Made by a program: the position numbers and the translations under genes | Shown here: piece after piece, positions 1 to 64,000 of the stretch | How positions within the stretch are numbered: the stretch's first letter is position 1 | Layout of the letters: each line of letters starts with the position of its first letter | The notes under the pieces: model-generated | Databases searched by the model: none | Seen by the model: the letters and a program-made list of their open reading frames with translations, nothing else | What the model was told of the DNA's origin: nothing | Assembly (NCBI GenBank): GCA_964507275.1 | Contig: CAZDPG010000001.1 | Coordinates: forward strand, 188,061-252,060 | Length of the DNA stretch: 64,000 nt | Reading direction: 5' to 3' | From: an uncultured Candidatus Saccharibacteria bacterium | GTDB taxonomy: Bacteria > Patescibacteriota > Minisyncoccia > Phycocordibacterales > Phycocordibacteraceae

Positions 1-1767
1 ACTGACGCTACGGATGTGAACTTCACCTTCGGCTCTTCCTTCATCCTGCAAAAGAATGTTTCGGCAACCGTAGATATATACGCAGATGCCAAAACGACAA
101 CAGGAGCCGCATTCAGTAATAACGACACGGCAACAGTCTCTATCGGTCAGGGTTCGGCAAATGGTCAGGGCCAAGTCACGCTATCTACCATTGATGTACC
201 TACCTCGGCGGTTGTGGCTAACACAATAACAATTTCTGCCTCCTCACTTACATCAGCAAAATATTCAGGATACAGCAATCAGACCACGATTGCAGGCACA
301 AATAATGCCAGACTCGGCTCATTTACTCTTTCAACAGGTTCCATGGAAAGCGTGAATGTGAATACAATTACAGTAGCTCTTTCTGCAGACGAGTCTGCAA
401 CCATTACGGATCTCATGTTGAAGGACAACGCAACTGGCACGCAGATAGGCACGACAAAGGCGACACCTTCTACGAGCAATGCGTTCTCAGTCAACTTCAA
501 TATCGCAGCATCTGGGACGAAGGTTGTCGATGTCTATGGCAACATAAAGTCTGGTGCAAATGTTGGTCAATGGATTGCGACTGTTGTTGATGTGTCCGGG
601 ACAGGATCTGTGACTGGCAGTGCCATTAGTGGTGCAACTGCGACTGATCTTCAAACAATTACTATTGGTTCGGCTATTCTCACGGCTACAGTCGGAACAT
701 CGCCTGATAATGCGAATGTTATTGCAGGCTCTAGCATGGTAAAGGTCGGTTCGTTTGACTTCGCCGCGCAGTATTCTGGTTACACAATCGATAAGATTAA
801 GGTGAAGATTTCTGCGAACGCTGCGACTGCGGTCTCCTCAATTACCTTGAGATATCCGAATGCCAACGGTGTATCAACGGATACAGTGCAGTCTATTGTC
901 GGTTCCTCGGGCAGTCAGTCGCACGCAACGTCGACATTCACCGGCCTTACATTCTATGTCCCATCGGGCACAACAAAGAAGCTTGATGTGTACGTGAATT
1001 TGAGCACTATCCAGAACGATGGTGATTCGGGGAAGTCCGTATCGGTTGTGCTTGATGCTGACGAAGGGTTCCGAGCAACTGATTCTTCTGGCTCAACGAA
1101 GACATTACTTGCAAATTCTGATATTGCTTCAAATGATACAAGTGGAAAGGGTACGATGTATGTGAGGAAGTCCATTCCGACTCTTTCTGCGGTCGCACTT
1201 GATACCTCTACACTCTCTAATGGATCAAATAAGGTTCTTGGGCGTATGAAAATTACGGCAGATGCAGCCGGAGATATAAGTTGGAATAAACTTGTCTTTA
1301 CTGTTAATAAGACAGCAGCTCTGACTCTTGGAGCAACATCAACTATCGCACTCTGGCAGGGCCCAAGTCAGATCGCAGGCATCTTTGCCACAACAACTGG
1401 AAGCCACGAGGCACAGTTACAAGCGTTCACGACTTCGGCAACAAGTGGCGCGCTGGTATTCGTTCCAACGAGTGAACAGCAAGTATCTGCAGGTACATCA
1501 ATCACTTATGAGCTTCGTGGAACGGTTGGTGGTATCTCATCTGCCGGAGGATATTCATTTGATGTTTCAATTTGGAATCTTTCTACTTCCGCGACGACAG
1601 GTACGGCTTCAGAGATTGGCGTCACAGCAGTTATCGACCCGTCATTCACTTGGTCTGACAGGTCGTCTGTCGCTCTAGTTCATTCCCTGACGACCTCCGA
1701 CTGGACCAACGATTATCTCGTGAGAACTCTGCCTCTTACCGTCGGCAATCTCTCGGTATCGATCTAA
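1..1767 (+). CDS. Ser/Thr/Gly/Ala-rich secreted/surface repeat protein, 5' partial (open to window start)
   Basis: The reading frame is open from nt 1, and the first Met is at 16. Composition is extremely S/T/G/A-rich and beta-strand-like, with internal module repeats (e.g. SAKYSGYSNQT... near res 80 and AAQYSGYTIDK... near res 250). No catalytic motif. Typical of a surface/S-layer-like protein. Confidence 0.6.
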   Translation, partial: TDATDVNFTFGSSFILQKNVSATVDIYADAKTTTGAAFSNNDTATVSIGQGSANGQGQVTLSTIDVPTSAVVANTITISASSLTSAKYSGYSNQTTIAGTNNARLGSFTLSTGSMESVNVNTITVALSADESATITDLMLKDNATGTQIGTTKATPSTSNAFSVNFNIAASGTKVVDVYGNIKSGANVGQWIATVVDVSGTGSVTGSAISGATATDLQTITIGSAILTATVGTSPDNANVIAGSSMVKVGSFDFAAQYSGYTIDKIKVKISANAATAVSSITLRYPNANGVSTDTVQSIVGSSGSQSHATSTFTGLTFYVPSGTTKKLDVYVNLSTIQNDGDSGKSVSVVLDADEGFRATDSSGSTKTLLANSDIASNDTSGKGTMYVRKSIPTLSAVALDTSTLSNGSNKVLGRMKITADAAGDISWNKLVFTVNKTAALTLGATSTIALWQGPSQIAGIFATTTGSHEAQLQAFTTSATSGALVFVPTSEQQVSAGTSITYELRGTVGGISSAGGYSFDVSIWNLSTSATTGTASEIGVTAVIDPSFTWSDRSSVALVHSLTTSDWTNDYLVRTLPLTVGNLSVSI

Positions 1768-3026
1768 TGCATATGTATCGGCACAGACTTCTTATCGTCG
1801 TCGTAATCATTGGGTTGGTGGCTTTACCGTCTTTGGCTCTCGCCGCACCTGGTATTCCTGCGCAGTTTTATGGAACTGTGCAAAATGGATCAGGAACAGC
1901 ATCATCGGGTTTAACTGTTAATGCCCTCATAAACGGAATTGTGATTGCCACGACGACTACTCAGAGCGACGGTAGTTATGGCTCGTCACCGAATCTTCTT
2001 ATCATCTCAGACGCGAACGGGACGCTCGCAGGGACTACTATCACATTCAAAGTGAACGGTGTTGCCGTATCTCAGACAGCAACATTTGCAAACGCGTTGC
2101 TCACTCATCTCGACCTCGCCATCTCTAGTTCTGCTCAGGTACTTAGTGAAAACATAACCGTCAGTACAAGCCGTCCAGAGATTTTAGTTGGTACGAGCAA
2201 CATCACTAGCTCTACAATCACAATCCCTAGTAGTGTGACCAATGCAACGATCAACATATCTGCGATTACAACGAATACCGCGAATAGCACTACAGCGACT
2301 ATTCAGGCTCCAATGACTATTAACGCTTCTACGGCTATTGGGGCCGTGAATGTAGAAATACCAGCCGGCCTCCAAATAACGGCTGGTACTCCAACGTGGA
2401 ACGGAGTCATTAATGTTCCGCAGATAAAGGAAAATTCTACTGTTACGGCCACGCCAGACAGTGGGAATACAGCCGCTGTTTCTTCTGTTATTGAAATTGG
2501 CTATGGCGATACGAAATTAACCTTTAGTAAGGCTGTGCGAATAAAAATAGCCGGTCAGGCGGGCAAATATGTTGGGTATTCACGCGGTGGAGTGTTCACT
2601 ACAATTACAAATGTCTGCGGTGCTGATTCTCAAACAACTGGTGATGCTCTGTCCGCGGAAGGAGACTGTAAGATTAGTGTCGGTTCGGACATGATCATTT
2701 GGACCAAGCATTTTACGAATTTCGTCACATACACACAGACATCTATTCCTGCTTCAACACCTGCTCCATCAGGCGGTGGTGGTGGAGGGGGCGGAGGAGG
2801 AGGCTCGATAGCTACTACTGCTACGATAACTACCGCCACAACGACATTAAATGTAGTCAAAAAGGCAGATGTTAATATTGACGGTAAGGTGGACTTCTTA
2901 GACTTCAATTCGCTCATGGTGCATTGGGGTCAGTCGGGGGCGAGTGTTACCGGAGACTTTAATAGCGATAATATTGTGGATTTCCTCGACTTTAATATGC
3001 TTATGGTTAACTGGACTAAAATATGA
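1767..3026 (+). CDS. Secreted dockerin-containing protein (N-terminal signal peptide, CarboxypepD_reg-like beta-sandwich, Gly11 linker, C-terminal type-I dockerin)
   Basis: Signal peptide LLIVVVIIGLVALPSLALAAPG. The GTVQNGSGTASSGLTVN...SDGSYG segment resembles carboxypeptidase-regulatory-like domains. The C-terminus carries two Ca-binding dockerin repeats, DVNIDGKVDFLD and DFNSDNIVDFLD. A run of 11 Gly precedes the dockerin. Confidence 0.75.
   Translation: MHMYRHRLLIVVVIIGLVALPSLALAAPGIPAQFYGTVQNGSGTASSGLTVNALINGIVIATTTTQSDGSYGSSPNLLIISDANGTLAGTTITFKVNGVAVSQTATFANALLTHLDLAISSSAQVLSENITVSTSRPEILVGTSNITSSTITIPSSVTNATINISAITTNTANSTTATIQAPMTINASTAIGAVNVEIPAGLQITAGTPTWNGVINVPQIKENSTVTATPDSGNTAAVSSVIEIGYGDTKLTFSKAVRIKIAGQAGKYVGYSRGGVFTTITNVCGADSQTTGDALSAEGDCKISVGSDMIIWTKHFTNFVTYTQTSIPASTPAPSGGGGGGGGGGGSIATTATITTATTTLNVVKKADVNIDGKVDFLDFNSLMVHWGQSGASVTGDFNSDNIVDFLDFNMLMVNWTKI
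2772..2804 (+). repeat. (GGN)11 simple repeat encoding an 11-glycine linker
   Basis: ggc ggt ggt ggt gga ggg ggc gga gga gga ggc, in frame with the 1767 ORF. Confidence 0.8.
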
Positions 3027-3775
3027 AAAACTATATGAAAATTATCTCGGTTCTTGGTGTTTTCGCTCTGCTCACCCCGATGAGTGCGTTGGCGGCAAGC
3101 GTCTCACTATCACCGACAACGATGTCGATACACACGGGAGACACATTTAGCGTGTCTGTCACAGCAGACCCTGCTTCAACCAAACTCTATAGTGTCCGCG
3201 CCAATGTCTCTTTTGATCCGTCACTGGTTGAAATCACAAACTTCTCTTTTGCCAGTGCTTGGATGTCAATTGCACAGCCTGGCTACGATTCAGTCGACAA
3301 TTCAAACGGTATTCTCATCAAGGCGGCTGGTTATCCTGGCGGATTCGCTTCTGCGACGAAGCTCGGCACGATTACGTTCAAGGCAATCAAGACAGGTACG
3401 GCAACAATAAACAGTACGAATAGCTCGCTTCTTCTAGACGCGGTGAGTAAGAATCAAATTAGTGGTACACAAGGGAGTATCTCAGTCTCTATCACTTCAG
3501 CACCGACAATGTCCGTGAAGACGACACCTAAACCGACTACTGTTTCTCCAGCAAAAGCGAAAACACCTGTAGTCACATCTGTCGTCGAACCTATTGCGGA
3601 AGCGACCTCAACCACATCGACCACGATTGCTACAAGTTCACTGTTGGCTGCTGTTAACGGAGCTATCACATTCGGGACCGGAAGCCCGATTGTCTCCGCA
3701 ATACTTTCCGCTGTTGTGGTGCTTCTAGTTATCTACGGTCTCTATTACTACCGTTACTACCGCCGTAACTGGTAA
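3023..3775 (+). CDS. Membrane-anchored cohesin-domain protein (signal peptide, cohesin domain, S/T-rich stalk, C-terminal TM anchor)
   Basis: Signal peptide MKIISVLGVFALLTPMSALA. The FSVSVTADP...VSFDPSLVEI...GILIKAAGYPGGFASATKLGTITFKAIKTGTATIN block matches the cohesin fold pattern (..fDP.vLEi.. / G.fa.i.Fka.k.G). The C-terminus has a hydrophobic helix followed by YYRYYRRNW. The start overlaps the stop of the upstream dockerin gene (ATGA). Confidence 0.7.
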   Translation: MKNYMKIISVLGVFALLTPMSALAASVSLSPTTMSIHTGDTFSVSVTADPASTKLYSVRANVSFDPSLVEITNFSFASAWMSIAQPGYDSVDNSNGILIKAAGYPGGFASATKLGTITFKAIKTGTATINSTNSSLLLDAVSKNQISGTQGSISVSITSAPTMSVKTTPKPTTVSPAKAKTPVVTSVVEPIAEATSTTSTTIATSSLLAAVNGAITFGTGSPIVSAILSAVVVLLVIYGLYYYRYYRRNW

Positions 3776-3908
3776 TCTCTTCTGGGCGCAAAAGCTTTTT
3801 GCTCTCAGAAGTGGTAAATGGATTGAGGAAGACTTTTTGGAAACCTTTTCTATCTGACTCCCATTACGTGTATTTGACAAAGCTAGATTTTAAGCAGACC
3901 CTATAGGT

Positions 3909-5147
3909 ATGACAGCTCTCAAGAAAGGAGAGTATTTGAAACGCGAAACCGCGACTAAGGAGGTCTATTATTATTTAGATGAAAAAGAGGGAGTGGACGT
4001 GCTCAGTCGTGAAGTATTTAAAAAGAAACCCCTTGAAATCCATTACCCTTTCGGGCGTCAAGGACAACCTAAGTATCCATTCGTTCGTAGCGTCGAATTC
4101 CACGGCATATCACCCAACATTATTGGCGGGGTGTTCACAGCAACAAATTTTGGCCTTGGTTTTACGAAGAATTTAAATCCTGCTATTTACCAACTTGAGC
4201 ACTTCCCGCGCGTTAACAAGATTCTGATTTCCAGAACACTTCTTTCAAAGATTGACGGGGATAAGGCTATCTTCAATACTGCCGACCTGGAAAGTATTTT
4301 CCAATGGATAAAACCTCTTAAAGACTCGCAATCTGCTGAGCTTAAGAAGGTGGCCAATAATGCTCTTGCAAAAGTATTTCCCAGCAAATTTAAAGCTCAA
4401 AGCGATAGGTATACCAAGGGATTATTGAGTTTGTTTATAAAAAATAAAGAAATAACCTCGGAGAAACTTTCCAAAGAAGATGTTGGCAATGCTCTTAAGC
4501 TAATTCCCGATCATATAACTGAAGAAAGTCTATTTTATAAAACGGAAGAAAAGATCAATTTTATACGATTAAGTGCTGTGAAGAAGAAGTTTAAGAAATT
4601 GGTTGACCAGAAAACTGATAGCAGACAGCTTGAAGAACGGTGCCAAAAATTCTTTGCCGAAAATAATTGGATATTCTCCAACATACTTTCTGTACCTGTG
4701 GCATTTATGGCAGGGAAAGCCTATGTAGGAGGAAAGACGATCGAGAACAAGTCTGGTAAAGAGGCAGATTTTCTTTACAAAAATAACTTGACACAAAATG
4801 TCTTTGTAATTGAAATTAAGACCCCAAAGAAGAAAATAATTGACGCAAAGAAGCCGTATCGAAAACCAGATGTTTTTCCCTTAGGTAAAGAATTAACTGG
4901 AGGACTTGTTCAACTTCTCGATCAACGAGATTCCTTACAGAAAGAATTCTTTACTCTTGCAAAAGGAGGCGAATTTAAATCGTTCAATCCTAAGGGTTTG
5001 CTAGTGATAGGACGAATCAAAGACTTATCCAAACAGCAACTAAAATCTTTTGAACTTTTTCGTAGTAATTTACGGGATATCGAAATAATTACCTATGATG
5101 AATTGTTGGAGCGGACTGATTTGATACTTAAACAATTTGTAAAATAG
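3909..5147 (+). CDS. Shedu-like anti-phage defence protein: variable N-terminal domain plus C-terminal DUF4263 (SduA-type) PD-(D/E)xK nuclease domain
   Basis: The C-terminal half follows the DUF4263 pattern: ...NNWIF... D287 (EADFLY) ... VIEIKTP (E302-x-K304) ... GLVQLLDQ ... LLVIGR ... IEIITYDELL at the C-terminus. AT-rich codon usage. No SD; a TATAGG sits just upstream of the ATG. Confidence 0.55.
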   Translation: MTALKKGEYLKRETATKEVYYYLDEKEGVDVLSREVFKKKPLEIHYPFGRQGQPKYPFVRSVEFHGISPNIIGGVFTATNFGLGFTKNLNPAIYQLEHFPRVNKILISRTLLSKIDGDKAIFNTADLESIFQWIKPLKDSQSAELKKVANNALAKVFPSKFKAQSDRYTKGLLSLFIKNKEITSEKLSKEDVGNALKLIPDHITEESLFYKTEEKINFIRLSAVKKKFKKLVDQKTDSRQLEERCQKFFAENNWIFSNILSVPVAFMAGKAYVGGKTIENKSGKEADFLYKNNLTQNVFVIEIKTPKKKIIDAKKPYRKPDVFPLGKELTGGLVQLLDQRDSLQKEFFTLAKGGEFKSFNPKGLLVIGRIKDLSKQQLKSFELFRSNLRDIEIITYDELLERTDLILKQFVK

Positions 5148-5172
5148 GGTGCCGAAGAAATAATATCCGCAT

Positions 5173-5574
5173 ATGAACGATATACATATCAAATATAAGG
5201 AGAAACCACCTGACGAATTGATTCTCCAGTTTGAGAAACGTATCGATTACTACCTTTCAGGAATTGGAGCCAAGACCAAAGTAATTCTATACGAACACTC
5301 GTTTGATATGCACTCATTCATAAACGGCGTGGAGATGGATATTGAGAGACACTGGATTAACCACTTTCTCGTTTCCACTCCCGAAATTGCAAATTTCGAG
5401 GTACGGATGTTTGAGTCCGGTATTGGAAGTAATTGGAGAGAAACAGCATGGTATGAAGCGCACGAGATCCAAAACCGACTCTATACTCATATCGGAAGAA
5501 ATGCAGGGCATCCACAAGACGGCGATCCTTACTGGCAACTTTGGGAAAAACTAAAGGAAGACGAAGGCCGATGA
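5173..5574 (+). CDS. Hypothetical 133-aa protein, tightly linked (26 nt) downstream of the Shedu-like gene
   Basis: Clean AT-rich ORF with the same strand and composition as the upstream gene. No recognisable motif. A plausible operon partner. Confidence 0.45.
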   Translation: MNDIHIKYKEKPPDELILQFEKRIDYYLSGIGAKTKVILYEHSFDMHSFINGVEMDIERHWINHFLVSTPEIANFEVRMFESGIGSNWRETAWYEAHEIQNRLYTHIGRNAGHPQDGDPYWQLWEKLKEDEGR

Positions 5575-5609
5575 ACCAAAAGCACACCTCATCAAATATA
5601 AAACGCGTC

Positions 5610-5852
5610 TCAAGGAATAAAATTGACTGCGTTTTGTGCCGCTTCTTCTTGTGCAGGTTGTATCTGCTCACCCCAGCAAACTGCAACATCCCAGCGAATC
5701 GGCCAATGGAAGATACAGCTTGTAACAAAACTCCACAAAAATACAACGATAAATGTTGATACAAAAACAACAGCGGCAAATACCCACTGAAATTTCTCAA
5801 AATCCGTCATTTTCTTAGAACGGCTATATCGATATTTTTTATATCTCGCCAT
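5610..5852 (-). CDS. Small predicted membrane protein (80 aa, one TM helix)
   Basis: Hydrophobic segment WVFAAVVFVSTFIVVFLWSFV. Starts 3 nt after the stop of the DUF3761 gene on the same strand. Confidence 0.3.
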   Translation of the reverse strand: MARYKKYRYSRSKKMTDFEKFQWVFAAVVFVSTFIVVFLWSFVTSCIFHWPIRWDVAVCWGEQIQPAQEEAAQNAVNFIP

Positions 5853-5855
5853 ACC

Positions 5856-6278
5856 TTAGAGCCATTCTGCTACTCCTCCATGGTGGGAACAGGTGCCTCG
5901 TCTGTTCTGGCTGAAACTGCAAGTACCATCTCTGCACTCGGCTGAGGCTCCTATCGATGAGCAGCTAGAGGGCGAATACGCTGGAGAGTGAACCTGCTTT
6001 CCATCTACGTTCGTGTAGTAGTTATCGTTGGATAAGGCAGAAGCAGAAGGCTGTGGCTGGGTTATCTGCTTTACGGGAGCAGGCGCGGAAACTTGCTGGC
6101 TGGGCACCACGGGCTGTACAGAGGGTAACTTGGCTTCTACGGCCGCCGCAGGCTGTACAGGAGATTGTTGTGTAGGATCAGCCGAAATGGCGCTACCTAT
6201 GACTAGAGAGGCCACCAATACAAGCGGGATCAAATACCTCTTTTTCTTATACCAAGGCCGTGCTGAAATCGGCTCCAT
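5856..6278 (-). CDS. Membrane-anchored DUF3761-domain protein (N-terminal TM, Pro/Gln-rich linker, C-terminal CRDGTCS...RRGTCSHHGGV motif)
   Basis: The C-terminus ...SAECRDGTCSFSQNRRGTCSHHGGVAEWL matches the DUF3761 signature (GxCSxHGGV). N-terminal TM helix LIPLVLVASLVIGSAI. Confidence 0.55.
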   Translation of the reverse strand: MEPISARPWYKKKRYLIPLVLVASLVIGSAISADPTQQSPVQPAAAVEAKLPSVQPVVPSQQVSAPAPVKQITQPQPSASALSNDNYYTNVDGKQVHSPAYSPSSCSSIGASAECRDGTCSFSQNRRGTCSHHGGVAEWL

Positions 6279-6312
6279 GGCCGCACCCTACTCTTTCGTC
6301 TATAATTAGCAA

Positions 6313-6810
6313 ATGGGGAAAATTGTTCTACTGAGTGGAATTCCTGCGTCAGGGAAATCCACACATGGTAAGTGGTTAGAGACAGAGATGGGCTGTGTCT
6401 ATTGGGACTTAGAACACGAAACACTGGAAGAAGCTGGGACAAGGGCTGGATTGTATCTAGGTACAAATGCCGACCTTGGAAGTTTGCTGGCGGTGGCGAA
6501 GAGAATATCTAAGACCATTGTCATTGACTGGGGATTCCCACCCGACGTATGTCTCAATACCGTCCGATGGCTTTCTGAAAACGGAGTAGAAATCTGGTGG
6601 TTCGACGGAGACCGAGAGGCAGCAAGAATTTCGTTCTTAAGAAGAAGTCCAGAGCTTGAACAGGCACTAGATATACAAATGGAGAAGATAGTAAGATTTG
6701 ATACTGAGATAAAAGACCTATTTGAGGATCATCAAATAAACTCGGTTACGCTTGGCCCTAAATATTTATCACACAAGAAAATCTACAAAACATTGTTTCC
6801 AGAGAACTAA
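6313..6810 (+). CDS. Small P-loop NTPase / AAA_33-like kinase-fold protein
   Basis: Walker A GIPASGKST at residues 9-17. A hhhhD Walker B-like TIVIDWGF. 165 aa, AT-rich. Confidence 0.6.
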   Translation: MGKIVLLSGIPASGKSTHGKWLETEMGCVYWDLEHETLEEAGTRAGLYLGTNADLGSLLAVAKRISKTIVIDWGFPPDVCLNTVRWLSENGVEIWWFDGDREAARISFLRRSPELEQALDIQMEKIVRFDTEIKDLFEDHQINSVTLGPKYLSHKKIYKTLFPEN

Positions 6811-6896
6811 AGCCTCTGTAGTTGAGGGAGGTTGAAGAATTCAAACGTTTTAGATACATCCAAAGTTCGGAACTCGTACCACCGTGCGAGCAAAAT

Positions 6897-6925
6897 GAAA
6901 AAGCGCCACAAGGGCGTTTTTTCAT
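6897..6925. terminator. Short GC hairpin with flanking A-run/T-run, a putative bidirectional intrinsic terminator between convergent genes
   Basis: aaaaa-GCGCC-acaa-GGGCG-tttttt, sited between the + gene ending at 6810 and the - gene ending at 6952. Confidence 0.4.
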
Positions 6926-6951
6926 TTCTATACCAAACAGCGGCGCTGACT

Positions 6952-7245
6952 TTACTTTCCCTCCATCAGTCTTTTGAAACCTAGGGCGAGCAATATGAGA
7001 CCGAGAAGAAAGATGAAATGGTGTGTGGTCTCCAGAGTAGACGCGCTCATAGCCAGTACATCAGGGTCAACCGTCTCGATGATTTGAGAAAAGCCGATAA
7101 CCACGATGCCGTATCCAATCTTGGTTAAAGACTCACCTATAAGCCCGCCATATCCTTTTAATTTGAAGAGGATCCATAGTGCCAAAAACACTATTACTAG
7201 ATCCAATAGTATTGTCATGATTTCCATTGCAATATTGTAATCCAT
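6952..7245 (-). CDS. Small membrane protein (97 aa, ~3 TM helices)
   Basis: Hydrophobic helices ILLDLVIVFLALWILF, IGYGIVVIGFSQII and FIFLLGLILLALGF. AT-rich. Confidence 0.4.
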   Translation of the reverse strand: MDYNIAMEIMTILLDLVIVFLALWILFKLKGYGGLIGESLTKIGYGIVVIGFSQIIETVDPDVLAMSASTLETTHHFIFLLGLILLALGFKRLMEGK

Positions 7246-7363
7246 TTATAGAGATATACACGAAGCAAACTCGAACATCCCCAGGAAATTTAAAGCAGGG
7301 CATATTTCAGCAGCTTCCGCACCTTGATAAAGGGGGGCAGGATATCCGTGATATCATGAAGCT

Positions 7364-7672
7364 ATGAGTGAGAAACCAGGGATGAAGCGCAGTGGCGCAT
7401 TCGAATCGTATTTAGGGCATGTGCAACACGAGGCCCGGATGGATACTCCCGAAACGAGGAAGGAACACGCTCTGCGACTGCTCGCAGAGGTTCACGAAGA
7501 CTTGAGTGAGGAGAAGGGCACCCTTTCGCGAGAGGAGGTGGCCGCACTCCTCGCGAAGCTTGATATCGCGGAGGAGGCGACAGGCGATTTCTTCATAAAG
7601 GCCTCAGCGCAGACATACCGGAACGATATCTTTGAACGCTATCCAGAGAGCAAGCCGGAATCAAGAGAGTAA
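7364..7672 (+). CDS. Hypothetical acidic 102-aa protein
   Basis: ORF ending 3 nt before the HD-domain gene. High-GC codon usage with a periodic third-position GC bias. Confidence 0.4.
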   Translation: MSEKPGMKRSGAFESYLGHVQHEARMDTPETRKEHALRLLAEVHEDLSEEKGTLSREEVAALLAKLDIAEEATGDFFIKASAQTYRNDIFERYPESKPESRE

Positions 7673-7674
7673 CT

Positions 7675-8787
7675 ATGTTCCACGAAGAATCCATCGAGCG
7701 CTCTCATATCACTGCTGAGGCAGCGGCCGCAGAAGCTGTCCAGATAGCCGGGGAGGGGAACTACGCCACTATCATTGAGACGCTACGCGAACGAAATCTG
7801 CTTGAAAAAGAAAAGAGTCGCGTGGAACGCGAATATGAGCTCCATGAGATTCCATTTCTGACTGAGCGCGATCGGGAGATGTTTACCGTGCTCGACCTCT
7901 ACGACCCGTCGACCGCGCATCACTGCCTCGAGACGTATCGGATCGCGCGCGGGAAGATAGAGAAAGAAATCATGCCGGGCGTATCATTCGCACGCTTGCT
8001 CGAAAAGCATGAAGAGGTGACGACGGACCAGTTCTACCGCGCCTGCCTGTTCCACGACATCGGCAAGGTGGAAGTACCACGGGCCGTGATTCGCCATCGG
8101 ATGGATGAGGGGCACATGCTCGAATGCATGCACCATGTCTTCCATATGCTGTATCACGACGGCAAGATTCCCGCATGGCTTGACCTCAAAGAAGACGCTA
8201 CCGATCTTGAGATAGATGAGGCGTTTACCAAACAGCACTCGCTTCGTTGCATCCATCTGGTCGCCGCGCGCGAACTGCTCTCCCCAGAGGAACTCTCCGA
8301 AGTCGAGCGCTTCGGCTATACGGGGGATGAGACACTCATGGATATCATCAAGACGCACGAAATGCGCTCAGGCAAAATCCTTGAGAGTGCTGGGTACCCG
8401 ATCGAGTCGCGGCTGGCCTCGCTGCATCACAACTATGGAAAGAAGACGCCGGAGCACCCAATTGCGGTCAGCGTGCTCCACATGAGCGTCGATCTCGCGG
8501 ACATGCTCCATATCGCTGATATCGTACAGGCGCTTTCAGCAGAGCGCTCCTATAAGAAAGCGTTCAGCATACCGAAAGCTATGCACATCATCGCAGAGCA
8601 CGCGCAGGAGGGAAGAATCTCGCTGCTTGCCGCGTATCTCTGGCTCGTCGATGAACTGCGGGTCTATGAAGCCGCACCCAAGGAAGCGCTCGCAGAAGGG
8701 CAGCGGGATCAGGATGCTCCGCATCTCTCGGCCGTCCAGGCGTTCGTCGCGGAAGCAGCGGAGCGTCTCGGGACGCTATCAATATAA
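7675..8787 (+). CDS. HD-domain phosphohydrolase
   Basis: H...HD metal-binding motifs: HHCLETYRIA, ACLFHDIGKVEVP and HHVFHMLYHDGK. Confidence 0.65.
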   Translation: MFHEESIERSHITAEAAAAEAVQIAGEGNYATIIETLRERNLLEKEKSRVEREYELHEIPFLTERDREMFTVLDLYDPSTAHHCLETYRIARGKIEKEIMPGVSFARLLEKHEEVTTDQFYRACLFHDIGKVEVPRAVIRHRMDEGHMLECMHHVFHMLYHDGKIPAWLDLKEDATDLEIDEAFTKQHSLRCIHLVAARELLSPEELSEVERFGYTGDETLMDIIKTHEMRSGKILESAGYPIESRLASLHHNYGKKTPEHPIAVSVLHMSVDLADMLHIADIVQALSAERSYKKAFSIPKAMHIIAEHAQEGRISLLAAYLWLVDELRVYEAAPKEALAEGQRDQDAPHLSAVQAFVAEAAERLGTLSI

Positions 8788-8789
8788 TC

Positions 8790-9029
8790 ATGCTCACACT
8801 CTACGTACGTACCGGATGCCCCTTCTGTCACAAAGTGCTCGATACTGTGGCGGAGCTTGATGTCGATGTTGAACAGAAGAATATCGCTGATCAGTCAATT
8901 GCCGACGAACTCGTCGCTCTCGGCGGGAAGCGGCAGGTACCGTACCTGGTCGACTCCGATCGCGGTGTCGCGCTTTATGAGTCGATGGATATCGACTCCT
9001 ACCTGCGCTCGCAGTACCCGAAACACTGA
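8790..9029 (+). CDS. Glutaredoxin-like protein (CPFC active site)
   Basis: 79 aa. YVRTGCPFCHKV redox motif and ...VPYLV... thioredoxin-fold pattern. Confidence 0.65.
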   Translation: MLTLYVRTGCPFCHKVLDTVAELDVDVEQKNIADQSIADELVALGGKRQVPYLVDSDRGVALYESMDIDSYLRSQYPKH

Positions 9030-9247
9030 TGTATATCAAAGTATTTGTGACGCCCGGCGCGAAGAAAGAAAAAGTTGAGGAGAAGGGTGAGACGCTCATG
9101 ATCTCGGTACGTGAGCCGGCTATGGGGAATCGAGCAAATGACCGGGTTCGTGAACTCGTTGCAATGCGAGAAGGGAAGCCACTGGGCTCGGTGCGCATCC
9201 TGACAGGACACCGTTCTCGCGCTAAAATGGTAAGTATTAGCAGCTAG
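9029..9247 (+). CDS. DUF167 / YggU-family protein
   Basis: 72 aa. ...VTPGAKKEKV...ISVREPAMGNRANDRVRELVA... pattern of UPF0235/DUF167. Confidence 0.55.
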   Translation: MYIKVFVTPGAKKEKVEEKGETLMISVREPAMGNRANDRVRELVAMREGKPLGSVRILTGHRSRAKMVSISS

Positions 9248-9258
9248 CGTCCCCCGCT

Positions 9259-9621
9259 ATGAACATCACTATCAAGGCAACAAAGTATCAGCTCTCGCCT
9301 GCGACTGAAGCGCTTATCGAAGAGAAGCTCGTCGCGCCACTTAGGTTACTGGGGAAGAAAAGCGATCACGCATTGCTTGAGATAGAGATAGAAGAAGCAC
9401 CGCCCGAAGGTCGCTCGTCAGAACCGTGCCGTCTCGTCGCTCGTCTCGTCGTCGATGGCGATGTCTATCATGCTGAAGCCGTGAAGCCGACGCCGGAGAG
9501 TGCCGCCGATAGAGTGCGGAGCGAACTTGAGGCAGAGATACGCCACTCACGTGGTCGTGCTCGAAGCCTCTGGAAGAGAGGTGGTGCTGCGATTAAGCAG
9601 ATGCTCCGTTTCGGAAACTAG
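9259..9621 (+). CDS. hpf: Ribosome hibernation promoting factor / RaiA family
   Basis: MNITIKATKYQLSPATEALIEEKL... N-terminus typical of HPF/YfiA (MxIxxxgxxxxxtxalxxyv). Confidence 0.7.
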   Translation: MNITIKATKYQLSPATEALIEEKLVAPLRLLGKKSDHALLEIEIEEAPPEGRSSEPCRLVARLVVDGDVYHAEAVKPTPESAADRVRSELEAEIRHSRGRARSLWKRGGAAIKQMLRFGN

Positions 9622-10454
9622 CTTCTTGCGAAGTCAGCAAAGCTTATTTCGCGTTTGCCCTCAGGGATGACGCGAAGGATGCGGAATATGCCGCCAGCAT
9701 ATTCGGCGCTCGTGATTTTTATGCGCTTCCCATCTTTGAAGAAATACGTGCCGATAGAGTCGGCGTAGGCGCGGTATTTATTCCAATTCTCTGTACCTGC
9801 CGCGCTAAGATCGAGTAGCCCGTCTTCCTTCTTTATCTTGTACGCGCGTGTTGCGGCAGAGGCGTCTTGCGCCATGGGCGTGATGTCTCCACATACATAC
9901 TTCGGGAGTACCTCAATGAGAAGACGTGCGCCCATCGTGATGAGTCGCGGGCGAAGCTCTTGCGCGGTCTCGGTTGCGCCGACCAGTGTCGCTTCTTGCG
10001 CAAGGATGTCGCCCGCATCCATCTCTTTCACCATCTTCTGGATGGTGACGCCAGTTTCCGACTCTCCGCTGAGGAGTGCTGTCTCAAGTGGTGTTGCGCC
10101 GCGATACTTCGGCAAGAGCGAGTAGTGCACGTTCAGGACGCCTTTAGGGAATGCTTGAATGAGGTCTTCAGGAAATATCTTGCCGTACGCGACGACAAGC
10201 GCATAGTCGCATGCGTATCCTTGTATCGTGGCGAGCGTATCGGCATCAAGCTTCTCCGGCGTGAGCACGGGGATATTGTGCGCGAGCGCGAGTGATTTCG
10301 TAGGGGACGGTGTGAGTACGAGACCGCGCCCCTTGGGAGCATCGGGAGAAGTTATGACAAGCGAAGGAGCGAATCCGCTCTCAATAAGAGTCGCAAGAGT
10401 GTCGCTCGCAACAGTCGGTGTGCCGAAGTAGGCGAAGCTAGAGGACATGTTCAT
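9618..10454 (-). CDS. fmt: Methionyl-tRNA formyltransferase
   Basis: HYSLLPKYRGATP formyltransferase motif. Immediately downstream of def, overlapping its end. Confidence 0.85.
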   Translation of the reverse strand: MNMSSSFAYFGTPTVASDTLATLIESGFAPSLVITSPDAPKGRGLVLTPSPTKSLALAHNIPVLTPEKLDADTLATIQGYACDYALVVAYGKIFPEDLIQAFPKGVLNVHYSLLPKYRGATPLETALLSGESETGVTIQKMVKEMDAGDILAQEATLVGATETAQELRPRLITMGARLLIEVLPKYVCGDITPMAQDASAATRAYKIKKEDGLLDLSAAGTENWNKYRAYADSIGTYFFKDGKRIKITSAEYAGGIFRILRVIPEGKREISFADFARS

Positions 10455-10971
10455 GAGGAATCTTTATGAGGTGCTCGGCGTGGTCGATGAAAAGGATACC
10501 GTTCAAATGGTCGATCTCGTGCTCGAATATCTGAGCCATGAGTCCACCGCCACTTCTTTCGAAACGAGAGCCATTCTCGCTGCGCGCGCGGATAGTCACA
10601 CGCTCGTGACGCTTCGCCGTACCATAGACGCCATGGACGGAGAGACATCCTTCTTCCATCTTTGCCCGACGACGGCTCGTCTTTTCGATCTCGGGATTGA
10701 TGAATACTTCGTGTTCCGGTGGAAGCGGTTCGTGCGTGACGCCTTCTTCCATGGGCGGCGGTGGAATCGTCCGGTCCTTGCGCACGACGAAGATACGATA
10801 GGGGACGGCTATCTGGGGAGCAGCGATAGCGACCCCCTCTAGGTGGGGGTCGAGCGCGTCTTTCATGTCGGCGATAATGCCTGCGAGCTTAGGCGTCCCG
10901 AACATGTCTTCCGGTACCGGCACTGCTATTTCGCGCAGCACTGCCGCGCCGTCTTGCACGATTTCTTTCAT
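10438..10971 (-). CDS. def: Peptide deformylase
   Basis: Motifs GVAIAAPQI, EGCLSV and HEIDHLNG (the three PDF signature motifs). Confidence 0.85.
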   Translation of the reverse strand: MKEIVQDGAAVLREIAVPVPEDMFGTPKLAGIIADMKDALDPHLEGVAIAAPQIAVPYRIFVVRKDRTIPPPPMEEGVTHEPLPPEHEVFINPEIEKTSRRRAKMEEGCLSVHGVYGTAKRHERVTIRARSENGSRFERSGGGLMAQIFEHEIDHLNGILFIDHAEHLIKIPHEHVL

Positions 10972-10992
10972 GTTCCGTAATATAGCAGAAAA

Positions 10993-11286
10993 CTAGCGCG
11001 GTGGGTGCTTGGCCGGGTCGAGCTCCCACCAGAAGGTCTTGCTGAAATTCTTCGCCTGACTACACACGCTTTTCAGATAGTAGAGGTCCGCAGTGGGAAT
11101 CTGCTCGAGCACGACGCCCAGATGCGCCATGGTCATGGGCGCGAGGCCGTCGTTTGCGCGGGCATGGTTCAGATGCCGGAGGAAGAAGCGCATCATTTCG
11201 CCACGTTCGGTGAGACGTTTCTTACCCTTCGGTGCAGCAGCCGCTTTCTTCTCGAACTCGGGCATCATCTCACCGATGGATTTCAT
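10993..11286 (-). CDS. Hypothetical 97-aa protein between murA and def
   Basis: ORF in the murA-?-def-fmt strand. Its start overlaps the murA stop. No motif recognised. Confidence 0.35.
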   Translation of the reverse strand: MKSIGEMMPEFEKKAAAAPKGKKRLTERGEMMRFFLRHLNHARANDGLAPMTMAHLGVVLEQIPTADLYYLKSVCSQAKNFSKTFWWELDPAKHPPR

Positions 11287-12587
11287 GTTGATTCGATATG
11301 TGCACCGAGGGCTTGGAGTCGCTGCACGATGTCTTCGTACCCGCGGTTGATTGAGTAGACATTGCGGAGCGTCGAGTGACCCTTCGCTCCAAGCATCGCG
11401 ACGAGGATGATGGTTGCAGGACGGAGCGCCGGCGGGCAGATGACTTCGGCAGCTTTGAGCCGCGTCGGGCCCTCGATACTGATGCGATGCGGGTCGAAAA
11501 GGCTCGTCGAGGCACCCAGGCGGTCGAGCTCGGTGTAGTAGATGGCTCGCTTCTCGTAGACCCAGTCATGGATGAGCGTCATACCCTTGGCTTGTGTGGC
11601 TATGACGGCGAAGAAAGGGAGGTTATCGATGTTGAGACCCGGGTAGGGGCGCGCGTGGATCTTTTCCGGGAAGGCGATAAGCTCGGATGGCTTGATAGAG
11701 ATATCAGCGAGCTTCGTGATGCCGTTTTCGGAGACGCGCTTATTTGAAAGAGAGAAGATGAGCCCCATCTTCTCGAGAATGAGAAGCTCGACTTCGAGGA
11801 ACTCGATAGGTGCGGCAACGACAGTGACGGCAGAGTTGGTCACGATTGCGGATGCGATGAAGAACATTGCATCGGTCGGATCCTCGGCCACCGTGTACGA
11901 AACATCAGTATTGATATCCTCGATGCCATGTATGGTGAGCGTCGTTGAACCGATACCTTCGATACCGACCCCGAGCTTCCTCAGGAATCCGCATACTTCC
12001 TGCACCTGATAGTTCGCAGACGCGTACTTGATGACGGAGGTGCCGGGGATGCGCGCGGCCGCGAAGAGAGCATTGATCGTCGCCGTGTCGCTTGATTCAT
12101 AGAGGACTACCTCAGCCGGAGCGAGCTTCGTGTGGGTGATGCGGTACGTATCGGAATGGGCTTCGATCGCGATGCCGAATTTCTCAAGTGCCATGAGGTG
12201 CGGGCGAGCGCTTCGCAGACCGAGCGTGCAGCCGCCCGACTGCGGAAGTTCGAAATCATCGAACGAATGGACGAGAGAGCCGATGAACATGAGGATGCTA
12301 CGCGTCCGCATCGCCGCCGCGCGGTCGATGGTATCGAGCGTTATCTTCTGCGGCGGGGTGATGATGACATCTGTCCCGTGCCACTCCACAGAGACGCCGA
12401 GCGAGCGAAGCACCTCGATGAGGCGGTTCACTTCCTCTATCTTGGGCACGTGCTCGAGCGTCGTCTTCCCGCGGTTCAGGAGGGAAGCGGCCAGGAGCGC
12501 GACGGCGCCGTTTTTCGACCGACTAGTCTCCACGCTCCCTGAAAGCGGCGTACCGCCGTCGATGACGAAGTTCATTTCTCCTTGCAT
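11283..12587 (-). CDS. murA: UDP-N-acetylglucosamine 1-carboxyvinyltransferase
   Basis: MNFVIDGGTPLSGSVETSRSKNGAV aligns with the MurA N-terminus ([23 protein letters not shown]). The ...LRSARPH... region is present. The track ORF extends to 12845, but that 5' extension has no homology. The start is M87 (12587) or M91 (12575). Confidence 0.8.
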   Translation of the reverse strand: MQGEMNFVIDGGTPLSGSVETSRSKNGAVALLAASLLNRGKTTLEHVPKIEEVNRLIEVLRSLGVSVEWHGTDVIITPPQKITLDTIDRAAAMRTRSILMFIGSLVHSFDDFELPQSGGCTLGLRSARPHLMALEKFGIAIEAHSDTYRITHTKLAPAEVVLYESSDTATINALFAAARIPGTSVIKYASANYQVQEVCGFLRKLGVGIEGIGSTTLTIHGIEDINTDVSYTVAEDPTDAMFFIASAIVTNSAVTVVAAPIEFLEVELLILEKMGLIFSLSNKRVSENGITKLADISIKPSELIAFPEKIHARPYPGLNIDNLPFFAVIATQAKGMTLIHDWVYEKRAIYYTELDRLGASTSLFDPHRISIEGPTRLKAAEVICPPALRPATIILVAMLGAKGHSTLRNVYSINRGYEDIVQRLQALGAHIEST

Positions 12588-12612
12588 GGGAGGTAGTGTA
12601 CCATTACGACAA

Positions 12613-13641
12613 ATGTCATTCTTTTCCCCCAAACTCGGCATTGACCTCGGGACGACAAATGTTCTCGTTTTCGTGCCGAATAAGGGCGTCGTCATCAACG
12701 AACCGTCGGTCGTCGCGGTCTCCAAAGAGCGTGGGAAGTTCGGAGGCAAGAACAAGATTCTCGCCATTGGCATCGAAGCGAAGAAGATGATCGGCCGCAC
12801 GCCGGACGACATCATTGCGTATCGTCCGATGAAGGATGGAGTCATCGCCGACTATCGTGTGACGGAAGCGATGCTCCGGTATTTCATGCGCAAAGCATTG
12901 GGATGGAACCCTTTCCGTCCGACCGTGCTCGTCTCCGTCCCGGCGGGCGTGACGAGCACAGAGAAGCGCGCGGTCATCGAAGCGGCGATGAAAGCCGGCG
13001 CGAAGAATGCGTATGTGGTGAAAGAGCCGATTCTTGCGGCTATCGGCGCGGGCATTCCCATTCATGAGCCGATGGGGCGCATGGTCGCAGATATCGGTGG
13101 TGGCACGATCGACGTCGCCGTAATCTCTCTTGGCGGCATCGTCGCATCGACATCGGTGAAGTGTGCGGGGAATCGTCTCGACCGCGCCATAGCGGATCAT
13201 ATAAAGAGGCATCACAACCTTGCCATCGGCGACAAGACCGCCGAGGACGTGAAGATTCGCGTCGGTGCAGCCGTGCCCATGAACGAAGAGCTCACCATGG
13301 CGGTGAAGGGGAGTGATCTCATGAGCGGCCTGCCACGTACCGTCGACATCTCGACGAATGACATCGTGCAGGCGATGTCACGTGAACTTCGCGAAATGAC
13401 GCAGGCGATACGTAAGGTGCTCCAGGATACGCCGCCCGAGCTTGCTGCCGACATCATCGACAATGGCATTATCCTCACGGGCGGCTCGTCGCAGTTGCGC
13501 CAGATGCCCGAACTCGTGTATCGCCGGACAGGCGTGATGGCGAAGCTCGCGAGCGATCCCTATTACTGTGTCGCGCGCGGTACGGGCATTGCGCTCAAGC
13601 ATTTGGGTACGTATCAGAAAAGTATCTTAGCGAAGCAATGA
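12613..13641 (+). CDS. mreB: Rod-shape-determining actin homolog MreB (paralog 1)
   Basis: MSFFSPKLGIDLGTTNVLVFV..., DIGGGTIDVAVISLGGIV and ILTGGSS actin-fold motifs. The track ORF's 12130-12612 extension is antisense to murA and rejected. Confidence 0.85.
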   Translation: MSFFSPKLGIDLGTTNVLVFVPNKGVVINEPSVVAVSKERGKFGGKNKILAIGIEAKKMIGRTPDDIIAYRPMKDGVIADYRVTEAMLRYFMRKALGWNPFRPTVLVSVPAGVTSTEKRAVIEAAMKAGAKNAYVVKEPILAAIGAGIPIHEPMGRMVADIGGGTIDVAVISLGGIVASTSVKCAGNRLDRAIADHIKRHHNLAIGDKTAEDVKIRVGAAVPMNEELTMAVKGSDLMSGLPRTVDISTNDIVQAMSRELREMTQAIRKVLQDTPPELAADIIDNGIILTGGSSQLRQMPELVYRRTGVMAKLASDPYYCVARGTGIALKHLGTYQKSILAKQ

Positions 13642-14315
13642 GACACCACGCGTTTGTCATCGAGGCGGAGACAGAAGAGGGAATCGGCATCGCGAGCGCG
13701 TGGGCAGAAAGGGAATTGAGGATGAAGGTAGAGAACAATCCCGATGTCGTCGTGCTACGCTACGGACTCTTCTCGGTGGCGGATGCTCGTCGCGCAACCG
13801 AGCTTGCTACTGGCGTAGCATTCCGGGGCGAGCATAAGGTCGTCATCATTGCGGCCTCGCGCGCGTATCACGAGGCGCAGAATGCGCTCTTGAAAGTCTT
13901 CGAAGAGCCGCCGGCAGGGACGTACCTCTTCCTCATCCTGCCGAGCCTGGGCGGACTCCTTCCGACGCTCCGCTCCCGCGTCCAAGTTCTCGATGCGGGT
14001 CGAGGAATCGCGAAGCCTGCAATCTCCGCGATTGCAGAAGAATTTTTAAAAGCGACCAAAGAGAAGCGGAGCGCACTCATCAAGAAACTCACGAGCGGGA
14101 AGGATGACGAGGATCGGCGCGAGAACCGCGACCTCGCTCTCGCAATCGTGAATGGTATTGAAGCGACCGCATACGAGAATCTCAAGCGTGGCGGTCCGAC
14201 TGCGGCGCTTCTGTCGGACATCGCCGCTCTGCGTTCGCATCTCTATGACCGCAGTGCGCCGGTGAAGATGATCCTCGAGCACCTTTCGCTCGTCACACCG
14301 AAAGATTTGGTATAA
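13638..14315 (+). CDS. holB: DNA polymerase III delta-prime subunit
   Basis: LKVFEEPP and LPTLRSRVQV motifs. Start overlaps the mreB stop (ATGA). Confidence 0.7.
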   Translation: MRHHAFVIEAETEEGIGIASAWAERELRMKVENNPDVVVLRYGLFSVADARRATELATGVAFRGEHKVVIIAASRAYHEAQNALLKVFEEPPAGTYLFLILPSLGGLLPTLRSRVQVLDAGRGIAKPAISAIAEEFLKATKEKRSALIKKLTSGKDDEDRRENRDLALAIVNGIEATAYENLKRGGPTAALLSDIAALRSHLYDRSAPVKMILEHLSLVTPKDLV

Positions 14316-14324
14316 TCAGCGCAT

Positions 14325-14876
14325 ATGGCATACGACTTTTCAAAACTGAAGGCAGATATCAAAGAGACCGAGGAGTGGCTCGCGCGTGAACTCTCAGGTG
14401 TTCGTACTGGCCGGGCGACACCGACTTTGCTCGACGGTGTGAAGCCCGAAGCCTACGGTACCCGCACGCCGATCAAAGAGCTTGCAAACATCTCAGTCGA
14501 AGACGCGCGCACAATCCGCATCACCCCGTGGGACAAGGAACTCCTGAAGGCGATTGAAAAAGGAATTACCGACGCCGATCTCGGCATCAGCGTTTCGACT
14601 GATGATCAGGGACTGCGCATCGCGTTCCCTGAACTCACTGGTGAGCGCCGCGTACAACTGAACAAGATTGCAAGCGAGAAGACCGAACAGGCGAAAGTGA
14701 CACTCCGCGGGCACCGTACCGACGCCATCAAAGCGCTCGATGCCGCAGAAAAGGAAGGAGGCATGGGCAAGGACGAGATTGCACGACTCAAGACCGAAGT
14801 GCAGAAGCTCATCGATGCTGGCAACGAAGCACTCGCAGGCCATCTCGCCAAGAAAGAGACAGAAATTTCGCTCTAA
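14325..14876 (+). CDS. frr: Ribosome recycling factor
   Basis: Full-length RRF pattern (LSGVRTGRATPTLLDGV..., ...VQLNKIASEKTEQAKVTLR...). Confidence 0.9.
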   Translation: MAYDFSKLKADIKETEEWLARELSGVRTGRATPTLLDGVKPEAYGTRTPIKELANISVEDARTIRITPWDKELLKAIEKGITDADLGISVSTDDQGLRIAFPELTGERRVQLNKIASEKTEQAKVTLRGHRTDAIKALDAAEKEGGMGKDEIARLKTEVQKLIDAGNEALAGHLAKKETEISL

Positions 14877-14885
14877 GTATTGTAG

Positions 14886-15986
14886 ATGGACATCCTCACC
14901 TTCATTGCCGTCATCGTCGCACTCATCGTGGTGCACGAGTTCGGACATTTCATAGCGGCGAAGCTCTCCGGTATGCGCGTCGACGAGTTCGGGCTCGGCT
15001 ATCCGCCGCGTGCGCTCACCATCGCCAAAGCTGGCGGGACCGAATACACACTCAACTGGCTGCCGTTCGGTGGCTTCGTGAAGATATTCGGTGAAGACGG
15101 ACTCTCTGCCGATGTTCCGAAGGATCCTCGCGCCTTTTCTTCGCGTCCGCGCATCACGCAGGCGATTGTACTTGCTGCAGGCGTCACGATGAATCTCCTC
15201 TTCGCGTATGTTCTCATCACGGGCGCACTCATCACCGGTACGCCGCGCGCGCTTTCTGAGAGTGAGGTCGCTGGAGCAGAACAGACTGCGCTCGCCGTGG
15301 CGAACGTGCTTCCCGGCTCTCCTGCGGCTCTTGCGGGCATCATCCCGGGCGATTCCATCCTCGCCGCTAAAGATGCAGAAGCAGAGTGGCGCGCTATTGA
15401 TCCGAAGAGCTTCTCCAGCTTTGTCGCGAAGAGCGGTGGAAGCGACATCGTGCTCACGGTGAAGCGGGGTGGGGAAGAGCAATCCATAACCGCGGTGCCC
15501 GTAGCGGGCATCATCACGTCTGATCCATTCCGCTATGCCCTCGGGGTTGAGGTCGCCACTATTGGCGTCGTTCCGCTCTCATTCAGCGCGGCGTTGGTCG
15601 AAGGCGCGTCACTCACGTGGGAGACTACCCGCATCACTGCGAAGGGTCTGGTGCATTTCTTCTACGGCGTCTTCACGCTCTCGGCGGATCTCTCGCAAGT
15701 GGCGGGTCCGGTCGGCATCGCAGGCGCGGTCGGCTCTGCATCGGCGCAGGGTATCGGGGATCTTCTTTCCATCATGGCAATCATCTCAATTAATCTCGCG
15801 CTCATCAATCTCATTCCCATTCCTGCGCTTGATGGCGGCCGTCTCCTTTTCGTCCTCATCGAGAGCGTCATCCGGCGTCCTATAAAACAAAGCATCACGC
15901 GAACCATGAATGCCGCGAGCTTCGTTCTACTCATCCTGCTTATGCTTGTCGTCACCGCGCACGACATATTTAAGATTGTCGGATAA
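14886..15986 (+). CDS. rseP: Site-2 protease RseP (M50 zinc metalloprotease with PDZ)
   Basis: HEFGHF (HExxH) in the first TM. LNWLPFGGFVK. C-terminal ...LDGGRLLF... motif. Follows frr as in the conserved frr-...-rseP neighbourhood. Confidence 0.8.
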   Translation: MDILTFIAVIVALIVVHEFGHFIAAKLSGMRVDEFGLGYPPRALTIAKAGGTEYTLNWLPFGGFVKIFGEDGLSADVPKDPRAFSSRPRITQAIVLAAGVTMNLLFAYVLITGALITGTPRALSESEVAGAEQTALAVANVLPGSPAALAGIIPGDSILAAKDAEAEWRAIDPKSFSSFVAKSGGSDIVLTVKRGGEEQSITAVPVAGIITSDPFRYALGVEVATIGVVPLSFSAALVEGASLTWETTRITAKGLVHFFYGVFTLSADLSQVAGPVGIAGAVGSASAQGIGDLLSIMAIISINLALINLIPIPALDGGRLLFVLIESVIRRPIKQSITRTMNAASFVLLILLMLVVTAHDIFKIVG

Positions 15987-15987
15987 A

Positions 15988-16014
15988 TGAAAAGCCGCCT
16001 TATACGGGCGGCCT
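15988..16014. terminator. GC hairpin (GCCGCC-ttatacg-GGCGGC) with an A-run on the + strand, i.e. a T-run for the - strand gene
   Basis: Lies between the rseP stop (15986) and the convergent hypothetical gene ending at 16033. Confidence 0.45.
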
Positions 16015-16032
16015 TGCGAGCAAGAGATTCGC

Positions 16033-16422
16033 TCAGGATGGCACGGCTGCTACTGGCAGGGGAGTCCGTCCGAGCATCGTCGACGTGTTCTCGACGACCG
16101 CAGCGATGAAGCTGACGGCATCGATGACCTCCTTCCAGTTCCATTCGGGTTCTCCCCAGAAGCGGAGGTTCATCGAGATAGTGCGCAGGTTGTCGTGGCA
16201 TGCGCCGAGCAGGCACCTCCACATGACCAGGTTGCTTTCGTCACGGATAACCAGCCGCGCTTCGTCATCGAGTTCCTTCAGCGCTATCCGGATGCCGCAC
16301 TCAAACTCAAGCACGGCGTGGAGGGTGTGCCTCTCTCCGATGTGAACGAGGTGAGTGGTGAGATCTGCTGCGAACTCGCGCGCCAACCGGTAGGCGTCGA
16401 CGAACGTGTTGTTCGAGAACAT
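16033..16422 (-). CDS. Hypothetical 129-aa protein
   Basis: Internal ATG at 16422 preceded by AAGGAG 8 nt upstream. The longer track ORF (to 16644) would run into the proS start region. Confidence 0.45.
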   Translation of the reverse strand: MFSNNTFVDAYRLAREFAADLTTHLVHIGERHTLHAVLEFECGIRIALKELDDEARLVIRDESNLVMWRCLLGACHDNLRTISMNLRFWGEPEWNWKEVIDAVSFIAAVVENTSTMLGRTPLPVAAVPS

Positions 16423-16545
16423 GAGGGTCTCCTTTGCGTAGTGGGGTGGGCTTTCTTCCGGCACTCTACTATCTCGCGAAGCAATGTCAATTTCCTCCCG
16501 TTGTCTCTTTTGCCGAGCGGGTAGGGTGGGCGTATACTGTGGCGC

Positions 16546-17790
16546 ATGAGACAATCCCAGCTCTTCACGAAGACCCGGCGCGAAGCTCCGTCCGACGAGG
16601 TCTCGAAAAACGCTCAACTGCTTGTACGTGCAGGCTTCGTGCATAAAGAGATGGCGGGTGTCTATTCATATCTCCCGCTCGGCCTGCGCACACTGAACAA
16701 CATCATCGGTATCATTCGCGAAGAGATGAATGCCATCGGCGGGCAAGAACTCGTCATGACCGCGCTCCAGGACAAAGATCTCTGGAGTCGCACAGACCGT
16801 TGGGATGATGACAAAGTCGATAACTGGTTCAAGACGTCGTTCAAGAGCGGTGGAGAAACTGGACTCGGCATCACGCATGAAGAGCCGCTCACGCGCATCA
16901 TGACCGAACACATCTCCTCGTATCGCGACCTCCCAGTCTATGCGTATCAATTTCAGAATAAGTTCCGTAACGAGCTCCGCGCGAAGTCGGGCATCATGCG
17001 TGGCAAGGAATTCATGATGAAGGACCTCTACTCGTTCTCGAAAGATGAGGCCGCGCACGCCTCTTTCTATGACAAAGCGAGAGCGGCCTACCTGAAGGTT
17101 TTCCAGCGTGCCGGCATCGGCGATAAGACGTATGTCACGTTCGCGTCTGGTGGGATATTCAGTGAATTCTCAGAGGAGTTTCAGACGGTCTCTGATGCGG
17201 GAGAAGACATCATTTATATAGATGAAGAGAAGCGCCTCGCCGTCAACAAAGAGGTCCTTACGGACGAGACGCTTGCGAAGCTCGGCATGGACCGTGCGAA
17301 GCTCGTCGAGAAGAAAGCCATCGAGGCCGGGAATATTTTCAATCTCGGTACGCGGTTCTCAGAGCCGCTCGGCCTCTCCTACACCGATGAGACTGGAGCA
17401 AAGAAGCCGGTCGTCATGGGAAGCTATGGCATCGGCCCCACTAGGCTCATGGGAATCATCGTCGAGACGCTCGCTGATGAGAAGGGGCTTGTTTGGCCGG
17501 AGGAAGTTGCCCCATTCTCGTATCATCTCGTGTCACTCGGGCACGATGGCGACGACGTCTCGAAAGTGGCTGACGCGCTCTACTCTGACCTGACCGCTGC
17601 AGGCATCGGGGTGCTCTATGATGATCGCAATCTGCGTGCTGGCGAGAAGTTCGCCGAGAGCGACCTCTTGGGTATGCCGCAGCGAATCGTGGTCGGCAAG
17701 GATGCTGTGGCGACGGGCGAGTTCGAAGTAGTCGTTCGTGCGACCGGACAGATGACGAAGAAGACCCGCGAAGACCTCCTCGCCCGTTAG
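16546..17790 (+). CDS. proS: Prolyl-tRNA synthetase (short form lacking the editing insertion)
   Basis: Class II motifs ...FRNELRAKSGIMRGKEFMMKDLYSF... and a C-terminal anticodon-binding domain. 414 aa. Confidence 0.85.
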   Translation: MRQSQLFTKTRREAPSDEVSKNAQLLVRAGFVHKEMAGVYSYLPLGLRTLNNIIGIIREEMNAIGGQELVMTALQDKDLWSRTDRWDDDKVDNWFKTSFKSGGETGLGITHEEPLTRIMTEHISSYRDLPVYAYQFQNKFRNELRAKSGIMRGKEFMMKDLYSFSKDEAAHASFYDKARAAYLKVFQRAGIGDKTYVTFASGGIFSEFSEEFQTVSDAGEDIIYIDEEKRLAVNKEVLTDETLAKLGMDRAKLVEKKAIEAGNIFNLGTRFSEPLGLSYTDETGAKKPVVMGSYGIGPTRLMGIIVETLADEKGLVWPEEVAPFSYHLVSLGHDGDDVSKVADALYSDLTAAGIGVLYDDRNLRAGEKFAESDLLGMPQRIVVGKDAVATGEFEVVVRATGQMTKKTREDLLAR

Positions 17791-17793
17791 AAT

Positions 17794-18846
17794 ATGTCGC
17801 GATTCTCGAAAAACCTGCTCTTCAGTAACGACATCGCAATCGATCTCGGGACTGCCAATACGCTTGTCTACGTGCGCGGCAGAGGCGTCGTGATTAACGA
17901 GCCGTCAGTCGTTGCGGTCAATGACAAGACACACCAGGTCGTTGCGGTGGGGAAGGAAGCAAAGACGATGTTCGGGAAGACACCGGCACACATACGCACG
18001 GTGCGTCCGCTCTCGCACGGTGTCATTTCTGATTTCGAAGTGACGGAAGAGCTTCTGAGTTATCTCATCAATAAGGCGCAGAACGGCCGATCGCGACTTT
18101 TCGGCCCGCGAGTCGTGATAGGCGTGCCGACAGGCGTGACGAACGTGCAGAGCCGAGCGGTGCGAGACGCGGCGAAGAATGCAGGCGCGCGCGAAGCATT
18201 CATACTCGAAGAGCCGGTCGCCGGCGCAATCGGCGCGAAACTCCCGGTGAACGAGGCAGTCGGCACGATGGTGCTCGATATCGGTGGCGGTACGACCGAC
18301 ATCGCAGTCATCGCGCTCCGCGGCGTCGTCGCCTCAAAGAGTTCGCATGTCGCGGGAGATCGTTTTAATGAAAATATCATCGAATACGTGCGTAGTGAGT
18401 TTAAGCTGGGTATCGGCGAGCGCACGGCCGAAGATGTGAAGATAGGTATCGGGTCAGTGACGCCTCTTGTGGAGTCTCTCTCGAGGAACGTGCGAGGGCG
18501 CGACTTCGCAACGGGTCTTCCGCGAGAAGTGATGCTCTCCGATAGTCATATTCGCGAAGCAATCACTCCATCGCTCGATGCGCTCATGGATGCGATGAAA
18601 GAAGTCATCGAGACGACCCCTCCCGAACTTCTCTCTGATGTTCTCGAACACGGCGTGACCGTCTTTGGCGGTGGCGCACTCCTGCGCGGGCTGCCACAGG
18701 TGCTTGCGAAGATGCTTGGTGTACCGGTGAAGGTCGCACCCGACCCTCTCACGGCGGTCGTGCGAGGTGCGGGCATTGTGACCGAGAATCCCGAACCCTA
18801 CGCGGATTTCTTTATCGATGAAGAGGACATTCTTAGCGAGGCGTAA
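17794..18846 (+). CDS. mreB: Rod-shape-determining actin homolog MreB (paralog 2, heading mreCD-mrdA)
   Basis: IAIDLGTANTLVYV, LDIGGGTTDIAVIAL and FGGGALL motifs. Confidence 0.85.
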   Translation: MSRFSKNLLFSNDIAIDLGTANTLVYVRGRGVVINEPSVVAVNDKTHQVVAVGKEAKTMFGKTPAHIRTVRPLSHGVISDFEVTEELLSYLINKAQNGRSRLFGPRVVIGVPTGVTNVQSRAVRDAAKNAGAREAFILEEPVAGAIGAKLPVNEAVGTMVLDIGGGTTDIAVIALRGVVASKSSHVAGDRFNENIIEYVRSEFKLGIGERTAEDVKIGIGSVTPLVESLSRNVRGRDFATGLPREVMLSDSHIREAITPSLDALMDAMKEVIETTPPELLSDVLEHGVTVFGGGALLRGLPQVLAKMLGVPVKVAPDPLTAVVRGAGIVTENPEPYADFFIDEEDILSEA

Positions 18847-19633
18847 CGCGCTGTTGTTATCGAGAGACGTCTCGTGGGGCGTGCTCGCGGTTACGCTTGT
18901 CGCGCTCATCATGATCATGCGCATCGTTCTACCGAATTTTTTCTGGCAGGTCTTCTCGCCAGTGTTCCAGGTGTCAGAATCTCTCGGTGCAGGAAGCCAT
19001 GCTTTTTTCACCCGTTTTAGTGACACCGCAATGCTCGCGCGACAGAAGGAACAGTTAGAAAATGAGAACGCGGCACTCGCGAGCGAGAACCAAATGCTCT
19101 TGAAGAAGGTTGAGAATCTCTCAGACCTCCTCGGCGGCCCGGTAGTCCAGAAGGGCATCTCGGGAATCCTCGCTGGTGTCGTCGCGGGGCCGCCCATGAG
19201 TCCGTATGACACGCTTATGCTTGCGGCAGGAAGGGAGGACGGTGTCGCGCTCGGCATGGAGGCGTTTGGTGCCGGTGGTGTGCCGGTGGGAATCGTTTCG
19301 TCGGTTCTCGATGACTTCTCACGAGTAACCCTCTTCTCCTCCTCTGGCGTGACTATGAGCGGCTGGGTCGGACGTGAGAATACTCCACTCAGCATTTCAG
19401 GTGTCGGGGGTGGGGTGATGCAGGCTGTCGTTGCGCGTTCTGCGGATGTCACTCCCGGCGATATCGTGTTTATGCCCGGACCGGGCATGCTTCCAGTAGG
19501 AAGCGTTCTCCGCGTCGAGAGCGACCCATTATCTCCCGCGGTGACGCTCCGCATTCAACCGATGATAAATCCTTTTTCGATATCATGGGTTGAGTTGCGG
19601 ACAACCGGAGTCGCAACCTCGACATCGCCATGA
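18818..19633 (+). CDS. mreC: Rod-shape-determining protein MreC
   Basis: N-terminal TM helix, coiled-coil (LENENAALASENQMLLKKVENLSDL), then a beta-rich domain. Position between mreB and mreD. Start uncertain (18818 overlaps mreB by 29 nt). Confidence 0.6.
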   Translation: MKRTFLARRNALLLSRDVSWGVLAVTLVALIMIMRIVLPNFFWQVFSPVFQVSESLGAGSHAFFTRFSDTAMLARQKEQLENENAALASENQMLLKKVENLSDLLGGPVVQKGISGILAGVVAGPPMSPYDTLMLAAGREDGVALGMEAFGAGGVPVGIVSSVLDDFSRVTLFSSSGVTMSGWVGRENTPLSISGVGGGVMQAVVARSADVTPGDIVFMPGPGMLPVGSVLRVESDPLSPAVTLRIQPMINPFSISWVELRTTGVATSTSP

Positions 19634-19884
19634 TGCACAAACTCGCTGCAGTGGCCGCATGCTTTTCAGTACTGCTTTTCCCGTGGCCATTCGCTGCCTG
19701 CTTGGCGCTCGGTATGTCGCTTTTCGAACCATTCGTGCCGTTTATCGTCGGTCTGCTCATTGATATTTTTTTCTATTCACCATACGGAGGAGCGCTTCCT
19801 CTCGCTACGCTTTCCGGGGCATGCGTAACAGTGCTCGCGCTCCTCGTGCGCAGTCGGCTCGTGGCGAGTATTATCAGAGAATGA
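19630..19884 (+). CDS. mreD: Small polytopic membrane protein in the MreD position
   Basis: 84 aa and very hydrophobic. Sits between mreC and mrdA, with its stop overlapping the mrdA ATG (ATGA). Confidence 0.45.
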   Translation: MMHKLAAVAACFSVLLFPWPFAACLALGMSLFEPFVPFIVGLLIDIFFYSPYGGALPLATLSGACVTVLALLVRSRLVASIIRE

Positions 19885-21575
19885 TCTGGTGGTATAAAAG
19901 GCGCCCTGATCCGGAGATTGCTCCGGATGAGATATTCCTCGACGTGTCGAACGCGCCTGATTTCAACCGACAGCGCTTCGAGGGTCGGCTTGAAAAACCA
20001 ATCCCGCATGGCTCTTTCTCTTTGCTTGCTACAGGGCTGGCCGTGCTTTTTCTCGTCCTCGCTACCCGCTCATGGAATCTTCAGGTGACGCATGGTGCGA
20101 CGTTCGCGTCCGAGAGCGCACACAACAGCCTTGAGGTCGTAACGATCTTCGCGCCACGGGGCATCATTACCGACGTACAGGGTGCCGTCCTTGCCGAGAA
20201 TGTGCAGAAGGATGATGGTGCTGTCGAACGACATTATTCCGTACCAGCACTCAGCCAGGTCATCGGCTACGTCTCCTATCCGAAGAAGGATTCGAAGGGA
20301 GTCTATTATGACAAGGAGCAACGAGGTGTCACAGGTCTTGAAGCACGGTACGATGAGCTTCTGTCGGGAAAGAACGGACAGATGCTCACGGAGACCGATG
20401 CGCTCGGGCGGGTGCGGAGTGAAGGCAGAGTCGTTCCAGCGGAAGAAGGGAAGACACTTCAGTTATCAATAGACGCTACGCTTGAGCGGCTTCTTGGTCG
20501 TGCGGTGGCGGCTGTTGCGGTCGACAAACACTTCATCGCTGGCGCTGGGGTCATCATGGACGTGGAAACAGGTGCTGTGCGTGCGCTCGTCTCCTATCCG
20601 AGCTATGACGCGAATATCATGGCACAGGGCGGTCCGGCGAGCACAATCGCTGCGTATAACACTGATCCCGGACATCCGTTCATCGACCACGCGGTACAGG
20701 GTGTCTATGCGCCAGGATCAGTCGTGAAGCCGCTCGTCGCCTCGGGGGCGCTTACCGACGGCATCATCACTCCGAACACGGTCATGGATGATCCAGGATT
20801 CCTCCTGATACCCGATCCGTATAATCCGGGAAAGAATTTCTTGTACAAGGGATGGAAAGCACTCGGGGCAGTGGACGTGAGGAGGGCGATTGCCTGGTCT
20901 TCAGACGTGTTCTTCTATTCGGTTGGTGGCGGATTCAAGAGTCAGAAAGGTCTCGGTATCGATCGTCTCGCTTATTGGTACCGACAGTTCGGCCTCGGCA
21001 CGACGACTGCTATTGATCTGCCAGGAGAAGTCCCGGGTGTCATCCCGACGCCAGAATGGAAGAAGATTACGTTCGACGAACCGTGGTATCTCGGCGATAC
21101 GTATTTTACTGCGATCGGACAATACTCTATGCAGGTGACGCCAATACAGATGGCTCGTGCGATAGCTGCTGTCGCGAATGGGGGAAAATTATTCACCCCG
21201 ACACTCGTCGCCGACCAGCCTTCCTCGTACGAGCTCGTGCCAGTGGATCAATCAGCACTTGTTGTCGTGCGGGAAGGTATGCGCCAAGCGGTCACCGGTG
21301 CACTTGCAGGTGCGCTCAATGTTCCGTATGTGAGCGTGGCCGCGAAGACGGGTACCGCTCAGACGGGCACGCGCAATCAATATGACAATTCCTGGGTCGT
21401 CGGATTCTTCCCGTACGATCATCCGAAGTATGCCTTTGCGGTCGTGCTCGAGCGCGGCCCGGAAGGTACGGGTGAACAAGCAGTGAACGTGATGCGCGAC
21501 TTCCTTGAAGCGCTTCGTGCGGTGAATTCTCCGTACGTCGGAGGGAGCGCGACCTCGACCGCTATTGCGCTCTAG
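19881..21575 (+). CDS. mrdA: Penicillin-binding protein 2 (peptidoglycan D,D-transpeptidase, elongasome)
   Basis: SxxK (GSVVKP), SxN and KTGTAQ motifs. Follows mreBCD. Start at the ATGA overlap (the track ORF begins 60 nt earlier). Confidence 0.8.
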   Translation: MIWWYKRRPDPEIAPDEIFLDVSNAPDFNRQRFEGRLEKPIPHGSFSLLATGLAVLFLVLATRSWNLQVTHGATFASESAHNSLEVVTIFAPRGIITDVQGAVLAENVQKDDGAVERHYSVPALSQVIGYVSYPKKDSKGVYYDKEQRGVTGLEARYDELLSGKNGQMLTETDALGRVRSEGRVVPAEEGKTLQLSIDATLERLLGRAVAAVAVDKHFIAGAGVIMDVETGAVRALVSYPSYDANIMAQGGPASTIAAYNTDPGHPFIDHAVQGVYAPGSVVKPLVASGALTDGIITPNTVMDDPGFLLIPDPYNPGKNFLYKGWKALGAVDVRRAIAWSSDVFFYSVGGGFKSQKGLGIDRLAYWYRQFGLGTTTAIDLPGEVPGVIPTPEWKKITFDEPWYLGDTYFTAIGQYSMQVTPIQMARAIAAVANGGKLFTPTLVADQPSSYELVPVDQSALVVVREGMRQAVTGALAGALNVPYVSVAAKTGTAQTGTRNQYDNSWVVGFFPYDHPKYAFAVVLERGPEGTGEQAVNVMRDFLEALRAVNSPYVGGSATSTAIAL

Positions 21576-21604
21576 CGGTGCTCGCGTACAATGCACTCAC
21601 TACT

Positions 21605-22078
21605 ATGACTGATACACAAGAAATCGTTGTTTCGCAGGAGAAATTTGATGAGATGATAAAGGAGCTCGAGCACCTGAAGACCGTACGTCGTACGGAGATT
21701 GCGAAGAACCTCGAATACGCCCGTTCGCTCGGTGATCTTTCGGAGAATGCCGAATACCAGGAAGCCCGTGATTTGCAGGCCGCTACTGAAGAGCGCATTA
21801 AGAAGCTCGAGGATCTGGTGAAGAATACGAAAATCGTCACGGACGGCAAGAAGAAGAGCGAGATTAGTTTCAGTTCGAAAGTGTCAATCAAGAGAGATGG
21901 GAGTGAGGAAGTGCATGAATACACTATCGTCGGTAGTGAAGAGGCCGACATGCGCATGAAGAAGCTCTCGCACGTCTCTCCGCTCGGCAGCGCCCTCATG
22001 GGCAAGAAGAAGGGCGACGTCTTCACATTCGAGACTCCTTCGGGCAAGCAGACCTATACGATAGAGAAGGTTGCGTAA
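21605..22078 (+). CDS. greA: Transcription elongation factor GreA
   Basis: ...LGDLSENAEYQEARDLQAATEERIKKLEDL... coiled-coil and a C-terminal FKBP-like domain. An alternative GTG start lies at 21578. Confidence 0.8.
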   Translation: MTDTQEIVVSQEKFDEMIKELEHLKTVRRTEIAKNLEYARSLGDLSENAEYQEARDLQAATEERIKKLEDLVKNTKIVTDGKKKSEISFSSKVSIKRDGSEEVHEYTIVGSEEADMRMKKLSHVSPLGSALMGKKKGDVFTFETPSGKQTYTIEKVA

Positions 22079-22129
22079 GTTGTCGGAGCGGTTAAGACGT
22101 TCCTGAGCTTTATATGTTACGATTTCAGG

Positions 22130-23698
22130 ATGTTGTGGGCTGACCGCATAGCAAGCGAAATACGGAATACGCGTACGCCTCGAGACGGAAAGACGTTTCT
22201 TATACGGGATGAGAAAACGTTGTCTGGTCGCGTGCATGTGGGAAGCATGCGCGGTGTCGCCGTACACGGCCTCATCAGTGAGATTCTTGCGGAGTACGGA
22301 ATAGCGAATGAATATCGCTACGAGCTCAATGATTTCGACCCGTTCGACTCCATACCAAGTTATCTCGACGCAGAGAAATTCAAGGAACACCTCGGGAAGC
22401 CTTTGTATGCCGTCCCAAGTCCTGAACCAGGTTTTAAGAATTACGCAGAATATTTCGGTGATGAATTTGTGAGCGTGCACAGGAAGGCCGGCTTCACTCC
22501 GAATTACTATCGAGCGACCGAGATGTATCAGTCAGGGAAGATGGATCCTTTCATTAAGACAGCACTCGAGCGCGCGAGCGATATACGCCGCATCATGAAA
22601 GAAGTTTCAGGGTCACAGAAAGACGAGTCCTGGCTCCCGGTCTCCGTCGTATGTGAGAACTGTGGAAAGATTATGACGACCCGGTCCTATGAGTACGATG
22701 GCGAGACCGTCGGGTACTCATGCGATAGGAATCCGGATGAAGCGAAAAGTTGCGGGCATACCGGTCGAGTCGCGCCATGGAAGGGAGCGGGGAAACTCTT
22801 CTGGAAAGCAGAATGGGCCGCGAAGTGGGTGGCACAAGGCGTCGATATTGAAGGTGGTGGTAAGGATCATTCGACCAAAGGCGGTTCTCGTGATGTCGCG
22901 AATCATATCTGTCGCGAGGTGTTCGAATCAGAACCGCCGTTTGATATTCCCTACGAGTTCTTTCTCGTCGGAGGGAGAAAGATGTCGTCATCGAAAGGGC
23001 GGGGCAGCTCTGCGAAAGACATGAGCGACCTCTTTCCTCCGACGGTCTTCCGGCTCGCACTTATCGGGAAAGATATTCGCGAGCAGATCGACATCGACCC
23101 TTCCGGCGAATCAGTCCCGCGCATGTACGACTGGCATGACGAACTCGGTGAGAGCGTCCGTGATGGTGCAGCGGATGATCGTTCACGACTCTTCGCGCTC
23201 TCTGAGCTTCCACAAGACCGTGCTGGACTCACCGCCCCATGGCAGATGCGTTTCCGTGAAGTCGCGTTCATTGTGCAGATGGCGCACCTCTCGCTCAAAG
23301 AAGAAGCGGAGCGAGTAAAAGGAAGCGCTCTTTCCGAAGACGAGGAGATTGCTCTCGATGAGCGCGCACGGTATGCGAAATACTGGCTCGCGACGTACGC
23401 CCCGGAAGAATTCCGCTATGAGCTTCAGGAAGAGATGCCTGATACAGAGCTCAGTGACACCCAGAAACATGCTCTCAGCGTGCTTGCCGATTTCGTACAG
23501 GGGGGCGAGCGTTCGGGAGAAGAGATTCATGCGAGCCTTCACGAGATGAAGACCAGTGTGCCGATAGCTCCCAAGGACCTTTTTCAGGCGATTTATCGAG
23601 TGTTTCTTAACCGTGATTCTGGGCCGAAAGCCGGATGGTTCCTCGCCGGCCTTCCGCGGGATTTCGTCATTGCGCGCTTGAGCGAGGCTGCAAAATAA
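22130..23698 (+). CDS. lysK: Class I (archaeal-type) lysyl-tRNA synthetase
   Basis: The N-terminus MLWADRIASEI aligns with class I LysRS (MVHWADYIADKI). HVGS (HIGH-like) and KMSSSKG (KMSKS-like) motifs. Zn-binding CxxC...C...H region. 522 aa. Confidence 0.8.
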   Translation: MLWADRIASEIRNTRTPRDGKTFLIRDEKTLSGRVHVGSMRGVAVHGLISEILAEYGIANEYRYELNDFDPFDSIPSYLDAEKFKEHLGKPLYAVPSPEPGFKNYAEYFGDEFVSVHRKAGFTPNYYRATEMYQSGKMDPFIKTALERASDIRRIMKEVSGSQKDESWLPVSVVCENCGKIMTTRSYEYDGETVGYSCDRNPDEAKSCGHTGRVAPWKGAGKLFWKAEWAAKWVAQGVDIEGGGKDHSTKGGSRDVANHICREVFESEPPFDIPYEFFLVGGRKMSSSKGRGSSAKDMSDLFPPTVFRLALIGKDIREQIDIDPSGESVPRMYDWHDELGESVRDGAADDRSRLFALSELPQDRAGLTAPWQMRFREVAFIVQMAHLSLKEEAERVKGSALSEDEEIALDERARYAKYWLATYAPEEFRYELQEEMPDTELSDTQKHALSVLADFVQGGERSGEEIHASLHEMKTSVPIAPKDLFQAIYRVFLNRDSGPKAGWFLAGLPRDFVIARLSEAAK

Positions 23699-23704
23699 GC
23701 TACG

Positions 23705-23741
23705 AAAAGCCGCTGCAACCAAGAGTTGCAGCGGCTTTTCG
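23705..23741 (+). terminator. Rho-independent terminator of lysK
   Basis: aaaa-GCCGCTGCAAC-caaga-GTTGCAGCGGC-ttttc: an 11-bp perfect stem plus a T-tract, 7 nt after the stop. Confidence 0.7.
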
Positions 23742-23760
23742 CTATTGGGGATAACTAAAA

Positions 23761-23830
23761 TAGGGTAGTGGGGAAGGGTGGGATATAATGTTTTGACAGT
23801 GGGATGAAGTGGAAGGCGGGAGTGGTGGCC
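23761..23830 (+). promoter_or_regulatory. mraZ promoter region with a TATAAT -10 (23784-23789) embedded in phased GTGG(G/A) direct repeats (MraZ-box-like operator)
   Basis: GTGGG at 23768, 23778 and 23799; GTGGA at 23809; GTGGT at 23822. Spacing is 10-13 bp (helical phasing). TATAAT at 23784. mraZ ATG at 23866. Confidence 0.4.
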
Positions 23831-23865
23831 TATCTTCCAAGTTCCAGCCCGCTCATTTTTAACCC

Positions 23866-24294
23866 ATGTTCATCGGCGAATACCTGCACACACTTGATCC
23901 TAAGAACCGCATCTCGCTTCCGGCGAAGTTTCGGAAAGATCTCGGCCGCGCTGTTGTCATAACGCGCGGCCTCGATCATTGTCTCTCGGTCTATCCGAAG
24001 AAGGCGTGGGCGAAGGAAGCTGAGAGTCGTGCCGTACACGCCGGCGGTACTGCCGCAGCGCGCGGCCTCGCGCGTCTTTTCCTTGCTGGAGCTATGGAGG
24101 CCGAGGTCGATACGGCTGGGAGGATACTCGTTCCCGACCATCTGAAGAGTTTCGCGGGACTCAATACGAAGACCGTCATCGCCGGGGTCGCAGACCGTAT
24201 CGAGATCTGGGATGAGAAGGCATGGAAGAAATACACGGCAGAGATTGAGCGCGATGCTGATGCGTTCGCTGAGAAGCTCGGCACTGCCAACTGA
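23866..24294 (+). CDS. mraZ: Transcriptional regulator MraZ
   Basis: MFIGEYLHTLDPKNRISLPAKFR... and a second DxxxR-type half (GRILVPDHL). 142 aa. Heads the dcw cluster. Confidence 0.85.
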   Translation: MFIGEYLHTLDPKNRISLPAKFRKDLGRAVVITRGLDHCLSVYPKKAWAKEAESRAVHAGGTAAARGLARLFLAGAMEAEVDTAGRILVPDHLKSFAGLNTKTVIAGVADRIEIWDEKAWKKYTAEIERDADAFAEKLGTAN

Positions 24295-24295
24295 T

Positions 24296-25249
24296 ATGGA
24301 AGCTCGTCACGACAGCGTTCTCATGCAAGAAGTGCTCGAAGCACTTGCTGTCGTTCCAAGTGATACGGTCGTCGATGCGACACTTGGCGGTGCAGGACAT
24401 TTCAAAGAGCTGCTTGCGGCACTTGGTGAGGGTGGGGTCATTGTTGGCATCGATGCGGATTCGGCGGCTGTCGAGCGCGGTCGAGCAGTGTACGCTCTCG
24501 ATCGGCGCCCAGAGCGGCCGGTTGCGCACTTGGTGAACGATAATTTCCGTAACCTTGCGCGTATACTCGAGCGTCTCGGTATCGGTCATGCCGACAAGGT
24601 GCTCTTCGACCTCGGATGGAGCGGATATCAGATAGCCGCACCGCGCGGATTCTCATTTCAGAGAGACGAACCGCTCTACATGACGTATGGCGAAGGCGGC
24701 GAGACGGCCGCGGATATCGTTAATAGCTCTTCCGAAGAGGATATTGCGGACATCATCTTCACGTACGGCGAGGAGCGTTTCGCGCGCGGCATCGCACGTG
24801 CCATTGTCGCGGCGCGTTCTAAAGAGCGCATTCTCACGACGGATGCGCTCGTCGCTGCTATAAAAGCAGGTACGCCTGCTTGGTATCACGAGCGGAAGAT
24901 TCACCCAGCGACGAAAACATTCCAGGCGCTCCGCATTGCGGTGAATGATGAGATTGGAAGCTTGCGCGAGGGATTGTCTGCTGCCCTTACGACGCTTGCT
25001 CCTTGTGGCCGACTCGCCGTAATTTCTTTCCATAGTATCGAGGATCGTGTCGTGAAGAATATCCTGCGTGATGCGGAGCAGGCAGGCCTCGGATCGCTCT
25101 CGCCGAAGAAACCGATCGCACCTTTGCGCGCGGAAGTCCTCGCGAATCGTCGGGCACGGAGTGCGAAACTGCGCGTATTCGAACGCAATGCCGTCGCAGC
25201 AGAGGCAATGTCAGCCAGCTCGCGCGATCTTCATTTTTCCTATGCATAA
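24296..25249 (+). CDS. rsmH: 16S rRNA (cytosine1402-N4)-methyltransferase RsmH (MraW)
   Basis: LMQEVLEAL...VVDATLGGAGH... SAM-binding motif. Start 1 nt after the mraZ stop (the track ORF starts earlier, at 24212). Confidence 0.85.
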   Translation: MEARHDSVLMQEVLEALAVVPSDTVVDATLGGAGHFKELLAALGEGGVIVGIDADSAAVERGRAVYALDRRPERPVAHLVNDNFRNLARILERLGIGHADKVLFDLGWSGYQIAAPRGFSFQRDEPLYMTYGEGGETAADIVNSSSEEDIADIIFTYGEERFARGIARAIVAARSKERILTTDALVAAIKAGTPAWYHERKIHPATKTFQALRIAVNDEIGSLREGLSAALTTLAPCGRLAVISFHSIEDRVVKNILRDAEQAGLGSLSPKKPIAPLRAEVLANRRARSAKLRVFERNAVAAEAMSASSRDLHFSYA

Positions 25250-25535
25250 ACTTCGCCTTCATCTTCCGGTCTCCATCATGTCGCTCTCTGTCGGCATGGT
25301 TGCCGTCCTGGCTGTCGTCTATATCGGGCTCATCGCCGTCGTCATGAGTTATGCCGCGCTCACGGTTGAGTTCTCACAGTCGGTCAAAGATGATGAAGCG
25401 GCCGTTGCCGTGCTCGAGTCCCAGTATCTTGAGAACGCCGCACGCCTCCAGAGTCTTGATTATCATGCACTCGGCTATGCCGCTCCGCGCGCGAAGACGT
25501 TCGTTCCGGCGGCAAGCATGACAGCGTTACGCTAA
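25242..25535 (+). CDS. ftsL: FtsL-like cell division protein (single TM)
   Basis: 97 aa. One TM helix (MVAVLAVVYIGLIAVVM) then a short coiled-coil. Position between rsmH and ftsI. Confidence 0.5.
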   Translation: MHKLRLHLPVSIMSLSVGMVAVLAVVYIGLIAVVMSYAALTVEFSQSVKDDEAAVAVLESQYLENAARLQSLDYHALGYAAPRAKTFVPAASMTALR

Positions 25536-25541
25536 GAGGAT

Positions 25542-27278
25542 ATGCGAGCACAGTTCCGTTCACGCATCCGGCTCGTCCTCGCTTTCATTGCCCTCGCCGC
25601 TCTCCTCATCATTGTCCGCCTCTATTTCGTTCAGATTGTGCATGGCGACGAATATGCAGAGAAGGCCGATCGGCAATTCGCGTCGAGCGGTAGCGGCCTG
25701 TTCGACCGTGGGGCGATCTATCTCACAACGAAGGACGGAACACTTATCTCGGGAGCGACGCTCGCGACCGGGTTTCTTGTCGCGATAAATCCACAAACGC
25801 TAATCGATCCTGAAGGGGCATATGAAGCAATAGTCTCTATCGCGTCGACGACGGTATCGCGCGAAGCCTTTCTCGCTTCCGCCGCTAAGAAGAATCTCGT
25901 CTATGTCGAAGTTGCGCATCGTGTCACTGACGAAAAAGGAAAGGCGCTTGCCGACCGTGCACTGCCGGGCGTGCAGGTGCTTCGTGAGCGGTGGCGGTAT
26001 TATCCGGGAGGGACGCTCGCGTCGCAGTCGATCGGCATCGTCTCGTATGGTCAAGGCGATGAACTCATCGGGCAGACTGGGCTCGAGGCGGTATACGATG
26101 GTACGCTCGCACGTTCTGGGGATTCTCTGTATAAGAATTTCTTCGCTGAACTCTTCTCGAATGTCGGCAACCTGCTCGTGAACGCGAAGGACGCTCGGGA
26201 GGGCGACATCGTGACGACCATCGAACCCGAAGTACAGACACGGCTCGAGCATGATCTTGCAAAAGTGAATGAGCGGTACTCGAGCAAACGGTCGGGAGGC
26301 ATTATCATGGATCCTGCTACTGGCGCGATTATCGCCCTCGCGACTTTTCCCTCCTATGACGGGAATAATAGGCAACGCGTCGATCCTTCGGCGCTCGGGA
26401 GCGCCCTCGTCGAATCGGTGTACGAATTCGGCTCTATCATGAAGCCTCTGACCATGGCATCGGGACTTGATGCGGGCGTCATCACACCGGAAACGATGTA
26501 CGAGGATACGGGATGCATCACGGTGAATAAAGCGAGCATCTGCAACTGGGACTTGAAAGCGCGCGGTGTAATTCCTATGAAGCAGGTCATTGTGCAGTCG
26601 CTCAATGTCGGAGCGGCGTGGATCGCGACCGAATTAGGACAAGACAAGTTCCGCAACTATTTCGTCAAATTGTTCGGGCAGAAGACAGGCATCGATCTTC
26701 CGAGCGAAGGGCGCGCGCTTCTCGGGAACCTTTCGAAGCCGCAACAGATTGGGTACGATACCGCATCCTTTGGACAGGGCATCGCAGTGACACCAGTACA
26801 GATGGTTCGTGCACTTGGTGCGATAGCCAATGACGGCGTGATGGTGCAGCCCCATCTCGTGAGTGCGATACGTCTCGATTCCGGCATCATCCGGCAGCTC
26901 GACTGGAGCCAGACGACACCGGTCTTCTCTGCCGCCGCGGCACGTGCGACGACGGAGATGATGGATGCTGTCGTCGACGAGAAGCTCGATAACGGCAAGG
27001 CAAAGATTCCCACGATGTCAGTTGCGGCCAAGACCGGAACCGCGCAGCTTACGGACGGACGTGGCGGGTATTATACTGACCGCTTCTTCCACTCGTTTAC
27101 GGGCTTCTTTCCTTCATTCAGTCCGCGGTTTATCATCCTCTTGTATACCTATGACCCGCAGGGCGTGAAGTATGCGTCGGAGACACTCAACGCGACGTTC
27201 CTTGACCTCGTGCATTTTCTCATCGACTATTACCAAGTACCGCCCGACCGCGGGTTCGCCACATCCACCCCTGTATGA
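25542..27278 (+). CDS. ftsI: Penicillin-binding protein 3 / FtsI (septal D,D-transpeptidase)
   Basis: N-terminal TM. SxxK (GSIMKP), SxN (QSLNVG) and KTGTAQ motifs. dcw context. Confidence 0.8.
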   Translation: MRAQFRSRIRLVLAFIALAALLIIVRLYFVQIVHGDEYAEKADRQFASSGSGLFDRGAIYLTTKDGTLISGATLATGFLVAINPQTLIDPEGAYEAIVSIASTTVSREAFLASAAKKNLVYVEVAHRVTDEKGKALADRALPGVQVLRERWRYYPGGTLASQSIGIVSYGQGDELIGQTGLEAVYDGTLARSGDSLYKNFFAELFSNVGNLLVNAKDAREGDIVTTIEPEVQTRLEHDLAKVNERYSSKRSGGIIMDPATGAIIALATFPSYDGNNRQRVDPSALGSALVESVYEFGSIMKPLTMASGLDAGVITPETMYEDTGCITVNKASICNWDLKARGVIPMKQVIVQSLNVGAAWIATELGQDKFRNYFVKLFGQKTGIDLPSEGRALLGNLSKPQQIGYDTASFGQGIAVTPVQMVRALGAIANDGVMVQPHLVSAIRLDSGIIRQLDWSQTTPVFSAAAARATTEMMDAVVDEKLDNGKAKIPTMSVAAKTGTAQLTDGRGGYYTDRFFHSFTGFFPSFSPRFIILLYTYDPQGVKYASETLNATFLDLVHFLIDYYQVPPDRGFATSTPV

Positions 27279-28549
27279 AAAAACTCCTTAAATTTATGAT
27301 TGCTTCGGTGCTCGCCCTGCTTGCACGTGCTGTCGTGCACCGGTATCACCCGCGCATCGTCATGGTGACCGGTTCGGTAGGGAAGACGTCTACAAAGGAT
27401 GCAGTCGCCGCGGTGCTCTCGGCACGCTTCCTTGTCCGTAAGAGCGAAAAGAGTTTCAATAGCGAATTTGGTGTCCCGTTCACCATACTTGGAGCTGACA
27501 ATCCGTGGGGCGATCCTTTTGCATGGGTCTCGCTCGTCAAACGCTCGCTCGCGCTTCTCGTCCTGCCGAATCAGTATCCGAATATGCTCGTGCTCGAAGT
27601 GGGAGCGGATCGTCCTGGGGATCTCGCTCGGATACTGCGTATCGCGACGCCAGCTGCCGTCGTTGTCACGCAGCTACCTGACGTGCCAGTGCATGTGGAA
27701 GCGTATGCTTCGCCCGAGGCGGTGCGAGAAGAAGAGTTTTCTCCCGCGTACGCGCTTCCTGCGGGAGCACCGCTCATCATCTCGGCTGATGATCTATACG
27801 CACTAGACGCGGCGCGTCGTTCTCCCGCACGTGTCATCTCGTACGGTGTGGCAGAAAACGCTTCGGTACGCGTCAGCAGTATCGTTTTCTCTGAAATGGA
27901 AGGAGTTGTCACGGGGATGTCTGCCGATGTGACGGAGGAGGGTACCTCTTCGAAGATCTCCGTGAAGGGGTCTGTCGGGGAGGTACAAATCCTTCCTGTT
28001 GCCGCCGCCCTCGCGGTTGCCGTCGCATTTGACATACCTCGTGCGCGCGCCATTGAGGCGCTCGAAGCGTATGAGCCTCCGCCAGGACGCGGACGTCTGC
28101 TTACGGGGAAGGGAGACTCGATCATCATTGATGATTCGTACAACTCCTCACCGGTTGCCGTTGAGCACGCGCTCAAAGCTTTGAAAGCGTTTCCGCATGC
28201 AAAGCGCCGTATCGCAGTCCTCGGAGACATGCTTGAGCTCGGGAGATATTCGGTCACGGAGCATGAGAGGATCGCTCGTGTCGCAGGAGAATCGGCGGAT
28301 GTTATCGTTACCGTCGGTATCCGCGCTCGTGCGTTTGCCGCTGTGCCGAAGAAGGCTGAAGTCGTGCAGTTCGATAACGCCCGCGCAGCTGCTGTTGCGC
28401 TTCGGGATGTGGTCGAGTCGGGTGACGTGATTCTCGTAAAAGGGTCGCAATCGGTTCGCATGGAACGCATCGTGAAAGCGTTGCTCAATGACCGAGCAGA
28501 TGCCGCGCGACTCGTTCGCCAGGAAAAGAAGTGGCGGGAGAAGGAATAA
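27275..28549 (+). CDS. murF: UDP-N-acetylmuramoyl-tripeptide--D-alanyl-D-alanine ligase
   Basis: Mur ligase P-loop GSVGKTSTKD. C-terminal VLGDMLELG...H and VKGSQSVRME motifs characteristic of MurF rather than MurE. Confidence 0.75.
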   Translation: MKKLLKFMIASVLALLARAVVHRYHPRIVMVTGSVGKTSTKDAVAAVLSARFLVRKSEKSFNSEFGVPFTILGADNPWGDPFAWVSLVKRSLALLVLPNQYPNMLVLEVGADRPGDLARILRIATPAAVVVTQLPDVPVHVEAYASPEAVREEEFSPAYALPAGAPLIISADDLYALDAARRSPARVISYGVAENASVRVSSIVFSEMEGVVTGMSADVTEEGTSSKISVKGSVGEVQILPVAAALAVAVAFDIPRARAIEALEAYEPPPGRGRLLTGKGDSIIIDDSYNSSPVAVEHALKALKAFPHAKRRIAVLGDMLELGRYSVTEHERIARVAGESADVIVTVGIRARAFAAVPKKAEVVQFDNARAAAVALRDVVESGDVILVKGSQSVRMERIVKALLNDRADAARLVRQEKKWREKE

Positions 28550-28655
28550 GATGTGACGCTAACGATACCAGTCAAAACTCTTAGTAGAGCAATTGCAAAC
28601 AATCAGTAAAGTAATTGTTAAGTTTGCATCTCTAGAGAGGTGTGGATTAAGTTAA

Positions 28656-29453
28656 GTGTGGTATGCTCAGACAATCATGCGACGAACCCTTGCTGTAGCC
28701 TATACGCTAATCGCTCTTTTAATTGTTCTTCCGTTTTCGTTTCTTCCGCTCATCATGGGCGCAGAGAGCGTTGCTTCAGGCCCTCTCTTTTACAAGCTTC
28801 TTTACTACCTGTTTTACTTGCTACCGATTCTTGTAGTGGCAAGCATCGGTTATGTTTGGAAATACCTGGCTCAAGGCAAAGAACAGGATGGAAAACTCCC
28901 CTTAGCAATTCGTGCGATTATAGGACTCGTCGTTGTTTTTGTCGTGTTGTATGGGCTTGGGTACGGGGCTGCGTGGGGCAAAGTACTATTTGAAAAAAGC
29001 GGACTGATTACGTGGGTACACCCTTTATTCTCAGAAGAGTATAGCGACTCGCAATTATATAGTGCCGCATTCAATAACGGTGACCGGGGAACCTGTGACA
29101 AAATCAAAGACAGCACATTGAAAGCACGATGTTACATGAATACGAACGCTACAGATATGAGCGCGTCGGACTGCCTTGCAGAGAACCATCGAGATGGGAG
29201 TCAGCCCCTGACCACGGGCGAACGGTCGTGTATCACTACTTTCATATACCAAAAAGCGCTTACCGATGCTCTCTTGGACTGCACTGTTCCAGTGCTCAAA
29301 GAATATCAAAAGGTGTGTACAGAACTCCAGTCTTTTCAGGAGCTAAGGATTAAAAACAGCTCATCCGCATGTTCCAGCTTGCTGAAATCGGGACATCTAG
29401 ATAGATCGACTACTGAAAAATTTATTGCTTGCCTCGATAGAGAGGAATCGTAA
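28656..29453 (+). CDS. Hypothetical polytopic membrane protein with a Cys-rich C-terminal extracytoplasmic domain (AT-rich)
   Basis: About 4 TM helices, then an 8-Cys domain. Low-GC segment 28.56-29.46 kb. Confidence 0.45.
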   Translation: MWYAQTIMRRTLAVAYTLIALLIVLPFSFLPLIMGAESVASGPLFYKLLYYLFYLLPILVVASIGYVWKYLAQGKEQDGKLPLAIRAIIGLVVVFVVLYGLGYGAAWGKVLFEKSGLITWVHPLFSEEYSDSQLYSAAFNNGDRGTCDKIKDSTLKARCYMNTNATDMSASDCLAENHRDGSQPLTTGERSCITTFIYQKALTDALLDCTVPVLKEYQKVCTELQSFQELRIKNSSSACSSLLKSGHLDRSTTEKFIACLDREES

Positions 29454-29490
29454 TTGAGGATGCAATGTGCCGGTAGACTGTTTTGTTTTG

Positions 29491-29562
29491 TGACCTCACG
29501 GGGAATCGAACCCCGATTTGATCCGTGAGAGGGATCTGTCCTAGCCGTTAGACGATGAGGCC
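29491..29562 (-). tRNA. tRNA-Glu (anticodon CUC), 72 nt, CCA not encoded
   Basis: Manual fold. Acceptor GGCCTCA/TGAGGTC. D-arm GTCT-AACGGCTA-GGAC. Anticodon arm GATCC-CUCUCAC-GGATC, with U33, the anticodon at 34-36 and A37. T-arm CGGGG-TTCGATT-CCCCG. Confidence 0.8.
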
Positions 29563-29623
29563 GTCTGTAGATGATTTATAACAGAAAGTTTGAAGAGATG
29601 GAAGCGAAAAATAATAAGGCGAT

Positions 29624-29995
29624 TTAGACTGCCTTCTCGCTCAATACTTGTATCTTCTCGAAAAGCTTTTCGGCAAGATTATTCTGAAGGAAATCAAGCT
29701 CGTGTCGTGCTTTCTCGAGTTCCTCCTCGGCGTTCCTTGAATTCGGCGCGGTGCCTTCACTCAAAGAGATTTCAGTCTGGGAGATGGATGCCTCGAGACC
29801 CTTGATTCTGTCGGCAGTGATCTTCTTTAGGTACGCGAGCTCGACAGCGGTGAGTTCGACGCCCGTGTGTTCCATTCTCCTCATCTCGCGGGTTCCTTGA
29901 TCCAGAGCGTACTCCGGCTCGCCATGACTCTCGACGGCTCGTCGGGAATCGGCTTCAAGCGAAGGGCTTTCGAGGCTAGAATGGGAAAGTGTCAT
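29624..29995 (-). CDS. Hypothetical coiled-coil protein
   Basis: ORF in the intergenic space after tRNA-Glu. Start uncertain, no RBS seen. Confidence 0.25.
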   Translation of the reverse strand: MTLSHSSLESPSLEADSRRAVESHGEPEYALDQGTREMRRMEHTGVELTAVELAYLKKITADRIKGLEASISQTEISLSEGTAPNSRNAEEELEKARHELDFLQNNLAEKLFEKIQVLSEKAV

Positions 29996-30094
29996 GCAGG
30001 TTATAGTAGGCCTAATTCTCCGAGAGTCAATGAGTTCTGCGTGCAAAAAATAAGCGCGGGATGGTTACCGCGCTGTCCCGCATATAGCTTTCGG

Positions 30095-30367
30095 CTAATT
30101 GTCAGGGAGTCTCTTGCGATCTGCTTCGGCTCGTGCCGCCGCTTCGGCTCGCATCTTGGGCGTGATTTCGAATGCGGGAGTTCCGGTGGTACGCAGCTGA
30201 GCCTCATGTTTTGGTGCTTGTGCCCTGAGCTCAGCGACCTTCGCCATAAGTGTGGTTCGATCGGCCGCTAATTTGTGCGCCGCTTCTTTCTGTTCTCGCT
30301 CAGTCTTTACCTCGGCGCGTAGCTCCTCGCGTTTGCTCATCTTCGGACCCTCCATACCAGTTGGCAT
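30095..30367 (-). CDS. Hypothetical charged 90-aa protein
   Basis: ORF only. Lys/Glu/Ala-rich helical. Confidence 0.3.
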   Translation of the reverse strand: MPTGMEGPKMSKREELRAEVKTEREQKEAAHKLAADRTTLMAKVAELRAQAPKHEAQLRTTGTPAFEITPKMRAEAAARAEADRKRLPDN

Positions 30368-30404
30368 ACGTAAAGTATGACGTATTGAAACCGCGTGTCA
30401 ACGG

Positions 30405-30860
30405 CTATGCGAGCAGGGAATCGACGATTTCCTTCACAAGAGCTCCATCAGCCTGGCCTTTGAGTTCTTTCATGAGAGCTCCGGTGAATTTGCCGGCTTC
30501 AGTCTTCGAGGAAACACCCATCTCGGTCATCTTCTGCTTTGCGATGGTTTCTATCTCCTCACGGCTCATGAGAGCGGGAAGGTAGGACTCAATGATGGCG
30601 AGCTCGGCCTTCTCGGGCTCTGCGAGCTCAGGGCGACCGCCGTTTGTGAACTGCTCGATAGAGTCTTTACGCTGATTGGCTGCGCGCTTCACGACGGCAA
30701 GTGCTTCCTCATCGGTGAGGAACTCATCCGGCTTGCGCTTCTTGGCAACGACTTCGTTGGTCATCATGGTGATGAGCGAACGGAGCGTCTGGAGCTTCAC
30801 GGCATCCTTGGCGCGCATCGCGTCCGGGATAGATTTCTTCAGGGTTTCGTGGATAGACAT
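30405..30860 (-). CDS. GatB/YqeY-domain protein
   Basis: 151 aa. ...EEALAVVKRAANQRKDSIEQF... and a C-terminal ...KFTGALMKELKGQADG..VKEIV pattern typical of the YqeY family. Confidence 0.7.
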   Translation of the reverse strand: MSIHETLKKSIPDAMRAKDAVKLQTLRSLITMMTNEVVAKKRKPDEFLTDEEALAVVKRAANQRKDSIEQFTNGGRPELAEPEKAELAIIESYLPALMSREEIETIAKQKMTEMGVSSKTEAGKFTGALMKELKGQADGALVKEIVDSLLA

Positions 30861-30880
30861 GGGAATAGTATACTACGAAC

Positions 30881-31930
30881 ATGGATTTGTTCACCGTCGC
30901 CCTCATCGTCCTCGCGTTGCTCTTCACCCAGGGTATCGGCCTCTATCTTATCTTCCGTCGCCAAGAGACGCCTGCTACGGATGGCAACGGCATGGTGCTC
31001 CTGCAGCAGCAGTTGCAGAATCTCGAGCGTACGCTCGATGCGCGTGTTACGGAATCATCCCGCGCGATGCAGGAGAACTCTCATCGGCAGTTTTCGGAGA
31101 GCGCGCGACTCATCAAGGAGATCACCCAGGAGGTGACGTCGGTCAAAGAGATTGGCCGGCAGACCCAGGGGTTCGCCGAACAGCTGCAGAGTCTGCAGGA
31201 CATCCTGAAGAACCCGAAGCAGCGCGGCATCCTCGGCGAGTATTATCTCGAGACGGTTCTGAAGAACGTGCTTCCGCCCGGCATGTACCAGATGCAGTAT
31301 CCCTTCAAGAACGGCGAAATAGTCGATGCCGCCGTCTTCGTGAGCGACAAGATTGTCCCGATAGACTCGAAGTTCTCTCTTGATAATTACAACCGTCTCG
31401 TGCATGCAAGCGAAACAGAGAAGCCAGCGTTCGAGAAGGCGTTCGTGAACGACCTGAAGCTTCGTATCAGTGAGACGGCAAAATACATCCGTCCTGAAGA
31501 GAACACCATGGACTTCGCGTTCATGTTCATCCCGTCCGAGGGTATCTACTACGATCTCCTCACGAATCAGGTCGGCGGTGGGGAAGAGGAGAACCTCATC
31601 CAGCGAGCTGCCGGCAAGCACAAGGTCATCATCGTTTCCCCGACGTCATTCCTCGCATACCTCCAGACGGTCATGCAGGGTCTAAAGGCGCTCAAGATAG
31701 AGGAAAAGGCGGAAGAAATACAACAGCGGGTAGGGGAGCTGGGGAAGCATGTAGCGGCCTACGAGACCTTTTACAAGAAGCTCGGTGTCTCGCTCGGTAC
31801 ATCGGTATCCCACTACAACGCGGGATACAAAGAGCTCCGGAAGATAGACAAAGACGTGTATCGCATCGCTGATGCCAAGATTGGTATAGAGCCTGAGCTT
31901 CTGGATAAGCCGACAGCGCTTGAAGAGTGA
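30881..31930 (+). CDS. rmuC: DNA recombination protein RmuC
   Basis: N-terminal TM, long coiled-coil, then a C-terminal RmuC-type nuclease-like domain (...FAFMFIPSEGIYYDLL...KVIIVSPTSFLAYLQTV...). Confidence 0.75.
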   Translation: MDLFTVALIVLALLFTQGIGLYLIFRRQETPATDGNGMVLLQQQLQNLERTLDARVTESSRAMQENSHRQFSESARLIKEITQEVTSVKEIGRQTQGFAEQLQSLQDILKNPKQRGILGEYYLETVLKNVLPPGMYQMQYPFKNGEIVDAAVFVSDKIVPIDSKFSLDNYNRLVHASETEKPAFEKAFVNDLKLRISETAKYIRPEENTMDFAFMFIPSEGIYYDLLTNQVGGGEEENLIQRAAGKHKVIIVSPTSFLAYLQTVMQGLKALKIEEKAEEIQQRVGELGKHVAAYETFYKKLGVSLGTSVSHYNAGYKELRKIDKDVYRIADAKIGIEPELLDKPTALEE

Positions 31931-31991
31931 GAGCCGATGGTGTGAATCATCTGCATGTAAATGGAAACGAGTGGGGTATACTGAAGGAGAT

Positions 31992-34553
31992 ATGCGTAGC
32001 ACATTCGTTCTCTTAACACTCACACTGATTTCCATCGGCGCGTTCTTGATTCCTGACCGTGTTTTCGCGCAGCCCTCTCCCAGTTCAGTTTCCGTAGTCG
32101 TCGCGAATATAAACCTCTCCAATGCAGTAATCCTTTCTCAGGACGGGAATACATTTCGCATTGCCGTTGATTTTGTGAACAACGGGGATGCACCTCAGTC
32201 AGACATTAAATACGGCGTCGAATTGGTGAAGAAACAGGACAAGGCTCAGACGAGAGTCGATACGTTTATCTCAGATGAGATACTCATCATCGACGCTAAG
32301 AAAACGCTCCATAAAGAATTTACCTATGCGGCATCTCCACTACTCTCTGGCGGTAATTATGAGTTGTGGCTGCTGAGTAGGACGACAGGAGGCCTCATAC
32401 TCGGTATTGCCAGGGTAGGGGAAGTTCCTCTCGAAACGACCGCCGATGGTCGAGTGGCGATCTCTCCAGAATCCTGTTATCTACAAGTGAAAGGAGACAC
32501 CGAGAAGTACACGCTCCTGCAAGGTGTTGACGTGGAGAAAGAGGAAATATTGTCTATTCGTTGTTCAGCGAAAAATAACTTCCCTCGCAGTGTTACGGTT
32601 TCTCCTTCCTTCGAGACTCATGAGCGCTCGGTGTACGGATCAATCGTGAATGTCGCGTACCTGGAGGCTCCAACCATCACGTTCAAGTCGGGCGAGACGA
32701 AAGAATTCTCTTTCACCATTCAGAAACCGGAAAAACCGCAGGCGTATGATGCTAGTCTCACACTGATCGATAGTAGTAGCCGTGCCGTCGTATCGGGCAG
32801 TGTGACCGCCCACTATGTCCTTCGCGGTGCGAGCGCCACCATTCAGAATGCTTCGCTCGATAGGGCGATATATGAAAAGGGCGATCTGATTACCGCAACC
32901 CTTTTCTGGTCACCTTCGGCTGATTCCTTTCCGAATTCTCGGGCAGAAACGGGGACCACTATCGGAGACATCACAATAAAGGTAGACATCGTCGATGAAT
33001 CAGGCGCATCATGTGCCGACACCATCACGAAGATTGTCACTGGTCAGGAAACGAACGTTTCTCTGACAGCGAATTCTTCCATCACCTGCGTTTCCCCGAA
33101 GGCGATCCTTACGCTCATGGACAAGGACGGCACGGTTCTGGATAATCGGACATTCTCAAGTCCGGCGGTAAGCAACGATACCCCCGCTCGTGAGTTCCCT
33201 GTGAACAGTATGGCGGTTCTCGCCACCCTGCTCGGGGCATTCACCGCATTCTTCATTTGGAAGAAATATCTTATTAATCTGCAGAGTGCAGCGAGAACTC
33301 TGCTCCTCCTGATGATTGTGTCCTCAGCGTTTTTCATGGGGGTAGGGGAAGCGAAAGCGTTAACCTATGGGACAGGGGATGTCATTACCACGGTAAACAT
33401 AAACAAAAGTGTCTATTCTCCAGGGGAGACAATAGTGGTGAGTGGCTTGGTCACGTTTAGTAATTGCGGTAATGGGTATTCCACCGTGAATGTCTTGGCG
33501 AATATCAGCGCGGAAATGATCGCTCTCAACAGTCCCGGCAGCTACTACTTGTCCGGCTATTTGACCGCTCCCTCATCTCCCGGAACGTACATCATTGACT
33601 TCACTTCAATGGGTTTGCCCGACTACGGCATGTTGTATCTTGACTGGTCATGGGGGAGCATCCCAATCACCGTAAGTGCTCCACTCGGTGCCATCAATGT
33701 CTCCTCCAACATCTCTTCTTCTTGGACTATTACCGGTCCAGAAGTTATTGCCGGATCTGGTACTTCACAATCATATCCATCGAAACCAACAGGGGCCTAC
33801 ACGATTGCCTGGGGCGCAGTTTCTGGATACACCGCACCTGCATCACAGAGTCTCTCTCTCGGTTCCGGAGGGACCATTTCTTTTAGCGGAAGCTATGCCG
33901 CTTCTTGTTCAAGCACCACAATTAGTAACTGCGCTCTTCCGTCGACCTCCTCCGGCTCCTCTGCTGGTAGTTGTGCCGCTAGTTATACTGGCTCGTGCAG
34001 TTACTCTTGTAGCAACGGAGTATGGAGCCAGAGCTCCAACTCGTGTGTTGCTCTAACGTGCTCCAACGGAGCCAATAACTATCCGACCTGCAACACCTGC
34101 ACGGCACCACTCGTATGGAACGGGAGTAGCTGTATCGTTTGTAGTAATGGCGGGTGCGACCTTACCGGGAAGTGTATTAATAACGCAAACAATCCTCCAA
34201 GCTGTAGTACGTGCACCCCGCCAGGGTTAGAGTGGAATCCCAGCACTCATGCCTGCGTGCCGCCTGCTCAAGTGTCGGTATCTATCTCTGCGAACCCCTC
34301 TCGTGTCCGATCGGGCGCCTCCTCGACCATCACCTGGAGCGGGTCAGGTATCGCAAGCTGCTCAATTACAAGAAACGGCACAGCCTGGGGCACCGATGTC
34401 TCTGCGGCAGGCAAGATAGACAGTAGTATTACTAGCCAAACAGTGTATGCCATCGCTTCCTGTAAAGATAATACGGGGACCCAGGTCAATATCACCAATG
34501 ACCCTCTCCCGTCAGCCACGGTGAACCTGGTGCCGGGCTTCGACGAGTTCTAG
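31992..34553 (+). CDS. Very large (~853 aa) secreted/surface protein with a Cys-rich C-terminal region
   Basis: AAGGAGA RBS 8 nt upstream of the ATG at 31992. Signal peptide MRSTFVLLTLTLISIGAFLIPDRVFA. Beta-rich repeats. Two central hydrophobic segments. About 30 Cys in the last 250 aa (CxxC-rich). Confidence 0.6.
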   Translation: MRSTFVLLTLTLISIGAFLIPDRVFAQPSPSSVSVVVANINLSNAVILSQDGNTFRIAVDFVNNGDAPQSDIKYGVELVKKQDKAQTRVDTFISDEILIIDAKKTLHKEFTYAASPLLSGGNYELWLLSRTTGGLILGIARVGEVPLETTADGRVAISPESCYLQVKGDTEKYTLLQGVDVEKEEILSIRCSAKNNFPRSVTVSPSFETHERSVYGSIVNVAYLEAPTITFKSGETKEFSFTIQKPEKPQAYDASLTLIDSSSRAVVSGSVTAHYVLRGASATIQNASLDRAIYEKGDLITATLFWSPSADSFPNSRAETGTTIGDITIKVDIVDESGASCADTITKIVTGQETNVSLTANSSITCVSPKAILTLMDKDGTVLDNRTFSSPAVSNDTPAREFPVNSMAVLATLLGAFTAFFIWKKYLINLQSAARTLLLLMIVSSAFFMGVGEAKALTYGTGDVITTVNINKSVYSPGETIVVSGLVTFSNCGNGYSTVNVLANISAEMIALNSPGSYYLSGYLTAPSSPGTYIIDFTSMGLPDYGMLYLDWSWGSIPITVSAPLGAINVSSNISSSWTITGPEVIAGSGTSQSYPSKPTGAYTIAWGAVSGYTAPASQSLSLGSGGTISFSGSYAASCSSTTISNCALPSTSSGSSAGSCAASYTGSCSYSCSNGVWSQSSNSCVALTCSNGANNYPTCNTCTAPLVWNGSSCIVCSNGGCDLTGKCINNANNPPSCSTCTPPGLEWNPSTHACVPPAQVSVSISANPSRVRSGASSTITWSGSGIASCSITRNGTAWGTDVSAAGKIDSSITSQTVYAIASCKDNTGTQVNITNDPLPSATVNLVPGFDEF

Positions 34554-34593
34554 ACTTGTCTTTTAGGGGTTCGCGTGCTAGATTGGGGGGACT

Positions 34594-34911
34594 ATGGAAG
34601 TGGCCGTAATCAAGACCGGAGGGAAGCAATATGTCGTCTCAACAGGCGACACTATTTCGATAGAAAAGCTCCCTGGGGATCTGAAGAAAGGCGACTCAGT
34701 TGTATTCGACGAGGTGCTCCTCGTGGACAACGGCTCGGACACGACCATCGGTGCGCCTGTCATTAAGGGCGCAGAGGTCAAGGGCACTGTTGTTCTCGCC
34801 GGGAAGGCAAAGAAGGTCGAAGTGGTTAAGTACAAGCCAAAGAGTCGCTATTTCAAGCGCAATGGCCATCGTCAGCCGCTTCTCAAGGTTCAGATCGATT
34901 CAATCTCATAG
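34594..34911 (+). CDS. rplU: 50S ribosomal protein L21
   Basis: MEVAVIKTGGKQYVVSTGD... canonical L21 N-terminus. Confidence 0.9.
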   Translation: MEVAVIKTGGKQYVVSTGDTISIEKLPGDLKKGDSVVFDEVLLVDNGSDTTIGAPVIKGAEVKGTVVLAGKAKKVEVVKYKPKSRYFKRNGHRQPLLKVQIDSIS

Positions 34912-34986
34912 ATTGATTTCTTAACTTCTCATATTACGGGGACAGACTTCGCAATTACTTGCGTTTATTTTTACGTATCTAACATT

Positions 34987-36336
34987 ATGCAAATAGGAAG
35001 ATGGCATCATCAGTCAGCAGGGGGCTCTTCGGAGTCGTCAGGGAACAGGGAGAGCGGTAGTCGCTCGTATTCACCGCGCCCATCGAGAGGGGGAAGCGCA
35101 AGCGGTCCTCGCCGTTATGGCAGCGATCGCGGTCCGGCACGTGGCGGAAGCAGCTACGGCCGCAGCAGCAGCTTCGGCGGCGGCCGTGCACCAGCACGAG
35201 GTCGTGGTTTCGGGTCGTTCGGCGAGACCGAGGCTGAGATTTCGAAGTTCATGAACAAGACGGTCGTCACGACCGAAGAGCCGGTTTTCGTGCCGGAACA
35301 CAAGTTCGCTGACTTCGATATCAACGCACATCTCAAGCAGAACATCATTAATCATGGGTATGAGCTTCCGACGCCAATCCAGGACAAGGCCATTCCGCAC
35401 GCGCTCCTCGGACAGGACGTGGTGGGACTCGCTGAGACTGGGACCGGAAAGACGGCCGCCTTCCTCATTCCTCTCATCGACAAGGTGATGAAGCAGAAGG
35501 GCGAGCGCGTCCTCATCATGGCGCCGACGCGTGAGCTCGCCGTGCAGATTGAGAAGGAGCTCGCTGGCTTCGCCAAGGGTCTCGGTTTCCGTGGCATGGT
35601 TGCCGTGGGTGGAGCGAATATCGGTCCGCAGGTCTCGGCACTCCGCCATGATCCTGCGTTCGTCATCGGTACCCCAGGGCGCTTGAAGGACCTCATGGAG
35701 CGCAAGGCGCTTGATCTCACTGGCTTCGGCACGGTCGTCCTCGACGAGGCTGACCGCATGCTCGACATGGGATTCATCGATGATATGCGACTCATCCTCG
35801 CCAAGATGCGCAAGGAGCGCCACACGCTCTTCTTCTCAGCGACGATGTCACGCGAGATTGAGAAGCTCATCGGCGATTTCCTCGAGAGCCCCGTCGTCAT
35901 CTCGGTGAAGACCGGGGATACCTCGAAGAATGTGGAGCAGGACGTCGTCCGCATCCCGCGCGGTGCAGACAAGTTCGAAGTGCTCGTCGACCTCCTTCAG
36001 AACCGCGAGTTCAGCAAAGTGCTTATCTTCGGTCGCACGAAGTACGGCGTCGAGAAGCTCGCGAAGGAGCTCTCCCGCAAGCACATTCATTCCGAGAGCA
36101 TCCATGGCAATAAGACGCATGGTGCGCGTATTCGCGCTCTTGAGGCCTTCAAGGCAGGGAAGGTGACCGCTCTCGTGGCGACCGATGTCGCGGCGCGCGG
36201 TCTCGATATCCCAGCTGTGACACACGTCATCAACTACGACCTTCCGTCGACGTATGAGGACTATGTGCACCGCATCGGCCGTACCGGCCGTGCTGCGATG
36301 AAAGGCATCGCGCTCACGTTCGTCCAGGGGAGATAA
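34987..36336 (+). CDS. DEAD-box ATP-dependent RNA helicase with an RGG/SR-rich low-complexity N-terminal extension
   Basis: Q-motif FADFDI...PTPIQ. Motif I AETGTGKT. DEAD (VLDEADRMLDMGF). SAT. Motif VI HRIGRTGRA. An alternative start lies at 35251 (MNKTVV) if the RGG extension is not translated. Confidence 0.8.
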   Translation: MQIGRWHHQSAGGSSESSGNRESGSRSYSPRPSRGGSASGPRRYGSDRGPARGGSSYGRSSSFGGGRAPARGRGFGSFGETEAEISKFMNKTVVTTEEPVFVPEHKFADFDINAHLKQNIINHGYELPTPIQDKAIPHALLGQDVVGLAETGTGKTAAFLIPLIDKVMKQKGERVLIMAPTRELAVQIEKELAGFAKGLGFRGMVAVGGANIGPQVSALRHDPAFVIGTPGRLKDLMERKALDLTGFGTVVLDEADRMLDMGFIDDMRLILAKMRKERHTLFFSATMSREIEKLIGDFLESPVVISVKTGDTSKNVEQDVVRIPRGADKFEVLVDLLQNREFSKVLIFGRTKYGVEKLAKELSRKHIHSESIHGNKTHGARIRALEAFKAGKVTALVATDVAARGLDIPAVTHVINYDLPSTYEDYVHRIGRTGRAAMKGIALTFVQGR

Positions 36337-36353
36337 TTCGGTTTTTACAATGC

Positions 36354-36384
36354 AAAAGCACCTTCAAGGGTGCTTTTTGTTTTT
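36354..36384. terminator. Bidirectional rho-independent terminator between the convergent helicase gene and recR
   Basis: aaaa-GCACC-ttcaag-GGTGC-tttttgttttt. Confidence 0.55.
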
Positions 36385-36985
36385 ATGCTTCCTTTCGATT
36401 GGTGAGCGCCGCCCGCAGCGTTTCGGCATCGGAGTATTCGAGCTCGCTGCCGGTGGCGAGGCCACGCCCGAGTGCGGAGATCTTCATGTGGTCGCGATAG
36501 GGGGCAAGGAGCTGGCGCACGTGATCAGCAGTATGCTCTCCCTCGCTTGTGGCCGAGAGAGCGAGCACGACTTCTTGTAACCCATCTTGCAGACGCCTCT
36601 CGATTGCCTGTAGCAAGCCTTTCTCGCGGATGGCGCCTTTACCGGAAAGGGTGAGCACACCCCCGAGTACGAAATAGCGGCCTTTGTAAGTGCCGGCGCG
36701 TTCTATGGCCGCCAGATCCTGGTCCTTCTCGACGAGCATGAGGAGCGCATTGTCACGCTTCGTGTCGGAACAGTAATTACACATGAGCACAGAGCTGCCG
36801 TTATAGAAACGTGAACATCCAGGACATTGGTGGACATCCTTGCCAAGCGCGCTCACCAGCTCGGCAAGTTTCGCTCGCTCAGAGGCGGGAGCGCTGAGAA
36901 GATAATAAACGAAACGTTTGCCCTGGCGCGGGCCTATGCCAGGGAGACGAGCGAGGGCGCGGGCGAGCTCATCGATATGATCCAT
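36383..36985 (-). CDS. recR: Recombination protein RecR
   Basis: HhH (LPGIGPRQGKR), C4 zinc finger (CPGCSRF...CNYC) and Toprim region. Confidence 0.9.
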   Translation of the reverse strand: MDHIDELARALARLPGIGPRQGKRFVYYLLSAPASERAKLAELVSALGKDVHQCPGCSRFYNGSSVLMCNYCSDTKRDNALLMLVEKDQDLAAIERAGTYKGRYFVLGGVLTLSGKGAIREKGLLQAIERRLQDGLQEVVLALSATSEGEHTADHVRQLLAPYRDHMKISALGRGLATGSELEYSDAETLRAALTNRKEA

Positions 36986-36988
36986 GTT

Positions 36989-38362
36989 CTAGAACTCGCT
37001 TGCGAGGTCGCCATAGCCGGCCGTGTCGACTGATTGGAAGCTTGCGCGCTTCTCATCGAAGTAGAGCTCGGTGCTGCCGGTCGGACCGTTGCGGTGCTTC
37101 TCGATGAGAATTTCAGCAATGTTTGGACGATCGCTATCCGGGTTCCGCTTGTCTTCGCGATGGATGAACATCACGACATCAGCATCCTGCTCAATAGAAC
37201 CCGAGTCGCGCAGGTCGGAGAGACGAGGGCGACCTCCGCGCTGTTCTACGGCACGCGAGAGCTGGGAGAGCGCGATGACGGGGACTTCGAGCTCGCGTGC
37301 GAGACTCTTTAGTGAGCGTGATATCTCCGTCACCTGCTGCACAAGCGAGTCGGACGCTTTGGTCGAGGTAGGACTCATGAGCTGGAGGTAGTCGACCACG
37401 ATGAGACCGATACCGCGCTCGCGCTTCAAGCGCCGCGCCACCGCACGCATCGCAAGAATATTGTTGCCCGGTTTGTCGTCGATGAATATTGGTGCCTTCG
37501 AGAGCGCCTCGAGTGCATCACGGATGCGATTGAAATCCTCTTCCTCGCGTACTTGTCCGGTGCGCAACTTCCAGGAGTTCACGAAAGACTCTGCAGCAAG
37601 CATGCGGTCGATGAGCTGTTCGGAGCTCATCTCGAGCGAGAAGATGCCTACGGGCACGTTATGGCGCACCGCGGCATTGCGGGCGATATCAAGGGCAAGC
37701 GACGTCTTACCCATCGAAGGACGGGCGGCGAGGATCACGAGATCAGAGGGATGGAAGCCCGAGAGGAGATTATCGAGCGCAGGGAAACCGGATGGGACGC
37801 CACGAATACCATCCTCTTTTTTCGAGAGCGCCTCGATGCGATCCCATGCTTCATGGACCTTATCGCCAATAGCGGTGAACTTGTGCGCAACCGATGCGTT
37901 GCCGATAGCATAGATGGCCTTCTCTGCTTCATCGAGCACTTCCATAGTTTCGCGCGATTCGTCGTAGGCGGATTCATTGATAGTGTAGGAAGCGTCGATC
38001 AAGGAGCGCATCAAGTGCTTGCGTGAGACGAGGTCGGCGTAATGAGAAAAGTTCCCTGGCGCCGGTGCCGCGCCGACGAGCTCAGCGAGATAGCTTCTGC
38101 CGCCACTGCGCTCTAGGAGTCCTTGATCCTGGAGGCGCTGCGAAAGAGAGAGCTGGTCGATAGGCTCGCCGCGGTCAGCGAGCTCACGCATCGCACCGAA
38201 TATGAGCCGATGCTTCTCAGCGTAGAAGGAATCGGGGTGCACGAGGTCTGAGACGTCATGGATAGCATCAGGCTTGAGGAGGAGCGCGCCGAGGAGGGCA
38301 CGCTCAGACTCAAGGGATTGGGGAGGGATACGGTCGGCGGCCATTACCCCTGATTGTATCAA
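36989..38362 (-). CDS. dnaB: Replicative DNA helicase DnaB
   Basis: N-terminal DnaB domain (LESERALLGALL). Walker A GARPSMGKTS. ...LIVVDYLQLM... RecA-like core. Confidence 0.9.
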   Translation of the reverse strand: MIQSGVMAADRIPPQSLESERALLGALLLKPDAIHDVSDLVHPDSFYAEKHRLIFGAMRELADRGEPIDQLSLSQRLQDQGLLERSGGRSYLAELVGAAPAPGNFSHYADLVSRKHLMRSLIDASYTINESAYDESRETMEVLDEAEKAIYAIGNASVAHKFTAIGDKVHEAWDRIEALSKKEDGIRGVPSGFPALDNLLSGFHPSDLVILAARPSMGKTSLALDIARNAAVRHNVPVGIFSLEMSSEQLIDRMLAAESFVNSWKLRTGQVREEEDFNRIRDALEALSKAPIFIDDKPGNNILAMRAVARRLKRERGIGLIVVDYLQLMSPTSTKASDSLVQQVTEISRSLKSLARELEVPVIALSQLSRAVEQRGGRPRLSDLRDSGSIEQDADVVMFIHREDKRNPDSDRPNIAEILIEKHRNGPTGSTELYFDEKRASFQSVDTAGYGDLASEF

Positions 38363-39822
38363 AGAGTCGTCCGAGTCAACACTGGGCCTTCCGGGCCGTC
38401 ATCCACACGATATCCACTGTTCTCAATCTCAGCCCGGATACGGTCTGCCTCCTGGAAATCCTTCGCCTGGCGGGCCGTCTCGCGCTGTGCGAGCATCGTG
38501 CGCACGTTTTCAGGTATGTCCGTGTCTGCGAGTGCGACCGGGAGTGGGGGAGTGATGAGCGAAAGACCCAGATGACCGTCAGCTGCTTCTAGCAACCGCC
38601 ATTTCTCCTCAGGAGTGTACTCTTCGCTCCGGAGCGAATCCCAAAGGACGCCGAGTGCTTGTGGTGTGGCGAGATCGTCGCGCATCGTCGCGAGGAATCG
38701 GTCGCATGCTTCTGACGGTTCGCCTAAGCGTTTTGATTCGTCGGCAATCTCGCTTGAGAGTTTCCAAAGCCGATCAAGTGCACTTGCGGCACCGCCGAGC
38801 GCATCCCATGAGAAGGAGAGGGACGTGCGGTAGTGCGCTTGGAGGAAGAAGTAACGAAGCGCGAGCGGGTGGAATCCTTTTGTGACGATATCAGAGAGAT
38901 ACACTACGTTGCCAATCGATTTCGATATCTTCCCGCCACCCATGGTGAGGTGAGCATTGTGCATCCAGTAATGCACGAATGTCCGTCCGCTTGCCGCTTC
39001 CGACTGAGCAATCTCGTTATTGTGATGGATGGCGACATGTTCCTCTCCGCCGGTATGGATATCGATCTCTTGGCCGAGCAGGGAACGTATCATGGCAGAA
39101 CATTCGATGTGCCAGCCCGGATTGCCACGACCCCACGGGGAATCCCATTGCTGGAGGTCACCACTTTTCGCCGTCCGCCACAACACGAAGTCTGCTGGGT
39201 GCATTTTCCCCTTCACGACGTCGACGCGCGCACCTGCCTCAAGCTGTGCGTGGGCAAGGCCGCCGAGCTTCCCATAACCGAGGAACTTCTGGGTATCGAA
39301 ATAGAGCCCATCGGGAAGATGGTATGCGAATCCCTTTTCCTCAAGCGTGGTAGCAAGCGCTATCTGTTCTTTGATATATTCGGTCGCACGAGGGAAGCTG
39401 ATGTCGGCAACATCGACATTGAGGTCCGCGATGTCATCAAGGAATATTTTTGTATAGCGGGTAGCCACCTCTTCGGGAGAGAGGTGTTCGCGTTTTGCGC
39501 CGATTGCCATCTTGTCTTCGCCCTGGTCGGCGTCATCAACTAGGTGGCCGACATCGGTGATGTTGATGACACGCTTTACTCGGTACTGTGCGGCCATGAG
39601 CGTCCGCGCGAGCGTGTCAGAAAAGACGACCGCGCGCATATTGCCGATATGCTGCTGACTGTAGACTGTCGGGCCGCAGGAGTACATGGAAACGAGACCC
39701 GGCTTGAGCGGTATGAACAGCTCTTTTTCGCCCGAGAGGGTGTTCGTGAAGAATACGTGCGCTGGCCGTTTCTGTTCCGCCCCCGTCTGTCTTTTTAGAA
39801 AACGTGTGAGAAACGACGCCAT
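38359..39822 (-). CDS. cysS: Cysteinyl-tRNA synthetase
   Basis: MYSCGPTVYSQQHIGNMR (HIGH region) and KISKSIGN (KMSKS). Overlaps the dnaB start by 4 nt. Confidence 0.9.
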   Translation of the reverse strand: MASFLTRFLKRQTGAEQKRPAHVFFTNTLSGEKELFIPLKPGLVSMYSCGPTVYSQQHIGNMRAVVFSDTLARTLMAAQYRVKRVINITDVGHLVDDADQGEDKMAIGAKREHLSPEEVATRYTKIFLDDIADLNVDVADISFPRATEYIKEQIALATTLEEKGFAYHLPDGLYFDTQKFLGYGKLGGLAHAQLEAGARVDVVKGKMHPADFVLWRTAKSGDLQQWDSPWGRGNPGWHIECSAMIRSLLGQEIDIHTGGEEHVAIHHNNEIAQSEAASGRTFVHYWMHNAHLTMGGGKISKSIGNVVYLSDIVTKGFHPLALRYFFLQAHYRTSLSFSWDALGGAASALDRLWKLSSEIADESKRLGEPSEACDRFLATMRDDLATPQALGVLWDSLRSEEYTPEEKWRLLEAADGHLGLSLITPPLPVALADTDIPENVRTMLAQRETARQAKDFQEADRIRAEIENSGYRVDDGPEGPVLTRTTL

Positions 39823-39858
39823 CCCTCTAAGATACCACGAGTATTCCCGGGGCTTCCA

Positions 39859-40404
39859 CTAGAATGATTTGAAGTGGATGTTTCCGCTCGAATCGGTCAT
39901 CTTGCGATAAAACTCCAATTCCGGATCTACGTTTTTCGAATGGAATATAATCTGGTCCATTCCTTCCCAAAGCAAGAACCATGCTGCCGGTTCCAAGAAG
40001 ACCACGAGGAATGACAAGAACAGGCTCTGCGAAGGGTCTTCAAACATGATAAAGGTGGCGGCAATCATACAAAGGACGCCGAGGACCATCATGCCGCCTC
40101 CGAGTCGTGTCACGTGGCGTTTTTCTTCTGCCAGTAGGCGATAGTGGCGCCCGAAGTGCGAAGCGAGACGCTCTTTGATAGTCGTCTCATGGAACTCGCT
40201 CCGCTTTTCTTCCGCGACGTTCAAGATGAGCTCAATCCCGTTCTCGCCCTTGTCACGAGCGGCGCGCTTGACCTCATCGAGGAAGTCCACTGAGAGGGCG
40301 CGACCTGAATAGGGGCGTATATCGAAGTCCGAAAAGATGTCTTCGTACTTATCAATTTTCAAACTAATTTCAGAAATATCTGCGAGTGAAGGTCGGTGTC
40401 TCAT
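39859..40404 (-). CDS. Hypothetical membrane protein (2 TM near the C-terminus)
   Basis: ORF with TM helices MMVLGVLCMIAATFIMF and LFLSFLVVFLEPAAWFLLW. Confidence 0.45.
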   Translation of the reverse strand: MRHRPSLADISEISLKIDKYEDIFSDFDIRPYSGRALSVDFLDEVKRAARDKGENGIELILNVAEEKRSEFHETTIKERLASHFGRHYRLLAEEKRHVTRLGGGMMVLGVLCMIAATFIMFEDPSQSLFLSFLVVFLEPAAWFLLWEGMDQIIFHSKNVDPELEFYRKMTDSSGNIHFKSF

Positions 40405-40463
40405 GCCGCAATAGTACTATCCAGTTTGGGAAAAGTATAGATATGCATGGTATTCTCTAAGAA

Positions 40464-41699
40464 ATGAAAACTACGAGAACAGTCATTTCGCAAGGTGTCT
40501 CGTTCGCGCTTGTTGCGGCGATCGCGTTCATGCTGGGACTCTCCATGGGATCAAGCGGCTCCTCAACTTCGGTCGCCGCGCGCCTTCCGCTACTTGGTGA
40601 TGGACTCGACGCAACGCCGAGCAGGAGTGCCGATCTCGATGACTTCTGGAAGGCGTGGAACGCGCTTGAAGCAAATTATGTCGTCACGCACGCATCATCG
40701 ACACTCCCCACGGTGAAGGAACGGTTATTGGGCGCCATCGGCGGTTTGGCTGATTCGTATGGCGATCCGTATACCGTCTTCTTCCCACCGAAAGAAGCCA
40801 AAGCTTTCGCGGAGAGTATCTCAGGAAGCTTCGCTGGGGTTGGTATGGAAATCGATATAAAGGACGGTGTCCTGACGGTCGTCGCACCTCTCAAGGGGAC
40901 ACCAGCGTATGCTGCAGGCATCAAGGCAGGGGATCAGATAGCGACCATCGACGGCAAGTCCACTGAAGGCGTCTCTGTTGATAAGGCGGTGACCGAAATC
41001 CGGGGACCAGCTGGTACGACCGTAAGTTTCCTGATCATCCGCGACGGTAAGCCACTCAACATAAAAGTTGTTCGCGATACAATCCAAATACCCGAGACAG
41101 ATGACGGACTCGATGAAGCGAGTGGGGTTTATCACATCGCGCTCTATGAGTTCACCTCGAACTCGGGAGACCTCTTCAGACAGGCTTTCGAGCGATTCAA
41201 AGCTTCCGGATCGAAGAAGCTCGTTATCGACCTGCGCGGTAATCCAGGTGGATATCTTGAGGCGGCCGTCGACATCGTGAGTCACTTCCTCCCGAAGGGT
41301 ATGACCGTGGTGACGGAAGACTTCGGTGATAATGAAGCGGATCAAGAGCATACGAGCCTCGGATACGATGATGTCCCGAAGGGTACGAAGGTCGCGGTGC
41401 TCATCGATGGCGGATCGGCATCCGCTTCCGAGATCTTCGCCGGTGCACTCCAGGACAGCGACGTGGCAACCGTCATCGGTACGACATCGTTCGGTAAGGG
41501 GTCGGTACAGACGCTTCTCGATCTCGGTGGGGGCTCGCTCAAGATCACTGTCGCGCGCTGGATAACGCCAGATGGACACTGGATCATGGGTAACGGTGTC
41601 ACGCCGGACATCATCGTGCCGTTTACGCAGGCAGATGCTGTGGCGAAGCGGGATCCGCAGATGGCACGCGCGATTGACTTCCTCGTGAATGGGAAATAA
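40464..41699 (+). CDS. ctpA: Carboxy-terminal processing protease (S41, with PDZ)
   Basis: PDZ (GIKAGDQIATIDG). S41 catalytic region DLRGNPGGYL. ...SASASEIFAGALQD... and GTTSFGKGSVQ. Confidence 0.8.
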   Translation: MKTTRTVISQGVSFALVAAIAFMLGLSMGSSGSSTSVAARLPLLGDGLDATPSRSADLDDFWKAWNALEANYVVTHASSTLPTVKERLLGAIGGLADSYGDPYTVFFPPKEAKAFAESISGSFAGVGMEIDIKDGVLTVVAPLKGTPAYAAGIKAGDQIATIDGKSTEGVSVDKAVTEIRGPAGTTVSFLIIRDGKPLNIKVVRDTIQIPETDDGLDEASGVYHIALYEFTSNSGDLFRQAFERFKASGSKKLVIDLRGNPGGYLEAAVDIVSHFLPKGMTVVTEDFGDNEADQEHTSLGYDDVPKGTKVAVLIDGGSASASEIFAGALQDSDVATVIGTTSFGKGSVQTLLDLGGGSLKITVARWITPDGHWIMGNGVTPDIIVPFTQADAVAKRDPQMARAIDFLVNGK

Positions 41700-41702
41700 C
41701 GC

Positions 41703-42359
41703 ATGAAGCTGCTGCTCACATCGGGTGGGTTGATGAATGACTCGATTATAGGAGCTCTCAAAGAGCTAGCCGGACGACCTTTTGAGGAATTGAATCTCGC
41801 CTTTATTCCGACAGCAGCGAATATTGAAGAAGGAAATAAAGACTGGCTCATTGCCGATCTGGAAGACTGCAAGAAACTCAGTTTTGCCGAAATCGATATT
41901 GTCGATATATCCGCCCTGCCACAAGCTGTTTGGCAGAAGAGATTAGAAAAGGCAGATATTCTGTTTGTCAGTGGTGGGAATACTTTCCACCTGATGCACT
42001 GGCTGCGCAAATCAGGGCTGAGCGAGGTTCTGCCGGAAATGCTGAAAACGCGAGTATATGTTGGAGTGAGCGCGGGAAGCATGGTGGCGACACCGAGCAT
42101 ACGGTTTGCTAATTCGGAGAAAGCGGCTGCCGAAGAAATTGACGGGGAGGTTGATGATGAAGGACTTGGCCTGGTGAAGTTTCTCGTTGAACCGCATATC
42201 AATAATGCCTACTTTCCAGAGCTGACGTTTGAGTATGTGCGCGAGGAGTCAGCACATACTGCCGTACCGGTTTACGCGCTCGATGATCAGTCGGCCCTGC
42301 AAGTCGTCGACGAGGTGGCAACTGTTATTTCTGAAGGAGCATGGGAGAAATTTAATTAA
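41703..42359 (+). CDS. S51-family peptidase (dipeptidase E / cyanophycinase-like)
   Basis: ...ILFVSGGNTFHLMHWL... and VGVSAGSMV (Ser nucleophile context) motifs of peptidase S51. Confidence 0.65.
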   Translation: MKLLLTSGGLMNDSIIGALKELAGRPFEELNLAFIPTAANIEEGNKDWLIADLEDCKKLSFAEIDIVDISALPQAVWQKRLEKADILFVSGGNTFHLMHWLRKSGLSEVLPEMLKTRVYVGVSAGSMVATPSIRFANSEKAAAEEIDGEVDDEGLGLVKFLVEPHINNAYFPELTFEYVREESAHTAVPVYALDDQSALQVVDEVATVISEGAWEKFN

Positions 42360-42360
42360 T

Positions 42361-42627
42361 ATGTCGCATATAGCGCAAGAAGAGTTAGCGAAGCTACTTG
42401 CCGAAGCGGGAAGGGAAGTGGCGGTTGGTGGGCGGTATGTCCACTACAAGGACCCGACAAAGGAATACATCGTGAAGTCGCTTGGCGTGCTCGAAGCGAC
42501 AGACGAAGTCGCGGTGATATATGAGGCTCAGTACGGAGAGAAGGTATCGTTCATCCGTCCGCTTGCGAGCTTCTGCGCGCTCGTCCTTGTCGATGGTGTT
42601 TCTGTACCGCGCTTCAGGAGAGTGTGA
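42361..42627 (+). CDS. DUF1653-family small protein
   Basis: RYVHYKDPTKEYIV...VIYEAQYGEKVSFIRPLASF matches the DUF1653 pattern (YRHYKG..Y...........VvY.alYg....w.RPl..F). Start is immediately after the upstream stop. Confidence 0.55.
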   Translation: MSHIAQEELAKLLAEAGREVAVGGRYVHYKDPTKEYIVKSLGVLEATDEVAVIYEAQYGEKVSFIRPLASFCALVLVDGVSVPRFRRV

Positions 42628-42630
42628 GAT

Positions 42631-42659
42631 TTGACGAATCTATATTTAACTGCTATAGT
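42631..42659 (+). promoter_or_regulatory. Sigma70-like promoter: TTGACG -17 nt- TATAGT
   Basis: -35 TTGACG at 42631-42636, a 17-nt spacer, then -10 TATAGT at 42654-42659, ~70 nt upstream of the ATG at 42729. Confidence 0.5.
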
Positions 42660-42669
42660 GCACCCAGGT

Positions 42670-42695
42670 CTATCTACGGGAATATCCGTGGATAG
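42670..42695 (+). promoter_or_regulatory. 10-bp inverted repeat CTATCTACGG-N6-CCGTGGATAG just downstream of the predicted TSS (operator or 5'-UTR hairpin)
   Basis: Near-perfect palindrome (one G.U-compatible mismatch) located +4 to +30 relative to the predicted TSS. Followed by the RBS GAAGGAGG. Confidence 0.35.
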
Positions 42696-42728
42696 TTTGC
42701 ACGTTTCGCCTTCGAAGGAGGACGCCTC

Positions 42729-43157
42729 ATGTTCATTAGCCGTTTTGAGAAGAATCTCTTGGCTTTCAGTCTTTCTTTCCTCACGATCATCGTGGTTAGC
42801 GGACTGATTGTGGAGCATCACTTCCAGAAAGCCATCACGACTCATCTTGCGTCGGGGAATTTCGCCCTGGTCGAAAAGATTCTCAGCGACAAAGAAGGCC
42901 GCGCGTTTTGTGAAGGTCTAAATTGGCGCATGGAGGTCCGTGCCCAGTTGGCACGGGAACATAACGCCATCGCCCGACTCTACAACGCCGCCGCCTTACG
43001 TCAGCCGTCTATCAATCGTCCGCTCCTCGTGCCAATGCTGGAGGAACATCGGACGGTTTCCAGCGAGGCCATTAACGGTTTGATCTTCATCGCTCATATC
43101 AACCCCTGGCAGGAATGTGCGAGCCGATACAAGATTTTCCACTATCCGTTTCGTTGA
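42729..43157 (+). CDS. Hypothetical N-terminally membrane-anchored protein (142 aa)
   Basis: Strong RBS GAAGGAGG 7 nt upstream. One TM (LLAFSLSFLTIIVVSGLIV). Served by the promoter above. Confidence 0.5.
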   Translation: MFISRFEKNLLAFSLSFLTIIVVSGLIVEHHFQKAITTHLASGNFALVEKILSDKEGRAFCEGLNWRMEVRAQLAREHNAIARLYNAAALRQPSINRPLLVPMLEEHRTVSSEAINGLIFIAHINPWQECASRYKIFHYPFR

Positions 43158-43209
43158 ATATCGCCTCATCAAAGGTTCTCTCAGGAGATTCCTTCGGTGG
43201 GGCGGTTTT

Positions 43210-43238
43210 TTGACTATCACTGCCGGATACGGTAAGCT
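43210..43238 (+). promoter_or_regulatory. Candidate promoter for rplI (TTGACT -17- TAAGCT). The -10 ends ~8 nt before the ATG, so the mRNA may be near-leaderless
   Basis: -35 TTGACT at 43210-43215. Weak -10 TAAGCT at 43233-43238. rplI ATG at 43247. Confidence 0.3.
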
Positions 43239-43246
43239 GGGGCTAT

Positions 43247-43696
43247 ATGAAAGTTATATTGATCAAGGACGTGAAGGGTATGGGGCGTGCGCACGATGAA
43301 GTCGTAACCGCTGACGGGTACGCTCTTAATTACCTCATCCCGCAGCGATACGCGATAGCGGCGACCCCGGTCGCCCGCAAAGAGGCGGAGACGCGCCGCA
43401 AACAGGTCGTGGACCGTTCGGCACTCGACACCGCACTCCTTGAGCAGAACATCGCTTCGCTCGCCGATGCTCGCATCGTGATCAAGATGAAGGCAAATGA
43501 GAAAGGTCACCTGTATGACGCCGTCGGCGAGCCGGAAATCATGAGTGCAGCGAAGGAGCAGGCACATATTGATCTGGCAGAGGGAGTGATCAGACTCGAG
43601 AAGCCGATTAAGGAGCTCGGTACGTTCGACGTCCCGGTCGCATTCGGAGATACGTTCGGCAAGTTCTCCATCACGATCGAAGCGGAGGCAGAATGA
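43247..43696 (+). CDS. rplI: 50S ribosomal protein L9
   Basis: MKVILIKDVKGMGRAHDEVVTADGYALNYLIPQ canonical L9 N-domain. Confidence 0.9.
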   Translation: MKVILIKDVKGMGRAHDEVVTADGYALNYLIPQRYAIAATPVARKEAETRRKQVVDRSALDTALLEQNIASLADARIVIKMKANEKGHLYDAVGEPEIMSAAKEQAHIDLAEGVIRLEKPIKELGTFDVPVAFGDTFGKFSITIEAEAE

Positions 43697-44208
43697 CCCT
43701 CGAAGAGGCTCTCGCAGGAAAAGAGATTCCGAAGGACATCAGCGATACGCTCACGCTTATCGCTGTTCCGTTTCTATCCTTCGACGGCGAAGTGTGCGAA
43801 GGCGAGCTTGTCGTGCATGCTGATCTCGCCGAGGAAACGAAAGAGATTTTCAACACATTATTTGAGAAGCGATTCCTAATTGAGCGAATGGTCCCGGTCG
43901 TTATGTATGGGTGGGATGATGATGCTTCGATGGCAGCGAACAATTCTTCCGCTTTCAATTACCGGTTCATCGCAGGTACGGACCGTCTCTCGAATCATTC
44001 TTTTGGGCGCGCGATAGACATCAACCCTTTTCAGAATCCGTATACGCAGCGCGATGGCAAGGTAGTTCCAGAGGGTGCGCAGTATGATCCCTCACAGCCA
44101 GGAACGGTGACGGAAGATATTGCTGCCGTCTTCAAGTCTCATGGCTGGCAGTGGGGAGGTGATTGGCAGGATCGGAAAGACTGGCAGCATTTCGAGAAGC
44201 CGAACTAA
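43693..44208 (+). CDS. M15-family D-Ala-D-Ala carboxypeptidase/peptidase (VanY/M15C-like)
   Basis: SNHSFGRAIDI (Zn-binding H-x-x-x-x-x-x-D) and GWQWGGDW...WQHFE motifs. Start overlaps the rplI stop (ATGA). Confidence 0.7.
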   Translation: MTLEEALAGKEIPKDISDTLTLIAVPFLSFDGEVCEGELVVHADLAEETKEIFNTLFEKRFLIERMVPVVMYGWDDDASMAANNSSAFNYRFIAGTDRLSNHSFGRAIDINPFQNPYTQRDGKVVPEGAQYDPSQPGTVTEDIAAVFKSHGWQWGGDWQDRKDWQHFEKPN

Positions 44209-44244
44209 AACAAGAAAGAGCGCCGTGGGCGCTCTTTCTTGTTT
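44209..44244. terminator. Bidirectional rho-independent terminator (16-bp perfect stem) between the convergent M15 peptidase gene and rpmA
   Basis: aaa-ACAAGAAAGAGCGCC-gtg-GGCGCTCTTTCTTGT-t. A-run on the + side (a T-run for rpmA on the - strand). Confidence 0.7.
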
Positions 44245-44260
44245 ATCAAACTGAGTTGGT

Positions 44261-44533
44261 TTAAATGACGTCGACGACTTTCTTGGTCATCTGGTGACCG
44301 GTGAAGCTGATCTTTCGGCGTGTTCGGAAAGAGACCTTGCCGTTGGCAACAGCGAAGAGTGTGTGGTCTTTGCCGACCTTCACATTCTTTCCTGCCTCAA
44401 TCTTCGTACCGCGCTGGCGGACGATGATAGCGCCTGGCTTCGCTACTGAGCCGTCAGAAAGCTTCACCCCGAGATATTGTGGGTTTGAATCGGTTAGGTT
44501 TTTCGCTGAACCTCCAGCCTTTGTTGATGCCAT
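44261..44533 (-). CDS. rpmA: 50S ribosomal protein L27
   Basis: MASTKAGGSAKN...VKLSDGSVAKPGAIIVRQRGTK canonical L27. Confidence 0.9.
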   Translation of the reverse strand: MASTKAGGSAKNLTDSNPQYLGVKLSDGSVAKPGAIIVRQRGTKIEAGKNVKVGKDHTLFAVANGKVSFRTRRKISFTGHQMTKKVVDVI

Positions 44534-44563
44534 ACGGGAATCCTATTGGTATAGTGTTATCTG

Positions 44564-44911
44564 ATGACTATAGCAGAAGCTCGGGAAAAATGCAAAAATG
44601 CCCTTACCCTGATTCCGCGGGATGTGCTCATAATAACCATCATTTTCCTCGCTTCTTCAGCGAGCTTCGGGCTTGGATTACTTGCCGGGCTCGATATGGG
44701 GCAGGGGAGGGGTCTCGTCGTTGAAGAGGAAAGCGTTCCTCCTGCGGCTACGTCTGGACAGGTCGTGGCATCGAAAAACGGGACAAAATATTACCTGCCT
44801 AACTGTGTCGGCGCAGAGCGAATATCTGATGCTAATAAAGTGTGGTTCGCGTCGATCGCTGCTGCAGCAAAGGCAGGATATGCGCCCGCAGCGAATTGCA
44901 AAGGACTCTAG
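44564..44911 (+). CDS. Membrane-anchored small protein with a C-terminal Ada N-terminal (Zn-binding)-like domain retaining only two Cys
   Basis: TM LIITIIFLASSASFGLGLLAGL. The C-terminus KYYLPNCVGAERISDANKVWFASIAAAAKAGYAPAANCKG follows the Ada_Zn_binding pattern (Y.RPsC....I...N.vfF.s...A...GfrPC..C) but carries C...C instead of CxxxC...CxxC. Confidence 0.45.
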   Translation: MTIAEAREKCKNALTLIPRDVLIITIIFLASSASFGLGLLAGLDMGQGRGLVVEEESVPPAATSGQVVASKNGTKYYLPNCVGAERISDANKVWFASIAAAAKAGYAPAANCKGL

Positions 44912-44931
44912 TCTGTTACAATGAAGAAAAT

Positions 44932-45657
44932 ATGAGCACTCCAAACGAGTCAACAACCGCGCGTCTCGCACAAGCAGTTCACGAAGGGCAGCGCACGATG
45001 CCCGAAGATCGTCCGCCTCTTGTCTGCAAACCGAGCAAGATAGAGTCATGGCGCATTTTCAAGATCATGCTGGAGTTCGTCGAAGGATTCGACGTCATCC
45101 GTCGCTACGATCTTGCCGTGACTTTTTTCGGTAGCTCTCGCACGTCGCCGGACGATGAGATTTTCAATCAAGCAACCGAGCTCGCCGGCCGATTGGCGAA
45201 GAAAGGCTTCGCGGTTATCACCGGGGGTAGCTCCGGCATCATGCAAGCGGCAAACAAGGGCGCCTTTGATGCAGGTGGTGCATCGGTCGGGCTCAATATC
45301 AACCTCTCGGAGGCACAGGGATACAATCAGTATCTTACCGATCGATTCGTCTTCGACCATTTCTTCGTGCGGAAGGTGATGCTCACGTATGCTTCTGAGG
45401 TCTACGTCTATTTCCCAGGCGGTTTCGGCACGCTCGATGAGTTCTTCGAAATCGTCACGCTCGTGCAGACGAAAAAAATCCGCAAGGTTCCGATAATCCT
45501 TTTCGGGAAGAAGTACTGGGAGCCACTCCTAGGCGTCATTAGCACGACATTGTGTCAGGAATTCTCTTACATCGATAAAGAAGATATGGATCTCTTCACG
45601 CTGGTAGATTCGGTCGACGAGGCGTACGACCATATCTGCGCAAACGTCACCTGCTAA
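44932..45657 (+). CDS. LOG-family protein (TIGR00730 Rossmann-fold nucleotide-binding; cytokinin riboside 5'-monophosphate phosphoribohydrolase-like)
   Basis: ...VTFFGSSR...ITGGSSGIMQAANKGA... and PGGFGTLDEFFE motifs of the LOG family. The track ORF begins 90 nt earlier, overlapping the upstream gene. Confidence 0.75.
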   Translation: MSTPNESTTARLAQAVHEGQRTMPEDRPPLVCKPSKIESWRIFKIMLEFVEGFDVIRRYDLAVTFFGSSRTSPDDEIFNQATELAGRLAKKGFAVITGGSSGIMQAANKGAFDAGGASVGLNINLSEAQGYNQYLTDRFVFDHFFVRKVMLTYASEVYVYFPGGFGTLDEFFEIVTLVQTKKIRKVPIILFGKKYWEPLLGVISTTLCQEFSYIDKEDMDLFTLVDSVDEAYDHICANVTC

Positions 45658-45744
45658 GGGTTTCTTCAGGGAGGGGAAGAGACCCTCTTGGTTATTTACT
45701 TGATGTGCGCACAATATATCTTTTGCGTAAATACGTAGTATCTC

Positions 45745-46020
45745 CTATACCCCCACAGTAAGACTCAGGACGAAACTAGTGAGCCACTGCCAGAAAGAAG
45801 TGGCGACGGTGAGGAGATACTGGATATTCGCTTGCCCCGCAGGAGACTCAATAATCGCTTGTATAGAAATACCGAAAAAGGATAGTGCCAATATGAAGAC
45901 GAATGTCCAGAAGGCGGTTCTGATCATGATAGACACATTATACAATAAGAATCCTGATGATATTATCTCGGCATGACGAGAAAGGTTGCGTTGGAGCATT
46001 TTAAGCAGATTGACCCTCAC
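45745..46020 (-). CDS. Possible small membrane protein (low confidence)
   Basis: 91-aa ORF with two hydrophobic segments in a lower-GC intergenic stretch. Overlaps the alkA-like start by ~48 nt. Confidence 0.2.
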   Translation of the reverse strand: MRVNLLKMLQRNLSRHAEIISSGFLLYNVSIMIRTAFWTFVFILALSFFGISIQAIIESPAGQANIQYLLTVATSFWQWLTSFVLSLTVGV

Positions 46021-46596
46021 TTCTACAAAGCTACCCTATCACTTCATGCAGCGCTGCCCGATCTGCTCGTGGCGAAGCGTACGAGAGCACAACTATTTGA
46101 ATCGCTCGTATCCATCGTCGTATCACAGCAACTCGGAACAGCGGCTGCTAATACTATCTTCGCTCGGGTGAAAAAGGCTTGTGATGGACGCCTCACTTCC
46201 CTATCCGTACGTAAAGTAAAATCAGAGAGGCTTCGTACAGCTGGCCTCTCTGATGCGAAAACGAAAACATTGAAAGCGATAGCGACGTCGATTGAGGGTG
46301 GTTCACTTGATTTGCTCGCATTAAAGAAAGTATCTGAAGCAGAAGCCGCAAAGATTCTTATGGGCATATGGGGGCTCGGTCCATGGTCGGTCGAGATGTT
46401 CATGATGTTCGCGCTCGGACGTGCTGACGTCTTTTCGACTGGCGACCTTGGTATCATCCGCGCGATGGAGACTCTGTACAATCTGCCCAAAGGGACATCG
46501 CGAGAGACTCTCAATGCCATTGCAGAGAAATGGTCGCCACATCGCACCTACGCATGCTTACTTCTCTGGCGCACTAGAGATACGAAAGCGGATTGA
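45973..46596 (+). CDS. HhH-GPD superfamily DNA glycosylase (AlkA-like 3-methyladenine DNA glycosylase II)
   Basis: ...LVSIVVSQQLGTAAANTIFARV... HhH-GPD core. GIWGLGPWSVEMFMMFALGRADVFSTGDLGI with the catalytic Asp. Confidence 0.7.
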   Translation: MTRKVALEHFKQIDPHFYKATLSLHAALPDLLVAKRTRAQLFESLVSIVVSQQLGTAAANTIFARVKKACDGRLTSLSVRKVKSERLRTAGLSDAKTKTLKAIATSIEGGSLDLLALKKVSEAEAAKILMGIWGLGPWSVEMFMMFALGRADVFSTGDLGIIRAMETLYNLPKGTSRETLNAIAEKWSPHRTYACLLLWRTRDTKAD

Positions 46597-47914
46597 GATA
46601 TGCCGTGAGAGTTGCCACCGGCATCGTGGCATCAGCGCAACCGATCTTCGCGCCGCGGAATTGGCGGAGCGTCATGATCTGTGTACCTTCGGTCGCATAA
46701 ACACCGAAATGCAGGTGCGGTCCAGTCGCGTATCCGGTCATACCGGATAACCCGATTGTCTGCCCAGTTTCCACGGTTTGTCCTTTTGAGACGTCAATGG
46801 TTGAAAGATGCGCATACAATGTGTTGATGCCATTGCTGTGCAGGAGCATCACCCATTTCCCATAGGAGTAGCATCCTCGCACGAGATCGGTGTTGCCGGT
46901 AGCGAGCACAACGCCCGAGAGGGCTGCTTTGATTGGCGTGCCGATAGGTGCAGCGATGTCGACGCCTGGGTGGCCACCGTTGTTGTATACCTGCGGATTC
47001 TTCGTTGAGAACGGCGTGTTGCCGAAATATTGCGAGATACAGAAGAGGTTGCCATTCAATTTCTTGCGCTGTGAACAATTGAACATGAAAGCAGTGCTGA
47101 AAGGCCACGAAAGGACGCCCGAGCCGACTTTCGGGAGAAGGTTTGAGTGCACGACGAGATTCAATTGCCCCTGGAGGTCGACAAGTTCCTGCTCGAACTC
47201 TTTTTCAGCCGCTCGTTTCTGCGCTATGAGTTTCTGGTAACTCGTCTCCTGATTCTTTGTTTGTGCCAAGAGCTGCTGCTGCGCGGTTTTGCTTGCATCG
47301 ACGGAACGTTTCTGGAGCGTGAGTTCTTTTTGCAGCGAGACGAGACTCTCTTTCGTTTTCGTCACTTCGTCGCGATCAGCACCGAGTGCTTCACGTACGG
47401 TGCGCAGCTCTTCAATCTCATCATTGAGAGCTTTATTGAACTGTATCGCCTGATCGGTCTCCCGCCACGCATCGCCGAGAGAGTCAGTAGAGATTATTTT
47501 TGTGACGAGCGATGCCTGTTCGCTCTCGGCAATACGACGCAGTTCTTTTCCGATGACTCTTTGGTTCGCTGCGATAGAAGCCTCTTTATCAGTGATGGAT
47601 GAAGAGAGTTGGCGTATGCGAAGATTCGCGGATGCAATCTTGTTCTGTGTCACTTTGATCTGCGCCGCAAGCTGTTTCTGCGAGAGCGTGAGCGAACTGA
47701 TCGTGGACTGCAGCGTATTCTTCTTCGCGCCGAGCACGTCGAGTTCTTTCTGGAACGCCGCAATTTCCGCTTCGAGCGCGTCAATCTGCTGCTTATTCGC
47801 GTCAATCTTCGACTGTATGTCAGACGTAGAATCGGCAAACGCGTAACTTGGATTGCCGAGAACGCATCCTACAAAAAAAAGAATGAAAAGAACGAACGAC
47901 CCGAAATGCTTCAT
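46574..47914 (-). CDS. M23 peptidoglycan DD-metalloendopeptidase with a long N-terminal coiled-coil (EnvC-like)
   Basis: Signal peptide. About 230 aa of coiled-coil. C-terminal M23 motifs HPGVDIAAPIGTPI and GPHLHFGVY. Confidence 0.75.
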   Translation of the reverse strand: MKHFGSFVLFILFFVGCVLGNPSYAFADSTSDIQSKIDANKQQIDALEAEIAAFQKELDVLGAKKNTLQSTISSLTLSQKQLAAQIKVTQNKIASANLRIRQLSSSITDKEASIAANQRVIGKELRRIAESEQASLVTKIISTDSLGDAWRETDQAIQFNKALNDEIEELRTVREALGADRDEVTKTKESLVSLQKELTLQKRSVDASKTAQQQLLAQTKNQETSYQKLIAQKRAAEKEFEQELVDLQGQLNLVVHSNLLPKVGSGVLSWPFSTAFMFNCSQRKKLNGNLFCISQYFGNTPFSTKNPQVYNNGGHPGVDIAAPIGTPIKAALSGVVLATGNTDLVRGCYSYGKWVMLLHSNGINTLYAHLSTIDVSKGQTVETGQTIGLSGMTGYATGPHLHFGVYATEGTQIMTLRQFRGAKIGCADATMPVATLTAYLNPLSYL

Positions 47915-49245
47915 CCCTCCAGTATAGCAATAGCTTTTTGTACACGCGAAATGGAAGTCTCCTTCCCAAGGATGCTGATGAGCGTAAAAGGGTCTGGTGA
48001 GCGTTCCTGTCCGGAAAGTGCGTAGCGGAGCGGCCAGAGGATGGCTCCTCGGCCCCCCTTCCCTTTCGTTTCCTCAGCATCGGCAAGCGGCATAATGGTC
48101 TCTTTTACCGCCTCAGCAGAGACGCCTTCTGGGAGGCTTTTTAGGGGCTCCAGGAGGCTTTCTAGGGCCGATTTGGTCATTCCCGGGCGGTCTACAGGCT
48201 CTTTTAGGACGAGTCTTGTTCTATCAAGGGCAGGCTCCTCAAAGAGACAGGAAAGCTCGCCGGAGAGCATATCGGTGGCCTCTTTGAACGTTCGGGAGCG
48301 TTCCTTAAGAAGCGATGCCGTCTTTTGAAGTTTTTCGCCGTCCATAGACTCCCCTTTCATGTGCGCAAGAAAGTCCTCGTCAGAAAGTTTGCGCATCCAA
48401 CGCTGGTTCACTGACAAAAGCTTCTCACGGTCCCATGCGGCGCTGCTCTTGTGCACACCCTCGAGTGTGAAGGCGTCAACGAGTTCTGGAAGAGAAAAAT
48501 CTTCACGATTATCTCCTGAGCTCCAGCCGAGGAGTGCGAGATAGTTCACGAGTGCTTCCGGCAAGAAGCCCTCATCCCGATAATCCATGACGCTCGTCGC
48601 ACCGCTCCGCTTCGAGAGTTTCGCACGCTTCTCGTCGACGATGAGCGGCAAGTGCGCATACGCTGGTCGTACGATGCCGAGCGCTTCCTGAATCAGAATC
48701 TGCCGCGGAGTATTCGAAATATGATCTTCGCCGCGTATGACATGCGTAACGCCGGCGTCGCCGTCATCCACTACGACAGCGAAGTGATAAAGAGCATCAT
48801 TCATCGATCGGGCAATCACGAAATCACCGAGTTCGGTCGTATCAAATGTAATGTCGCCGCGTATGAGATCAGTAAAGGTGACGCTCGTGCCCGGGTTCTT
48901 CAGGCGAATGACTTCAATGATCTTGTTAGGGTCATCACGACTTGGTTCTGGGGAGACATAGGCCTTCCCTTCCCCGACGACTTTCTCAAGTAGTTCTCGA
49001 TATCGGTCAGCACGCTCGCTCTGACGCGTGAAAGAGTCCCACGAGATACCGAGCCAAGTGAGCCCTTCGATGATTTCTTCCTCGTATTCCGGCTTACTAC
49101 GTGCACGGTCGGTATCTTCACTGCGGAATGCAATCGATCCTCCATTGTGTCGTGCGAATAGATAATTGAAGAGTGCGGTCCGTGCCGTACCGATGTGGAA
49201 TCGGCCAGTCGGGGAGGGTGGGATGCGGGTGATGACCGTACTCAT
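47911..49245 (-). CDS. gltX: Glutamyl-tRNA synthetase
   Basis: RIPPSPTGRFHIGTARTALFNYL (HIGH) and KLSKRSG (KMSKS). Confidence 0.9.
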   Translation of the reverse strand: MSTVITRIPPSPTGRFHIGTARTALFNYLFARHNGGSIAFRSEDTDRARSKPEYEEEIIEGLTWLGISWDSFTRQSERADRYRELLEKVVGEGKAYVSPEPSRDDPNKIIEVIRLKNPGTSVTFTDLIRGDITFDTTELGDFVIARSMNDALYHFAVVVDDGDAGVTHVIRGEDHISNTPRQILIQEALGIVRPAYAHLPLIVDEKRAKLSKRSGATSVMDYRDEGFLPEALVNYLALLGWSSGDNREDFSLPELVDAFTLEGVHKSSAAWDREKLLSVNQRWMRKLSDEDFLAHMKGESMDGEKLQKTASLLKERSRTFKEATDMLSGELSCLFEEPALDRTRLVLKEPVDRPGMTKSALESLLEPLKSLPEGVSAEAVKETIMPLADAEETKGKGGRGAILWPLRYALSGQERSPDPFTLISILGKETSISRVQKAIAILEG

Positions 49246-50381
49246 GCTTCGTGCGGGAGAGCCAAAGCGAGAACCTCACGAGCGAGGATGCGCGCTGCAT
49301 CCGGGTCAGTGAATCCTTTCGCTGAATTCCCCATGCGTTCGGCGAGTGCAGGGTCTTGGGTAATACGCTGTATCTCAGCGACGAAGAGGTGGGGCGTGAG
49401 ATTGTTTTCCTCAAGCACAATTGCTGCACCGGTCTTCGCGTAAGCATAGGCGTTCATACGCTGATCATGGCTGATTGACTCTGGAATTGGAATGAGTATC
49501 GCTGGCTTCTTCCAGAGTCCGATCTCAGCGATGGAGTTAGCGCCAGCGCGCGAGACGACAATGCTCGCCACGCTCGCAACGCGCTGCATCGACACCTGAT
49601 CGAGATAGTTCACCGGATGGTAGCGAGCCTTCTGCGGATTGTCTTTGAGTACGACCTGGCCAACTGCTGCGACGTTCTTGAAGTTCGCAGGACCGGTTTG
49701 ATGGATGACGTTCGCAAAGGCGATGAGTTCGGAGAGTGATGAGAGTACTGTCTCATTTATCTTCACGGCACCCTGTGAGCCGCCGAGGATGAGGATGGTC
49801 GGTATGCCTCGCTCGAGCTCGAGATATTGCTGGGCGCCCTCTGCTTCGACACGCATGAGCGCCTTCCGAATAGGAATGCCGGTGCGCGCAATCTTATCCT
49901 GTACATTTTCTGGGAAATACTTTGCAGCACTATCGAACGAGATGGCAATCTTGGTAGCGAATCGTGCAGCAAGCAAGTTCGCTCGACCGGGCTTAGCATC
50001 CGACTCATGGATGATGACAGGGATACGCAAGAACGCGGCAGCTAGGACGGTCGGAACACTAGCATAACCGCCCTTGCTCACAACGATGTCCGGATAGATT
50101 CTGAAGAGCACGACGAGTGCCGAGAACACTCCTCGGATCGTGACGAATAGGTCGGTAATATTCTGGAAGGCGGCATAGCGACGCACCTTCCCTGCTGGTA
50201 TATGTATGAAGGCGATATTGTTCTCGAAAAGCGCTTTCTCATCGAAAGGCGCGGGAGCGAGATAATAAAGTTCAGGTTCAATGAGGTGCTCCTCTCGGAT
50301 GAGGTCTTTGAGGGCCTCAGCTATAGCGATGATGGGATAGAAATGTCCTCCTGAGCCGCCTCCAGTGAACGCAATCGTCAT
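49242..50381 (-). CDS. murG: UDP-GlcNAc--undecaprenyl-PP-MurNAc-pentapeptide GlcNAc transferase
   Basis: MTIAFTGGGSGGHFYPIIAIAEAL N-terminal G-loop. C-terminal ...GGSQGA... donor-binding region. Confidence 0.9.
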   Translation of the reverse strand: MTIAFTGGGSGGHFYPIIAIAEALKDLIREEHLIEPELYYLAPAPFDEKALFENNIAFIHIPAGKVRRYAAFQNITDLFVTIRGVFSALVVLFRIYPDIVVSKGGYASVPTVLAAAFLRIPVIIHESDAKPGRANLLAARFATKIAISFDSAAKYFPENVQDKIARTGIPIRKALMRVEAEGAQQYLELERGIPTILILGGSQGAVKINETVLSSLSELIAFANVIHQTGPANFKNVAAVGQVVLKDNPQKARYHPVNYLDQVSMQRVASVASIVVSRAGANSIAEIGLWKKPAILIPIPESISHDQRMNAYAYAKTGAAIVLEENNLTPHLFVAEIQRITQDPALAERMGNSAKGFTDPDAARILAREVLALALPHEA

Positions 50382-50411
50382 ACAGAGCAGTATACAATAA
50401 AATCCATTTCC

Positions 50412-51509
50412 TTATGCCTTCCGGTGGGCGGCGACGTTCAGGATGAATCCGCACATGAGGAGCGTCGCGGCCAAGGCCGTTCCTCCATGGGAGATGAAGG
50501 GTAATGGAAGTCCGGTGAGCGGGATGATACTGAGCATGGCGCCAATGTTGATGAATGCCTGGAAAATGATAAGGAACGAGAACCCAATCGCGATGAGACC
50601 GCCGAAAAGTTCAGCCGAGGTGCCTGCTATCACGATGCCACGCGCCGCGAGGGCGACGAAGAGCCCTAGAAGTATGAGCGCGCCGATGAATCCGGTTTCT
50701 TCGGCGAAGACCGCAAACACGGAGTCTCCATCAGGTTCAGGCAGGTAGTTGAACTTCTCGACGCTCTGCCCGAATCCCCGCCCAAGTACGCCGCCCGACC
50801 CGATTGCGATGAGCGCCTGCTGTATCTGGTAACCGCTTCCGAGTGAGTTCGCGGAAGGGTCCATGAATGTCTTCACCCGCTCGAGAACGTAGGGGCGCAG
50901 AGAGACGATGACGACGAGCGCTATCACGACACCGATTGCGAGGATGCCGAAGTCGCGCCAGGGTGCTCCGGCGACAAAGTACATGACGGCACCCGTCGCG
51001 AGTATGAGCAGTGTTGTGGATGTGTTTGGTTGGGCGAGCAAAATAGCACTCGGGACGGAGAGCAGGGCGATGAACGGGAGAAGTCCTTTCTTCGCGTTTG
51101 CGAGCTGACGGGCACGTGGTGCGAGCCACCACGCGAGCATAAGCACGAATCCTATCTTCAGGAATTCTGCGGGCTGGACGGTCGTGAAGCCGAGGTTAAT
51201 CCATCGTGTTGCGCCGCCAGCATGGAATCCAACACCCGGTATGAACACCATCAAAGTGAAGATGAGCGAAGCGACATATAGATAGGGCGCGAAGAGCTTC
51301 ACGCGCGAGAGCGGAATGATACGTGCGATAAAGAAGGCGAAGAACCCAAACCCGAATCCGAGTCCGGTCTGGAGCAGGATGTCTTGGGATACGGAGCTAC
51401 TTTCGCGCGCCAGTAGACCGAGTGTCGCCGAAGAAAAGATGGCAAGACCCGCAAGCGCCAGCGTAATGACGAGCATGAGGAACACGCGATCGCCGCGGAC
51501 GGATTTCAT
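50412..51509 (-). CDS. ftsW: SEDS-family peptidoglycan glycosyltransferase FtsW/RodA
   Basis: 10-TM SEDS pattern (...GGATRWINLGFTTVQPAEFLKIGFVLMLAWW...). Position between murG and mraY. Confidence 0.8.
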   Translation of the reverse strand: MKSVRGDRVFLMLVITLALAGLAIFSSATLGLLARESSSVSQDILLQTGLGFGFGFFAFFIARIIPLSRVKLFAPYLYVASLIFTLMVFIPGVGFHAGGATRWINLGFTTVQPAEFLKIGFVLMLAWWLAPRARQLANAKKGLLPFIALLSVPSAILLAQPNTSTTLLILATGAVMYFVAGAPWRDFGILAIGVVIALVVIVSLRPYVLERVKTFMDPSANSLGSGYQIQQALIAIGSGGVLGRGFGQSVEKFNYLPEPDGDSVFAVFAEETGFIGALILLGLFVALAARGIVIAGTSAELFGGLIAIGFSFLIIFQAFINIGAMLSIIPLTGLPLPFISHGGTALAATLLMCGFILNVAAHRKA

Positions 51510-51510
51510 G

Positions 51511-52587
51511 TTACTTCAAGAGCGCTATCGTCATCCCCATGATTGCGCAGATTATGGAGATAATCCAATAGCGCATCGTAACTTTGTATGACGGCCAGCC
51601 GATGGCTTCGAAATGATGATGGAGCGGCGCTATGCGGAATACCTTCTTGCCGAACATTTTTTTCGAGGCGACCTGGATGACGTTTGATAGTACGGTGACG
51701 ACGAGAGGAAAGGCAATAATCGGGAGCGCGGCGATACCGTAGCCATTCCCCGGCGTATCGGTCATAAAGGCAATGACGGCGAGCGTCATGGTGAGACCCA
51801 TCGTTCCGGTCTCGGTCATCCAGAAGCGTGCTGGCGGGATGTTGAACCAGAGGAATGCGAGTATTGCACCGGTGAGTGTCGCGGAGAAAGCCGCGAGGTT
51901 GATCTGGTTTTGGAAATACGCGATGCCAGCATACGCCATGAACGCCGTGCTGAATACGCCGCCGGCGAGTCCATCGATACCGTCGATGACGCCGCCGGCA
52001 TAGATACCGAGGGTTATGAGTATGAAAAGAGGAATGATGAGCGCGCCTATGGTAAGCGTACCATCTCCGGGTATGCCGACAGCATCGACGCCAAGCTTCA
52101 CATAGAACCACCAGCCGATGAAAGCCGATACGATCGTGACGAAGATGAGTCGCGTACGGATTCCTACGCCTCGTTCTCCATCTGGCTGGATATCCAGAAG
52201 ATCATTGATGAATCCCATGAGCGCCCCTGCAAGGAGTGCGAAGAATGGTATCCACGTTTGACTGCGGCTGAGGAAGTCGAGCTTTTCGAAAAGAGGTATC
52301 GGTGCGAGGCGCGCCAAGAGCCAGATACCAGCCGTGACTATCGTGACGCTCACCCATATGAGGATGCCACCCATGCGTGGCGTCTTCGTCTCGGTCCCGG
52401 CATGGACGGTTGTGCGGAGTTTTTCAAACTCAACGGCGGGTGAGCCATCGAGCGCCACCTTCCCGGTTACCTTCTTCCATACACGATACTTGTACAAGTA
52501 ATGTGTGAGGAGTGGTGCAAACAGAATACCGACGGCAAACGACGCTGTCGCAGGAATGAACACTTTGATGATGTCTGAAACGATCAT
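51511..52587 (-). CDS. mraY: Phospho-N-acetylmuramoyl-pentapeptide transferase
   Basis: Polytopic. ...DDLLDI...GIDGLAGG... and ...PARFWMTETGTMGLTMTLAV... MraY motifs. Confidence 0.9.
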   Translation of the reverse strand: MIVSDIIKVFIPATASFAVGILFAPLLTHYLYKYRVWKKVTGKVALDGSPAVEFEKLRTTVHAGTETKTPRMGGILIWVSVTIVTAGIWLLARLAPIPLFEKLDFLSRSQTWIPFFALLAGALMGFINDLLDIQPDGERGVGIRTRLIFVTIVSAFIGWWFYVKLGVDAVGIPGDGTLTIGALIIPLFILITLGIYAGGVIDGIDGLAGGVFSTAFMAYAGIAYFQNQINLAAFSATLTGAILAFLWFNIPPARFWMTETGTMGLTMTLAVIAFMTDTPGNGYGIAALPIIAFPLVVTVLSNVIQVASKKMFGKKVFRIAPLHHHFEAIGWPSYKVTMRYWIISIICAIMGMTIALLK

Positions 52588-53531
52588 AGCGAAGAGACGC
52601 CCGCAAAGTGCGCGAGCGTCGCAGCGACGAGCGCGGTCCCATCAGTGAATCGAGCTTGCTTCGAGCTTCCAAGCACGACCACGGCAATTGGATGTCCGAT
52701 GCCGGCATCGAACACAAGAGCGAGATTGCCGCCGGCGAGATCGGTATAGCCAGTCTTTGAGAGAAGAAGGCGCGGGATAACTCCGACCATCGGATCGGTA
52801 TTTTTCACCGAGAAGTGCGTGCCACCAGCCGAAGTAGCTTGGGCAGAGCTTTCCGTCGTCGCACGAGCGATAGCAGGCGCTTGCTTCACGAGCGCTCCTG
52901 CCAGGCGCGCGAGGTCGTACGCCGAGCCGTAGCCGCCTGAGACTGCGGTACTCATATCAAGACCGCTCCCGTTTACGGCATAGGTCTGCGATAGATCGAG
53001 CGCAGCTGCGGCGGAAGCGAGCATGACGCTCTCGGTTTCGCCTCTGTGTTCAGCGATTGCGTGCGCGATTGCGACCGCACCGTCGTTCAGTGAGGCAGTG
53101 AGCGTCAGACGAGCGAGATCTGAAAGCGAGAAGGTCTGCCCTACCGAGAAGACTCGTGGCGCCTCAACACGCCTCACGCTGTCCGGAATGAGTATCGGCG
53201 TCTCTGGCGGAAGTTCTGCGAGCGCCGCATAGACCGTGAGAAGCTTCGTGAGAGAAGCGAGTGGAAGCTGTGCATCGGCATTCTTCGCGTAGAGCGTCTC
53301 TCCGGTCGCAAGATCAAACACGATGGCGGCCTTCGCTTCGGGCGAGACCTGAGCGAAGGCGCTCGGGACGGTCGATGTCGCTATGGTTATAGCCGAAGGT
53401 ACTTGATTACCGGACGCCGGAGACAAGAAGAGGAAGAGGGCGAGAATACCCGAGGCGAACAGAAGCGTGATTCCGGCTTCCCGTGTCGAGCGGCTTGTCA
53501 TAGCAAGTTTCTGAAGTTCAGCGGAATCCAT
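52584..53531 (-). CDS. Serine-type D-Ala-D-Ala carboxypeptidase (S11, PBP5/DacA-like)
   Basis: SxxK (ASLTKLLT), SxN (SLNDG) and KTG (SKTGYT). N-terminal TM/signal. Confidence 0.7.
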   Translation of the reverse strand: MDSAELQKLAMTSRSTREAGITLLFASGILALFLFLSPASGNQVPSAITIATSTVPSAFAQVSPEAKAAIVFDLATGETLYAKNADAQLPLASLTKLLTVYAALAELPPETPILIPDSVRRVEAPRVFSVGQTFSLSDLARLTLTASLNDGAVAIAHAIAEHRGETESVMLASAAAALDLSQTYAVNGSGLDMSTAVSGGYGSAYDLARLAGALVKQAPAIARATTESSAQATSAGGTHFSVKNTDPMVGVIPRLLLSKTGYTDLAGGNLALVFDAGIGHPIAVVVLGSSKQARFTDGTALVAATLAHFAGVSSL

Positions 53532-53539
53532 GACGACAG

Positions 53540-54124
53540 TTATACGACGGGTTCAATCTCGCGTTCTTCAAGGGCCTCGCGCGTGGCAATCTGCAGTTCA
53601 CCGGCACGTGGAAGATCTTCAGCATGCGAGAGTCCGAGATGTGCGAGCGCTTCGGTCGTGAGGCTATAGCGAATGCGGCGCTTGTCGGTCTCGTCTTCCT
53701 TCCCTTCGATGAGGCCGCGCATGAGTAGCGTCCGCAGCGATGCCGAAGAGTTCACACCACGCACCCAGTCAATCTCGCTTCGCGTCGCACCGGTCTGGTA
53801 CGCGATGACCGCGAGCGTCTCAAGACTTCCCTTCCCCAGATCGCGTGCGAGCTCGTTCTCGCGAAGACTCTTCACGATATCGGCTGCTTCTGGTGCTGTG
53901 CGAAGTTCGAGCTCATCAGGCGTCTCTATAAGCGCGAGACCGCGCCCGGCAAGCGAACGATCCAGAACCTCGGTCACCACCGCGAGCTGATCCAGAGAGA
54001 TGCTGAGGAGCTTCGCGAGCTGTTTTTTTTCAAGCGGTTCGCCAGATGCGAACAGGAGGGCTTCAAGGGCGGCGGGAGGGGTGAGCATTCCTCTCAGTAT
54101 AATGGTGTGCCCCCTTGAGGGCAA
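53540..54124 (-). CDS. scpB: Segregation and condensation protein B
   Basis: Two winged-helix repeats (...LEALLFASGEPL..., ...LAVIAYQTGATRSEIDWVRGVNS...). Follows scpA. Confidence 0.8.
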   Translation of the reverse strand: MPSRGHTIILRGMLTPPAALEALLFASGEPLEKKQLAKLLSISLDQLAVVTEVLDRSLAGRGLALIETPDELELRTAPEAADIVKSLRENELARDLGKGSLETLAVIAYQTGATRSEIDWVRGVNSSASLRTLLMRGLIEGKEDETDKRRIRYSLTTEALAHLGLSHAEDLPRAGELQIATREALEEREIEPVV

Positions 54125-54145
54125 CGCGTCATTTTGGGTATAAAT

Positions 54146-54889
54146 CTAGCCGTAATGAGGGACGGACGAGGAGGCGGTATGACTAATGCGAATATCGCCG
54201 TGTTGCTCATACTGCTCTGCGGCAACCGCGCCCTGCTTCACGAGCTCGAGGAGAGCAAGGAAAGAGACAATAACCTCTACCTTCTCTTTCGCACCGCCAG
54301 CGAATTCTTTGAAAGAAAGCGAAAGCGCACTCTGGACGCGTTTTGCCAACTGATCCATGACTTCTTCTATCGAAACGAGCGGCTTCACCCGAGCCTCCGG
54401 CAGCTCCTCGACAGCTTCGCGCGCTGCGAGTACTCGTGCAAGCGCTTCGGCGAGCGCGTCTTGCGAGAGGTCTCTCGCCGGAGCGAAGAACGGTTCGGGA
54501 GCGCGTATTCCTGCCGGGAGCATCATGGACTTGCCGAATATCCGCGAGAGTTCGCGAGCGGCTTCGCGCACCTTCTCGTACGCCTCGAGGCGGCGTTTCA
54601 AATCATCGATGTCGGCGTTCTCTTCTTCGGTGAGCGTGAGGTCGGGGATGAGCGACTTCGACTTTATGAGAAGCAGGGTCGCCGCAAGCTGGATGAAGTT
54701 CGCGGTCTCTTCAACGGGAAATGCGGTTTGCGTACGGATATGCGCTATGAAATCTTCGGTGATGCTCGCAAGCGCGAGATCGTTCACCAGCAACTTCCTC
54801 GCTTCAATCAAATCAAGCACGAGCTCAAACGGCCCCTGGTATGCTTCGGTCTCTATATTGAAGTTAATCTTCGGAAGTGTTGGATTCAT
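54146..54889 (-). CDS. scpA: Segregation and condensation protein A
   Basis: ...YQGPFELVLDLIEARKLLVNDLALASIT... kleisin N-terminus and a C-terminal winged helix. Confidence 0.8.
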   Translation of the reverse strand: MNPTLPKINFNIETEAYQGPFELVLDLIEARKLLVNDLALASITEDFIAHIRTQTAFPVEETANFIQLAATLLLIKSKSLIPDLTLTEEENADIDDLKRRLEAYEKVREAARELSRIFGKSMMLPAGIRAPEPFFAPARDLSQDALAEALARVLAAREAVEELPEARVKPLVSIEEVMDQLAKRVQSALSLSFKEFAGGAKEKVEVIVSFLALLELVKQGAVAAEQYEQHGDIRISHTASSSVPHYG

Positions 54890-56225
54890 GCTGAGATGAG
54901 TCGGAGAGGAGTGTGTCGATGCGGTTGATATCGCGCGGGAAGAGGGTCGCTTCCTTTACGTTTGCGAGTCCAAGCATTTTTTGCGTAAGACGCTCAAGAC
55001 CCATACCCCATCCACCGTGCGGTGGCATACCGTATTTGAAGGCTTGCAAGTAGTACGAGAACTTCTCAGGGTCGAGCCCCTTCATTTTGATACCCTCGAC
55101 GAGATTATCGTAGTCGTGTCGGCGCTGGCCGCCCGTCGTTATCTCAACACCGCGGAAAAGCAGGTCGAAGCTGTTCGTATAACCTAGGTCTTCCGGATCT
55201 TCCATCGTATACATCGGCCGCTTCGATACCGGGTAGTGCGTGACGAAGATGAAATCACTCCCCTTTTCACGGGCGGCCCATTCTGAGAGCCAGCGCTCGT
55301 CTTCGGGTTCGAGATCAGGCTCATTGCGATTGTCGCGCCCAGTCTCCTTATAGATGAGCTCGAGTGCTTCGCGAAGCTTAAGCGACGGGAATACTTCTGG
55401 TGCAACGGGTAGTGTCGCACTGAGAAGTTTGAACTCATTCGCGCAGTTCTCCTCCAGCTGCTTGATGATCGCGTGCATGAGGCGCGTCTCGAGCTCCATC
55501 AGGTCATGGTGGTCGGTGATGAATCCCATCTCCAAATCCATTGAAGTATATTCGTTCAGGTGGCGCGTCGTGGAATGCTTCTCTGCGCGATAGACGTTCC
55601 CGATAGCATAGACGCGTTCGAGTACGCCGACCATGATTTGCTTATAGAATTGCGGCGATGTGCCGAGATGAGCGGTCTTGTCGTTGAAATACGGTACAGA
55701 AAAGACGTTCGCGCCACCCTCGGCATCGTCCCCGATGAGTTTCGGGGCTTGGAATTCTGTGAATCCCTCGATACCGAGGAATCCGCGATAGGCGTTCGTG
55801 ATTTCAGCCTGCACGCGGAATATGGCTCGTGCGCGCTCGCTGCGAAGCGTAAGCGGTAGGTAGTCGAGATACGTGTCGAGATTAACTTCGGTATCTTTCT
55901 CAAACGGTAGTTCCTGTGCTTTTGCGAGTACGGTGATGGCTGTCGCTTCGAGTTCCAGATTCCCGTTTGTGCCCTCGGTGCGCATTTTTTCAGGGCGTTC
56001 ATTCACGATCCCCTCGATCGTGACGATCCATTCTGGTTTCAGGTCTTGTGCCACCGTGAGCGCTTCGATGTGATTCGGTAGGCACACCACCTGCACCTTC
56101 CCTGAGCGGTCGCGGATGTCGAGGAAGATGAGCTTCCCGTGGTCGCGACGGACATCCACCGAACCGGAGATGGAGATGGTTTTGCCGATATGACTTCCGA
56201 GATTTACGATAGTTGTTCGTTCCAT
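54864..56225 (-). CDS. aspS: Archaeal/eukaryotic-type class II aspartyl-tRNA synthetase (AsnRS/AspRS-like, ~450 aa)
   Basis: OB-fold N-domain. Motif 1 ...FTEFQAPKL.... Motif 2 ...VYRAEKHSTTRHLNEYTSMDLEMGF.... Motif 3 ...GMPPHGGWGMGLERL.... The Asp vs Asn specificity cannot be decided by eye. Confidence 0.75.
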   Translation of the reverse strand: MERTTIVNLGSHIGKTISISGSVDVRRDHGKLIFLDIRDRSGKVQVVCLPNHIEALTVAQDLKPEWIVTIEGIVNERPEKMRTEGTNGNLELEATAITVLAKAQELPFEKDTEVNLDTYLDYLPLTLRSERARAIFRVQAEITNAYRGFLGIEGFTEFQAPKLIGDDAEGGANVFSVPYFNDKTAHLGTSPQFYKQIMVGVLERVYAIGNVYRAEKHSTTRHLNEYTSMDLEMGFITDHHDLMELETRLMHAIIKQLEENCANEFKLLSATLPVAPEVFPSLKLREALELIYKETGRDNRNEPDLEPEDERWLSEWAAREKGSDFIFVTHYPVSKRPMYTMEDPEDLGYTNSFDLLFRGVEITTGGQRRHDYDNLVEGIKMKGLDPEKFSYYLQAFKYGMPPHGGWGMGLERLTQKMLGLANVKEATLFPRDINRIDTLLSDSSQHESNTSED

Positions 56226-56294
56226 ATATCCTATAAAATAACACACCCCACGATGAATTGTGGGGTGTTGCGAGATTGTTACTCGCGGGGGGTT

Positions 56295-56894
56295 TCACAT
56301 GCCCTTGTTCAGAATCATGCGCAGGAGGTCCTGGATGGCATAGTACTCGGGGTTGATGAGTAACGCCGCAGCATCGGCCAGGCGATTGAAGAACCAGAGG
56401 CCGGCGAAGCAAGAGAGACCGATGGGGAGAATGCGGGCAATCCACATACGGGGCTCATGGTCATCATCATCGGGTTTCGGGTTCCATAGTTTGCCGACGA
56501 AATACATGTAGGTGAGCAGAACAGCCAGAAAGCCGACCGGAACGATGCATGCCATGATGGCCTTGGCGTACTGCTGCTTGATCATGATTCGCCAGACATC
56601 CGGCGCGATCTTGTTGATGGCCTGGGCCATGGCACCGACGACATCCGAAACCTTGTCGATAGCCTTGTCCATCACTTGAGCGACGGTCTTTTCGGTGGTC
56701 GACACCTCGGCCTTCCTCGGTTCTTCCTTCTTGGGTTGCTCGACGCCGAAAAGCTGGCCCAGCTCCTGTACTCCTTTCTGCACGGCCGCAGCATCGGCCT
56801 GAGAGACCGAAGTCTTTTCAGTGTCTGCCGCAAACAGGGGTGTCGCCAGGCTCAAAGACAGGGCGACCAATGTTGCAAAGATCAGTTTCCTCAC
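56295..56894 (-). CDS. Hypothetical secreted/membrane protein (signal peptide plus 2 TM)
   Basis: Signal MRKLIFATLVALSLSLATPLFA. Two C-terminal TM helices. No motif. Confidence 0.45.
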   Translation of the reverse strand: MRKLIFATLVALSLSLATPLFAADTEKTSVSQADAAAVQKGVQELGQLFGVEQPKKEEPRKAEVSTTEKTVAQVMDKAIDKVSDVVGAMAQAINKIAPDVWRIMIKQQYAKAIMACIVPVGFLAVLLTYMYFVGKLWNPKPDDDDHEPRMWIARILPIGLSCFAGLWFFNRLADAAALLINPEYYAIQDLLRMILNKGM

Positions 56895-57007
56895 GTTTTT
56901 TCTCCTCTAGACAGGACCTTCGGCGCAAGCCTCTAGTATGTCCTGCCTCAGATAAATCTGCTCATATATAAACACACCTGTTCTAGATTGTAAATAGCTT
57001 TGCGCGA

Positions 57008-57964
57008 CTACGCAACACCAATAGCTTTTCGCACTTGCTCCATCTTCGCTTCGCTTATAGCGCGTGCTTCTATCTTCCCTTGCGTGAGGATGTCATCAAT
57101 GATAGCCGGATCGTCTCGGAGTGCTTCATACTTAGTGCGAATCGGAGCAAGGTAGCGATCGAGGTCTTCTATAAGCGTTTCTTTCAGCGCTTTATAGTTA
57201 CCCTGATGTTCTTCATAGAGAGGGTTTAGCGTTTGTTCGCTTCTGAAGAGGCGGTGTAAGCGGTACACGTTTTCAGGACGATTTCCGCTTGAATCGGTGA
57301 CGATGCTCATGACCGCTTTAGCAAGCTGATCGCGAGAAGCAAAGAGCGGAATGACATTCCCATAGCTCTTACTCATCTTCTGTCCGTCAGTACCAGGGAC
57401 AACAGCGACGTCCGGCATGATATAGGGCTCGGGGAGTTTGAAAATATCGGTCTTGTAGGTACGATTGAATTTCTCTGCGGTATCACGCGCGTACTCGATG
57501 TGCTGCTTCTGATCGGCACCTACCGGTACGATAGCGGCATCGTAGAGGAGGATATCGGCAGCCATGAGCATCGGATAGTTGAACGTACCGACGCTTAACT
57601 CCTTCCCTTTCGCTTCGGCATCTTTATAGGCGTGCGCGCGCATGAGGTACGGCATCGTCGTGATAGTGTCGAAAATCCAGCAGAGCTCGGTATGCGCCGG
57701 AACGTCTGATTGTTTGAAGAACACGACGTCCTCCGGGTCGAGTCCGATGGCAAGATACGCCATCACGAGTTCATGCGTGCGGCGCTTCATCTCCTCGGCA
57801 TCCTGCATCGTGTTCAGGGCGTGGTAATCAGCGACGAAGATGAACGGGCGGTACTTCCCCGTCTGCACAAGCTCAACGAACTGGCGCATCGCGCCGAAAT
57901 AGTTGCCGATGTGCAAATCGCCAGTCGGCTTCACGCCGGATACGAGAACAGGTCTGTCAGTCAT
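57008..57964 (-). CDS. trpS: Tryptophanyl-tRNA synthetase
   Basis: VSGVKPTGDLHIGNYFGA (HIGH) and KMSKSYGN (KMSKS). 318 aa. Confidence 0.9.
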   Translation of the reverse strand: MTDRPVLVSGVKPTGDLHIGNYFGAMRQFVELVQTGKYRPFIFVADYHALNTMQDAEEMKRRTHELVMAYLAIGLDPEDVVFFKQSDVPAHTELCWIFDTITTMPYLMRAHAYKDAEAKGKELSVGTFNYPMLMAADILLYDAAIVPVGADQKQHIEYARDTAEKFNRTYKTDIFKLPEPYIMPDVAVVPGTDGQKMSKSYGNVIPLFASRDQLAKAVMSIVTDSSGNRPENVYRLHRLFRSEQTLNPLYEEHQGNYKALKETLIEDLDRYLAPIRTKYEALRDDPAIIDDILTQGKIEARAISEAKMEQVRKAIGVA

Positions 57965-58139
57965 GGTTGTACGATACCATACCTTGACGACCCGTTGCAG
58001 AGAGGTATCGTTACTACAGAAAGGAGGGTTCCATCATGAACTCATTGCAGGTAGCGGCTCTCGAGGCCGCAGCGCAGTCAACCGTCACTGCCGCTCTTTT
58101 CTTCGGTGTATGCGCAGCGCTCGGTGTTGCCATGTTCTT

Positions 58140-59222
58140 CTACCCCTTTGGACTCCCCGCCCCGGCGGGGTTTTCCTTTGCGTAGTGCTCGCAGATTTTC
58201 TTCATAAGGCCCGGACCTTCGAATATCATGCCAGAGACGATTTGGATGAGGTCTGCTCCTGCATCGAACTTCGCCATCGCATCAATTGGCGAGAAGATGC
58301 CACCGGAGCCGATGATTGTGAATCGCGTGCCTGACTTCGCGCGCGTCTTGCGGATAAGCTCGTTCGAAAGTGTGAAGCAGGGAGTGCCGGAGAGCCCCCC
58401 GCGATATTCCTTCGGCGCGTCCTCAGGATGCTTCAAGTCTCCATACTTCTTATTCAGATTGCCGATGACGAGTCCCTCTACGCCGCTCCTGTCGGCGATG
58501 TCGAGGAGCTCGGCGAATTGCTCCCAGGGGATGTTGATTGGCATCTTGATGTACACAGGCTGAGTATGAGGTATCTCCATGAGTCGTGGCATGAGCCGTG
58601 CGAAGAGTTCTGGCTCGATGAATGTCTCGCCAGTGTAGGAATTAGGACACGAGATGTTTATCGTGAAGTAGTCGCCGGTATCTGCCGCGACTAATTTCTT
58701 GAATGACTCGACGTAATCGCGGATGCCTGCCTCGACATTGGCTGCGGCTTCCGGCTCGTTCGTGCGTGCTATCGAGATGCCGATCACGAAATCAGGCATG
58801 CGTGGCGTACGGGCAAGACGAGAGATGAGTGCATCGACGCCTTGATTGCGGAGCCCTTTATACACGATGAGGCTCTTGTTGCGGATGAGTCGCGTGAGTC
58901 GTGGGCGCGGGTTCCCTGCACAAGGGCGCGCAGTCGTCGATCCTATCTCTTCTCCGCCGAAAGCGAGCGATGGCAATATTTGAGTGAGCCTCCCATCCGA
59001 ATCAAATCCGGCCGAGAGCACTACCGGGGTGCGGTAGGTGATGCCATCGACTACTTTGCTGATATCAGGGCCATGATAGCCGTATAGGAGCGCGAAGAGT
59101 TTGCGCAGGAGTGCGAAGCGGCCTGCGAACTCGCCAATAGCGACGAACAAATCGTGCATCGTCTCTGGATTGCACTTGAACATGATCGGCTTGAGCACAG
59201 TGCGGTAAAGGAAATCAATCAT
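58140..59222 (-). CDS. pyrD: Dihydroorotate dehydrogenase (class 2, quinone-dependent)
   Basis: The N-terminus MIDFLYRTVLKPIMF...PETMHDL matches the class-2 N-terminal extension. GFDSDG and NISCPNS motifs. The track ORF's upstream extension (TTG at 59345) overlaps tRNA-Tyr and is rejected. Confidence 0.8.
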   Translation of the reverse strand: MIDFLYRTVLKPIMFKCNPETMHDLFVAIGEFAGRFALLRKLFALLYGYHGPDISKVVDGITYRTPVVLSAGFDSDGRLTQILPSLAFGGEEIGSTTARPCAGNPRPRLTRLIRNKSLIVYKGLRNQGVDALISRLARTPRMPDFVIGISIARTNEPEAAANVEAGIRDYVESFKKLVAADTGDYFTINISCPNSYTGETFIEPELFARLMPRLMEIPHTQPVYIKMPINIPWEQFAELLDIADRSGVEGLVIGNLNKKYGDLKHPEDAPKEYRGGLSGTPCFTLSNELIRKTRAKSGTRFTIIGSGGIFSPIDAMAKFDAGADLIQIVSGMIFEGPGLMKKICEHYAKENPAGAGSPKG

Positions 59223-59280
59223 GCGTATGAGTATACGATACTCCACGCAAGATTCCCGAAAATGGGACTTGTCTCTTGTA

Positions 59281-59367
59281 TGGTGCGCCGGGAAGGATTC
59301 GAACCTTCGTAGGACTATGTCCGCGAGATTTACAGTCTCGAGCAATTGACCGCTCTGCCACCGACGC
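59281..59367 (-). tRNA. tRNA-Tyr (anticodon GUA), long variable arm, CCA encoded
   Basis: Manual fold: GCGTCGG acceptor. Anticodon arm CGAGA-CUGUAAA-UCUCG. Variable arm GGAC-aua-GUCC. T-arm GAAGG-TTCGAAT-CCTTC. 3' CCGGCGC-A-CCA. Coordinates +/-1. Confidence 0.75.
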
Positions 59368-59994
59368 TCATTTTGTCAAGTCATGGCTGTACTCCTCTAT
59401 CCACGTGAGTATTTGCCTTAATAACTTTGTATCACAATACACTATATGAACAAGACCGTGAAGCATTCGTGGGCCCCGCGGCCCTGGGCTTGCAGCTTTC
59501 TTTACGTACGGTTTGATGAACTGTTGTTCTGGAATAGAGAGCAATTGGCTCCAATAACGAGTAAGGGCTTTAATATCTTGCCCTTCATAACAATACAAAT
59601 GCCCGCGAACCCTCTTCTCATCGACACGGCAGATTTCGGATAGAAAACGTCTGAATATGAGTGCCATCTTCGGATCAGAGTTCGCGAAGTCTATGGAATG
59701 GGCGCCTACTTTGTATCCCTCCGCCCAATACAGCATGATAGCTGCTTCTTTTAGGCGTTCTTCAATTTTCGACAGCTTGGTTTTTAGATTATAGGAAAGT
59801 GGTTTAGCTTCGAAACGAATACTGTTTGTCTCCTGTGCGGAGCGGCGAGGAACATCGAGACTTCGAAGTGTGTAATAAGCCGCATGGATACTAACACCGA
59901 AATGATCCGCTACTTGCTGCGCACTTAGTCCGGTCCGATACAGGCGGGCGGCCTCTTGTTGTTGTTTCGGTGAAAGAGCGGCTACATTAGGCAT
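59368..59994 (-). CDS. AT-rich HTH-domain DNA-binding protein (resolvase/sigma70-region-4-like N-terminal HTH plus uncharacterised C-terminal domain)
   Basis: The N-terminus LSPKQQQEAARLYRTGLSAQQVADHFGVSIHAAYYTLR is a classic HTH. The ~150-aa C-terminal domain has a weak LAGLIDADG-like stretch (AIMLYWAEGYKVG). Low GC. Sits between tRNA-Tyr and tyrS. Confidence 0.5.
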   Translation of the reverse strand: MPNVAALSPKQQQEAARLYRTGLSAQQVADHFGVSIHAAYYTLRSLDVPRRSAQETNSIRFEAKPLSYNLKTKLSKIEERLKEAAIMLYWAEGYKVGAHSIDFANSDPKMALIFRRFLSEICRVDEKRVRGHLYCYEGQDIKALTRYWSQLLSIPEQQFIKPYVKKAASPGPRGPRMLHGLVHIVYCDTKLLRQILTWIEEYSHDLTK

Positions 59995-60051
59995 GCTTTT
60001 ATTATCTCAACCCAGAAGTTGAGAGTCAAACGGACTTATACACAGAAATGT

Positions 60052-61305
60052 TTACTTTAGTACAAGAATCAGTACGCCCTGCTTGCCCTTGCGTACGAGC
60101 GCATGACCACCACTGAGATCTCCTGCAAAGAGTTTCTGGTCGGGATCGGTTATCGGAAAGCCGGAGAGTGTAATCCCCTTCCCTTCGATGAGTCTCCGCG
60201 CATCACTCTTGCTCGAGGCGAGACCTCCCGTGACGAGTATCTCAGCAAGTGATGCACCGCCTTCCATATCTTTCTTCGAGAGTGTTACCGAAGGTGCTTC
60301 AGCAAGTGCGACTTGGCGTGCTTCACGCGAGAGCTCACCGAACGGCGTATCGCCGAAGAGTGCGTCGGATGTCGCTGCGGCCTGAGCAGTCGCGGCTGGG
60401 CCGTGCACTATCTCGGTCACGAGGCGCGCAAGCGTCTCCTGTGCCTGACGCTCTCCAGGGTTGCGATGATGGAGCTCCATGAGCGCACTTATCTCGCTAA
60501 GCGGGAGGAACGTGTAGACCTTGAGATAGTTCTCTATGTTTACATCCGGGAGGTTAATCCAGAATTGATAGAAGCGAAACGGAGATGTCTTCTCCGCATC
60601 GAGCCAGACAGCATTCCCCTCGCTCTTGCCGAATTTCTTGCCAGTAGCATCGGTGACGAGCGGCATACCGAGCGCATACACCTGCTTACCCAAACGCTTA
60701 TGGATGAGATCGACGCCAGAAAGAATGTTCGTCCACTGATCAGAGCCGCCGATCTGGAGATCGACACCGTATTTATCATGCAATACGAAATAATCGAAAC
60801 CCTGCAAGAGAGCATAGGTGAACTCGGTATAGGAGATGCTATCGTCAGGCGTTTCAAGACGGCGTTTGATCACTTCGCGCTTCACGAGGTCGTTCACAGT
60901 GAAATACTTTCCGACATCTCGCAGGAACGGGATAAGCGAAACCTTCATGAGCCAGTCGGCATTATCGACCATTCTGAATGACGTCCTGCCCAAAATATCC
61001 TTCAATTGAGACTTGAGCGCGCGCGTGTTTGCGGCGACGAGCTTCTCCGTGAGCATCGGGCGCTCGCCTTTCTCCTTCGGATCGCCAATCATGCCAGTGC
61101 CGCCGCCCACGAGGAAGATGAGTTTGTGTCCCGCATCACCCAGGCGCTTCATGAGGAGCACCCACGCGAGGTGTCCGACATGGAGCGAGTCAGCGGTCGG
61201 GTCAGTACCGATATAGACGGTACGCTGCTCGGCGAGGATTTTCTCCGGTTCTGCCGACGAGAGTTCTATCAGCCCGCGCGCTTTCAGTTCTTCAGCGAGA
61301 GTCAT
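60052..61305 (-). CDS. tyrS: Tyrosyl-tRNA synthetase (with C-terminal S4 domain)
   Basis: ...YIGTDPTADSLHVGHL (HIGH) and KFGKSEGN (KMSKS). Start chosen at MTLAEELKARGLI (the track ORF begins 60 nt earlier). Confidence 0.85.
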   Translation of the reverse strand: MTLAEELKARGLIELSSAEPEKILAEQRTVYIGTDPTADSLHVGHLAWVLLMKRLGDAGHKLIFLVGGGTGMIGDPKEKGERPMLTEKLVAANTRALKSQLKDILGRTSFRMVDNADWLMKVSLIPFLRDVGKYFTVNDLVKREVIKRRLETPDDSISYTEFTYALLQGFDYFVLHDKYGVDLQIGGSDQWTNILSGVDLIHKRLGKQVYALGMPLVTDATGKKFGKSEGNAVWLDAEKTSPFRFYQFWINLPDVNIENYLKVYTFLPLSEISALMELHHRNPGERQAQETLARLVTEIVHGPAATAQAAATSDALFGDTPFGELSREARQVALAEAPSVTLSKKDMEGGASLAEILVTGGLASSKSDARRLIEGKGITLSGFPITDPDQKLFAGDLSGGHALVRKGKQGVLILVLK

Positions 61306-61322
61306 GGAGAAAATATACCACG

Positions 61323-63104
61323 TCAGATGGACGCTTCCAGGAAGCCGCCCGCCTGGTGGTTCCAAAGGTTCGCGTAGAGTCCTCCCTTAGCAATCAGTTC
61401 ATCATGCGTGCCGTCTTCGACGATATGACCCTCTTCCATGACGACAATCCTGTCCATCGCGCGCAGAGTCGACAGACGGTGTGCGACCGCAATCACCGTG
61501 CGATGCTCCATGAGCGTAAGGAGAGCCTTTTGGACTGCAGACTCACTCTCGCTATCAAGCGAAGAGGTCGCCTCGTCGAGCAATAATATCGGCGCGTCCT
61601 TGAGTAACGCGCGAGCGATAGCAATCCGCTGGCGCTGCCCGCCAGAAAGCTTCACGCCGCGCTCGCCTACCAGCGAGGCATATCCTTCAGGCAGGTGCTC
61701 TATGAATTCATGCGCCTCAGCAAGCTGAGCGGCATGAATTATGTCGTCCTCGGTCGCGGAGGGTTTCCCGTAAGCGATGTTTTCTCGTATGGATCGGTGG
61801 AAAAGAAGTGGTTCTTGCGGGACGATAGCTATCGCTTGCCGTAGGCTATTTTTTGTCATGAGCGTTATGTCGTTCCCGTCGATGGCAATAGTGCCGTCCG
61901 TCGCATCGTGACGACGTAAGAAAAGGTTTATCAAGGTGCTCTTCCCAGCTCCGCTTCGCCCAACGACGCCAACTCTCTGTCCCGCAGGGATGTCGATGGA
62001 GAGACTGTCGAAGACTATGGTGCCGCCGTATGAAAAAGAAACGTCTTTGAGCGAAATTGATCCGCGCACGTAATCGAGCGCCTGTGCGTCTGCCCCATCA
62101 GGCATTTCGTGGGGACTAACGATATCAGAAAGACTCTCGACGACCTGACCCCATGCGTCGCCGAAATTATTCAGATGGCTTCCTATGAAAGTGAGGCGGT
62201 CCTCGACCATAAGCACGATAGTCAGAATCAAAATGATGTCGCCTGCGGTCAGCACTCCCTTCCCGGTAAGGAACGTGGCGGCAGCGATCATTCCGCCGAT
62301 GAAGAAGACCTGTAGGATGCCGTTACCAAGACGAACCCACTCGCGGAACTTCCAGTTCGTGAGCCCAGAGACTGCCCGATCAGTGATAAACCTTTTCAAC
62401 CGATTGAGCTCGAACGACTGCTGTGCATAATCATGCACAGCGCTCATGTTCGTCAGCATGTCGACCGTCGCACCGCCAATCGCCGTTTCGGCCCGCTGTG
62501 TCGCGACTGCAAGCGGAACGCCTTTCTTCACGAGATAGATGTTCATCGGAGTGATGACGAGCACCCATGCAAGGAAAATAAACGCGATAAGCGGACTTGT
62601 GTAGAACGCGAGCAGGAAACTTCCGGTAATCGAAACGAAGAACGGAATGAAATTCCAGATAATTCCTTCGACAATATCCTTCATGCTATTCGACGCTTGG
62701 GTAATCTTGCTCGAGATTGACCCGGCGAAGCGGTCAGCGAAATACGCATGACTATGTCGAGTCACATATGAGGAGAGCGCGTAGCGCGTGGTCGCCCGTG
62801 CACCGACCGACCAGTACATGCCGACGAAGCCGCTCCCGCGCCAGAAAAGAATTGCAAGAAGAGAGACAGCGATATAAGCTCCCGTCGCCTGCCAAAGAAC
62901 AGTGATTCCACCTCCACTCGTGAGTGCGTAGGCGGAATTAGTGATGAGTTTGAAAATGTATGCGACGGCTACATTCACGACGCCACCAAGCACGACAAGG
63001 ACGATAGCGCCGGATGCTACGAGCCGGTATGGGCGCGTTATGAAAATCAGAAACTTCCACGGACTTGTGCCTTGTGGAAGTTCTTCGAGCCACATGTGTT
63101 GCAT
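61323..63104 (-). CDS. ABC exporter, fused permease-ATPase (MsbA/ABCB-type)
   Basis: Six-TM N-terminal domain. Walker A GRSGAGKST. ABC signature LSGGQRQRIAIARAL. Walker B ILLLDEATSSLD. Start at MQHMWLEEL (the track ORF is longer). Confidence 0.8.
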   Translation of the reverse strand: MQHMWLEELPQGTSPWKFLIFITRPYRLVASGAIVLVVLGGVVNVAVAYIFKLITNSAYALTSGGGITVLWQATGAYIAVSLLAILFWRGSGFVGMYWSVGARATTRYALSSYVTRHSHAYFADRFAGSISSKITQASNSMKDIVEGIIWNFIPFFVSITGSFLLAFYTSPLIAFIFLAWVLVITPMNIYLVKKGVPLAVATQRAETAIGGATVDMLTNMSAVHDYAQQSFELNRLKRFITDRAVSGLTNWKFREWVRLGNGILQVFFIGGMIAAATFLTGKGVLTAGDIILILTIVLMVEDRLTFIGSHLNNFGDAWGQVVESLSDIVSPHEMPDGADAQALDYVRGSISLKDVSFSYGGTIVFDSLSIDIPAGQRVGVVGRSGAGKSTLINLFLRRHDATDGTIAIDGNDITLMTKNSLRQAIAIVPQEPLLFHRSIRENIAYGKPSATEDDIIHAAQLAEAHEFIEHLPEGYASLVGERGVKLSGGQRQRIAIARALLKDAPILLLDEATSSLDSESESAVQKALLTLMEHRTVIAVAHRLSTLRAMDRIVVMEEGHIVEDGTHDELIAKGGLYANLWNHQAGGFLEASI

Positions 63105-63148
63105 GTGGCTCAGTATAACGTAAAACCTAAGGTTTCCACCAAGTGGAT

Positions 63149-63685
63149 CTAGCGGGCGAGGAAGAAGAGTCCGATAGCAGGAGCGGAGAACCACCAGAAG
63201 AAGTATGCTTTCGGTGCGAAGAGCGCATCGATGGCCGGAGTGAAGTTATAGACATCGGCTACCGGGAATACATGGTAGGCCAGAGCGAGCAGGAACGATG
63301 CACCGAGGAATGCGAGTATGATTGTCCCGAATATGCCGACGTAAAGGAAGTCCGAGACGACGACACGACGCAGGATGATATAGAACAAGAATGAGAGGAC
63401 GGCATAGAAGCCGATATGCGCGAGGAGTGCGGTGAGTGCAGGTGCAGTAGGAAGAAGCGACAGGTACGGGAACGAGACGTAAATCGCGTAGGCGGCATAA
63501 AAGGCCATCAGGATAGAGAGGAGTGTCGCACGTCCGATATACCACGCGAGGAGGAAAAAGGCTGTGAACAGGATGATGACGATGAGAAAATCGCTCGCCC
63601 AGCTCCATGCCGAGAGCGCCGTGTTCGTCGCGAGTACGTTTACCTGGGCGATGCCGTCGATAGCAGACATGCTGGTAGTATACAA
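63149..63685 (-). CDS. Hypothetical polytopic membrane protein (~5 TM)
   Basis: Highly hydrophobic 178-aa ORF. No motif. Confidence 0.4.
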   Translation of the reverse strand: MYTTSMSAIDGIAQVNVLATNTALSAWSWASDFLIVIILFTAFFLLAWYIGRATLLSILMAFYAAYAIYVSFPYLSLLPTAPALTALLAHIGFYAVLSFLFYIILRRVVVSDFLYVGIFGTIILAFLGASFLLALAYHVFPVADVYNFTPAIDALFAPKAYFFWWFSAPAIGLFFLAR

Positions 63686-63688
63686 CGG

Positions 63689-64000
63689 CTACAGACCCTC
63701 GGATTTCAAGTCGTCAATAACTTTCTTCGCCTTGCTCGAGAGCTTATTGGGGAGCGCAACCTCAAGACGAATGATGAGATCACCCGAAGCGCTCCCGCTC
63801 GTCGGAATGCCCTTACCGCGCACGCGGAGATATTCTTCGACAAGCTTCATTGGAGGTATCTTCACCTCGAGCGTCTTCCCTTCCAAAGTCTCGATTGAAA
63901 CCGTCGTGCCGAGAAGTGCATCGGTGAGTTTGACCGGTAGGTGCATAGTGAGATTCGATCCATCACGGCGGAAGGTCGCATGAGGCTTTACATGAATCTT
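63689..64000 (-). CDS. dnaJ: Chaperone DnaJ, C-terminal portion only (gene continues beyond the window end)
   Basis: ...KIHVKPHATFRRDGSNLTMHLPVKLTDALLGTTVSIETLEGK...RVRGKGIP...GDLIIRLEV matches the DnaJ C-terminal beta-domain. The frame stays open to nt 64000. Confidence 0.6.
   Translation of the reverse strand, partial: KIHVKPHATFRRDGSNLTMHLPVKLTDALLGTTVSIETLEGKTLEVKIPPMKLVEEYLRVRGKGIPTSGSASGDLIIRLEVALPNKLSSKAKKVIDDLKSEGL

Follow-up and report, generated by a model that had tools for sequence, protein, structure and literature searches.

A Shedu nuclease gene in a probable mosaic genomic island beside tRNA-Asn of a groundwater CPR bacterium

Introduction

How far does the foreign DNA at this locus extend, and by what route did it arrive? 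The locus lies in a stretch of 64,000 nucleotides (hereafter the window) from a groundwater CPR bacterium of the Paceibacteria/Parcubacteria lineage with a GC content of ~55%. A sequence-only reading of the window had placed a low-GC insertion of 3.5 kb between the stop codon of a cohesin gene (3775) and ~7.33 kb, with a Shedu-like gene and five further AT-rich ORFs inside, and with no integrase, tRNA gene or direct repeat at its borders. The flagged 3.5 kb does look foreign, and it carries a genuine gene for an anti-phage nuclease of the Shedu type. It probably makes up the last third, counted from the tRNA, of a mosaic genomic island of ~12.46 kb beside a tRNA-Asn gene, which spans 967 to ~13428 of the source-contig locus (L001), corresponding to positions -5125 to ~7336 of the window.

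Extent and composition of the island

In 1-kb windows from 7400 to 64000, which serve as the reference, the GC content is 54.8% (sd 2.8, minimum 45.6). By the same measure it falls to 36-40% at 3.9-5.9 kb (z -5 to -7) and to 43% at 6.4-7.4 kb (z -4), with tetranucleotide distances of z 5-11 in both intervals. GC3 is 0.33-0.51 for the ORFs in 3776-7330 against 0.55-0.67 for seven genes to the right. The deviation that sliding-window GC and tetranucleotide plots had been expected to reveal is thus present, and the sharp shift proposed earlier holds for the low GC and for the right side. It does not hold for 3776 as the native edge. Positions 1-3775 are also atypical (GC 46-48%, z -2.3 to -3.0; tetranucleotide z 3.6-6.2; GC3 0.42-0.47), and on the source contig the anomaly extends 5.1 kb past the left end of the window, stopping exactly at the 3' end of tRNA-Asn(GUU). 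Position 3776 is therefore an internal step and not the boundary between native and foreign DNA.

Low GC and tetranucleotide deviation are unbroken from L001 ~965 to window ~7330, and over the whole ~12.4 kb the z values range from -2.3 to -6.8 for GC and from 3.6 to 10.7 for tetranucleotides. GC3 is low in every island gene, including those for the cohesin, dockerin-like and Big_5 proteins and the recombinase described below. At least five compositional blocks can be distinguished (~40%, 47%, 37%, 50-53% and 42% GC). The island is not an assembly artefact, since fourteen loci, drawn from several samples and three assembly sources, cover parts of it at 99.9-100% identity.

The left boundary: tRNA-Asn and a serine recombinase

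The tRNA gene at the left end is interrupted by a group I intron, which Rfam places at L001 627-919. Removal of L001 692-926 by splicing gives a 73-nt tRNA-Asn(GTT), and both of its exons (L001 658-691 and 927-965) match the intron-less tRNA-Asn of two relatives, L020 (97%) and L030 (100%); the identity to both stops at L001 966. The minus strand at L001 953-2527 encodes an intact large serine recombinase of phage type (524 aa). Its stop codon lies within the tRNA, and the last 12-13 nt of the gene overlap the 3' end of tRNA-Asn. The protein has the N-terminus YARVSSREQ, carries Resolvase (PF00239, 9e-24), Recombinase (PF07508, 1e-15) and Zn_ribbon_recom (PF13408, 6e-7) domains, and matches the integrase family phrog_95 of PHROGs (4e-82). 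The adjoining 129-aa ORF is a truncated fragment of a phage replication-initiator gene, of which it matches the N-terminal third (phrog_11233, 7e-27).

Recombinase and fragment together are the remnant of an integrative element or, at most as a remnant, of a prophage. Among ten small or accessory island ORFs compared with PHROGs, only these two matched, and no phage structural, packaging or lysis gene was found. The three surface-protein genes and sduA were covered by Pfam, which assigned to them Big_5, a weak dockerin, cohesin and SduA_C only. No relatives of the recombinase, SduA or the 133-aa protein encoded next to it were found on viral contigs.

Both the tRNA gene and the integrase gene sit 3.6-5.4 kb to the left of window position 1. 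The earlier statement that neither exists is correct inside the window only, and is an artefact because the window edge cut off both. In contrast, the lack of a direct-repeat boundary was confirmed: no repeat found in a search of the island pairs its two ends, the tRNA 3' end has no second copy with up to 3 mismatches, and local alignment gave noise level. Since neither an att-like repeat nor a displaced tRNA 3' fragment was found at the island, it is position that points to integration by this recombinase. Serine recombinases need a 2-bp core only and leave no direct repeats. The missing repeat is thus expected of such an enzyme, and decay is also compatible with it. Synteny of the left flank with relatives was looked for and was not shown. 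By the proposed mechanism, the serine recombinase would have integrated a circular element at an attB site that coincides with the 3' end of tRNA-Asn or lies just behind it, and later acquisitions, replacements and decay would have produced the several compositional layers.

The right boundary and variation among strains

On the right, conserved sequence resumes at ~7337-7340, at the end of a junction zone of 7246-7339. BLASTN aligns the closest relatives from 7340 (L018) and 7322 (L019) onward, so that the edge of ~7330 chosen by eye was accurate to within ~10 nt. The first native genes, which mark the boundary from outside the island, encode a 102-aa protein (p102) and a 370-aa HD-domain protein (7364-8787, plus strand; GC 55-56%, GC3 0.62-0.67). 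This pair is kept in L018, L019 and L020, and the p102-HD-grx genes are conserved in relatives with HD proteins 89% and 78% identical.

Island proteins are absent from the loci L015-L021, and the genes of the flagged block are absent at the orthologous locus of relatives whose HD proteins are 89%, 78%, 68% and 65% identical. An empty site was found in L030 (HD protein 78% identical), where tRNA-Asn (43-115) is followed by a hairpin, grx (185-424) and the HD gene (from 461), instead of the order of cohesin directly before HD that had been expected for an uninterrupted locus. The empty site is seen on one short contig only (1446 nt), on which the order of grx and HD differs and p102 is missing, so that this locus has been rearranged as well. 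In L020, the interval from tRNA-Asn to HD holds 7.4 kb of unrelated genes, the first 1.5 kb of low GC. The tRNA-Asn to HD interval is a variable slot. Because the block's genes are absent at the relatives' orthologous loci and one relative has an empty site, the evidence supports horizontal acquisition of the block, as accessory DNA and not as part of the core. The sequence-only reading was right to prefer an island over core low-GC genes, which would have been found at the same locus in relatives; its insertion grows from 3.5 kb to ~12.46 kb, with the cohesin, dockerin-like and Big_5 genes included.

The island is mosaic and differs between strains. In a strain 98.6% identical (L028), homology is confined to the sequence right of window 6919; left of this point the strain is unrelated and has host-like GC. 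The five compositional blocks and this divergence indicate that the island in its present form was not acquired as one unit. It is possible, if rather doubtful, that recombination or another vehicle brought in the Shedu block (~3.8-6.9 kb) separately, as an islet nested in or appended to an older tRNA-Asn island and unrelated to the serine recombinase 9 kb away. GC steps are sharp at ~3.8 kb (47 to 37%), ~5.6 kb and ~6.5 kb, and L028 diverges exactly in the hairpin after the P-loop gene. The arrangement of SduA and DUF3761 genes recurs in another locus (L022) without cohesin genes or a recombinase, and there too the SduA gene is AT-rich relative to its host (35% vs 44% GC). However, no repeats, recombinase or transposase bound the block, its left neighbours are foreign too, and L028 covers 538 nt left of 6919, so that what varies in that strain may just as well be the entire island. 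A separate islet would refine the reading of a tRNA-linked island more than contradict it.

Genes carried by the island

Under the reading of a single tRNA-linked mosaic, the cargo in the window begins with three surface-protein genes on the plus strand, and the cohesin gene among them is cargo and not native flank. Positions 1-1767 encode the C-terminal 583 codons of a 971-aa Big_5 protein (PF13205, 1.5e-12; GC 47.6%, GC3 0.43), whose gene begins beyond the left end of the window, at L001 4944, and has no homologue at the relatives' loci. It is followed at 1767-3026 by the gene for a 419-aa secreted protein with a hydrophobic N-terminal segment and a weak dockerin-like C-terminus (Dockerin_1, 21.9 bits, just under the cutoff of 22.9; GC3 0.42), and at 3023-3775 by that for a 250-aa protein with a cohesin domain (PF00963, 5.4e-9) and a membrane anchor at its C-terminus (GC 48%, GC3 0.47), which is not present at the relatives' loci either. 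The cargo also includes a LOOT small RNA.

The gene sduA (3909-5147, plus strand; 37% GC) encodes 412 aa, in which a helical linker connects ~120 aa of beta-rich N-terminal domain with a DUF4263 PD-(D/E)xK domain at the C-terminus. Its assignment to Shedu was upheld by Pfam (SduA_C, PF14082, 94.8 bits vs a cutoff of 27), by the PADLOC SduA models (best 8.8e-64), by a match to B. cereus Shedu (PDB 8TI8, 5.5e-27) with the D...EIK motif aligned, and by fold. The segment ADFLY...FVIEIKTP aligns with the B. cereus motif, in which the catalytic-mutant chain 8TI9 has A for this E. Among 40 SduA homologues, D287, E302 and T305 are invariant and K304 nearly so (90% or more). Foldseek comparison of the SduA model with 8TI8/8TI9 gave E values of 2e-13 to 2e-9 and TM (target) of 0.66-0.81, for a model with a mean pLDDT of 79 and low confidence in the nuclease-domain loop of residues 264-284. 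By sequence and modelled fold, SduA is a true Shedu nuclease whose D…ExK motif is intact, and its gene is the sole recognisable defence function of the island.

Shedu has been reported to occur often on transposable elements and prophages (bioRxiv 10.1101/2023.08.10.552793). Related SduA genes lie near other large serine recombinases, at ~1 kb in L024 and ~4 kb in L025. The L022 gene, whose product is 72% identical, begins ~410 nt after a tRNA-Glu. Mechanisms of Shedu have been published (bioRxiv 10.1101/2023.08.10.552793; 10.1101/2023.08.10.552762). If it works like the enzymes studied from B. cereus and E. coli, SduA would form a tetramer whose N-terminal domains restrain the nuclease until a nucleic-acid signal of infection, for instance free DNA ends, frees it to cut invading DNA.

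The inventory of five further ORFs was correct, and their description as AT-rich fails for the DUF3761 gene. The first (5173-5574, plus strand), 25 nt downstream of sduA, encodes a 133-aa acidic soluble protein of an orphan family with 59 cluster representatives at E<=1e-3, all of ~125-140 aa. It has no Pfam, PDB, PHROG, PADLOC or phage match, and its family is absent from the three closest SduA loci. Although it had been called a partner, on these comparisons it is not a conserved one. Next are an 80-aa ORF (66 aa in some pipelines) with one TM-like segment and no family match (5610-5852, minus strand) and a 140-aa DUF3761 protein (5856-6278, minus strand; PF12587, 6.6e-23) with an N-terminal TM segment, a Pro/Gln-rich spacer and a Cys-rich C-terminal domain, whose gene has a host-like GC of 53%. 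A 47%-identical DUF3761 gene stands in the same place and orientation in L022, ~1 kb after SduA.

The P-loop protein of 165 aa (6313-6810, plus strand; Walker-A GIPASGKST) had been likened to AAA_33 or zeta. It passes no Pfam threshold, those of AAA_33 and Zeta_toxin included, and reaches only 18.4 bits for AAA_18 (cutoff 29.4), with some AAA_33 among its 87 homologues. Its AlphaFold2 model (pLDDT 96) is closest in the PDB to UMP-CMP, adenylate and shikimate kinases (TM 0.5-0.6), so that the modelled fold is nucleoside-monophosphate-kinase-like, in the range of shikimate and gluconate kinases. An inverted repeat with 15-nt arms and flanking A/T runs (6893-6927) follows between two convergent genes; by eye this hairpin resembles a bidirectional terminator, a consensus scan for terminators did not report it, and the L028 breakpoint at 6919 falls in it. 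The last ORF (6952-7245, minus strand; 42% GC) encodes a 97-aa multi-TM protein. An identical ORF is present in L028 and the gene is absent from the 89% and 78% relatives, which makes it an older island layer. No PADLOC-DB v2 model matched any of these five ORFs, and they are accessory genes with no demonstrable defence role.

It is accordingly unlikely that SduA, the 133-aa protein, the P-loop kinase-like protein and the small membrane proteins form a multi-gene defence or abortive-infection module, as the sequence-only reading had suggested for part of them; its defence-annotation check recovered SduA and none of the other five. In each of the four SduA loci examined, the start of an ORF on the same strand falls close to the sduA stop, from 8 nt before it to 25 nt after it; E. 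coli has a Shedu of two genes, KELShedu (bioRxiv 10.1101/2025.09.13.674623); and a P-loop homologue (L038) adjoins an MmeI-like methyltransferase and a PLD-SNF2 helicase. However, the ORFs that follow sduA in these loci (133, 294, 347 and 124 aa) show no relation to each other, the profile of the 133-aa family finds nothing in the other SduA loci, the KELShedu partner is upstream and WYL-like, neither of which holds here, another P-loop homologue (L036) lies amid housekeeping-type genes, and the strands alternate, which excludes one operon. A long shot on the same four loci is that the Parcubacterial Shedu clade may carry a hypervariable, translationally coupled gene in a downstream slot, as an exchangeable modulator, immunity or sensor partner. 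If true, Shedu would here have a modular architecture of two parts that has yet to be described. The DUF3761 secreted protein also recurs near SduA.

It is highly improbable that the low-GC genes belong to the native core of this lineage and have an atypical composition because of their function: the 97-aa gene common to two strains and the host-like DUF3761 gene would fit, but the relatives' loci lacking the block and the L030 empty site already contradict it, and a tRNA and a recombinase flank the block.

Comparison with known elements

Like other tRNA-linked islands, the mosaic island proposed here has an atypical composition, starts at a tRNA 3' end with the integrase gene tRNA-proximal, and carries surface and defence cargo, with an empty site in one relative and other contents at the slot in another. 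Classical islands of this kind have tyrosine integrases and a duplicated tRNA 3' end. Here, a large serine recombinase takes the place of the tyrosine integrase, neither direct repeats nor a duplicated tRNA fragment flank the island, and the target tRNA carries a group I intron. The recombinase shares the Resolvase, Recombinase and zinc-ribbon architecture and the N-terminal catalytic-serine motif with large serine recombinases (phiC31/Bxb1-type, SCCmec Ccr, XisF). Its likeness to CcrB and XisF is weak and at the subfamily level (~106 bits), far under the equivalog cutoffs for CcrA, CcrB, CcrC and XisF (375-900 bits). Unlike in elements of such recombinases, no recombination directionality factor was identified and phage structural genes are lacking.

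KELShedu (E. coli KELA/KELB) likewise combines a DUF4263 nuclease with a small, tightly linked neighbour gene. KELA is encoded upstream and binds DNA, whereas the neighbour here is downstream, of an orphan family and not conserved beside related SduA genes. To B. cereus B4264 SduA (8TI8/8TI9), the island protein has ~30% identity and the structural match given above over 200-260 residues, while its N-terminal ~220 residues have no sequence match to solved Shedu proteins; the N-domain of 8TI8 is disordered, so that its fold class is not comparable. The host here is a CPR bacterium. With the B. cereus and E. coli SduA the island protein shares the C-terminal DUF4263/SduA_C domain with D...E-x-K conserved and the overall plan of a beta-rich N-terminal domain, helical linker and nuclease, in ~400 aa encoded by a single gene on a mobile element.

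Composition and extent of the island

The low-GC block at 3776-7330 of the window belongs to a mosaic genomic island of conventional type, linked to a tRNA and bearing an integrase, of which it forms the distal part. The island extends from window -5125 to ~7336, which corresponds to positions 967 to ~13428 of L001, the source-contig locus starting 6092 nt left of the window. The sequence-only reading had described a low-GC accessory region, and both GC and codon third positions confirm it. The host background has a mean GC of 54.8% (sd 2.8, minimum 45.6; 1-kb windows from 7400 to 64000), and the genome is at ~55%. sduA (3909-5147, + strand) and the 133-aa ORF behind it (5173-5574, +) are at 36-40%. 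GC is back up to ~50% in the DUF3761 stretch (53% in the DUF3761 gene alone; 5856-6278, - strand), and is 41-43% again from there up to ~7.3 kb. GC3 is 0.33-0.51 in the six ORFs of the block, against 0.55-0.67 in seven genes to the right. All six ORFs match their earlier description; the remaining three encode an 80-aa protein (5610-5852, -), a P-loop protein (6313-6810, +) and a 97-aa protein (6952-7245, -).

The right edge, previously placed at ~7330, agrees with the onset of BLASTN homology at 7340 and 7322 in the two closest relatives (L018 and L019, respectively). The left edge at 3776 is not a boundary. Window 1-3775, where Big_5, dockerin-like and cohesin proteins are encoded, is likewise anomalous in GC (46-48%), GC3 (0.42-0.47) and tetranucleotide deviation (z 3.6-6.2). 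Thus, the accessory region is real, but the 3.5 kb originally delimited are only the distal part of a ~12.5-kb island reaching outside the window. At least five compositional blocks are found in it, with GC of ~40%, 47%, 37%, 50-53% and 42%. The lowest GC elsewhere in the window (45.6-47%) is at 28400-29600, where tRNA-Glu(CTC) (29490-29562, -) is the immediate neighbor of a Cys-rich membrane ORF of 265 aa (28656-29453, +); this may be another small tRNA-adjacent islet.

The tRNA-Asn gene and serine recombinase at the left end

In L001, low GC persists leftward to ~965 and then steps up to 54-57%. At this end, a group I intron (Rfam, 70 bits) is located within a tRNA gene, and excision of L001 692-926 (window -5400 to -5166) yields a 73-nt tRNA-Asn(GTT). 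The intron is 235 nt long, has no ORF, and is inserted between anticodon positions 35 and 36, with the 5' exon ending in U and the intron in G. Both exons are 97% identical to the tRNA-Asn of one relative (L020) and 100% to that of another (L030), each of which lacks the intron, and identity with these two loci stops at L001 966. A large serine recombinase of 524 aa is oriented towards tRNA-Asn, and its stop codon (L001 953-955) falls within the T-arm of the tRNA. It consists of Resolvase, Recombinase and Zn-ribbon domains, has the N-terminus YARVSSREQ, and matches the phrog_95 integrase at 4e-82. Hence the integrase and the tRNA that the sequence-only reading had reported missing are both present, just left of the window.

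The recombinase is followed by a 129-aa fragment that matches a phage replication initiator over its N-terminal third (phrog_11233, 7e-27). Several tiny ORFs come next, then a LOOT small RNA (L001 4384-4505, window -1708 to -1587; 86 bits versus a gathering score of 46.4), a 112-aa membrane ORF, and the gene for the 971-aa Big_5 protein, which enters the window with its C-terminal part. The LOOT small RNA thus sits within the island, with a phage-like module on one side and the Big_5 gene on the other.

The absence of a direct-repeat boundary was noted before and stands: repeat search, pattern search with 3 mismatches and local alignment detected neither att-type direct repeats nor a displaced tRNA 3' fragment. 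The missing repeats fit a serine recombinase, because such an enzyme requires just a 2-bp core. As neither signature was found, insertion of the island at tRNA-Asn by this recombinase is inferred from the position of its gene.

The tRNA-Asn site in related genomes

Related loci were obtained as contigs of homologues of the 370-aa HD-domain (HD) protein, whose gene, together with the 102-aa gene p102, is the first native sequence right of the island (7364-8787, +). Among GTDB species genomes, the HD protein found only three distant loci, none of them syntenic. In L018 (HD 89% identical), a p102 homologue and then Cyt-b5 and DoxX genes lie upstream of HD. In L019 (78%), the gene p96 is followed by unrelated small genes and a PG_binding protein, and in L020 (68%), p94 lies upstream of HD, and unrelated genes fill the interval up to tRNA-Asn at a distance of 7.4 kb. 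L030 (78%) provides an empty site, in which tRNA-Asn (43-115), a hairpin, the gene grx (185-424) and HD (from 461) directly follow one another. The 89% and 78% relatives retain the small protein, HD and grx, and no island protein from the recombinase through the 97-aa ORF has a tblastn match in any relative locus. Given the differing contents of the relatives and the empty site of L030, tRNA-Asn and HD enclose a hypervariable slot, occupied here by ~12.46 kb of foreign-looking DNA. The sequence-only reading had proposed, as a sign of insertion, related genomes in which cohesin is directly followed by HD. The block is absent from the related loci, but the empty site reads tRNA-Asn, grx, HD. In L020, the first 1.5 kb past the intron-less tRNA-Asn (2255-3695) has a GC of 43% against 56%, a sign that this tRNA may have been an insertion target more than once. 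This stretch encodes two unannotated or Kre9_KNH-like proteins.

Variation among strains and assemblies

A strain of 98.6% identity (L028) has the 97-aa ORF, p102 and HD in common with the genome of the window. Left of window 6919, its sequence (L028 1-538) is unrelated and host-like (GC 52-54%), and codes for another, distinct 133-aa ORF, for which none of the retrieved loci has a homologue. The breakpoint is at a hairpin (6893-6927) that separates the P-loop gene from the 97-aa gene, the two being convergent. Since sharing stops at 6919, the 97-aa gene is an older layer, and all sequence to the left of this point appears to be strain-variable.

Two loci from one JGI sample (3300009285), L010 (1-757) and L035 (7893-9511), break inside sduA at window ~4799-4830. 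Beyond the break, one continues into 301-aa lipoprotein-like and PduL-like genes, and the other into a Cas2/PaaX-like gene; these foreign ends are mutually unrelated, and a gap of 30 nt separates the break points. This could reflect an insertion that interrupts sduA in a subpopulation, or else two chimeric assemblies. An assembly artefact for the island as a whole is ruled out, since the 14 retrieved loci show 99.9-100% mutual identity across the island parts covered. Identical SduA and HD proteins are encoded on many contigs from groundwater metagenomes (ENA, JGI, Logan), the longest reaching 660 kb. Independent assemblies (MEGAHIT ERZ909575; Logan SRR5855240) break at window 7026 and 7071 (L001 13118 and 13163), within the 97-aa gene and with 44 nt unassembled between, and further contig breaks occur at L001 937, in the tRNA 3' exon, and at 4933. 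These break points hint at population heterogeneity.

Neighbors of sduA

The 133-aa ORF, initially regarded as a partner of sduA, belongs to a real but small orphan family of 59 cluster representatives, in which W..A..IQ...Y...DPYW.LW motifs are conserved. It has no match in Pfam, NCBIfam, PHROGs, PADLOC, a PDB profile search or phage tblastn; a weak 'ocr' match of one family member (E 0.004) was taken as noise. At the three nearest SduA loci, the coupled downstream gene differs each time (294, 347 and 124 aa), no two of these genes being related and none having a relationship to the 133-aa family, which rules out a conserved Shedu partner. In the related loci L022 (7517-11299), L024 (3-4876) and L025 (2501-9630), a same-strand ORF starts 8 nt before to 4 nt after the sduA stop. 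That this Shedu clade is characterized by a variable downstream 'slot' gene, translationally coupled to sduA, is improbable.

The DUF3761 gene has a 47% identical counterpart in L022, in the same position and orientation downstream of SduA. The P-loop protein and the small membrane proteins had been put forward as additional defence or abortive-infection modules, a proposal that found no support: none of the five non-Shedu ORFs matches a PADLOC model (HMM library, without system rules). The P-loop protein has 87 homologues, some with AAA_33, and its very confident model (pLDDT 96) is nearest to UMP-CMP, adenylate, shikimate and gluconate kinases (TM 0.5-0.6). Family, PADLOC and fold comparisons thus do not support a zeta-toxin or a defence ATPase. 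Homologue contexts are mixed, being housekeeping-like in L036 and defence-island-like in L038. In the latter (1-6519), an MmeI/Eco57I-type methyltransferase and a PLD-SNF2 helicase are encoded ~2 kb, or a few small ORFs, upstream of a 68%-identical homologue. A 165-aa gene upstream of HD in another relative (L021) was rejected as a P-loop homologue.

SduA and comparison with known Shedu systems

SduA was recognized by Pfam (94.8 bits), PADLOC (8.8e-64) and PDB 8TI8 (5.5e-27). Across 40 homologues, D287, E302 and T305 are invariant and K304 is nearly so (>=90%). The Shedu-like assignment therefore holds, and from these matches, the conserved residues and the structural model SduA appears to be a bona fide Shedu nuclease. 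Its closest homologues (65-76% identical; 913 at E<=1e-10) are on Parcubacteria-type contigs. Viral-contig scans with the recombinase, SduA and the 133-aa protein were empty.

CPR/Parcubacteria have genomes of <1 Mb and are believed to be defence-poor. They do carry canonical Shedu nucleases, located in variable slots that bear an integrase or adjoin a tRNA, and such slots vary even among 98.6%-identical strains. Here, the unit of horizontal transfer is likely the 12.5-kb tRNA-Asn island with its serine integrase, not a 3.5-kb orphan islet. These observations are of value for cataloguing CPR mobilomes and defence repertoires, and leave current understanding unchallenged.

The AlphaFold2 model of SduA (mean pLDDT 79) resembles the nuclease and linker of B. 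cereus Shedu with a TM (target) of 0.66-0.81. A beta-rich domain, modelled with confidence, makes up the N-terminal ~120 residues and leads into a long helix, as in the general type-1 Shedu layout. According to published work, the N-domain of Shedu proteins gates the nuclease, and in the E. coli protein it clamps free ends of DNA (bioRxiv 10.1101/2023.08.10.552793, 10.1101/2023.08.10.552762). Other large serine recombinases occur ~1 kb (L024) and ~4 kb (L025) from related SduA genes, and the SduA gene of L022 begins ~410 nt past tRNA-Glu. This proximity is in line with the published placement of Shedu, often on transposable elements and prophages (bioRxiv 10.1101/2023.08.10.552793).

Follow-up and report, generated by a model that had tools for sequence, protein, structure and literature searches.

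The 133-aa open reading frame directly behind the Shedu-like gene in this stretch of DNA (the window, 64,000 nucleotides) is a real gene, and it belongs to a family of small proteins that is restricted to the Patescibacteria (CPR bacteria). Relatives of this gene, here called ORF133, follow a Shedu nuclease gene, sduA, at several divergent loci. Within the clade of the family that includes ORF133, the 5' gene usually encodes a Shedu nuclease, which is why the best explanation of the window locus is a two-gene Shedu cassette. Gene order suggests a functional link between SduA and ORF133. The fuller reading, that ORF133 is a co-transcribed, non-enzymatic partner, reused with varied upstream genes and here forming a two-gene variant of Shedu, is proposed tentatively, with a probability just short of even. 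The genes concerned and the space between them are as follows.

3909 to 5147, plus strand: sduA, coding for a 412-aa Shedu nuclease with a C-terminal DUF4263/SduA_C PD-(D/E)xK domain (PF14082, PADLOC and alignment).
5148 to 5172, plus strand: the spacer between sduA and ORF133, 25 nt, GGTGCCGAAGAAATAATATCCGCAT, without a terminator.
5173 to 5574, plus strand: ORF133, an ORF call; a soluble acidic protein of an unnamed Patescibacteria-restricted family, with a predicted beta-alpha-beta-beta-beta-alpha-alpha structure.

Judged on its sequence, the gene at 3909–5147 encodes a Shedu nuclease beyond reasonable doubt. Its product matches the Pfam family PF14082 (SduA_C) over residues 242–400 with E=7.7e-27 (94.8 bits, against a gathering score of 27), as well as 22 SduA models of PADLOC, the best being PDLC00384 (E=8.8e-64). 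Residues D287, E302 and K304 of the PD-(D/E)xK site, within the motif ADFLY...VIEIKTP, are invariant between this protein and three other SduA proteins. By virtue of this predicted nuclease the locus belongs to Shedu. The original prediction placed ORF133 26 nt downstream and proposed an operon. The spacer is 25 nt (5148–5172), and the arrangement is indeed operon-like, with a bona fide sduA, a short gap and no terminator: no terminator-like hairpin was found on the plus strand between the two genes. One promoter-like site lies at the spacer (5137–5164) and scores at the level expected by chance from shuffled sequence, and a search for repeats, attC-like sites and terminators around sduA and ORF133 gave nothing above chance. 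We infer that the two genes are co-transcribed.

ORF133 was found exactly as predicted, on the same strand as the Shedu-like gene, with an ATG start. A protein identical to it occurs on groundwater metagenome contigs of up to 673 kb, a size in keeping with a small CPR genome, and an 83%-identical homologue (P0002) is encoded on a 1.3-kb Logan contig. Between ORF133 and P0002, 93 of 399 nucleotides differ, 65 of these at third codon positions, and pN/pS is 0.12, with synonymous sites saturated. The absence of any family name or database annotation, and the ease with which long spurious ORFs arise in AT-rich DNA, might have suggested a chance reading frame. This reading is already refuted, and its probability is practically nil, given the third-position bias and low pN/pS, 59 homologous clusters of mostly similar length, and a predicted structure with a mean pLDDT of 95.5. 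The same selection signal, cluster count and pLDDT establish ORF133 as a real gene under constraint; conservation and coding signal, the lack of which would have counted against the prediction, are both present. The compositional claim stands in part. Both genes are AT-rich relative to their host (genome core 55–57% G+C), but they are not matched, as sduA has 37.4% and ORF133 42.3% G+C, 5 points apart. The product of ORF133 is acidic (pI 5.4, net charge −8; the median pI of the family is also 5.4) and soluble, with no transmembrane or hydrophobic segment found in it. SduA of the window is basic (pI 9.6).

The surroundings of the pair differ from the rest of the window. Positions 1–7300 form a low-GC island (34–48%, against 55–57% in the core, where housekeeping genes begin at ∼7.3 kb). 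Besides the Shedu pair, it contains very large Ser/Thr-rich surface-type proteins (annotated with Big_5 and Cohesin domains in identical contigs) and a number of small orphan genes. Longer contigs from this organism encode a large serine recombinase, located 8.7 kb upstream from sduA and just beyond the edge of the window (L002, 1–1263). Two genes downstream of ORF133 are convergent with it. The first (5610–5852, minus strand) encodes an 80-aa predicted membrane protein without a family match, its stop codon 35 nt from that of ORF133, and the second (5856–6278, minus strand) a DUF3761 protein of 140 aa (E=6.7e-23), which has a linker rich in Pro and Gln and a C-terminus rich in Cys. A 165-aa P-loop protein encoded at the island's edge (6313–6810, plus strand; GIPASGKST) has only sub-threshold matches, to AAA_18 and to shikimate-kinase-like proteins.

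The family to which ORF133 belongs is visible only through exhaustive search. A word-indexed protein search returned the identical protein and the 83% homologue only, and an alignment-based query gave just five further relatives. When 1.84 billion cluster representatives (clusters at 50% identity) were scanned exhaustively with HMMER, relatives were recovered in 59 clusters at E<1e-3, 27 of them at E<1e-10. Among the matches listed, most are ∼125–140 aa long and align from end to end, with a few outliers between 73 and 177 aa. When DNA was scanned with a degenerate pattern for [NDGS]DPYW[KE]LW, 20 stretches were found, six of which are true members, one of these being a duplicate of the Magasanikbacteria locus L034. 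In an alignment of 58 family sequences, P12, L28, W61 and Q100 are invariant (58/58), and W93, A96, Y104, Y120, W121, L123 and W124 nearly so. The family signature comprises an N-terminal K-P-[ST], the invariant Trp, and two further motifs, positioned in ORF133 as follows.

5449 to 5484, plus strand: helix motif W-x-[DE]-A-x-x-I-Q-x-x-x-Y, codons 93–104 (W93 in 54/58 sequences, A96 56/58, I99 50/58, Q100 58/58, Y104 55/58).
5524 to 5544, plus strand: C-terminal signature D-P-Y-W-x-L-W, codons 118–124 (D118 in 52/58, P119 44/58, Y120 57/58, W121 57/58, L123 54/58, W124 56/58).

ORF133 carries all the signature positions and is a member of the ∼125–140-aa family so defined. The conserved residues are mainly aromatic or hydrophobic, Q100 and D118 being the main polar ones, and none of the residues invariant in the 58-sequence alignment suggests a known catalytic motif. 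The His-rich stretch pointed out in the original prediction, AHEIQNRLYTHIGRNAGH, is present at residues 96–113, its start overlapping the helix motif. Its histidines are poorly kept (H97 in 11/58, H106 in 14/58 and H113 in 6/58), and a metal site at this position was rejected because they are not conserved.

The structure prediction proposed at the outset was carried out with AlphaFold2, using the family alignment as input, and gave a confident model (pTM 0.86, with the pLDDT noted above). The predicted topology is beta1-alpha1-beta2-beta3-beta4-alpha2-alpha3, with long strands at residues 34–50 and 53–68. A Foldseek search of the model against the PDB and BFVD returned nothing at E≤0.001, hence no meaningful PDB or viral fold match, and a sequence-profile search of the PDB gave no match below E=0.6. 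Searches of Pfam, NCBIfam, PADLOC and PHROGs with ORF133 itself, and of Pfam and PHROGs with the 58 members, yielded noise only (matches of single members, E>0.002). The model apparently represents a new alpha/beta fold.

All members with a taxonomic name are Patescibacteria (Paceibacterota, Magasanikbacteria, Nealsonbacteria, Wolfebacteria and Zambryskiibacteriota). The family is restricted to this group, and is absent from every library searched. Two GTDB contigs labelled 'uncultured Gammaproteobacteria' also hold members, L057 (CAZEYK010000002.1) and L060 (CAYOFO010000072.1). L057 matches the Magasanikbacteria locus L034 with 100% identity, so both contigs are probably CPR DNA that was mis-binned. 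Searches of IMG/VR (pattern scan), INPHARED (tblastn), PLSDB, PHROGs and the BFVD folds found no relatives in phages or plasmids. A phage-encoded anti-defence protein was considered and rejected, as there are no relatives in the phage genomes and viral contigs searched.

The genomic context of the family was surveyed in 28 independent loci encoding a member. In four of these, sduA lies directly upstream and in the same direction, at distances from −4 to 25 nt.

Window: gap of 25 nt; the small protein is ORF133 itself, behind a 412-aa SduA.
L039: gap of 6 nt; small protein 42% identical to ORF133, behind a 403-aa SduA_C protein.
L036: gap of 10 nt; small protein 44% identical to ORF133, behind an SduA fragment at a contig edge.
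L024/L033: 4-nt overlap; small protein 40% identical to ORF133, behind an SduA fragment.

Co-occurrence of homologues with DUF4263 genes had been suggested as a check, and the homologues do adjoin such genes at these four loci; the small proteins encoded there are 125–136 aa long. A profile built from the four paired SduA proteins, run against all frames of the other loci, detected no further SduA. SduA therefore occurs four times at position −1 and at no other position among ∼200 neighbouring genes, and its association with the family is specific to that position, which provides an internal control for the possibility that the two merely share islands. Given the rarity of Shedu genes, chance is not a plausible source of four such adjacencies, on a general estimate rather than a computation. 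The nuclease halves of the paired SduA proteins are only 25–28% identical to one another (54% for L036 and L039), and their best PADLOC SduA models differ. The small proteins of the Shedu pairs are 37–47% identical. With partners so diverged, the pairing would either be of long standing or have arisen more than once. A neighbour-joining tree groups the four Shedu-linked members within a single clade of nine. An all-against-all BLAST of neighbours within ±4 genes revealed no conserved third gene around the pairs. Directly beside the pair L024/L033, too, there is a fragment of a large serine recombinase.

The same clade includes the member of a three-gene run with gaps of 0–1 nt (L022, 815–2810), which consists of genes for a 400-aa protein, a family member that shares 47% identity with ORF133, and a Cys-rich, zinc-ribbon-like 131-aa protein without a family match. 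The 400-aa protein has an N-terminal zinc ribbon and a C-terminal D...ExK core (RPDFV...LVILELKRP) resembling that of Shedu. It was not accepted as Shedu, since the alignment covers no more than the D...ExK core of 27 columns (hhalign probability 14%) and the Pfam match, to HSDR_N, is weak, and it is recorded as a putative PD-(D/E)xK protein of Shedu-like architecture.

The two-gene variant originally proposed is thus partly borne out, as a recurrent arrangement found with divergent SduA lineages, but the link is neither exclusive nor obligatory. The ORF133 clade itself includes members that do not adjoin Shedu. The closest homologue (83%), still under purifying selection, starts 1 nt after a PG_binding_1 gene (L001), a 57% homologue starts 11 nt after glyS, the gene for GlyRS (L020), and one non-Shedu member of the clade follows a 62-aa zinc-ribbon-like ORF. 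These closest homologues show that the small gene does not need Shedu, and they count against the partner reading, as does the presence of SduA in only 4 of the 28 loci. Elsewhere in the family, one member follows a Thoeris-type ThsB TIR gene (L031; PADLOC 1e-69), whose island also contains AlwI and RAMA/DUF4357, another the gene for a HARE-HTH protein with a D...ExK motif, and a third a Ser_hydrolase gene in an island with a GHKL ATPase. Some follow genes for transmembrane or unknown proteins, and in one case an NYN nuclease is encoded ∼300 nt away. A TIR_2 gene overlaps the downstream end of the member in L015, and is followed by HD, DUF5680 and NERD genes, while the L013 island contains DUF87 and SLFN_AlbA_2 genes. 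In the complete 647-kb genome of a Nealsonbacteria organism (CP179889; L051, 26–6924), the member sits in a compact defence island, which comprises a type IIG restriction-modification gene (HSDR_N_2, N6_Mtase and Eco57I), an integrase-like gene, the member, a gene for a 190-aa unknown protein, AbiTii and DUF4145. At most loci the upstream neighbour is co-directional and within ∼30 nt, and the downstream neighbour is unconstrained. The general picture is a tight, co-directional pair in which the family member almost always takes the 3' place and the 5' gene varies.

Such variety fits an account in which ORF133 is a self-contained gene, carried as independent cargo in the variable or defence islands of Patescibacteria, and adjoins sduA without any functional interaction. 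Most loci are defence or mobile islands (as in L051, L031, L015 and L013), the pair in the window lies in low-GC DNA with the serine recombinase 8.7 kb upstream, and the closest homologues are decoupled from Shedu. A population variant with ORF133 and no intact sduA, described below, points the same way. Random co-residence, however, would scatter position and orientation, and what is seen is SduA four times at −1 and nowhere else among the ∼200 neighbouring genes, always in the same orientation and with gaps of −4 to 25 nt, in Shedu lineages that are 25–28% identical. Independent cargo is regarded as a doubtful explanation, though one with an appreciable share of the probability. Were the pairing incidental, the proper annotation of ORF133 would be that of a conserved hypothetical protein of Patescibacteria rather than that of a Shedu component.

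The population variant comes from another sample of the same site (L006, JGI 3300009285). Two further features of the window are needed for its description.

4818 to 4834: a break point inside sduA, where assemblies diverge or end (L006 is identical to the window from 4830, L007 starts at 4818 and L011 at 4834).
5159 to 5180, plus strand: a 22-nt stretch across the start codon of ORF133, which occurs only once in the window (matches expected by chance: 0).

From 4830 onwards L006 is 100% identical to the window, and before that it is unrelated. The DNA upstream (region 1–1105) holds a fragment of a PaaX-like gene (PaaX_M/Cas2-like) and ∼350 nt of non-coding sequence, for which Rfam gave no match. 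A near-copy of the 22-nt stretch begins the truncated sduA remnant, and its 12-nt core, TCCGCATATGAA, is present twice in L006, at 712–723 and 1094–1105. The remnant is a 118-aa ORF composed of 13 new residues and SduA residues 308–412, so that the catalytic triad is missing, while ORF133 is intact. L006 is either a strain variant with a decapitated sduA or an artefact of assembly branching. If the variant is real, ORF133 can persist without a working Shedu, and an intact ORF133 beside an sduA that lacks its catalytic residues counts against the partner reading.

The tight two-gene arrangement with a nuclease of toxic type, and the acidity of a small protein beside a basic nuclease, could also be taken to indicate a dedicated antitoxin or immunity protein, one which directly inhibits SduA in the manner of a type II antitoxin and the loss of which would be lethal; the copies without a nuclease (L001 and L020) would then resemble orphan immunity genes. 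This is quite improbable, because the partners of the family are too diverse. Immunity proteins are specific for their effectors, and this family pairs with unrelated enzymes and with non-toxins (Hsp20, PG_binding_1, glyS). No DNA-binding or autoregulatory domain was detected with Pfam, NCBIfam, PADLOC or the AlphaFold2 model, and in L006 it is the nuclease and not the small gene that has been lost. Moreover, on the basis of published structures, Shedu is described as autoinhibited by its own N-terminal domain (bioRxiv 10.1101/2023.08.10.552762, 10.1101/2023.08.10.552793).

A further set of loci links the family to chaperones. In three independent Patescibacteria loci, the member lies between grpE and dnaK (L034, 4292–8573, identical to L057; L026, 818–5720; L035, 3796–8729). 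The Magasanikbacteria locus L034 has the order hrcA-grpE-hsp20-X-dnaK, in which the member, X, starts 1 nt after hsp20. Its Hsp20 is a bona fide small heat-shock protein (phmmer against the PDB, 6.5e-19). In L026 and L035, the grpE/dnaK-located members are preceded by unrelated genes for 212-aa and 179-aa proteins. One interpretation of these loci is that the family is a general stress or proteostasis factor, a small protein of heat-shock operons (a co-chaperone or a sensor of stress, for example), and not a subunit of its neighbours, its link to effectors being indirect, through shared expression or stress signalling. This is considered unlikely. About equally unlikely is a bolder reading, in which the family would be a Patescibacteria-specific, structurally new 'plug-in' subunit that makes a range of immune effectors responsive to the stress or proteostasis status of the cell. 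This reading draws on the hrcA-grpE-hsp20-dnaK location together with the members found behind genes for Shedu, ThsB-TIR, PD-(D/E)xK and other effectors. As a sensor or licensing module common to unrelated effectors, the family would let them fire when infection perturbs chaperone capacity, and, if so, Shedu in these organisms would be genuinely two-component and stress-gated.

In the preferred reading, with ORF133 as partner of the upstream product, the small protein would bind the product of the gene before it, and would modulate or stabilise it. Its most likely role would be that of a chaperone-like or 'safety' subunit, which keeps the basic SduA competent but inactive until it is triggered. 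The chaperone-like flavour derives from the member that starts 1 nt after hsp20 and the two more between grpE and dnaK, and an acidic ORF133 (pI 5.4) is here paired with a basic SduA (pI 9.6). It is unlikely that ORF133 supplies a catalytic or DNA-recognition activity. Hard to picture is a direct physical partner for all of the unrelated upstream products, which include ThsB-TIR, HARE-HTH, Ser_hydrolase, Hsp20, transmembrane and unknown proteins.

The question matters for the current view of Shedu as a single-protein immune nuclease whose own N-terminal domain senses the trigger. In KELShedu, the only two-gene Shedu described experimentally, the partner is a WYL-like DNA binder encoded upstream. 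An unrelated second family of partners, recurring behind divergent Shedu genes, would show that the regulation of Shedu has been outsourced more than once, and a partner role would give the first functional handle on a family with neither a database name nor a recognisable fold. This family occurs only in CPR bacteria, a group with a barely characterised immune repertoire, and because members are also present in heat-shock operons, a link between proteostasis and defence becomes open to testing.

Among known systems, type II toxin-antitoxin pairs are a poor fit, as ORF133 has no HTH, RHH or AbrB DNA-binding domain of the antitoxin kind in the libraries searched or in its predicted fold, and its family does not co-vary with a single toxin family (the partners being SduA, ThsB-TIR, HARE-HTH, Ser_hydrolase, Hsp20, PG_binding_1 and GlyRS). 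Ribosome hibernation factors of the HPF/YfiA/RaiA (S30AE) kind were also among the known systems considered for comparison. Chaperone-addicted toxin-antitoxin (TAC) systems have a SecB-like third gene, the product of which is a small, acidic, non-enzymatic protein that binds and stabilises its partner. ORF133 is likewise a small, acidic, apparently non-enzymatic protein encoded at the 3' end of a putative operon, and its family is also linked to chaperone operons, a functional analogy only. It differs in that there is no SecB fold among the matches listed for it, and an antitoxin gene is absent.

Canonical Shedu (SduA, DUF4263) is reportedly the system described by Doron in 2018. The sduA gene of the window resembles it in its predicted SduA_C/DUF4263 nuclease with an intact D-E-K triad, its variable N-terminal region and its location in an island. 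Canonical Shedu has one gene, whereas in the window and at three further Patescibacteria loci sduA is followed within ≤25 nt by a conserved gene for a protein of 125–136 aa. The ORF133 family is confined to Patescibacteria, unlike Shedu itself, which is widespread and is documented as a self-sufficient single gene (bioRxiv 10.1101/2023.08.10.552793). A census of 5,499 Shedu neighbourhoods gave as recurrent neighbours only restriction-modification and BREX systems, transposons, prophages and histidine kinases, and such a partner was not reported (bioRxiv 10.1101/2023.08.10.552793). One two-component form has been characterised, KELShedu, composed of KELA and KELB (Sci Adv 2025, PMC12577705). 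KELA is encoded upstream of the nuclease with a 3-bp gap, adopts a WYL-like SH3 barrel, binds dsDNA, and forms a hetero-octamer with the nuclease (PMC12577705). ORF133, in contrast, lies downstream with a 25-nt gap, its model lacks the WYL-like Sm/SH3 beta-barrel fold, it has no detectable sequence relation to KELA, and the taxonomic ranges are distinct. The locus is not of the KELShedu type. What the two have in common is a bicistronic arrangement of a DUF4263 nuclease with a small (∼12–15 kDa) non-nuclease partner, and KELShedu provides a precedent for a Shedu nuclease that needs a second protein.

Follow-up and report, generated by a model that had tools for sequence, protein, structure and literature searches.

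Why does a short, AT-rich gene lie between tRNA-Tyr(GUA) and tyrS in the 64,000-nt stretch of bacterial DNA analysed here (the window)? An earlier sequence-only reading had offered two answers, a mobile-element relic such as a homing endonuclease or a recombination directionality factor, and a dedicated regulator of the tRNA-Tyr/tyrS/pyrD neighbourhood. The explanation favoured here, with a probability of about 0.6, is an accessory cassette of ~690 bp that runs from the end of tyrS to base +1 of tRNA-Tyr and is free-standing, site-specific and of the homing-endonuclease type. The cassette is probably neither a relic nor a housekeeping regulator, and the nuclease activity of its protein is putative.

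Layout of the locus

The tRNA-Tyr(GUA) gene occupies 59281..59367 on the reverse strand (87 nt, with a long variable arm and no intron; ARAGORN and Rfam RF00005, 56 bits). Gene X, at 59368..59994 on the same strand, is an ORF of 208 aa with its ATG at 59994 and its TGA at 59370-59368. On its 5' side lies tyrS (60052..61305, reverse strand; 417 aa, Pfam tRNA-synt_1b), while a DHO-dehydrogenase gene of the pyrD type lies at 58140-59222. The low GC content reported from the letters alone holds: gene X has 46.6% GC against a window mean of 53.6-53.7% (sd 4.6), a real but modest dip, equally low values being found in 8% of same-sized windows. The stop codon, thought to abut the tRNA within one or two nucleotides, touches base +1 (59367) directly with zero gap. 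Nearly all homologous loci share this junction, so it is no accident of this one locus. As a left flank of the insertion, tyrS is a feature of this clade only, its synteny with gene X being confined to loci L005-L023 and L206-L208 of the comparison. The window holds no second copy of gene X and, according to Rfam, no group I intron.

The gene X protein

The N-terminal part of the protein (aa 6-46; 59857..59979, reverse strand) is a three-helix HTH of the resolvase / Tc3 / sigma region 4 type. This agrees with what had been read from the translation, though only via sub-threshold Pfam matches over aa 6-46 (HTH_23, E=7e-5; HTH_7, E=9e-4). A conserved extended linker (RR-x5-N-x-IRF-x-KPLSY) is also present, and the C-terminal alpha/beta domain (aa 76-207; 59374..59769, reverse strand), which has no Pfam family, appears to consist of a LAGLIDADG-like core and an extra beta-beta-alpha extension. 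AF2 models of gene X proteins are confident (pLDDT 90 and 88), and in the predicted model AAIMLYWAEG forms the C-terminal end of helix 76-92.

The motif LYWAEGYK (aa 88-95; 59710..59733, reverse strand), earlier noted as a faint LAGLIDADG-like stretch, thus stands at the end of this helix, with a candidate catalytic acid in the invariant pair E92-G93. The likeness is strengthened by its helix position, by this invariance and by HHalign, which sets the motif in register with the second I-DmoI motif, GLYVAEGDK, and pairs E92 with E117 (E=1.3e-3; the I-DmoI sequence used was verified). Among 81 homologues down to 31% identity, L88, Y89, E92, G93, N105, W148, F159, G180 and H183 are 100% conserved. 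Paralogues at tRNA-Trp keep the E-G pair too, the motif reading CEG there. The beta-sheet has a conserved face with many Y, K and H residues, and from one sub-family to the next its residues vary unusually little; the beta-beta-alpha extension has invariant residues of its own. At the presumed dimer interface, the bulky M87 and W90 occupy positions where small residues or glycines are usual.

Pfam, NCBIfam, PHROGs and PDB sequences (phmmer/hmmsearch) were searched with single members, a set of 48, remote representatives and a profile of the C-domain alone; all matches were to the HTH and none to the C-domain. These searches gave no sequence-level membership in LAGLIDADG_1/2/3 or related profiles. 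Foldseek against the PDB gave nothing at E<=0.001, the best match being OmpA-like with a TM of ~0.4. WhiA was among the top structural matches of X, and the Pfam WhiA profile did not match the protein. As judged from the modelled fold and the motif, gene X probably encodes a DNA-binding, homing-endonuclease-like protein of LAGLIDADG-like fold.

Siting and distribution across the family

Gene X has 234 close homologues and falls into a family of 1,723 clusters at E<=1e-10, which also includes records labelled Omnitrophota and Planctomycetia. In ~73 of 80 related species it lies within a few nucleotides of tRNA-Tyr, usually overlapping it. The tRNA-Tyr is intron-less at 66 of the 80 loci, and in all but one (65/66) its first base falls in the interval from 91 nt before the ORF end to 15 nt beyond it; at five further loci (L028, L035, L057, L059 and L062) an intron-containing tRNA-Tyr takes the same place. 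ORFs reading into the tRNA were found at 44 of the 66 loci, 27 of them stopping at the UAA of the anticodon loop. Mis-annotated proteins of 214-218 aa with tRNA-encoded tails are accounted for by this overlap. Other sub-families abut tRNA-Thr(GGT), tRNA-Gly(GCC) and tRNA-Trp(CCA). The junction with the tRNA is kept while all other neighbours change among loci, and the cassette is a single gene at every locus. Gene X represents a large undescribed family in ultra-small (CPR) bacteria, sited directly before a tRNA gene and present or absent among close relatives.

Empty sites were recovered as well. Among metagenomic loci, 107 share the tRNA-Tyr 5' half of the window, and gene X occurs at none of them. 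At 14 of these, tyrS is followed by tRNA-Tyr after 30-56 nt with a common native promoter, so that relatives in which the two genes adjoin without gene X do exist; the TyrS of cassette-free relatives is up to 79% identical to that of the window. Such empty sites carry a 31-nt native promoter between tyrS and the tRNA, its -35 lying within the last tyrS codons. At the position where cassette-free relatives have this different native tRNA promoter, the cassette brings its own promoter and an ORF that extends to the first tRNA base. Filled sites are uniform in structure, and filled and empty alleles differ at the tyrS 3' end at the codon level only. Relatives thus have intact empty alleles, and the cassette is polymorphic for presence at a single defined site.

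On a TyrS tree (NJ, a single marker, mixed data sources), presence/absence gave a Fitch score of 10 (bootstrap 8-11), the same as shuffled labels (mean 9.8), carriers and non-carriers coming from different collections with the sampling bias that this entails. Pairwise identities of X and TyrS are only weakly correlated (r=0.39). By these sequence comparisons, carriers and non-carriers interleave on the tree and the distribution is incongruent with host phylogeny. Orthologues of high identity at the same locus, which the sequence-only reading would have counted against mobility, were found among the nearest relatives, but the pattern fails beyond them.

Promoter, selection and a possible regulatory role

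The cassette promoter (60001..60029, reverse strand) is of the sigma70 type, with a -35 of TTGACT (60029-60024), a 17-nt spacer and a TG-extended -10 of GATAAT (60006-60001). With 10/12 consensus matches, it is the sole match in 59150-60250, and the consensus scan gave no internal tRNA promoter inside the gene X ORF. With just 6 nt between the -10 and the ATG, and a TSS predicted at or near 59994, the gene X mRNA is probably leaderless. This geometry is common to 34 of 81 loci, and SD-like sequences occur in 3/81 only.

The stem-loop described earlier at the 5' boundary of the gene is real; it is an inverted repeat, TCTCAAC-N6-GTTGAGA (60005-60024, 7-bp arms), that sits inside the promoter spacer and is kept in a sub-clade only, as TCTCAA/TTGAGA with loops of 5-8 nt (L006, L008, L009, L018 and L206). 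A family-wide operator or terminator was rejected on account of this narrow range, the variable loop length and the lack of a U-tract. Further upstream, 4-5 nt from the -35, lies the left-end motif CTGTGTATAAGT (60034..60045, reverse strand), of which the window has a single exact copy. In 22-23 of 81 loci from several X clades it recurs ~50 nt (43-51) ahead of the ATG, and appears from this recurrence to travel with the cassette.

These features bear on the alternative that survives best, although it is unlikely: X would be a domesticated LAGLIDADG+HTH regulator, similar to WhiA, that activates or represses the cassette promoter and controls tRNA-Tyr supply. Host-level selection would keep the gene, and patchiness would arise from lineage-specific replacement. 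The motif just upstream of the -35 is placed where activators bind, and the inverted repeat in the promoter spacer would suit a regulator too. WhiA / DUF199, a domesticated LAGLIDADG + HTH protein, provides a precedent for endonuclease domestication (PMC3240954, PMC3384342). Selection on the gene is also in line with a host function. Its dN/dS of 0.05-0.09, compared with 0.09-0.14 for tyrS, indicates strong purifying selection; an identical protein is encoded on 20 contigs of this species, with no within-species presence/absence (fixed on 20/20 contigs), and in the nearest sub-clade gene X and tyrS have diverged together into saturation of dS, with gene X still under strong constraint. Such persistence exceeds the prediction of the classical gain-decay-loss cycle. 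Nor is the gene a relic, as had been suggested, since its ORF is intact, constrained (dN/dS as above) and fixed in the species, and its family exceeds 1,700 sequence clusters.

Against a regulator stands the dispensability of the gene, which is absent at 107/107 same-type tRNA-Tyr loci and in sister lineages with a simple native promoter. Moreover, the catalytic-type acid is invariant in X, the CTGTGTATAAGT motif is present in only 22-23 of 81 loci, the spacing of the inverted repeat varies, and residues of the HTH recognition helix show no co-variation with presence of the -50 motif. Sub-families at four different tRNAs would be left without explanation. A dedicated tRNA-Tyr/tyrS/pyrD regulator as the primary role is not supported, because tyrS and pyrD are linked to gene X in a single clade only and sister lineages do without the gene. 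X may autoregulate its own promoter.

Other explanations

An RNA-directed role is improbable. Here, X would behave like a maturase, with the pre-tRNA or its own co-transcript as ligand, and might act in folding or processing of the long-leader pre-tRNA, in splicing of 35/36 group I introns or in linking translation with RNase P cleavage. Gene and tRNA transcript are physically joined in every case; the 44/66 ORFs that enter the tRNA, with 27 reaching the anticodon-loop UAA, the five loci that pair gene X with an intron-containing tRNA-Tyr and the Y-, K- and H-rich beta-sheet face could all be accommodated, and LAGLIDADG maturases are known. Nevertheless, the tRNA-Tyr of the window and of most carriers is intron-less with undiminished constraint on the protein, relatives process tRNA-Tyr without X, and the resolvase/Tc3-type N-terminal HTH points to binding of double-stranded DNA.

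That gene X is an ordinary lineage-specific hypothetical gene, close to a tRNA through genome compactness and with no mobility or functional link, is very improbable and already contradicted by the evidence. CPR genomes are gene-dense, and in the nearest clade its orthologues are about as identical as those of the housekeeping genes beside it. Yet the tRNA junction is kept while every other neighbour varies, a conserved promoter of its own is carried into unrelated contexts, empty sites have a uniform native structure, and presence is without phylogenetic signal on the TyrS tree.

Hardly credible is an origin as the remnant of a phage or integrative element, for instance a recombination directionality factor or excisionase left at a tRNA attachment site. 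In favour are the small size of X, its HTH and the classical use of tRNA genes as att sites, but the insertion is at the tRNA 5' end, not the 3' end, the cassette is one gene at every locus, and neither an integrase, att repeats or a duplicated tRNA 3' segment, other element genes nearby nor phage or viral carriers or homologues of gene X were found, for which reason the directionality factor proposed earlier is not supported. IS-like terminal inverted repeats were also considered; the match CATTT..TGT..AAGTC was not above shuffled controls at 22 loci, and the cassette does not fit the IS or transposon pattern of terminal inverted repeats, target-site duplication and transposase fold.

A proposed model for homing at tRNA-Tyr

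Of the possibilities raised by the sequence-only reading, that of a mobile element of the homing-endonuclease kind is favoured by the motif and the probable LAGLIDADG-like fold, the empty sites, the interleaving of carriers and non-carriers and the tRNA-specific sub-families. Transcription would begin at the ATG, giving a leaderless mRNA that runs on as one transcript into pre-tRNA-Tyr, where RNase P cleavage at +1 would part the gene X mRNA from tRNA-Tyr. X would anchor on DNA through its HTH and linker, and its divergent single LAGLIDADG-type domain (E92-G93), probably as a dimer, would cut cassette-free tRNA-Tyr loci. Repair would then copy the cassette in, the conserved tRNA gene supplying homology on the right-hand side, as in free-standing or 'intron-less' homing. 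The native promoter would thereby be replaced, leaving the cassette promoter as the only local tRNA-Tyr promoter; simple deletion would therefore be costly, which would help the cassette to persist.

Several observations weigh against homing. X has no sequence match to a LAGLIDADG family or solved structure, and sequence analysis gave no candidate cleavage target; nothing but an A/T bias at -1 to -3 is conserved in the DNA that precedes empty tRNA-Tyr genes. Long co-divergence with tyrS and fixation also count against it, as does the fact that no recent homing or co-conversion event was caught, because the closest sampled pair of carrier and non-carrier is only ~75% identical in tyrS DNA. A tRNA target-site 'immunity' substitution was considered and rejected: in the tyrS-context subset, G30G31/C39C40 is present in 14/16 empty versus 4/20 filled tRNA alleles, a hint that vanished with 105 empty alleles (Fisher p=1). 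Filled and empty tRNA-Tyr alleles are indistinguishable in the anticodon arm, so the way in which carriers avoid self-cutting is left without explanation.

Significance

If the homing reading is true, Patescibacteria tolerate a selfish nuclease cassette that controls transcription of an essential, probably single-copy tRNA gene, and mobile DNA has a new way to become hard to lose. The family would be a new enzyme family of more than 1,700 clusters with no Pfam model, and its tRNA-isotype-specific sub-families (Tyr, Thr, Gly, Trp) would provide new scaffolds for enzyme engineering. From the overlap of ORF and tRNA, RNase P cleavage and translation termination would be expected to compete in an unusual way. 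In a 2026 paper it was asked how endonuclease-less tRNA group I introns (35/36) spread in Patescibacteria, and endonuclease genes were searched for inside introns only (PMC13011429); the cassette would offer a testable answer. A more far-reaching proposal, possible but doubtful, is a hitherto unrecognised class of tRNA-gene-specific homing endonucleases residing in pre-tRNA leaders and inter-tRNA spacers, made from leaderless mRNAs that tRNA processing frees and that often take their stop codon from the anticodon loop. In trans, these enzymes could be the missing mobility factor for the abundant ORF-less 35/36 group I introns of Patescibacteria, and perhaps also for tRNA-allele exchange.

Comparison with known systems

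CPR rRNA insertions are known to encode active LAGLIDADG enzymes of a single domain, for example I-ShaI (PMC11270868). Like I-CreI, I-CeuI, I-MsoI, I-ShaI and the second domain of I-DmoI, X has a long helix that ends in x-A-E-G and leads into a beta-sheet, and as in single-motif enzymes its terminal acid is invariant, its occurrence among relatives is sporadic and its register matches I-DmoI GLYVAEGDK. Unlike them, it has no detectable homology to a Pfam family or PDB chain and was negative in Foldseek, carries the beta-beta-alpha extension and an added N-terminal HTH, is free-standing instead of intron- or intein-encoded, and combines unusually conserved beta-sheet residues with M87/W90 at the usual dimer-interface glycines.

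WhiA, described as the product of a core gene conserved throughout Gram-positive bacteria, pairs two degenerate LAGLIDADG domains with an HTH at the C-terminus and has lost the catalytic acids. X has a small HTH, a probable LAGLIDADG-type scaffold and strong sequence constraint in common with it, but has one domain, an N-terminal HTH, the invariant E92-G93 and a patchy, tRNA-linked distribution. With these differences and no Pfam match, X was not assigned to WhiA / DUF199. I-TevI resembles X in its bipartite build of small HTH anchor, conserved extended linker and separate catalytic-type domain. I-TevI in addition binds to its promoter region. It differs from X in its reversed domain order, its GIY-YIG catalytic fold and its being encoded in an intron.

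Collaborative or trans homing of ORF-less group I introns has been described for F-CphI (PMC6083498) and for mobE with I-TevIII (PMC2790892). The five loci with intron-containing tRNA-Tyr are alike in that an ORF-less group I intron at 35|36 lies directly downstream of a gene X homologue, the arrangement expected of a neighbouring endonuclease that mobilises an intron. Such an adjacent intron was seen at 5 of 80 related loci and not in the window. The tRNA-Tyr of the window and of ~90% of carriers is intron-less; presence of the cassette showed no association with anticodon-arm sequence.

Phage T4 has a free-standing endonuclease, SegB, within a tRNA cluster (PMC2330249), and 'intron-less homing' is also known for T4 mobE (PMC2790892). 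Like these, X is a stand-alone endonuclease-type gene with its own promoter in a tRNA gene region, inherited with flanking DNA and present or absent among relatives. SegB and mobE are phage enzymes of the GIY-YIG or HNH type, whereas X is LAGLIDADG-like and found on bacterial chromosomes, where it is lodged precisely in the leader of the pre-tRNA, overlaps the tRNA, is predicted to be read from a leaderless mRNA and takes the place of the tRNA promoter.

Anatomy and promoter of the locus

X is a 208-codon ORF (59368-59994, minus strand) with tyrS (60052-61305) upstream and tRNA-Tyr(GTA) (59281-59367, minus strand) downstream. Its TGA directly precedes tRNA base +1 with zero gap, and the layout given in the sequence-only reading, with the stop abutting the tRNA, is accurate. 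Downstream of tRNA-Tyr come a dihydroorotate-dehydrogenase gene (58140-59222) and a trpS-like gene. The GC content of the ORF is 46.6% versus 53.7 ± 4.6% in equal-sized windows, indicating that the low GC remarked on earlier is real yet, at the 8th percentile, unremarkable. Three aminoacyl-tRNA synthetase genes (tyrS, the trpS-like gene and aspS, the last just downstream according to L001) lie on one strand around 57008-61305; the cluster surrounds tRNA-Tyr and pyrD, and dnaK and dnaJ come before it. Between the tRNA-Tyr 3' end and the pyrD start there is a 5-bp palindromic hairpin (TCCCGAAAATGGGA, 59254-59267), which lacks a U-tract on the coding (minus) strand.

X, its own promoter and a left-end motif form a cassette between the tyrS end and tRNA +1. 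The promoter consists of a -35 TTGACT (60029-60024), a 17-nt spacer and a TG-extended -10 GATAAT (60006-60001) that ends 6 nt before the ATG. It is the sole sigma70-type match within 59150-60250, an interval in which no second promoter-like site precedes the tRNA. This geometry is widespread in the family: in 34 of 81 loci the start codon is preceded by a promoter that agrees with the consensus at 9 or more of 12 positions, the gap between the two being 4-9 nt and usually exactly 6 nt, and Shine-Dalgarno-like sequences are found in only 3 of 81; the cassette mRNA is probably leaderless. A single transcript would start at the ATG and continue into pre-tRNA-Tyr, and RNase P would part the two. 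The motif TGTG(T/C)A(T/C)AAGT, about 50 nt (43-51) 5' of the ATG, is shared by 22 loci from several X-family clades, and a motif of this type occurs exactly once in the window. The stem-loop noticed earlier does exist as an inverted repeat (TCTCAAC-N6-GTTGAGA, 60005-60024) and forms the promoter spacer. It is not a family feature, since its arms are kept in five close relatives only (loops 5-8 nt) and a U-tract is absent.

Linkage to tRNA genes

When one genome was scanned for each species, relatives turned up in 277 species; most are Patescibacteria, spread over many classes, and a few records are labelled Omnitrophota or Planctomycetia. Searching 1.8 billion cluster representatives with a profile gave 1,723 clusters at E ≤ 1e-10. 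Among the 80 retrieved loci covered by the linkage counts, an intron-less tRNA-Tyr(GTA) shares the strand of the ORF in 66; in 65 of these the tRNA start falls in a range from 91 nt ahead of the ORF end to 15 nt past it, and ORF and tRNA overlap in 44 of the 66. As many as 27 of the overlapping ORFs have no stop of their own and terminate at the UAA within the tRNA-Tyr anticodon loop (cuGUAAa). Homologues of 214-218 aa end in ECVGG..VN..L because their ORFs run into the tRNA as far as this UAA, and the 9-12-residue tail of such database proteins is translated tRNA. In these 27 loci (for instance L005, L011-L017 and L019-L023) the ORF extends 37-39 nt into the tRNA; as the first in-frame stop is the anticodon-loop UAA, RNase P cleavage would yield a non-stop mRNA.

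Five more loci show the equivalent arrangement, except that a group I intron separates nucleotides 35 and 36 of their tRNA-Tyr. Longer family proteins, which are monophyletic, occupy the tRNA-Tyr/tRNA-Thr(GGT) spacer, tRNA-Gly(GCC) is adjoined in two loci, and a paralogue family (24-27% identical) adjoins tRNA-Trp(CCA). The X gene travels with the tRNA and not with tyrS, which lies upstream of it solely in the window's own clade.

Members of the tRNA-Trp sub-family (HTH plus ..LIYWCEG.K..FTNSDP..) terminate within tRNA-Trp(CCA) or right at its edge, with an overlap of ~15 nt. Copies of this type are on the minus strand, with tRNA-Tyr on the plus strand, in L094 (1274-1993), L137 (406-1080) and L187 (765-1484), which are stored oppositely, and on the minus strand of L074 as stored (1011-1676). 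In L074 a Tyr-type copy accompanies the Trp-type one, and the tRNA-Trp call there falls on the opposite strand. The tRNA-Tyr of L052, L054, L064 and L067-L070, all from one or two X-family clades, has G for A at anticodon-loop position 37 (CTGTAGA).

Group I introns beside family members

The introns of L028 (about 5636-5827), L035 (5604-5822), L057 (5600-5817), L059 (5582-5835) and L062 (4634-4887) split tRNA-Tyr at 35/36 (CTGT/...G/AAA), directly 3' of the X homologue. ARAGORN called no tRNA-Tyr in these five loci, and the L028 intron is missed at the Rfam gathering score. In L083, a tRNA-Phe(GAA) whose anticodon loop is interrupted by a group I intron (4551-4935) lies after tRNA-Val and before a 31%-identical family member and tRNA-Gly(GCC).

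The left-end motif of the cassette, CTGT/GTATAAGT (60034-60045), resembles the exon/intron junctions CTGT/GTAAAAC and CTGT/GTAGAAC. In this comparison with the intron 5' junctions of L059/L062, L035 and L057 the chance level is roughly 1%, and the likeness may point to an ancestor carried by an intron, or it may be coincidence. An inverted tRNA-Tyr 3' half, from the anticodon-stem 3' strand to the acceptor end, adjoins the cassette left end in L052 (about 4850-4900) and L054 (about 4870-4915), the two meeting precisely at the CTGTGCA(C/T)AA motif; this half gene may be a scar left by illegitimate integration.

Empty sites, distribution and constraint

Metagenome contigs were searched with the 5' half of the same-type tRNA-Tyr. 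The X gene was absent from all 120 loci returned, 107 of which include at least 300 nt of upstream sequence. The sequence-only reading had raised the possibility that relatives have tyrS and tRNA-Tyr side by side without X, and this was found in 14 empty loci, where the spacer is just 30-56 nt and TyrS is up to 79% identical to that of the window, as near as many carriers of the cassette. The empty layout is constant across lineages: a -35 TTGAAA, a -10 TATAGT or TATACT, and 7-9 nt to tRNA +1. This -35 is made of the final tyrS codons (GTT TTG AAA TAA), so that tyrS and its cognate tRNA are physically interlocked in cassette-free relatives (L159, L169, L182, L161, L196, L125 and others; compare window 60046-60060). 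Carriers encode the same TyrS C-terminus (LVLK and stop) by other codons (CTA AAG TAA), after which come the motif and promoter of the cassette.

On a neighbour-joining tree of one protein, TyrS, with 19 carriers (genome representatives) and 12 non-carriers (metagenome contigs), the presence/absence parsimony score was 10 (bootstraps 8-11), the same as the shuffled-label mean of 9.8; the nearest carrier/non-carrier pair is only ~75% identical in tyrS DNA. Pairwise identities of X and TyrS are weakly correlated (r = 0.39), some pairs being 77-80% identical in TyrS and merely 56-63% in X. The three nearest relatives have the cassette at the equivalent site (X 82-87.5%, TyrS 80-83% identical). 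Because uniform empty and uniform filled structures are scattered over one tree, the data are most simply explained by an ancestral empty state and repeated entry of the cassette at one site. Independent deletions are disfavoured, as they would hardly recreate an identical promoter each time.

The dN/dS of X is 0.05-0.09 versus 0.09-0.14 for tyrS, with dS saturated, and the cassette is present on 20 of 20 contigs of the window's species. It is not a decaying relic, one of the options raised earlier. Constraint this strong and persistent is unusual and would be compatible with a host-level or addictive role. Phage and viral searches found no copies of X.

The X protein

Profile searches of X gave HTH matches at the N-terminus, all sub-threshold; the remaining ~150 residues matched nothing. 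AlphaFold2 models built from a 48-sequence alignment were confident (pLDDT 90 over the full length, 88 for residues 70-208) and predict a conserved linker followed by an alpha/beta domain at residues 76-207. The family profile of this C-domain was compared with the LAGLIDADG homing endonuclease I-DmoI (sequence checked against 1b24), aligning MLYWAEGYK with GLYVAEGDK and E92 with E117, which we take to be catalytic; the pairwise E-value was 1.3e-3, but the HH probability just 18%. HMM searches with X reached neither LAGLIDADG families nor solved structures, and Foldseek with the model did not recover the LAGLIDADG fold. We put the chance that the C-domain is LAGLIDADG-like at roughly two in three. 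Across 81 homologues, at identities as low as 31%, residues L88, Y89, E92, G93, N105, W148, F159, G180 and H183 do not vary, and the pattern CEG-K ... F-x-NSDP is kept in still more distant paralogues, which argues for retention of a putative active site rather than a bare scaffold.

Proposed mechanism and known systems

Anatomy, tRNA linkage, private promoter, empty alleles, scattered distribution, constraint and an invariant catalytic-type residue are matters of observation, and the best-supported reading of these sequences is a free-standing, site-specific cassette of putative homing-endonuclease type, specialised for a tRNA gene's 5' leader. The X protein would cut the DNA of empty loci, repair would draw on the conserved tRNA gene for right-hand homology, and the cassette would persist because it has replaced the native tRNA promoter. 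No conservation was found in sequences 5' of empty tRNA-Tyr genes, and the anticodon arm does not differ between filled and empty alleles (Fisher p = 1); any recognition must then lie in the tRNA gene itself. The mobile element suggested in the sequence-only reading pointed in the right direction, given the scattered presence and empty alleles, with the nuclease function putative; a recombination directionality factor and a dedicated regulator are unsupported.

Several known systems offer comparisons. Phage T4 SegB is a free-standing GIY-YIG endonuclease in a tRNA region (PMC2330249), and mobE and F-CphI are neighbouring endonucleases that mobilise ORF-less introns (PMC2790892, PMC6083498). 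In CPR bacteria, rRNA insertions host active single-domain LAGLIDADG enzymes (PMC11270868). A 2026 survey described 35/36 group I introns in Patescibacteria tRNAs, tRNA-Tyr included, and concluded from a search confined to intron interiors that most are without endonuclease genes (PMC13011429). Neither the X family nor its tRNA-leader location was found described in a literature search. X fails sequence membership of the LAGLIDADG families, and its architecture does not fit WhiA, a domesticated LAGLIDADG plus HTH protein (PMC3240954, PMC3384342). It behaves like known free-standing homing endonuclease genes, but differs from them in protein architecture, host and genomic niche.
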